From NCBI GenBank assembly GCA_005191425.1, contig SUPR01000043.1, forward strand, positions 1 through 28,152: a DNA stretch of 28,152 bases, given 5' to 3'. This stretch comes from Candidatus Helarchaeota ASGARD archaeon Hel_GB_B (GTDB lineage: Archaea > Asgardarchaeota > Lokiarchaeia > Helarchaeales > HEL-GB-B). The position numbers and the translations under genes are program-made. Positions 1-28,152 of this stretch are shown piece after piece. The notes beneath the pieces were generated by a model. That model was not told where the DNA came from. It saw only the letters and a list, made by a program, of their open reading frames with translations, and did no database searches. The stretch's first letter is position 1, and every line of letters starts with the position of its first letter.

Positions 1-351
1 ATAGGATTGCCGTGATTTCTTGGATTTAAACTTGGGAAAGCCACTCTTAATCCCTTTTTTCAGATTTCTGAAAAAGTCCGTATAAGCTGATTTAAGATGT
101 CTCCATTCAGATTGTAATGCTTTTGCGTCCACCTCTTTTAAGAACTCAAACTCTTCTTTATACTCTTTCTCGGTCTTATATCTATGGTCGTGAAGGGCTT
201 GGCTATCGCCCTTCAATTCTTCATAGACCTTAACCCGTTCTTCGAGCATTTTGTTGTAGATAAAACGACAGCAACCAAAAGTCTTGTTTAGCATCTCCTC
301 TTGTGCTCCATTCGGGTACAACCTGACTTTGATTGCTCTATTAATTTTCAT
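1..351 (-). CDS. tnpB: TnpB RNA-guided nuclease, N-terminal 117 aa (truncated by window edge; not in ORF track)
   Basis: Manual translation from ATG at 351: MKINRAIKVRLYPNGAQEEMLNKTFGCCRFIYNKMLEER...GFPKFKSKKSRQSY. The RLYP, FGCCRFIYN and FPKFK motifs are typical of TnpB. GAGGT lies at 367-363. Confidence 0.93.
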   Translation of the reverse strand, partial: MKINRAIKVRLYPNGAQEEMLNKTFGCCRFIYNKMLEERVKVYEELKGDSQALHDHRYKTEKEYKEEFEFLKEVDAKALQSEWRHLKSAYTDFFRNLKKGIKSGFPKFKSKKSRQSY

Positions 352-507
352 CTACTCATTTGACCTCGTTACTTTCACTATATATTTATAGTTTTAAACC
401 TTTTAAACCTCTAGTTTTTAATATCCTTTTAATATTCTTAATCCTAATAACAATTCTTATCCGGTTCATCCACCCCCTAAATGAGGTGGCTTTCTCGGAT
501 GACTTTG
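1..507 (-). mobile_element. IS200/IS605-family element, TnpB-only (IS1341-like), left part; right end lies outside the window
   Basis: Minus strand reads TTAC|CAAAGTCATCCGAG-AAAG-CCACCTC-ATTTAG-GGGGTGG, the layout of an IS608-type left end (target tetramer, guide AAAG, subterminal hairpin). tnpB follows about 120 bp later, leaving no room for tnpA. Confidence 0.85.
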
Positions 508-511
508 GTAA
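470..511 (-). other. IS left-end hairpin (470-489), guide tetranucleotide AAAG (493-490) and target/cleavage site TTAC (511-508)
   Basis: 7-bp stem CCACCTC/GGGGTGG (one G-T pair) with a 6-nt loop. AAAG sits at its 5' foot and TTAC is 14 nt further upstream. Confidence 0.8.
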
Positions 512-562
512 ATTAATATGAATAAAATAAAAATCAATTTAAAAAATATAAAAATAGTAAAA

Positions 563-1648
563 TCATACTTCATTAGATGATTTTATTAGACATAAAATCC
601 AGAAAATCAAATAAATTACGCCAGGGATAACAATCATTGCTGTCAACCAATAAGTAAAGGTTTGTGATGGAATTAAAAAGACTGCATAAATATTATTTGA
701 ACTCGCGAGCATTATTAATCTTATTTCATATACAATTGCAAAAATGAAGACTAAGATATAAGATAGAATTGATGGTCTAATACCATTAGATTTACCGCGT
801 ATCAAACTTAAAATTATTAAAATAAAAGCTAAGATTAAACATAACATGTTTATTATTAGATTAACCCAATGAAAAACTCCGCCAATAAAGATTTCTAAGC
901 TCCAAAATATTAGAAAAATGATTAAAAACATGCTCTGGACAAAATAAATTAATCTTTTTGGAAGATTTAGCTCGGTCGTTTGATCTTGATTTGCTTCGAA
1001 TTCGGATGTTTTAGTAGCGATAATACGCGTTAATGACCCAATAGTAAATGCATTAAAAATAACAATTAAGAAAGAATAAAATTCGGGTAAATTATTTATC
1101 CAGATATTCCATAGGACATTTTGTAAAATAGGATAATTGTAATATCCTTCCCAAGCTACCATTATTGGTAAAATTTCAAGAAGAATTACTACTATAAAAA
1201 ACCAGCAAATATTTGCACCGCGTCCTTTATTTTCAGCCCAATCAGAAGCGATAAAGATCCGCCAGGATAATACGAAAAAGCCAAAAAATGCCATTAGATT
1301 TGAAATTACGGGCATTATAAATAGCCCAACAATCAGAAGCGCATTTAGACCAAAAAAGATAGTCCAACGAGGTGTAATAACGGAACGAGTGTCATGCATT
1401 ATTTGAAAAGATTCTGCAAAATTGTCTTTAAAAAGAATTAAAAGAATAAACCAAGAAATAGATAAAACAAGAGGCATCAAAAGGTAAATAACAAAATTTC
1501 TATCTAAATAAGCGAGAAACCAAGATAAAAATAAACTACCAGAACTTAAAACATCTACTATATAAAAAATCGAAAAATAATAAATCGGGATTAGTATAAA
1601 AAGTAGTACGACCAATAACCTAAAAATCCGAATATTACCAATAGACAT
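563..1648 (-). CDS. Uncharacterised polytopic membrane protein (about 9-10 TM helices)
   Basis: 361-aa ORF made mostly of long hydrophobic segments, with one polar loop (TKTSEFEANQDQTTELNLPKR). No family motif recognised. Confidence 0.8.
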   Translation of the reverse strand: MSIGNIRIFRLLVVLLFILIPIYYFSIFYIVDVLSSGSLFLSWFLAYLDRNFVIYLLMPLVLSISWFILLILFKDNFAESFQIMHDTRSVITPRWTIFFGLNALLIVGLFIMPVISNLMAFFGFFVLSWRIFIASDWAENKGRGANICWFFIVVILLEILPIMVAWEGYYNYPILQNVLWNIWINNLPEFYSFLIVIFNAFTIGSLTRIIATKTSEFEANQDQTTELNLPKRLIYFVQSMFLIIFLIFWSLEIFIGGVFHWVNLIINMLCLILAFILIILSLIRGKSNGIRPSILSYILVFIFAIVYEIRLIMLASSNNIYAVFLIPSQTFTYWLTAMIVIPGVIYLIFWILCLIKSSNEV

Positions 1649-2261
1649 TTTTCAAGACCCTATACATTTATTTACCAATTACAAATAAAATCCTTATTTT
1701 TATTAGTCCATAAATTATGAGAATTATCAATAAGAGCAATAAATATACATTTTTAATTCTTTTGGACTATTTGATTTAAATATTGAATTTCGTTATAATT
1801 TATAATATTTTTAATTTAATTTAAATAGATTATTTTATATTTGAATAAAGAGTTTATCTTAGAAATTTCAATCATAAAAATTAAAAATATATTATAATTT
1901 TAAGTTTAGAATATTTAGACAAAAAAATTTAAAGTGAATAGTTAGAAATTTAGGATGATAATTTTTATTAATTGTCATATATAATTATAATTCAAAATGT
2001 TAACAATTTTATGTTAAAATTATGTTAGAAGTTTTGAGGTTTATAATAAAAGGTATCAAATTGCTAATTAGAACCTTTAATTTCTTTATTCTCAAAAACT
2101 GACAATAAATTAATAAAAACGGATTTAATTATATTATTAGCGATATTTTTTGGATCATTTTGACCATTTTATCAAGGATTTTCAAAACAATTAAATAAAT
2201 ATAATGAGATAAAAATGATAGACCTTGGATTTATTTAGAATAAAATTGCGAGGTAGAAAAA

Positions 2262-3353
2262 ATGGGTAAAAAAATTCGTGTAGCAATAGCTGGATTAGGA
2301 AATTGTGCAAAAAGTTTAATAGAAGGTGTACATTATTATCGTAATGCGCCGGACGATGAATTTGTTCCGGGTTTAATGCACGTAAATTTTGGTGGATATA
2401 GACCAAGAGATATTGAATTTGTAGCAGCTTTTGAAATAAATACAAAAAAAATAGGTAAAGACATTAGTGATGCGATATATGCGGAACCAAATTGTTCAGC
2501 ACCAATCATTGGAAACGAAAAATTGCCTAAGATGGGTTTTGAAGTCATGCCAGGGCCAATTAGTGATGGATGTGCACTCCATATGAAGGATGCATTTTAT
2601 TGTTATGATCCGACCGAAATACAACCTGTGGATATTGCTGAGGTGCTCAGGTCTGTTAAAGCTGACATGCTGGTGAATTATTTACCAGTAGGAAGTAAAG
2701 AGGGTAGTCGAATCTATGCTCAAGCTGCATTAGATGCGGGCGTAGGGTTTATAAATTGTATCCCAGAATTTATTGTTTCAGATGACCAATGGGCTAAAAA
2801 ATTTGAAAGTGCAGGGCTACCTATAGCTGGTGATGATATTAAATCGCAGGTAGGAGCCACAATTGTTCATAGAGTCTTGGTAGATTTATTAATACGGCGA
2901 GGTGTAAAGGTAGAAGAAACATATCAATTAAATATCGGTGGGAATACAGATTTTTTAAACATGACAGAAGAAGATAGACTTATCACAAAAAGGATTAGTA
3001 AAACAGAAGCAGTAACAAGTCAAGTCCCATACAAAATTCCAGTGCGTATAGGTCCAAGTGATTATGTAGGTTTTTTAGGTGATAAAAAAATTTGTTACAT
3101 CCATATTAAAGGAAAGAAATTCGGAGACCAACCGATATATCTTAATGTTAAGTTAGGGGTAGAGGATTCCCCAAATTCTGCTGGTGTGGTAATCGATGTA
3201 ATAAGGGCTATGAAACTTGCATTAGACAGGAAAATAGCAGGGAGATTAATTAGTATTTCATCATACGCTTTTAAACATCCCCCCGAGCAATATCCAGATT
3301 CATTGGCGTATCAAATGGTAGAAGATTTTATTTCAGGTAAAAGAAACAGATAA
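2262..3353 (+). CDS. ino1: myo-inositol-1-phosphate synthase
   Basis: IRVAIAGLGNCAKSLIEG Rossmann start plus NYLPVGS, GDDIKSQVGAT, QLNIGGNTDFLNM and VEDSPNSAGV motifs. GAGGT RBS at 2250-2254. Confidence 0.95.
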   Translation: MGKKIRVAIAGLGNCAKSLIEGVHYYRNAPDDEFVPGLMHVNFGGYRPRDIEFVAAFEINTKKIGKDISDAIYAEPNCSAPIIGNEKLPKMGFEVMPGPISDGCALHMKDAFYCYDPTEIQPVDIAEVLRSVKADMLVNYLPVGSKEGSRIYAQAALDAGVGFINCIPEFIVSDDQWAKKFESAGLPIAGDDIKSQVGATIVHRVLVDLLIRRGVKVEETYQLNIGGNTDFLNMTEEDRLITKRISKTEAVTSQVPYKIPVRIGPSDYVGFLGDKKICYIHIKGKKFGDQPIYLNVKLGVEDSPNSAGVVIDVIRAMKLALDRKIAGRLISISSYAFKHPPEQYPDSLAYQMVEDFISGKRNR

Positions 3354-3600
3354 ATAATATATATTTTTATTTTTAGATATTTTGACAATAAATTATTCAC
3401 TAATTATGAAAATATAGTATATATCATTTTTTATTTAATTTTACTCCTTTTAAAAATTCTGAATTTTATAGAAGGATTAGGTAATACATGAATAATATTA
3501 TTGTATTACTTAATTAAAAAAGAAAATTTGTTCATATTTTTGTTAACCTCTCAATATTAATTAAAAAATTATTATAGACGCAATCAACCGAGGGATTGCT

Positions 3601-5421
3601 ATTTCAACATTAAAAAGTAAATGTAATTTCTGTGATGAAAAAAGTGCGGTTTTTTATTGTAATCAGTGCAAACTGAGTTTTTGTAATAATTGTATTGAGA
3701 GAGAAGAAAATGATTTTTATGTATGTGCAAATTGTAATAGCACCAGAATAAAATCGAGAATTAAAGAAAATTCTTTAAATGGAACAATTTTAGTATGTAT
3801 GGATTGTAAATCAACAAATATTCGAAATGGTAGAATTTCAAAAAAAATATGTCCCAATTGTAAATCAGATGATATCTTAACAATAATTGAAAAAAGAAAA
3901 CAATTAAAACAAGAATTCCAAACAACTATTCAGGATTTTAGATATGGATATTATAAACTGAAAAAATTTCTAGATGATTGTAGAGTACATAAACAAGAAT
4001 TGATAACACTTAGGACCTTGGGCTATAAACATGATGCAAAAATAGAGCATTCGTTATTATGGATATATAACACAGTCAATAAAGTAAAATTAGAAATAAT
4101 GAACCATTTTCAAAAGGATTTTGGTTTTATAAGGTCAAGAATATATCGTTTTATTGATATAGATACCTGGAATCCATTAAATTTTTACGAAATTGAGTCA
4201 ATAATTAATCAGATCAAGGAGAATGTTAATACTTTTAAAAATTTCGTGGATATTTCATTGAAACCCATGATTGCAAATTTAATTGTTTTGAAATCGAAAA
4301 TTAGCGTGATCCAATACTATAAATTAATTTATGATGAATATGAAGAAGAACTGAATTTAAGAATAAATGAATTACCTGTTTGTGCTTTTAAACATATACA
4401 TTTTGTGAAGTTTGAGGACAATGAATTACCACCTAAACGCGGTGTACTATTTATTACAAATAAAAGGATAATATTTATTTATAAAAAGGGACTTATCAAC
4501 AAAGTTAAAGAGAAATTATTTAAAATTGAATTAAAAAGCGTCCAGAATGCATTTATAACGGGCCGTATCTTTAAAAAACTTAAAATTATTACCGATAAAG
4601 GAATTCTGGTTTTAGACGGTGCAAATAAAATTTTAGGGGCGATTGTTCATTATTTAAATATTGCAATGAATTTTCAAAACTATTCCAATGATGATAACTT
4701 TTTAATTCAGCGGCTGGGAAAAATAGATATTGAAATTTCGGATTTAAAAAATAATATTAACAGGTATATTTCTAAAATATTAAATCGCGAAGAGATTTCA
4801 AGAGAAAATTTTATTATTGACAAAAACATAAATAATAGAAAAATGAACGAAATTTTTAATAAAAATATTAATTTTGAACAAAATAATTCCAAAATATTAT
4901 CGAATATTGATAGAGTTTCATTGAACAATCTAAAAAATAACGCACCCATTGTTCCAAGACCTATTGAAACTAATCGAATGTCAAATCAAATGCCCCAAAT
5001 GTCCCAATTACCCCAAATGCCTCAACCAGGTTCTATTAACATAACTATCCCTATAAATCAAAATACAGACGGCTTTAAAATGCCATTTGCGCAAGTGCTT
5101 CAAGATCATGAAAAATATAGAAGGGATATAGAGACAAAAAATGAGAACATAAATAAAAATTCTATCGAGTCCATTTCTCGCAATACTAATATTATACGCC
5201 CTCATTTACATAATAATCCTTCGCAGATAACCACGGCTCAAACTCGCCCAATTATAAAATTATATGAAGATAAATTTGCTATTGAGAAAACATTAGAAAA
5301 TATTGACAGATTATTTAACAGTGGAAAAATTACACCTGAAGCTTATTTTAAACAGTACAGACCATTACAAAAGGAATTATTTACTATAATTAAACTTATA
5401 GAAGAGAAAGAAAAGTATTAA
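3601..5421 (+). CDS. Multi-Zn-finger / coiled-coil / PH(GRAM/GLUE)-like / Vps23 steadiness-box protein, ~606 aa (start probably the non-canonical ATT at 3601)
   Basis: The frame is open from the stop at 3562-3564, upstream of the track start at 3799, adding CNFC-x8-CNQC-x4-CNNC-x10-CANC (six CxxC in total). GVLFITNKRIIF at 4441 is a PH-like hallmark. The C-terminus KLYEDKFAIEKTL...GKITPEAYFKQYRPLQKELF resembles the TSG101/Vps23 core. The CDS itself is secure; domain calls are by eye. Confidence 0.8.
   Translation: MSTLKSKCNFCDEKSAVFYCNQCKLSFCNNCIEREENDFYVCANCNSTRIKSRIKENSLNGTILVCMDCKSTNIRNGRISKKICPNCKSDDILTIIEKRKQLKQEFQTTIQDFRYGYYKLKKFLDDCRVHKQELITLRTLGYKHDAKIEHSLLWIYNTVNKVKLEIMNHFQKDFGFIRSRIYRFIDIDTWNPLNFYEIESIINQIKENVNTFKNFVDISLKPMIANLIVLKSKISVIQYYKLIYDEYEEELNLRINELPVCAFKHIHFVKFEDNELPPKRGVLFITNKRIIFIYKKGLINKVKEKLFKIELKSVQNAFITGRIFKKLKIITDKGILVLDGANKILGAIVHYLNIAMNFQNYSNDDNFLIQRLGKIDIEISDLKNNINRYISKILNREEISRENFIIDKNINNRKMNEIFNKNINFEQNNSKILSNIDRVSLNNLKNNAPIVPRPIETNRMSNQMPQMSQLPQMPQPGSINITIPINQNTDGFKMPFAQVLQDHEKYRRDIETKNENINKNSIESISRNTNIIRPHLHNNPSQITTAQTRPIIKLYEDKFAIEKTLENIDRLFNSGKITPEAYFKQYRPLQKELFTIIKLIEEKEKY
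4987..5028 (+). repeat. Degenerate 9-bp coding tandem repeat (CAAATGCCC-like x4) encoding QMPQMSQLPQMPQP
   Basis: CAAATGCCC CAAATGTCC CAATTACCC CAAATGCCT CAACCA read directly from the sequence. Confidence 0.8.
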
Positions 5422-5652
5422 AGATAATACTAATAGTATTTAAAAATTTAATTTTTTCCTCGTTTAAAATTATTGGATTTTTGATTTTATAGTTTATTTT
5501 TTATAATTTTTTTATTTAAATTCGTTTTTACATAAAAATTTTTGTATCTAATTAATTATTTATAAAATTAAGTATGTTAATGAAATAATTTAAATTAGAA
5601 AATAAAAAGTAAAAAAAATGAAAAAATTAAATTATCCTAATTAAAAAGTTAA

Positions 5653-6546
5653 ATGGAAGGAATATTTTTGGTAATAATTCGAGAATATAAACCCTCAGAT
5701 TTGGATCAAGCTCTAATTTTAATGAAGGATTATTCAAGATTACTAGGAGTAAAAGAATTTGATGAGTTAGATGCTAAAAAGACAATTAAATTGCGGGCTC
5801 TTACACCAGAATTTCATACATTAATTGCAGAACTTGATGGTAAAGTTGTAGGGATATGTTTTGCAGATATTGAGCGGAATGCACTAACTGGGGACTATGA
5901 GGGATTGATAAAAAACACGATAGTTGATGCGAATTATCAGAGAAGAGGTATAGCTACAAAATTGGTTGAAAAAGGATTTAAGATATTGTCGCATTCAAGG
6001 ATTGAAATAATTCGAGTTAAAGTTCACGAACAAGTAAAACCCGCAATAAAATTGTTTCAAAGATTTGGGTTTAAATTAGAGGGTAGTGTAATGGAACGAG
6101 ATGTTATTGATATTAGAGAGTATAATCCGAGAGACTTTAAGGCAACGGTCGAATTATTAAAAGTTTATTCAGATACAGTAGGAGTACCGTTTAATGAAAA
6201 TGAATGGGCAAAAACTATGAAGGAACGAATTTATAATCCAAAATGTCGTCAATTAGTAGCACTTCATAATGAAACTAAAAAAATTGTAGGAATTTGTTTC
6301 TTGACTATGTATAAGAGCATTGCTGGACCCACTGTAGGCGTGATTTCTCATGCGGTAGTCCACCCAGCTTATAGAAATCGAGGTATTGGTAGAAGTCTCT
6401 TGATAAGAGGTGTTGATATTCTCAGTATTTTGAATGTCGGTAAGATTCGTATTACAATTCCAACTGAAATTTCTGAAACAGATAGTTATTTTAGGCAAGT
6501 AGGGTTCAAGCAAACTGGTTATTTATTAACTAAACGAATTGGGTAA
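5653..6546 (+). CDS. Tandem (two-domain) GNAT N-acetyltransferase; start could be TTG 5668
   Basis: Internal duplication (IREYKPSD... / IREYNPRD...) and two acetyl-CoA motif A copies (QRRGIATKLV, RNRGIGRSLL). Confidence 0.88.
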   Translation: MEGIFLVIIREYKPSDLDQALILMKDYSRLLGVKEFDELDAKKTIKLRALTPEFHTLIAELDGKVVGICFADIERNALTGDYEGLIKNTIVDANYQRRGIATKLVEKGFKILSHSRIEIIRVKVHEQVKPAIKLFQRFGFKLEGSVMERDVIDIREYNPRDFKATVELLKVYSDTVGVPFNENEWAKTMKERIYNPKCRQLVALHNETKKIVGICFLTMYKSIAGPTVGVISHAVVHPAYRNRGIGRSLLIRGVDILSILNVGKIRITIPTEISETDSYFRQVGFKQTGYLLTKRIG

Positions 6547-6649
6547 AATTATTAGAATCTTTTTATAATGTCAAAATCATTATCATTTTTTATATAATTA
6601 AGAAAAATATTGGTTTATTTAAATATTTAAAATAATTCAGAGGTGGTGC

Positions 6650-8611
6650 ATAAGAACGAACAATAATGAAGTTCCTCGCATCGGAATTTTTCTATGTCGC
6701 TGAGGTATCAATATTTCATCGGTAGTAGATATTGATAGATTACAAGAATACGCTAAAACGCTGGGTGTAACGGTAGTAGAACAAATTATCTCGCTTTGTT
6801 CTGGACCTGGAGCTGATCTGATAAAAAATAAAGTAAAAGAATATAACTTGAACCGAGTTATTGTGGCGGCATGTACTCCATTGACGCATGAACCAGTTTT
6901 TCGTAATGTTCTTGAAGAGGTCGAATTAGACGGTGGCTATTTAGAATTTGTAAACATTAGAGAACATTGCTCGTATGTCCATATGAAAGATAAAGAATTA
7001 GCTTTACAACAAGCTAAAGAGCTTCTTATGGGTGCTGTGAAAAAAGCCAAATATTTAGAACAGATCCCTAGAAAAAGAATAGATGTAGTGCCTTCTGTTT
7101 TAATCATTGGTGGTGGTGTTGCAGGCTTAAATGCAGCCATGGATTTAGCTAATGAGGGAATAGAAACAATTATAGTAGAAAGTCAACCAACAATTGGTGG
7201 ACATATGGCAAAATTAGACAGGACATACCCTACTGACGATTGCTCAATATGAATTCTTGGTCCCATAATGTTAGAAGTTGCCAATAATCCTCATGTGAGA
7301 TTAATTACATATGCCAATGTCAAATCAGTAGAGGGAAACATTGGTAATTTCAAAGTGGTAATAGAGAAAAAAACCAGTTTTGTTATGGAAAACCTATGTA
7401 ATGGTTGCGGAGAATGCGAAACTGTCTGCCCGATTTATGCTCCTAATGAGTTCGACTTGAATTTAGGCCACAGAAAAGCAATTTATAGAGCATTTCCTCA
7501 AGCAGTTCCGAGTATTTATACCATTGATGAAAAAATGTGTATTAAATGTGGACTTTGTGAAAAAGTGTGCAAACAAGATGCAATTAATTATAATATGGAA
7601 CCACAGATTGAAACAATTAATGTAGGCGCCATTATAATTGCATCCGGGTTCAAAACATTTACTCCAAATGGTATGTATGGATACGGTAAATTTGAAAATG
7701 TCCTGACACAACTAGAACTAGAACGGATTATCGCCCCAAATGGACCTACACTTGGACAACTAATAAGACCTTCCGATAAAAAACATCCAAAAAGGATATT
7801 AATGATCCAATGTGTTGGGTCAAGAAGTTTGAAGACTAATCCGCATTGTAGTTCTGGAGTCTGTTGTATGGTAGCTATTAAAAATGCGAGCTTAATAAAA
7901 CAGCATGATCCAGAAATAGAAGTATATATTGCATATATGGATATCAGAGCTGCAGGTAAAAGCTATGAAGAATATTATCTAAAATCGAGAGAAATGGGTA
8001 TTAAATATGTCAGAGGAAATGTTGCGGGTGTTATTGAACTCCCTAACAAAAATCTGATGGTAAAAGTTGAAAATACTTTAAGTAAAAAGATATTGAATTT
8101 AGAAATAGATCTGGTGATCTTATCGGTCGCAATGACCCCATCAGAAGGGACAAATGAAATTGCTGAAATTTTACGATTGGAAAAAAGTCGGGATGGATTT
8201 CTAAAAGAATATCATGAAAGGTTAGACCCAATAAGTACAAAGATACCCGGTATATATATATGTGGCGCCGTCCAAGGTCCTAAGTCAATTGCTGAATCAG
8301 TTATGCAGGGAAAAGCTGCAGCTTCTCTCGCGAAGATTCCTATCAACAATGGTTTTGTCGAATTAAAATTAATTAAAGCAATAATAGACCAAGATAGGTG
8401 CAGTAGATGTGGGCTATGTGCAATGATCTGTCCATATAGTGCAATTAAATTAGACACAGACGATAGATTTACTGTAAATGAAGTGCTATGCAAAGGTTGT
8501 GGAATGTGCGTGAGCTCATGTAAGTCAGAATCGATTACTTTAAGGCTTTATCGCAATCTTGCATTAGAAGAATATATCGATGGAATATTTGAATTAAATA
8601 AAACCAGTTAG
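6650..8611 (+). CDS. hdrA: Heterodisulfide reductase subunit A-like selenoprotein, ~653 aa, with two in-frame UGA (Sec18 at 6701-6703, Sec201 at 7250-7252 if the start is ATA 6650)
   Basis: One frame runs RIGIFLCR-UGA-GINISSVVDID...CSG...NRVIVAACTP...GGGVAG...PTDDCSI-UGA-ILGPIM...CVGSR...CCMVAIK... to a C-terminal 2x[4Fe-4S] domain. Both UGAs align to Cys in neighbouring paralogs (CHCGINIS, DCALCIL/DCSLCIL). It joins track ORFs 6848-7252 and 7268-8611. RBS GAGGTG at 6640. Confidence 0.93.
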
Positions 8612-8647
8612 ATGAACTCTATTCGTAAATTTAAGGAATAGGGAGAT
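8612..8647 (+). promoter_or_regulatory. Eukaryote-type SECIS element in the 3' UTR of Sec-hdrA
   Basis: A-UGAA-CUCUAUUC-GUAAAUUUAAG-GAAUAGGG-AGAU: AUGA/GA quartet with tandem G-A pairs, an 8-bp helix and an apical loop containing AAA. It starts at the base after the TAG stop. Confidence 0.88.
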
Positions 8648-8673
8648 ACCGAACTTTGCAATTCGGTGGTTTT
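8648..8673 (+). terminator. Small hairpin plus T-run directly after the SECIS (possible terminator or processing signal)
   Basis: ACCGAA-CTTTGCAA-TTCGGT (6-bp perfect stem) followed by GGTTTT. Confidence 0.35.
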
Positions 8674-8733
8674 AAAAAATTATCTTAAATTAATCAAAAT
8701 GTTTAAAGTTAAATTTACAAAATGATGATATAA

Positions 8734-11700
8734 GTGAATATAGGTGCAGTTTGTGTTGTAGGAGCAGGTATTGCAGGTATTAATGCCTCATTAGAGCTAG
8801 CAAAGCAAGGTTTTAGGGTATATCTCCTAGAAAGATTATCACATATTGGAGGTAATATGGCAAGGCTAGACAAGGTATTCCCAACCGGTGATTGTGCATT
8901 ATGTATTTTACATCCAGTAATGACAGAAGCAATTTTTCATCCTAATATAAAAATATATACTAATGTAGATATTAAAGATATTTCTGGTGGACCTGGCGAT
9001 TTTACTGTTAAAATACATCTAAGACCAAAATATGTCAATGAAGAAGCATGTATAGTTTGCGGTGAATGCTCGAAAATCTGTCCAGTAAAAGAAATACCAA
9101 CTAATAATAAAAACAAAATTATTACTCGCTCTGCAATTTATATTCCATTTCAAGAAGCTGTCCCAAACAGCTATGTAATAGACGATAAACATTGTTTGTA
9201 TTTTAAAGACCAATCTTGTAAATTATGTGAAGAAATTTGTAAAGAAAAAGCAATCAATTTTGATGAAAAAGAAAAGGAAATTGGTTTAAGAGTGGGTGCA
9301 ATAATAATTGCTACTGGATTTGAAATGTATGACCCATCTTCATTGCCAAAATATGGATATGACCAATATGAGAATATAATAACAGGATATGAATTAGAAG
9401 GTTTGATTAATCCTTTTATGGGTATTGGAAAACCAATAAGACCATCTGATAAAAAAATACCAAAAAGAGTAGCATGGATTAAATGCGTAGGATCAAGAGA
9501 TATAAAAACAAATAAATATTGTTCCTCAGTTTGTTGTATGTATCTTCATAAACAAATTTCTATTTTGAATGAAAATTACAATATAAAAGCATTTGTTATT
9601 GGACCTTATAGAAATGTGAATGGTAAGTTTTACCAAGAATATATGAACAAGGTCGCTGAAAAAAATGAAATAATTTATCTTGAATATGAAGTTGACTCAA
9701 TTATAGAGATCGAAAATAAAAATTTAAAAATAACCTTAACAAATGGGGAGTCAATAGAAGTCGACCTCGTAGTTTTACAAAATGCCATGGTACCTTCTAA
9801 AGGAGTAGATTACTTTTTTAAATTATTAAATTTAGAGACCAAAGATGGGTTCTTTAAGAGTCCAGATATTTTAACACCTGTTGAAACGGGTTATCCAGGT
9901 ATCTATTTTTGTGGGTGCTGTAAAAATCCAAAAGATATTTCAACTACAATAATTGAATCGGAGGCTGCTGCTTCAAAAGCGGCGAGTTTATTATCTTCAG
10001 TAAAAAATTCCTTTAGAACAGAAGAAGAAATTATTGAATTAAAAGAAATTGACAAGGATTTAGCTCCCAGAATTGGACTAATTATATGCCATTGTGGAAT
10101 TAATATTTCTAATTATATTGATATTGAGGAATTAATAGATCATTTTAGAAGCGTTAAGGATATCGTTTATTTAGAAGATGTCCACCACGCGTGTTCATCA
10201 GAAGTTCAGAAGAGAATTCCAAATATTATTAAAGAATATGACTTAAATAGGTTTATTATAGCCTCATGTTCTCCCCGAATTCTTGGACCACTTTTTATGA
10301 AGGTAATAAGAAAAAGTAAATTAAACCCATATTTATTTGAAATGGTCAATATTAGAGACCAATGTGCGTGGGTACATTCAAATAATAAAAAAGCAGCAAC
10401 TGAAAAAGCAAAAAGTTTGATTTCAATGAGTATTGCTAAAGCACGATTATTAACACCAATAAAATTAAGTGAAATAGTTGTTGAGCCAGCTATATTAGTC
10501 ATCGGAAGTGGCCCTGCGGGTATTTCTGCGACATTAGACATTTCAAAACAAGGTTTTTATGTCTATTTAATCGAGGAATCAGATAAAATTGGAGGAGAAC
10601 TCACTAAATTAAATAAAATTTTTCCAAGTTTTGAAGATTCAGATAAGAAATTAGAAGAATTAATTGAAAAAATAACGCACAACCCGAATGTTGAAATTTA
10701 TACAAATTCCTTTGTTTATGATATTAAAGGTCATGTAGGAAATTTTACAGTTACAATTTCATATAAGAACGATTGGACTGAACTAACTGTTGGTGCAATA
10801 ATTGTAGCAACTGGAGCTGATGAAATTATTCCACGGGGTAGATATGGTAATTGGAGTATTTTAAATGAAGTTATTACTCAATCTGATCTAGAATATCTTA
10901 TTAAAAATGATTTATTGCCACCTCTTGAAAATAAAAGATTGACTATGATCCAATGTGCAGGGTCAAGAAAAAAAATTGGATTTACATATTGTTCTAGAAT
11001 TTGTTGCTCAGTCGCAATTAAGAATGCACTCTGGCTAAAAGAAAATATACCATCACTAGACATTTCAATTTTATATAGAGACATATCCCTTCCTCAGAAT
11101 TACGAGGAATTTGAAGATATTGCAAAAGAAAAGGGCATAAAATTTGTCCATTATGCAGATGAAATGAGTCCAGAAATTGAAAGTATAGATGGAAATCTAG
11201 TAGTAGATTATAAATCAAGAGAAAATAAAAAAGATATGCAAATATATTCAGATTTTATAGTATTGAGTACTTCAATAGTCCCAAAGGAAAATGAAGAGTT
11301 AATACGGATTTTACGTGTAAACCGCGATAAAAATAGGTTTTTAGCTAGTGCGCACGAGAATTTAAGGCCACTTGACTCTCCAACTGAAGGCATTTTTTTC
11401 TGTGGATGTATTGGAGGGCCAGTTTCGGTTGAAGAATCAATAATTCAAGGAAGCTGTGTAGCAATGAGAGTAGGAACATTATTGTCCGGTGAAACCGTAG
11501 AAACTTTCAGTATTGCAGCACAAATTGACGAAGATAAATGTATTGGATGCGGATATTGCACAGAAGTATGTACTGCAAACGTTATAGTATTAGAAGATAA
11601 AGAAATGATAGTCAATGAAAGAATAGAGAAAGATGGTAGACCAGATACCATAAAAGTAAAAAAAGCAAGAATTATTGAAGCTAATTGTCGAGCTTGTTAT

Positions 11701-11796
11701 AAATGTGTTGTCCAATGCCCCGTACATGCTATTTATGCACCTTATTTTACTTTTCCTCAAATTATTGAAATGATAAAAAAGTCTATTAAACATTAA
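8734..11796 (+). CDS. hdrA: Tandem-type (two FAD modules) HdrA-like flavoprotein, 1020 aa
   Basis: GAGIAG...PTGDCALCIL, inserted 2x[4Fe-4S], CVGSR...CSSVCC, then an internal RIGLIICHCG domain, a second GSGPAG FAD module and a C-terminal ferredoxin. Confidence 0.92.
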   Translation: MNIGAVCVVGAGIAGINASLELAKQGFRVYLLERLSHIGGNMARLDKVFPTGDCALCILHPVMTEAIFHPNIKIYTNVDIKDISGGPGDFTVKIHLRPKYVNEEACIVCGECSKICPVKEIPTNNKNKIITRSAIYIPFQEAVPNSYVIDDKHCLYFKDQSCKLCEEICKEKAINFDEKEKEIGLRVGAIIIATGFEMYDPSSLPKYGYDQYENIITGYELEGLINPFMGIGKPIRPSDKKIPKRVAWIKCVGSRDIKTNKYCSSVCCMYLHKQISILNENYNIKAFVIGPYRNVNGKFYQEYMNKVAEKNEIIYLEYEVDSIIEIENKNLKITLTNGESIEVDLVVLQNAMVPSKGVDYFFKLLNLETKDGFFKSPDILTPVETGYPGIYFCGCCKNPKDISTTIIESEAAASKAASLLSSVKNSFRTEEEIIELKEIDKDLAPRIGLIICHCGINISNYIDIEELIDHFRSVKDIVYLEDVHHACSSEVQKRIPNIIKEYDLNRFIIASCSPRILGPLFMKVIRKSKLNPYLFEMVNIRDQCAWVHSNNKKAATEKAKSLISMSIAKARLLTPIKLSEIVVEPAILVIGSGPAGISATLDISKQGFYVYLIEESDKIGGELTKLNKIFPSFEDSDKKLEELIEKITHNPNVEIYTNSFVYDIKGHVGNFTVTISYKNDWTELTVGAIIVATGADEIIPRGRYGNWSILNEVITQSDLEYLIKNDLLPPLENKRLTMIQCAGSRKKIGFTYCSRICCSVAIKNALWLKENIPSLDISILYRDISLPQNYEEFEDIAKEKGIKFVHYADEMSPEIESIDGNLVVDYKSRENKKDMQIYSDFIVLSTSIVPKENEELIRILRVNRDKNRFLASAHENLRPLDSPTEGIFFCGCIGGPVSVEESIIQGSCVAMRVGTLLSGETVETFSIAAQIDEDKCIGCGYCTEVCTANVIVLEDKEMIVNERIEKDGRPDTIKVKKARIIEANCRACYKCVVQCPVHAIYAPYFTFPQIIEMIKKSIKH

Positions 11797-11837
11797 ATCA
11801 ATCTAAACCCAAATTGATGAAAGAGGTAATTATTTAA

Positions 11838-12977
11838 ATGGTCAAAGTTGGAAAATTGGAGTTAAATATTGAAGATATAAGTAAATGTTATTCTTGTGGT
11901 AAATGTACTTCTGTCTGTCCGTTAAGTCAAATTAGCGATTTTACTCCAAGATTGATTGCTGAAAATTGGATTTTAAATTTAAATAAAGATGAAATTGTTA
12001 AAGATGTTTGGAATTGCTTAACATGCGGAAGTTGTGTAGAAGTCTGCCCGATGAATGTTAATTTCCCAGAATTTATTAGACAAGCGCGGACTGAATTTTT
12101 AAAACAAGGTATTGGATTTGAAGAGGCACATTTTGGAATTTTTTCAAATATAGCAAGGCTCCAAATTAAAGAAAATTATACTGGGAAATCTAGACACGAA
12201 TTGTATAAAGGCTTAAAAATAAAAGAAAAAGGTGATATTTTATATTGGACTGGTTGTACTCCGTTTTTCGATATTGTATTAGACCGTACATATACAAATA
12301 TTTCTATTAATACTGTTAGAATTCTAAATTATTTAAATATTGAACCTGTAATTTTAAAACATGAAAAATGCTGCGGGCATGACCTTTTGTGGAATGGCGA
12401 TTTTGAAAATTTTAAAAAATTAGCTGAATATAATATTAAAGAGATCGAAAAAACTGGTGCTAAGATTGTTATTACTACTTGTGCTGAAGGATATAGGACT
12501 TTAAAATATGATTATCCTCGACTTGTTAAGCCAATTAATTTTGAAGTTATCTCTTTTTCGGAATTTATTGATAAAAAGTTAAAGGTAAAAGAATTAGAAT
12601 TCCCTTATGAATTTCCCTATAAAATAACATATCATGACCCATGTCGATTAGGAAGGCACATGAAGGTTTATGAGCCACCTAGAGATATTATAAAAAGCGT
12701 CCCTGGAATTAAATATTCGGAAATGCCGAGAAATCGAGAAAATTCATTATGTTGTGGTGTAAGTTGTTGGCATTGTGATATTCTTAAAAAAGTAATAAGA
12801 ATGGACCGTATAAGTGAAGCAGATGAAATTGCCGAAATTTTAATAACAACATGTCCAAAATGTAAAATCCATTTTGAATGTTTATTAGACGAAAAATCAG
12901 AAGATTTAGAAAAAAGATATAATATAAGAATAATAGACCTATCCACATTTATAGCTAAAATATTATTTTTAATTTAG
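11838..12977 (+). CDS. hdrD: HdrD-like / (Fe-S)-binding CCG-domain oxidoreductase
   Basis: Two CxxCxxCxxxCP motifs, then two CCG domains (CCGHD, TTCAEG, YHDPCRLGR, CCGVS, TTCPKC). RBS GAGGT at 11823. Confidence 0.85.
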   Translation: MVKVGKLELNIEDISKCYSCGKCTSVCPLSQISDFTPRLIAENWILNLNKDEIVKDVWNCLTCGSCVEVCPMNVNFPEFIRQARTEFLKQGIGFEEAHFGIFSNIARLQIKENYTGKSRHELYKGLKIKEKGDILYWTGCTPFFDIVLDRTYTNISINTVRILNYLNIEPVILKHEKCCGHDLLWNGDFENFKKLAEYNIKEIEKTGAKIVITTCAEGYRTLKYDYPRLVKPINFEVISFSEFIDKKLKVKELEFPYEFPYKITYHDPCRLGRHMKVYEPPRDIIKSVPGIKYSEMPRNRENSLCCGVSCWHCDILKKVIRMDRISEADEIAEILITTCPKCKIHFECLLDEKSEDLEKRYNIRIIDLSTFIAKILFLI

Positions 12978-12997
12978 ATTTATGTGAAGATTTTAAA

Positions 12998-15900
12998 ATG
13001 GTACTTGATAAAATTAGACGGGAATATATAGGTGCTGTGATGGTCATTGGAGCCGGTGTAGCAGGTATCCAAGCTTCTTTAGACCTAGGTGATTTAGGCT
13101 TTAAGGTATATTTAGTCGAGAAAAATCCTTCTATTGGTGGTCGTATGGCTCAACTGGACAAAACTTTTCCTACCAATGACTGTTCTTTATGTATTTTAGC
13201 ACCAAAAATGATCGAAATAAATAGACATGAAAATATTGAACTCTTAACATATCATGAAGTTTTAGATGTTAAAGGTGAACCTGGTAATTTTACTGTAAAA
13301 TTACTTAAGAAAGCTAGGTATATTGATGAAAATAAGTGTAATGGATGTGGCATGTGCGCAGAAATATGTCCAATTTATGCTCCAAATGAATTTGATATAG
13401 GATTGGCACCCAGAAAAGCTGTTTATATCCCATTTCCGCAAGCAGTCCCATTGGTATATACAATTGATAAGAAGAGGTGTATAGATTGCGGGTTATGCGA
13501 ACGAGCATGTGACGCCAACGCTATTTATTATACCCAAAAAGACGAAACTGTTGAAATTGAAGTGGGTGCAATTATTCTATCAACGGGATTTGATGTGTAT
13601 GATATAAATAAAATTCCTCGATATGGTTATGACTATATAAATGTAATAAGTGCACTTGAATATGAACGGTTGTTGAGCGCATCAGGGCCGACAGGAGGTC
13701 AGATTCTCAGGTTTTCTGACCTAAAAAAGCCAGATAAAATTGCATTTATATCATGTGTGGGTTCTAGATCTGTTAACTCGGGAGTACCTTATTGTAGTAA
13801 TGTTTGCTGTATGTATTTAGCAAAAGAATGTATAATTACAAAAGAGCATTCTCCCGATATTGATTTATATATTTTAAAAAGCGATATACGTGTTTTTGGT
13901 AAAGGTTTTAATGAATTTATTGACCGAGCTAAATCAGAATATAAAGTAAACTATATTAATGGTAGAATTGGGAGTATTGATGAGGATCCTATTACTAAAG
14001 ACTTATTTATTCGCTATGAAAATACTAAATCAAAGCAAAATGAAGAATTAAGGGTCCAATTAGTTGTTCTTGCGGTCGCACTTGTTCCATCAAGTGGCAC
14101 GAAAAAATTAGCTGAAATATTGAAATTGGACCTTGATAATCATAATTTCTATAAAATGGACGATAAACTTGGCAATTTGATTTTTTCTCAAAATGGAGTT
14201 TTTGCTTGCGGTTTTGGAAAAAGTCCTAAAGATATTCCAGAATCAATATTGGAAGGTAGTTCTGTCGCAGCAAAAGCTGCAGAATTTCTAGCTTCTGTAA
14301 GAGGAACTATCGCAAATAAAAAACATAAAATTATTAAAGAAAAAGAAGTATTACCCAACGATCCACCTAAAATCGGGGTAATTGTATGTAAATGCGGTAC
14401 AAATATTGGCGGGATCGTCGATGTTGAAAAGGTAGTAGACCATATAAAAAAAATACCAAATGTAGTAATCGCAACATCAGAAATGTATTCATGCTCAGAT
14501 AGCACAAGAAATAAAATTAAAGAAATGATCGAAAAGTATGACCTTAATAGATTTATTATAGCTTCCTGTTCTCCAAGAACTCATGACGCTTTATTTAGAC
14601 AAACATGCCAGGAAGGAGGTCTAAATGAATATTTATTTGAACTTGTAAATATACGAGATCAATGCTCATGGGTACATATGCATGAACCGGAACTCGCTAC
14701 TGAAAAATCTAAAAAATTAATTGAGATGACTATTGCTAAATCAAAATTACTAAGACCAATAAAAACAATAAGGACAAAAATAAAATCTGGATGCATTATT
14801 ATAGGTGGTGGGATCGCAGGTATGACCGCAGCACTTTCAATAGCAGAGCAAGGATTTAAATGCTTTTTAATTGAAAAAAGTAATACCCTTGGTGGAATAT
14901 TAAATGATATTAATACTATATATCCATCTTTTAGAAATCCAGATTCGTTTCTAAATAAATTAAAAGATAAAGTTAAAAGTCATAGCAATATCAAAATTTT
15001 TCTAAATTCAATTATAACAGATCTAAAAGGATCAATTGGTAATTTCGATGCAAAAATTAAATCTTTGACCGATTCAAAAATAACGAATTTAGAATGTGCC
15101 ACAATAATTATAGCAACCGGAGCTGATGAATTTAAACCTGATGGATATTACGATTATGGAATTGATAATCGAATAATTACTCAATTAGAACTAGAAAAAA
15201 TGTTAAAAAATTCGAATACAATGGAAAATGGAAAGAATTTCTTTGAAAATATTAAAAATATTGCTATGATCCAATGCGTGGGTTCAAGAGAAAAAAATAA
15301 AAGAAACTATTGCTCTAGAATTTGCTGTCTAATTGCTATAAAAAATGCATTATTGATTAAAGAGAGATATCCCTCTCATAATATATTTATCCTTCATCGG
15401 GACATAGTCCTACCTGGAAAAGATACTGAAATGTTATATCGAAAAGCCAGAGAAAATGGAATTACTTTTATCAGGTATGACGAATATAACCCCCCTACAG
15501 TTAAAAGGAAAGATAATAAATTATTATTACAAGTAGAAGGAGATATAAAATTACAATTTGAAATAGACCTTTTAGTATTATCAACCCCATTAATCCCCAG
15601 AGAAGATAATGAGAAGATCTCTAAGATATTAAAAGTCCCCGTTTCTCAAGAGTTGGGTGGATTTTTTCTTGAAGCTCATATAAAATTGAGACCTCTTGAT
15701 TTTGCAACAGATGGTATATATCTATGCGGTTCTGCAAGATTTCCATCTGATATCACTAGTACTATAAACCAAGCATTGGGAGCTGCTTCAAGGGCGGGAA
15801 TAGTCCTCGCCAAGGATAACCTTATAGTAGAAGGCATCATTTCAGAAGTGGACCCAAATAAATGTATTGGTTGCGGGATATGTAAAGATATCTGCCCCTA

Positions 15901-16096
15901 TAATGCAATAGAAATAATCATTACCAAAAAAGTAATAAATAATATTAAAATTTTAACACATCAAGCCCATATTATTAACCAATTGTGTAAAGGATGTGGT
16001 AAATGCGTTGTTTCATGCCCAGTACAAGCTATTACTGCTAAACATTTCACGAACTCACAGATTTTAGAAATGATTAAAACTTGTGTCTCAAAATAA
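12998..16096 (+). CDS. hdrA: Tandem-type HdrA-like flavoprotein, 1032 aa
   Basis: GAGVAG...LDKTFPTNDCSLCILAPKM, inserted ferredoxin, CVGSR...YCSNVCC, internal KIGVIVCKCG domain, second GGGIAG module, C-terminal ferredoxin. Confidence 0.94.
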   Translation: MVLDKIRREYIGAVMVIGAGVAGIQASLDLGDLGFKVYLVEKNPSIGGRMAQLDKTFPTNDCSLCILAPKMIEINRHENIELLTYHEVLDVKGEPGNFTVKLLKKARYIDENKCNGCGMCAEICPIYAPNEFDIGLAPRKAVYIPFPQAVPLVYTIDKKRCIDCGLCERACDANAIYYTQKDETVEIEVGAIILSTGFDVYDINKIPRYGYDYINVISALEYERLLSASGPTGGQILRFSDLKKPDKIAFISCVGSRSVNSGVPYCSNVCCMYLAKECIITKEHSPDIDLYILKSDIRVFGKGFNEFIDRAKSEYKVNYINGRIGSIDEDPITKDLFIRYENTKSKQNEELRVQLVVLAVALVPSSGTKKLAEILKLDLDNHNFYKMDDKLGNLIFSQNGVFACGFGKSPKDIPESILEGSSVAAKAAEFLASVRGTIANKKHKIIKEKEVLPNDPPKIGVIVCKCGTNIGGIVDVEKVVDHIKKIPNVVIATSEMYSCSDSTRNKIKEMIEKYDLNRFIIASCSPRTHDALFRQTCQEGGLNEYLFELVNIRDQCSWVHMHEPELATEKSKKLIEMTIAKSKLLRPIKTIRTKIKSGCIIIGGGIAGMTAALSIAEQGFKCFLIEKSNTLGGILNDINTIYPSFRNPDSFLNKLKDKVKSHSNIKIFLNSIITDLKGSIGNFDAKIKSLTDSKITNLECATIIIATGADEFKPDGYYDYGIDNRIITQLELEKMLKNSNTMENGKNFFENIKNIAMIQCVGSREKNKRNYCSRICCLIAIKNALLIKERYPSHNIFILHRDIVLPGKDTEMLYRKARENGITFIRYDEYNPPTVKRKDNKLLLQVEGDIKLQFEIDLLVLSTPLIPREDNEKISKILKVPVSQELGGFFLEAHIKLRPLDFATDGIYLCGSARFPSDITSTINQALGAASRAGIVLAKDNLIVEGIISEVDPNKCIGCGICKDICPYNAIEIIITKKVINNIKILTHQAHIINQLCKGCGKCVVSCPVQAITAKHFTNSQILEMIKTCVSK

Positions 16097-16136
16097 AATA
16101 TTAATTTATTTAATATAAAAAAGAATTAGATTAAAA

Positions 16137-19100
16137 ATGGTCTTAAATAAAACTGAAAAAGAATATATCGGAGCTGTCCTAGTTATTGGAGCAGGAGTCT
16201 CGGGAATTCAAGCATCTCTTGATCTGGCTAATATTGGGTTTAAAGTATATTTGGTAGAAAAAAGGACATCTTTAGGAGGAAAGATGGCACAAATTGGGGG
16301 TAAAACAGCAGCTTTTGATTCTACTTGCTTGAATTGTCTAGTAAGCGACCAATCGAGTACTAAATATCCAACAAATGACTGCTCTCTTAATATCTTTATT
16401 CCAAAAATGGTAGAAGTTAATTATCACGAAAATATTGAAGTTTTAGTATATAGCGAAGTAATTGGAGTTGAAGGAGTCCCAGGAAATTTTCGAGTAAAAG
16501 TCCTCAAAAAAGCTAAATTTGTAAATGAAGAGAGATGTCATGGTTGCGGCGATTGCGCAAATATATGTCCCGTTTCATTTCCTAATGAATTTGAACTGGG
16601 TATGACTAAAAGAAAAGCCATTGATGTCCCTTTTTTACAAGCAGTCCCACTAATTTATACAATTGATAAAGAACATTGTTTAAAATTAAAAGAAGATAAA
16701 TGTGGTCTGTGTAAAAATGCTTGTAAAGCTTATGCTATAGATTTTGATCAAAAAGATGAAATAATTACAGTTCAGGTTGGCGCAATTATTGTTTCAACTG
16801 GATTTGAAACTATAGACCTTGATAGAATTAAAAATTATGGAATTGATTTTAAAAATGTAATTACTTCTCTCGAATATGAACGAATATTAAGCGCTTTTGG
16901 ACCTACTCAAGGGCTAGTAATTAGACCATCAGACCAGAAAATGCCTAAAAAAATTGCATTTATTTCTTGTGTTGGTTCAAGATCAGTTAAAAATGGAGTA
17001 CCTTATTGTAGCAATATCTGTTGTATGTATTTAGCGAAACAAAGCGTTTTGACCAAAAAATCTTTTCCAGATATAGAATGTATAGTATTAAAAAGCGATA
17101 TTCAGGTTTTTCGTAAAGGGTTTAATGAATTTTATGAGAAAGTTAAACATAAATATGGAATTCAATATACGGAGAGTAGGATTGGTTTTATTGAAGAAGA
17201 TCCTATAAATAACGATTTGATTATTACTTATGAAGATATTAGAAATAGTAAACAAATCAAATTAAGAGCTAATCTTGTAGTTTTGGCTGTTGCTCTTGTT
17301 CCAACGCCTGATGCTAAGAAATTAGCAGAAATTCTAAAAATAGATCTTGATAACAACGGTTTCTTTAAAGAATATTCACATTTTATGCCAATTAATAGTA
17401 CTAGAAAAGGTGTATATATATGTGGATGCGCAAGAGGTCCAAAAGATATTCCAAGTTCTGTTATTGAAGGGAGCGCCGCTGCTGCTAAAGTGGCTGAATT
17501 CCTGGCTTCAGTAAAAGGAAAAGAAATTAAAAAGAAGGTCTATAAATCCAGCGAAAAATTGGTCTTACCATTAGACCCACCCAGAATTGGAATTCTAATT
17601 TGTACATGTGGAATGAATTTAAAAAGCGTTTTTTCAATTTTCGATTTAATAGAATATTCAAAAACACTTGAAAATGTAGTGCTCGTAGAAACTAGTATTT
17701 TTGCATGCTCAAGGCATGCCTCAGAACATATCAAAAACCTAATTAAAAATAACAATTTAAATAGGTTTATAATTGCTGCATGTTCAGCAAGATTGCACGA
17801 AACTGCATTCCAAGATGTCTGTCGTGAGGGGGGACTGAACCAATTCCTTCTTGAACTGGTAAATATTCGAGACCAATGTTATTGGGTCCATTCAAATAAC
17901 CCAAAACTGGCGCTTGAAAAAGCTAAAAAATTAATTCATATGGCAGTCGCAAAAGTAAAACTATTAGAACCAGTTAAGCAACGAAGAATTCCAGTAAGAC
18001 CAGTGGGAATAGTAGTAGGGGGTGGGATCTCCGGTATGGTCGCAGCATTATCTATTGCAAATCAAGGGTATCAATGTATTATTCTTGAGAAACGCGAGAA
18101 AATAGGAGCAGATATAAATAAATTTGCTAAATTTATATCTCCTTTAGAAGACCCATATCCATTTCTGAAAAATTTGCGCCTTGAATTACTAAAACATCCC
18201 AATATTTCAATCTACACTCAACATGCTCTCATTGAAATTGAAGGAATAATCGGGAATTTTAAAATTCAAGCAATTTCTCTTAAAGATGATAAAATTGTAG
18301 ATTTCCATGCAAGTGCCATAATAATTGCCATTGGAGCAAAAGAAATTAAACCACTTGGATACTATTGTTATGGGATAAGTCCAAGAGTTTTTACTCAAAT
18401 GGAATTAATTAATATGTTAAATAAAATCGATTCAAATCCAGCTACAAAAGCTCTTATTGAAAGCAGTAAAGATATTGTTATGATTCAATGTGTTGCCTCA
18501 AGAGAAATAGGGAGACGTGGATATTGCTCTAGAACTTGCTGTTTTAATGCTCTAATAAATGCATTGTCCCTTAAGAAAATGTATCCAGATAAAAATATCT
18601 ATATCCTTTATCGAGACATAGTTATGCCGGATAAATATGGAGAAGAGCTCTATAGAAACACAAGAAATGAAGGAATCACTTTTATAAGATATTTTCCAGA
18701 GATGCCCCCATTTGTTAAGTCTGAAGGACAAAAATTGAAAATAAAAGTATATAAACCAGGATATTCTGCTATACTTAATGCAGATTTATTGATTTTATCA
18801 ACTCCAGTAGATGTTATTCAAGAAAATAAAGTATTTTCAAGAATCTTGAGGATACCACACGCTGAATCTATAGGCGGACTTTATATGAAGGCGCATGTGA
18901 AAGTTTTGCCACTTGATTTAAATAGAGAAGGTATATTTATTTGTGGCACTGCTAGAGGGCCCACTATTCTTGATGAATCAATTATTGAGGCTCTTGGAAC
19001 CGCAGCTCGATCTGCTACTATTTTATCTAAAAAAAACCTTTATGACTATGGTATGATCGCTGAAATTGACCCCACTAAATGTATTGGATGTGGGCTTTGC

Positions 19101-19316
19101 ATTAAAACTTGCACCGAAGATGCAATTATAATTACACCTAAAGAAAAATTAATTAACAACGAATTAATTTTATTTGAACAAGCTACTATTATTAATAATT
19201 TATGTATGGGGTGCGGTAAATGTGCCGCTGTTTGCCCAGTCCAAGCTATTAAAGCTAAAAATTTCACTAATTCACAAATAATAGAGATGATTAAGGTGAT
19301 TACCTCTGATAAATGA
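16137..19316 (+). CDS. hdrA: Tandem-type HdrA-like flavoprotein, 1059 aa, divergent (20-aa CxxC insertion; DCSLN instead of DCSLC)
   Basis: Same architecture as the 12998 gene, but with GGKMAQIGGKTAAFDSTCLNCLVSDQSSTKYPTNDCSLNIFIPKM. Confidence 0.92.
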   Translation: MVLNKTEKEYIGAVLVIGAGVSGIQASLDLANIGFKVYLVEKRTSLGGKMAQIGGKTAAFDSTCLNCLVSDQSSTKYPTNDCSLNIFIPKMVEVNYHENIEVLVYSEVIGVEGVPGNFRVKVLKKAKFVNEERCHGCGDCANICPVSFPNEFELGMTKRKAIDVPFLQAVPLIYTIDKEHCLKLKEDKCGLCKNACKAYAIDFDQKDEIITVQVGAIIVSTGFETIDLDRIKNYGIDFKNVITSLEYERILSAFGPTQGLVIRPSDQKMPKKIAFISCVGSRSVKNGVPYCSNICCMYLAKQSVLTKKSFPDIECIVLKSDIQVFRKGFNEFYEKVKHKYGIQYTESRIGFIEEDPINNDLIITYEDIRNSKQIKLRANLVVLAVALVPTPDAKKLAEILKIDLDNNGFFKEYSHFMPINSTRKGVYICGCARGPKDIPSSVIEGSAAAAKVAEFLASVKGKEIKKKVYKSSEKLVLPLDPPRIGILICTCGMNLKSVFSIFDLIEYSKTLENVVLVETSIFACSRHASEHIKNLIKNNNLNRFIIAACSARLHETAFQDVCREGGLNQFLLELVNIRDQCYWVHSNNPKLALEKAKKLIHMAVAKVKLLEPVKQRRIPVRPVGIVVGGGISGMVAALSIANQGYQCIILEKREKIGADINKFAKFISPLEDPYPFLKNLRLELLKHPNISIYTQHALIEIEGIIGNFKIQAISLKDDKIVDFHASAIIIAIGAKEIKPLGYYCYGISPRVFTQMELINMLNKIDSNPATKALIESSKDIVMIQCVASREIGRRGYCSRTCCFNALINALSLKKMYPDKNIYILYRDIVMPDKYGEELYRNTRNEGITFIRYFPEMPPFVKSEGQKLKIKVYKPGYSAILNADLLILSTPVDVIQENKVFSRILRIPHAESIGGLYMKAHVKVLPLDLNREGIFICGTARGPTILDESIIEALGTAARSATILSKKNLYDYGMIAEIDPTKCIGCGLCIKTCTEDAIIITPKEKLINNELILFEQATIINNLCMGCGKCAAVCPVQAIKAKNFTNSQIIEMIKVITSDK

Positions 19317-19734
19317 TGCAATAAATAATAATCTTAATGTTAATATTGTGGCGTTTCTATGTAATTGGTGTGGATATGCAGGAGCAGATTTGGCGGGTGT
19401 AAGTAGATATCAATATCCCCCTTCAATTAAAATAATAAGAGTAATGTGTTCAGGTAGGGTCGACCCGGTATTTATATTAAAAGCATTTGAACTAGGGGCA
19501 GATGGAGTGTTAGTTTGTGCATGCCACCCAGGAGATTGCCATTACATCGATGGAAATGAAATAGCTGAAGTGAGAATTAATAAAACAAAAGAAATATTAG
19601 ATTGGATCGGGATAAACCCAAATAGATTAAGACTTGAATGGGTTTCTGCTGCAGAAGGCTTAAAATTTGCAAAAATAGTTACAGAATTTACTGAAGAATT
19701 ATCTCAACTTAAAAAAATTAAAAATGAATTATGA
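19306..19734 (+). CDS. mvhD: MvhD/FlpD hydrogenase iron-sulfur subunit (all-Cys form); start uncertain (CTG 19306, ATA 19309 or GTG 19348)
   Basis: IVAFLCNWCGYAGAD, RVMCSGRVDP, GADGV..CHPGDCHY and WVSAAEG motifs. The frame is open back to a stop at 19297, and AGGTGA lies at 19294-19299. Confidence 0.92.
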   Translation: MINDAINNNLNVNIVAFLCNWCGYAGADLAGVSRYQYPPSIKIIRVMCSGRVDPVFILKAFELGADGVLVCACHPGDCHYIDGNEIAEVRINKTKEILDWIGINPNRLRLEWVSAAEGLKFAKIVTEFTEELSQLKKIKNEL

Positions 19735-20112
19735 ATTTCTTTAAAGAATATAAAATCATTTTTGTAAAGGATTTTTTCTTTTTATGATTAAAAAATTTTG
19801 AGTAAATTAAATCCATTTCAATCAAAATAACTAATTAATTTTAAATTCAATGATTACCCTAATAAAATTCTCTTTATATCCTTCAGTAAACATATAATCG
19901 ATATTATTAGCAAGTTTTTCTTAAGAGGATATATATTAATTATATTTAAATTGAAAATTATTATATCATTAATTATTATAAGGAAAATTTGTTCCTAAAA
20001 AATAAATTGATTAATCAAAAATCCATTCCCCATTAAAAAGTTTAGTTAAAAACCAATAAATTTTTTAAATATCTTTAATTATTAGAGATTAATAAGTTTA
20101 TAAGTGGTCATA

Positions 20113-20508
20113 ATGTCTTATGAAAATAAAGTACTTGAAATTATTAAACAGCTTGATGAAGATAAAGAATTAAGAAAAAATATAGACGCAAATTACAGCA
20201 TAATAAAAGGAAAGGAACATTATTTATTGTATGCATTGGTGAAATCTTTTGGTGAATCAATTGAAGAGATTAAACAAGCTACATTAGCACAAGTAGAACA
20301 ATTAACGAAAAATGTTGAAGATATTGTATCAGAGATAAAGGACAAATTAAATAGAGTGGAAGATAGCTGGCTTGAAATAGCTACTGCACTTGGAAAACTC
20401 TCTGAATATGGAGCAATTATAGGAGATTTTTCTGGGAAATTAGATATTCTTGCTAAAAATATAGCAAATGAACCTATAAAAAGTGGTAGAGGAAGCTCCA
20501 AAAAATGA
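20113..20508 (+). CDS. Small helical/coiled-coil protein of unknown function (start ATG 20113 or GTG 20104)
   Basis: Heptad-rich segment IEEIKQATLAQVEQLTKNVEDIVSEIKDKLNRVED and no TM segment. Its stop overlaps the next start (ATGA at 20505-20508). Confidence 0.75.
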   Translation: MSYENKVLEIIKQLDEDKELRKNIDANYSIIKGKEHYLLYALVKSFGESIEEIKQATLAQVEQLTKNVEDIVSEIKDKLNRVEDSWLEIATALGKLSEYGAIIGDFSGKLDILAKNIANEPIKSGRGSSKK

Positions 20509-21014
20509 TAAGTAATATTTTTGTAATTTCCAGGACCTCGGGAGTGTGTATAATTCATAAATCATATTCAGCAAAAAGACAGGATGAATCTATCATTAGT
20601 GGATATTTAACGGCGTTAAACGATTTTTCGCAAGAAATAGGAGGCCAAACAAAAGAACTAAAAATGGAAAATTCAAGACTAAAATATGAATTTGTAGATT
20701 CTGAGACCATGTTCGTTTTTGTTGTTGAAGAAACAGATGACCCCAATAAAAAAAGCCAAATGAATGATGCAATTGACCGAGTTATTTCAGAATATAGAAA
20801 AAAGTTTCCAAATGGTCTGAATTTTACTGGAAATACTGAAAAATATTATAAAGCTATTGGTAATGATATTTTGGATAAAATAATGTATCCATTGGCTTTA
20901 CAAACACGAGAACTCAGTTTAATAATTGAAAGTAGAATTAGTAATTTTCAAAATAATGATTACTCACAAATTAAAAGTGATGAACCATTCGATCTTGAAA
21001 ATTTAGTATTATAA
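20505..21014 (+). CDS. Longin-domain protein (Asgard-type)
   Basis: beta-beta-alpha-beta-beta-beta-alpha-alpha pattern: IFVISRTSGVCIIHKSY / ESIISGYLTALNDFSQEIGG / ELKMENSRLKYEF / MFVFVVE / helices. Confidence 0.8.
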   Translation: MISNIFVISRTSGVCIIHKSYSAKRQDESIISGYLTALNDFSQEIGGQTKELKMENSRLKYEFVDSETMFVFVVEETDDPNKKSQMNDAIDRVISEYRKKFPNGLNFTGNTEKYYKAIGNDILDKIMYPLALQTRELSLIIESRISNFQNNDYSQIKSDEPFDLENLVL

Positions 21015-21127
21015 TTTTGGAAATGTTTTTAAAAAACTTATTATATCTCTTAGATCATTTGTAATTTTTTTGAAATTTTGTATTTTGCTTTATTTTATAT
21101 AAGTAAAATATTCAACTGAGATTTATT

Positions 21128-21838
21128 ATGATGTTAATTATTCCCGCAATCGATATCCAAAATGGAAAATGTGTACGACTTCTAAAAGGCAATTTAGATT
21201 ATTTAAAAATATACTATGATGACCCTTTAGTCCCTGCTAAATTATTTGTTGAAGCTGGCGCTAAAGCTATCCATATAGTCGATTTAGATGGTGCCTATGG
21301 AAAAGGAAATAATTATAAGATTATTAAACAGATTATTGATTCCTGCCCTGTCGAAATTCAAGTAGGTGGGGGGATTAGGTCTATAGAAAAAGTAGAGGAA
21401 TTATATAGTTTAGGTGTTGAACGTATTATATGCGGTACTGCAGCTATTAATAACCCAGAATTTGTTCGAGATGTCGTTGATTTAATTGGTCCAAAACATA
21501 TAATGATTGCCTTAGACCATAGAAATGGAGAACTGCTAACGCATGGCTGGCAAGAAAATACTAAATTAAATGTATTTGAAATTGCAAAAGAAATTGAAAG
21601 AAATGGCGCGGGGTTCATTTTATTTTCGTCTGCAGATGTAGACGGAACACTTTTAGGCCCAGATATTAAAAATACACGAAAAATGGTAAATTCAATTAAA
21701 ATTCCAGTCATAGCTGCAGGTGGGATAAGCTCTATAAAGGATATTTCGGAAATAGAAAAAACAGGCGTCTATGGAGTTGTGATTGGTAAAGCAATTTATG
21801 AAAAAAATATAAATTTAAAAGAACTTTTAAAAAAGTGA
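21128..21838 (+). CDS. hisA: ProFAR isomerase
   Basis: IIPAIDIQNGKCVRL, HIVDLDGA, QVGGGIRS, DVDGTLLGPD and AAGGIS motifs. Confidence 0.95.
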   Translation: MMLIIPAIDIQNGKCVRLLKGNLDYLKIYYDDPLVPAKLFVEAGAKAIHIVDLDGAYGKGNNYKIIKQIIDSCPVEIQVGGGIRSIEKVEELYSLGVERIICGTAAINNPEFVRDVVDLIGPKHIMIALDHRNGELLTHGWQENTKLNVFEIAKEIERNGAGFILFSSADVDGTLLGPDIKNTRKMVNSIKIPVIAAGGISSIKDISEIEKTGVYGVVIGKAIYEKNINLKELLKK

Positions 21839-21844
21839 AGAATT

Positions 21845-22657
21845 ATGCCATTAGCAAAAAGAATAATACCTTGTCTTGATATGACTGAAGGACGAGTCGT
21901 TAAGGGAATTAAATTTGTAAATATTCGAGATGCTGGCGACCCTGTAGAACTAGCAGTTCTTTATGATTCCCAAAATGCTGATGAAATTGTGTTTTTAGAT
22001 ATTACAGCATCCTCTGATAAAAGAAATATTTTATTAAATATTGTATCTAGAACCGCTAATAATCTATCAATTCCTTTTACAGTTGGTGGCGGCCTGAGAA
22101 ATTTAGATGACATCAGGTCAGTCCTTGCAACAGGAGCTGACAAAGTTTCTATTAATACTGCAGCTGTAAAAGACCCCAATTTAATTAAAGAATCATCTGA
22201 AATGTTCGGTAGCCAATGTATCGTCCTAGCTATTGACGCTAAAAGGCGCACCCCAAATAGAGAACTTGACAATGATAAGATAATAATAGAAACACCAGAA
22301 GGTGAATTTTGGTGGGAAGTAGTAATATATGGCGGCAGAAAACCTACAGGTATTGATGCTATTAAATGGGCAATTAAAGGACAAGAACTAGGAGCTGGTG
22401 AAATACTCTTAACAAGTATGGACAGAGATGGAACTAAACAGGATTTCGATATTCCCCTCACCAAAGCTATTTCTAGCCGAATTAAAATACCAGTTATCGC
22501 TTCAGGCGGAGCAGGAACATTAGAACATATCTATAACGCTTTTAAATATGGTGGTGCAAGTGCAGCTCTTGCTGCAAGCATATTTCACTATGGAGAATAC
22601 ACAGTACAAGATGTAAAAATGTATTTAAAAAATAAAGGAATAAATGTAAGGTTATAA
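21845..22657 (+). CDS. hisF: Imidazole glycerol phosphate synthase cyclase subunit
   Basis: [10 protein letters not shown]...[39 protein letters not shown] and PVIASGGAG motifs. Confidence 0.97.
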
Positions 22658-22805
22658 CATAATTTATTATGTTAATTTTAAATCTTTAATAGAAATTCTT
22701 TTGAAATTAAGTACAAAATTCAATTCAAAAAAATTGATCCAAATTATTAAATATAAAAATCAATTAATTTTTTACAAAAACCTTGTGTTAATGAGGTACG
22801 AAAAA

Positions 22806-23348
22806 ATGTCGGCATATGTCTTAAAAGTCGTAATTGCTGGTGAAGGTAGTGTCGGAAAAACATCATTACTTATGAGGTTTACCAAGGGAATTTTTATTGA
22901 AAACACCAAAATGACAATAGGAGTAGATTTCTCTGCTGTTAAAATTAGGGCTAGTACCTCATTAGGCGAAAAAGTGATAACATTACAAATTTGGGATTTT
23001 GGTGGGGAAGAACGGTTTCGTTTTATTTTGCCAGGTTATGTTGTCGGTGCATCCGGAGCTATTTTATGCTTTGACCTTACAAAACCGAGCACTCTTGAAA
23101 GTCTACCAGAATGGATTGAACTTATACGTTCAAAAGTACCAGATATCCCTATTATTCTAGTTGGTACTAAAAGTGATTTGGTCGAATATAGAAAAGTTGA
23201 CCACGATGTTGCTGAACAAAAAGTTAAAGAATGGGGTCTATCAGGATATATTGAAGTATCTTCAAAAAGCGGCGATAATATAGGCTATGTTTTCGGGTTA
23301 TTAAGTCAAGAAATGTTAATGAAAATTGAGAAAAACAAACCAGTATAA
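22806..23348 (+). CDS. Rab/Ras-like small GTPase, ~180 aa (likely start ATG 22806, not the track TTG 22701)
   Basis: G1 GEGSVGKT, G2 TIGVDF, G3 WDFGGE, G4 TKSD, G5 SSK. GAGGT RBS at 22793. No C-terminal Cys. Confidence 0.92.
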   Translation: MSAYVLKVVIAGEGSVGKTSLLMRFTKGIFIENTKMTIGVDFSAVKIRASTSLGEKVITLQIWDFGGEERFRFILPGYVVGASGAILCFDLTKPSTLESLPEWIELIRSKVPDIPIILVGTKSDLVEYRKVDHDVAEQKVKEWGLSGYIEVSSKSGDNIGYVFGLLSQEMLMKIEKNKPV

Positions 23349-23405
23349 ACCTTATAACTCAATTTGTTTTTAAATTTTTAAATAAATTTTTGAGAGATAT
23401 GAACT

Positions 23406-23810
23406 ATGAAATTTATTGATGATAGATTGGTTTTTAGTGAAAAAGAAGCGGAAAATATTGTCTCAAATTTAGATTTTGAGAAAGGTAATGGACTTATTTC
23501 AGTAATTACTCAAGATTTTGAAAATAAAGATGTCCTCATGTTAGCCTTTGCCAATAAAGAAGCAATGAAATTAACACTCACTACAGGTTATGTCCATTAC
23601 TGGAGTAGGTCAAGAAATACCCTATGGAAAAAGGGATCTACTTCCGGACATCTCCAATTAGTCAAAGAAATTTATATAGACTGTGATACAGACGCAGTTC
23701 TAATTAAAATAGCTCAAATAGGAGCAGCATGCCACGAAAATTATAGAAGCTGCTTTTTCCGAAAATTAAATGAATCTGAATTTCAAATCGTATTACAAAA
23801 AATTGATTGA
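23406..23810 (+). CDS. hisI: Phosphoribosyl-AMP cyclohydrolase
   Basis: VLMLAFAN, HYWSRSR..LWKKGSTSGHLQ, IDCDTDAV and ACHENYRSCFF motifs. Confidence 0.96.
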   Translation: MKFIDDRLVFSEKEAENIVSNLDFEKGNGLISVITQDFENKDVLMLAFANKEAMKLTLTTGYVHYWSRSRNTLWKKGSTSGHLQLVKEIYIDCDTDAVLIKIAQIGAACHENYRSCFFRKLNESEFQIVLQKID

Positions 23811-24332
23811 TTCTATAAATTTGCAAGGAATTACAAAATTCGGATTCTATCTATGCCAAGTTGATAACACAAACATTGCCTGAAATTGGAATACATAAAT
23901 AATTTAGGTTATGATGCAAGTCTACGATAGAAAGAACTTTTGTGATTATGATACCATTATATCATTTATTAAGACAGACATCAAGCCAGTTATTACCGAT
24001 TAAGGGTAAATAAAATATAAAAAAAAGTGTATTTAGTGATAATAGCAAGGTAAATAAATGCATTCTACAGATATCTAATGTTGTAGAAAGATAATGGTAC
24101 TTTAGCATCAAACAGTGCATTCTCTATTGAAGAGCTATAAGTAAATTTATAAAAAGATAATTTTTAATTTAGATCGGATCTAGAATCCAAATTTGGTAAA
24201 ACCCCTTTTAAATTTAATAAAATAATTTACCCTTTCAATTTGATGAATGTAATAAAAATTCCTCAAAACCTAATAGTCATGATACATGATTACCCTACAA
24301 ATAAACGTTAATTCAATAAAAAATAGAAAAAA

Positions 24333-25016
24333 TTATTTGATACGGACAAAACCATTGATCATTATTATTCCGCCTATTATCTGAAATAATGGACCACATA
24401 TTTCATAAACAAGACAAGGCATGAAGTTCGACCAAAGCAACATCTGAGCTTCCGGAATAGATAGCGCCATACCTATTTCATAGATTAAAATACCTATACA
24501 TATTATTGAAGAATTTAGTCTTATATTACCACTCGATTTTATTGCTAAATACAGATATATACTCGGCAACCCTAATAACACTATCAGATAAAAAGGGACC
24601 TGGATCGTAGTTAAATCCATAATAATTAGATAATTTAACGACGATAAAACTGCAATTATAACAGTACAAACTGAAAAAAAATACTTCGTCTTAATAACAT
24701 ATCGTTCCAATACAAAATATAAGATAAATGCACCACCATACGAAAACTCATTATAACCGAACTGGAGCCAGAACCATTCTGGATGAACAAAAAGGTCATC
24801 AAATAAGTATATATCTCCTTTAAAACCTAATATGTAGTAATTCACAAAACTACAAATCCTTGCAACAAAAAATAACGCAAAAAATAATGCGATCCCCATT
24901 AAATATTTCGTTTTATCTGATTTATATTTCATATATATTACTAAAAACCCCAAAAAGACTATTATTAAAACTCCAATCCATAAAATTAGTTCTAATTGTA
25001 AAAATTCATGCTCCAT
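24333..25016 (-). CDS. Uncharacterised ~7-TM membrane protein
   Basis: 227 aa with about seven hydrophobic spans by eye and no soluble domain. AGGGTG RBS-like sequence upstream. Confidence 0.78.
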   Translation of the reverse strand: MEHEFLQLELILWIGVLIIVFLGFLVIYMKYKSDKTKYLMGIALFFALFFVARICSFVNYYILGFKGDIYLFDDLFVHPEWFWLQFGYNEFSYGGAFILYFVLERYVIKTKYFFSVCTVIIAVLSSLNYLIIMDLTTIQVPFYLIVLLGLPSIYLYLAIKSSGNIRLNSSIICIGILIYEIGMALSIPEAQMLLWSNFMPCLVYEICGPLFQIIGGIIMINGFVRIK

Positions 25017-25174
25017 TTGATTAACACCCTTTATTTTAAAAAATTTAATTTAACAAAGTATTTATTAAAATAATTAACAAATTAATATCGGTCATTCACT
25101 TTAATAAATTTAATCTAAAACAATATTCATTTAGTATTATTAAAGTATTAATTTTGAAGTTAAGAGGTATTAAA

Positions 25175-26536
25175 TTGAAAAAATCTGGTGGCTATGCATT
25201 TATAAATTGCACCATTTTTAATGGCATTTTGGTTTCAGACGTCATCCATAATGGCATTATCTTGGTAAAGTTTCAAATGAATAAAAAAAACAATTTCGGT
25301 ATTATAGAAAATGTGTCGACTATAAATAACACTGAAATCCCTGATAATTATGAAATTATCGACTTGAACAACAAATTTGTAATACCAGGATTGATTAATG
25401 CCCATGCTCACTTGACTGGAGACGGAAAACCAAGAAAATTATCAAGTAAAAGTGAAAAAACTATTAAAAGACTATTATGGATAGCCAGACGATGGATTGG
25501 AAAAAAACTCATCCAGTATATGATGCGGAAAAATGCAAAAAATGCCCTTAATGCCGGAATTACTACTATTCGGGCACTAGGAGACCCCTATTTTTACGAT
25601 TTGGAAGTCCGAGATAAAATCAATAAAAATAAATTCGTTGGACCTAGACTCCTTGTCGCTGGAAAAGGCCTGACAATTACGGGAGGACATGGCTGGGTTA
25701 TGTCCCATATTGTCGATTCACCCTGGGAAGCCAGAAAAGCTGTCCGAGAAAACGTGAAAAATGGAGTTGATGTAATAAAATTAATTGCTACTGGTGGAGT
25801 TATGGACTCCAGAAAAATTGGCGAGGCAGGTAGACCACAATTAACTGTTGAGGAAATAACCGCTGCCTGCGATGAGGCTCACCGCGCTGGACTTCGGGTC
25901 GCTGCTCACGCCGAAAGTACTCAAGGTATAAAAGAATCACTACTAGGTGGAGTCGATACAATTGAACATGGCTCAGACCTGGATGACGAGTGCATTAAAC
26001 TCTTTAAAAATAACCCCCGCTCATTACTTGGCTACTCTTCATTAATACCCACTCTCTCCGCACCTATTAATATCTGTAAATGGGGCTATGAACAACTGAA
26101 AATTACAGAAATACAACAAAAAAATGCAACTCTTATTAAAAATGAAATGATTAATGGCTTTAAAAAAGCTCTTCAGAATGGTATTAGTATCGGTGTTGGT
26201 TCTGATGCCACAGTAACATTCGTTACTCATTATGACTTCTGGAAAGAACTTGATTTTATGTCCAAAATCGGAAATCTCTCGCCAAAAGAAGTCCTACACC
26301 TCGCAACACTAGGCAACGCTAGGATTCTTGGTATTGAAAATGAAACTGGCTCCATTGAACCCGGTAAATCTGCTGACTTTGTTGTCCTAAACCAAGACCC
26401 CCTTTCTGATCTATCAACTCTCGCTCAACCCTTTATGGTCGTTATTAGAGGTAAACTAATTAAAAAACCTAAAATTAAAAAAATTAAAATAATTGAGCGT
26501 ATTAAAAGGAAGGAACACAATATGAACAACGATTAA
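25175..26536 (+). CDS. Metal-dependent amidohydrolase (prolidase/Xaa-Pro dipeptidase-like subfamily); likely start TTG 25175
   Basis: PGLINAHAHL, GITTIR, KLIATGGV, AAHAES, IEHG, GSDA and GSIEPGKSADFVV motifs. GAGGT RBS at 25164. Confidence 0.9.
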   Translation: MKKSGGYAFINCTIFNGILVSDVIHNGIILVKFQMNKKNNFGIIENVSTINNTEIPDNYEIIDLNNKFVIPGLINAHAHLTGDGKPRKLSSKSEKTIKRLLWIARRWIGKKLIQYMMRKNAKNALNAGITTIRALGDPYFYDLEVRDKINKNKFVGPRLLVAGKGLTITGGHGWVMSHIVDSPWEARKAVRENVKNGVDVIKLIATGGVMDSRKIGEAGRPQLTVEEITAACDEAHRAGLRVAAHAESTQGIKESLLGGVDTIEHGSDLDDECIKLFKNNPRSLLGYSSLIPTLSAPINICKWGYEQLKITEIQQKNATLIKNEMINGFKKALQNGISIGVGSDATVTFVTHYDFWKELDFMSKIGNLSPKEVLHLATLGNARILGIENETGSIEPGKSADFVVLNQDPLSDLSTLAQPFMVVIRGKLIKKPKIKKIKIIERIKRKEHNMNND

Positions 26537-26745
26537 TAGATCAATAAAGTTATTAATTTATTTTATAATTGTTTTGCTTTAATTTTGCTAATCCTTTATT
26601 ATCTTCCCATTTCATGTTATTTTATGTCAATAAAAAATATAATCTAAAATTTGATTGAAATTTATCATTTCTTTGTCCATTTACTCTATTGATTAATTTA
26701 AATCATTTGATATCTACAATAATTTCATAAAAAAGTGTAAAATGC

Positions 26746-28152
26746 TTATTCTAACATAAACCTTTTGAACTGCTCTGGTGGACAACCTTCCTCCTTTAAT
26801 ACTATTTTCATTTTTTGCATCATTTCGTTTTCTAATTCAGCATACTCAGGTTTTCCCGCTAAATTATTCTGGAAATTCAGGTCTTTTTTTCGGTCAAATA
26901 AATAACTCCTCTTACATTCCTTCGTTGATTTTCCCGCTGAAAACATAAATGAAATCATTGGAATTTTCCATTGCGGTATCTTTACCCCGGGTATATAATA
27001 TCCACTTTCCATTTTTGCCGTAATACTCGTTAAAAACTTTACCGCACCTTCATAGTCCAAATTTACTCCAAAATATTCCCCAAACCCGCTTATCGATCCA
27101 GGTGATAATAACATTGGATAACTACAAGTGTAAATATATAAAGGTTTCCTCGGGTCAAACCCCCTAATATATGTAGTGTCCCATGTAGTCAAACTTACTC
27201 CAGCTCCATAAGTCCCGTATAAGATATATTCTCTAATACTACTCACCTCTCCCTTTAATACCGGCATTAATGACTTGCCGTCCACATATGCTTTTTCTTC
27301 TATTTTGCCACCGCTTAAAATGTCCAATATTGTAGCTCTAATGTCCACAATCGTTGAAAATGTACTTTGAACCCTTTGACCACCCTTGATCTCAGGGTGA
27401 TATATTATTAATGGTATGTTGGCTACGTCCTCAAAAATAGGATGACTCTTGCCATACTGCTTTATCTTCTTCTCAGGCTCCGCAAGCGCATGGCCATGAT
27501 CTGTAACCACAATAACACATGTGTTTGACCATAAATCATATTGCTCTAATTTTTCCCAGATCCGACCTAACCAATTATCTACCATCGTGACCTTACCACG
27601 ATACTGGTTTCTTATAAATTCTAATTCCTCTTCTGATGCCTCAGAAATAAATTTCTAGAACATTCTAGCATTCTGATATGGCGGCCAACACGTGTAATTC
27701 TCATTATATTCTCCATACATTGACCTATATGGCTCCGGAATATACCATGGCTCGTGCGGATCAAAACTCTCTATATGCAAAAAAAACTTCTCATGCCCAT
27801 GATTCCGGTCCAACCAATCGCACGCAGATTGAATTACCTTAGGGCCATGAAAATCCACCTCTTTCTTAAAATGCTTCACATTACGGTAATATTTGATGTG
27901 CATACTAGACCTCCACTTTAAATACGCCTTGACCCAACTCGGATAATCATCTGGGTCTTCTAATGGCTCACTACTCGCCATGTCTAATTCATGCCCCCTG
28001 ATAAGGTCAGTATACATATAATTCTCATGATAACCGTAAATACCAGTCCCCATCTCCCAATAGTGATAATGATCCGTAATTAATGCTGTAGCCGCACCTT
28101 GGACTTTAGCCTCGACCGGCAGAAGCCTGTCAAATGGCTCCACCGCACCCCA
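26746..28152 (-). pseudogene. Sulfatase-family protein with one in-frame TAG (27655-27657): pseudogene, sequence error or readthrough; N-terminus outside the window
   Basis: Track ORFs 27655-28143 and 26746-27585 are in the same frame: ...FDPHEPW...WPPYQNARMF-TAG-KFISEASEEELEFIRNQYRGKVTMVDNWLG...VTDHGH. The frame is open to the window edge (WGAVEPFD). Confidence 0.8.

Follow-up and report, generated by a model that had tools for sequence, protein, structure and literature searches.

Both in-frame TGA codons of an intact hdrA gene almost certainly encode selenocysteine (Sec). The gene lies in a 28,152-nt stretch, contig C122 (the window, by which the whole stretch is meant throughout), and its host genome is 3.5 Mb in size, 94% complete, and has a G+C content of about 31%. 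The reading frame extends from position 6623 to a TAG stop and is uninterrupted except for the two TGA codons (Table 1), the first of which occurs in the context F-L-C-R-TGA-G-I-N-I-S and the second in D-D-C-S-I-TGA-I-L-G-P. An earlier note, made from the letters of the DNA, had placed these codons in a single continuous HdrA frame. This placement was confirmed by the translation and by the matches of the read-through product to HdrA proteins of solved structure: 9sfi_A, the HdrA of M. maripaludis, matched over residues 18-657 with an E-value of 7.6e-210, and 5odc_A, the Cys form from M. thermolithotrophicus, matched with an E-value of 5.3e-206, both of them end to end.

The Pfam domains Pyr_redox_2, FAD, and Fer4 were identified in the product, and the HdrA domain set was present, including the N-terminal Cys domain, the FAD-binding thioredoxin-reductase-like domain, the inserted and the C-terminal 2x[4Fe-4S] ferredoxin domains, and the C...CC motif. 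In the alignment, the invariant Cys columns were kept (including C388, C400, and C405/C406), and the cofactor motifs were all intact. The NCBIfam HdrA2 model (NF040770) gave a score of 762 bits, below its equivalog cut-off of 1100, and two further HdrA equivalog models also scored below theirs (646 versus 1300 bits and 633 versus 1400 bits); these methanogen HdrA/HdrA2 models span about 770 positions, of which only those up to about 640 were matched. Because the equivalog cut-offs were missed, the protein is assigned to the HdrA family, and identity with the CoM-S-S-CoB enzyme is not implied. The public gene calls hold precisely the two pieces that the earlier note had expected from standard pipelines, namely a 447-aa fragment (7268-8608) and a 134-aa fragment (6848-7249).

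Table 1. Positions of the hdrA gene, its decoding signals, neighboring genes, and the tRNA-Sec gene (window coordinates unless a contig is named)
Feature	Position	Strand	Basis or remark
hdrA CDS	6650..8611	+	653 codons, with putative Sec18 and Sec201; ATA start inferred
Shine-Dalgarno-like GAGGTG	6640..6645	+	Read directly; 4 nt upstream of ATA
UGA 1, predicted Sec18	6701..6703	+	Matches Cys13 in 5ODC HdrA, where the N-terminal C-x-C-G has its second Cys
UGA 2, predicted Sec201	7250..7252	+	Canonical Sec position of HdrA; equals Sec197 in M. maripaludis 9SFI and Cys197 in 5ODC
hdrA stop TAG	8609-8611	+	Translation
Loki-type SECIS	8599..8674	+	Minimum-free-energy fold, z = -2.68
SECIS helix 1	8599-8605 paired with 8668-8674	+	Outer helix; includes last hdrA codons
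SECIS AUGA core	8612-8615	+	Directly after the TAG stop
SECIS helix 2	8617-8624 paired with 8636-8643	+	
SECIS apical loop	8625-8635	+	11 nt, with AAA
SECIS 3' GA	8645-8646	+	
SECIS extra hairpin	8648-8667	+	3' of GA
Fused double-HdrA genes	8734-11796, 12998-16096, 16137-19316	+	Pfam, domain order, motifs
HdrB/C-like CCG-domain gene	11838-12977	+	Pfam
Cys-type MvhD/FlpD gene	19348-19734	+	Cys at the VhuD Sec positions in the translation
tRNA-Sec	C9:14938-15125 (L018)	+	Found by eye; hand-placed splice sites

Conservation of the two TGA codons

Both TGA codons had been proposed to pair with Cys, and each fell in an invariant Cys column in an alignment of 11 paralogues and orthologues. The second codon was aligned with X (Sec) in 9sfi_A and with Cys197 in 5odc_A. 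The paralogue motifs quoted in support of that proposal (ICHCGINIS, VCKCG, and ICTCG for the first site; DCALC and DCSLC for the second) were located in the three large ORFs downstream of the gene.

Orthologs were compared for an alternation of TGA and TGY, as the earlier note had suggested. Of 151 sampled genomes of the class, 130 had a strong HdrA match, and among the best loci the gene could be read in 29. TGA was found at both columns in every one of these 29 best relatives with a readable gene, down to an identity of about 53%. A third TGA occurred at the C50-equivalent column in 13 of the 29 loci and at the C75-equivalent column (A-A-C-T-P) in one of them (loci L047-L067); in relatives with an extra TGA, Sec is possible at three of the conserved Cys of the N-terminal cluster domain. 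Within the genome itself, four HdrA paralogues have TGA at both columns and three have Cys codons (TGY). The sister species G001 has three paralogues with TGA at the same two columns, and its Cys-type paralogues likewise have TGY.

The substitution pattern was analyzed against the same-genus orthologue, which is 80% identical. Between the two TGA codons, 35, 18, and 93 differences were counted at codon positions 1, 2, and 3, respectively, with 77 synonymous and 32 non-synonymous codon changes; the corresponding counts after the second TGA were 87, 47, and 220. The third-position bias between the TGA codons is thus the signature of a translated, constrained sequence. Additionally, Logan contigs from four metagenome studies cover the TGA codons with zero variants or indels, where run X1, one of the four sources, may be the source sample itself. 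Among the sequencing runs listed for the stretch, none was of RNA. Contigs of runs X1, X2, and X4 show the first TGA intact, and those of X1, X2, X4, and X6 the second, while four of the five SNPs seen in the Logan contigs were at third codon positions. The identical letters in independent contigs of four studies answer the earlier concern that the TGA codons might be sequence errors. Since TGA also terminates six of the 20 ORFs of the window, the genetic code is not reassigned.

Decoding signals and Sec machinery

A SECIS element of the Loki type was found at the end of the gene (Table 1), with a minimum-free-energy fold that was computed on positions 8598-8682. Its stem has nine positions, including one A-A and eight Watson-Crick or GU pairs, and its apical loop reads GUAAA, compared to the AAAAA typical of Loki. 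The element begins 1.9 kb downstream of UGA 6701 and 1.4 kb downstream of UGA 7250. The same layout was observed after the other three Sec-HdrA genes of the genome, the orthologues in G001, and the two-Sec VhuD genes, and the stems vary in sequence across these genes while their complementarity is kept. No such element was found for the three Cys-type HdrA genes of the genome.

A loose SECIS pattern, with 152 matches in the genome versus about 70 in shuffles, was unspecific in this AT-rich genome and was rejected; a strict pattern was therefore used in its place. The strict pattern matched nine sites in the genome versus about one per shuffled genome, and six of the nine were located just after ORFs with at least two in-frame TGA codons. 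The window contains exactly one such site, at 8612. No SECIS family was matched by cmscan on contig C9 and the window. In MAFFT alignments of the SECIS elements, the stems came out of register.

Further SECIS elements were observed in the genome and its sister species. Each Sec-hdrA and each Sec-vhuD has a SECIS element of its own (L021:2155-2196 and 2667-2707; L023:3457-3500 and 4053-4094; L025:1444-1486), and all SECIS elements of the genome have a further GC-rich hairpin, which separates the 3' GA from the outer helix. In the G001 orthologue (L032:1458-1498, minus strand), the gene ends on the UGA that is part of the SECIS AUGA core, an arrangement that has been published for Loki VhuU. Another element (L039:940-982, contig C54, minus strand) is located after a gene in which two TGA codons stand next to each other in frame (G-C-U-U) and which may be of the two-Sec Prx-like type of Mariotti et al.

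The start of the gene is less conventional. The earlier note had given its extent as 6650 to 8611, for which the frame was upheld, whereas the codon at 6650 is ATA and a canonical start is lacking: the stretch from the TAA at 6620 to the first TGA has no in-frame ATG, GTG, or TTG. Conservation in two species indicates that this ATA is most likely the initiation codon. L032, the same-genus orthologue, has the sequence GAGGTGGTGCATAAGAACG without any change, and GAGGTGGTGC-ATA-AGA-ACG is common to the window gene and the sister species G001. In L032, the orthologue from G001, an in-frame TAG is present three codons before the conserved ATA, and in the same-order orthologue L040, GGAGGTG is followed by 3 nt and then by ATG AGA ACG at the matching place. 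It is because of the shared Shine-Dalgarno-ATA stretch, the upstream TAG of L032, and the ATG of L040 at the same place that ATA is taken as the start. The codon is covered in the Logan contigs of two of the four studies without an indel. The out-of-frame ATG at 6666, combined with a 1-nt indel, was also considered as the true start and was rejected, as the sister-species orthologue does not have this ATG and the independent contigs that cover the stretch are free of indels.

A search for the Sec machinery, proposed in the earlier note as a check on the reading, identified SelB, SepSecS, SelD, a PSTK-like gene, and a tRNA-Sec that required splicing by hand. SepSecS (482 bits) and SelB (276 bits) scored above their curated cut-offs and are adjacent on contig C9. 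The PSTK-like gene is 14 kb beyond them, with an E-value of 1e-45 and a score of 156 bits, below the curated cut-off of 290. SelD is on contig C31 (7806-8315; L003), where the contig end truncates it; an in-frame TGA occurs in this gene as well.

The tRNA-Sec gene has a 9-bp acceptor stem and the discriminator G73, and its CCA is encoded. The anticodon stem, with UCA, is 6 bp long, the T stem 4 bp, and the variable arm is long. The gene is apparently interrupted by three inserts: the D loop has one of about 46 nt, position 37/38 one of 24 nt, and the T loop one of about 27 nt. The hand-spliced sequence was called as tRNA-SeC by ARAGORN. It was missed by ARAGORN on the unspliced DNA, with and without introns, by Rfam RF01852 on the genome and cmscan on C9, and by a strict structure scan; these tools missed it because of the introns. 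In G001, the exons of the tRNA-Sec are nearly identical while the inserts of the D loop and the anticodon loop diverge, and the tRNA-Sec of a relative in another family is without the T-loop insert. The three inserts differ from the Loki tRNA-Sec reported previously, which has one T-loop intron (Mariotti et al., 2016; PMC4989117).

Alternative readings of the frame

The fragments in the public annotations are exactly what would be expected if only a shortened HdrA that lacks the N-terminal domain were made, with termination at UGA 6701, UGA 7250, or both, and a restart at TTG 6848 or ATG 7268; the missing canonical start ahead of the first TGA would also agree with this. However, the 17 codons before the first TGA encode the conserved R-I-G-I-F-L-C-R of the family, the segment between the TGA codons evolves with a third-position bias, and the SECIS is conserved class-wide together with both TGA codons. 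The 447-aa product would also be without the FAD-binding GxGxxG fold and the Cys197-equivalent. A shortened product is therefore very unlikely. The same lack of a canonical start, along with two in-frame stops, could be read as a decaying pseudogene or as assembly errors, but such an origin is scarcely credible for a gene that shows the substitution pattern of purifying selection and retains all of its cofactor motifs, while the same two TGA codons recur in all 29 relatives down to about 53% identity and the contigs of four studies agree without indels.

A residue other than Sec, such as Cys or Trp, might be inserted at the UGA codons without any part played by the SECIS, either by a suppressor tRNA or through near-cognate decoding, and sequence tools cannot tell which residue is inserted. 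This is nevertheless very improbable given the complete Sec pathway and the SECIS, and given that UGA is placed only at Cys columns and serves as an ordinary stop elsewhere in the window. Overall, an intact hdrA of a Loki-type Asgard archaeon in which both UGA codons are read as Sec appears to be the best explanation, with an estimated probability of about 0.9.

Relation to known HdrA proteins and the N-terminal cluster

The reading is correct but ordinary: the gene belongs to a known type that was described in 2016 and catalogued by the hundreds in 2024. In Loki HdrA, Sec can occupy five positions, with no more than four of them in one protein (Mariotti et al., 2016; PMC4989117). In the supplement of the 2024 Asgard selenoproteome (PMC11227280), where X denotes Sec, the N-terminal motif occurs as CRXG (175), CQXG (131), CHXG (23), CAXG (12), and CDXG (4), and 41 AAXTP strings are additionally included; the exact string FLCRXGINIS was not found in this supplement. 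Whether a Sec in the N-terminal motif had been published, which was left as a question in the earlier note, can hence be answered positively from PMC4989117 and from more than 340 HdrA sequences in the PMC11227280 supplement. At the D-C-x-x-U site, named in the note as the classic one, the codon at 7250 corresponds to Sec197 of 9SFI, and Sec-HdrA of Loki, also mentioned there, is reported in PMC4989117.

The gene resembles the Asgard multi-Sec HdrA in its family and type of lineage, in having a Sec at the D-C-x-x-U site plus an N-terminal Sec, and in its eukaryote-like SECIS with an AUGA/GA core, a stem of about nine positions, an 11-nt loop, and a reach of about 2 kb. As in the reported Loki hdrA, the stop codon is TAG and not TGA. 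The element fits the lokiSECIS described in PMC4989117 and the G-U-A-A-A loop variant of PMC11227280. There are differences as well. The published Loki hdrA genes are described as invariably having vhuD/frhD after them and sharing a single SECIS, placed behind the second gene (PMC4989117), a tandem that is present in "almost all" cases according to PMC11227280; this regularity concerns the gene neighborhood and does not define the protein. In contrast, the window gene has no vhuD after it, and its SECIS abuts hdrA's own stop. The probable start codon, ATA, is a further difference from the published Asgard multi-Sec hdrA.

Among methanogens, the Sec-HdrA (VhuHdr) of Methanococcales and Methanopyrus is about 50% identical along its whole length and has the same arrangement of four domains, with Sec201 corresponding to Sec197/Cys197. 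The methanogen protein has a single Sec, Cys at C-x-C-G, and a SECIS of the archaeal type, whereas the window gene has two predicted Sec and a Loki-type SECIS. The two-Sec VhuD/MvhD proteins of the same genome have SECIS elements of the same architecture, but differ from HdrA in their FlpD fold and [2Fe-2S] cluster.

The neighborhood of the gene is rich in further hdr genes (Table 1). In place of a tandem vhuD/frhD sharing the SECIS, which is absent, the next gene is the first of three fused double HdrAs, and the sole MvhD in the window is of the Cys type. In the fused double HdrAs, the first half is without the N-terminal domain while the second half has it, and they bring to mind the HdrAs of ANME and Moorella, which are complementary and occur in tandem or fused. 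The third one reads N-D-C-S-L-N and is without the Cys197-equivalent residue. The hdr cluster is flanked by a Vps23-core (ESCRT-I-like) protein (3799-5421) and a Ras/Roc-family small GTPase (22701-23348), both of which are typical eukaryote-signature proteins of Asgard archaea and place the genome in this group, and hisA/hisF are located at 21128-22657.

From these comparisons of sequence, we infer Sec insertion, the use of the ATA start, and the biochemical role of the product. The hdrA gene would encode the flavin and iron-sulfur subunit of an electron-bifurcating complex of the heterodisulfide-reductase type. Translation would start at the ATA behind the Shine-Dalgarno site, and Sec-tRNA(Sec), carried by the archaeal SelB/EFSec, would be inserted at UGA 6701 as Sec18 and at UGA 7250 as Sec201, with the insertion signaled by the eukaryote-like SECIS directly after the TAG.

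HdrA forms dimers. According to Chadwick et al. (2022), who summarize the crystal structure, Cys197 of one HdrA provides the fourth ligand to the partner's N-terminal [4Fe-4S] cluster, whereas in the 2026 structure from M. maripaludis, Sec197 is part of a Cys-Sec feature between that cluster and the FAD in one state. The 2016 paper (PMC4989117), which predates the structure of 2017, considered the Sec positions not to be cluster ligands, and it is still a matter of debate what the mobile N-terminal [4Fe-4S] cluster does in electron bifurcation (PMC13518236). A literature search on the identities of the ligands of the N-terminal cluster (Cys11/13/46/71) found nothing relevant. Sec18 lies within the four-Cys motif of the N-terminal domain. 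As this domain has four invariant Cys, three of which must ligate, Sec18 probably ligates the same cluster as Sec201. We give even odds to the combined reading in which Sec201 and the partner's Sec18 would place two selenolates on one interface [4Fe-4S] cluster (three in relatives with extra Sec at the C50- and C75-equivalent columns) and translation would begin at ATA.

A multi-Sec HdrA with an N-terminal Cys-x-Sec-Gly is the norm in the class and has already been published, so that the gene adds little to the biology in this respect. Its added value is in an hdrA that has its own SECIS without a vhuD partner, in a conserved ATA start, and in Sec positions that map on cluster ligands. The window gene and three paralogues in the genome are split in the public gene calls, and as a result intact HdrA proteins are under-counted and the N-terminal cluster domain is hidden.
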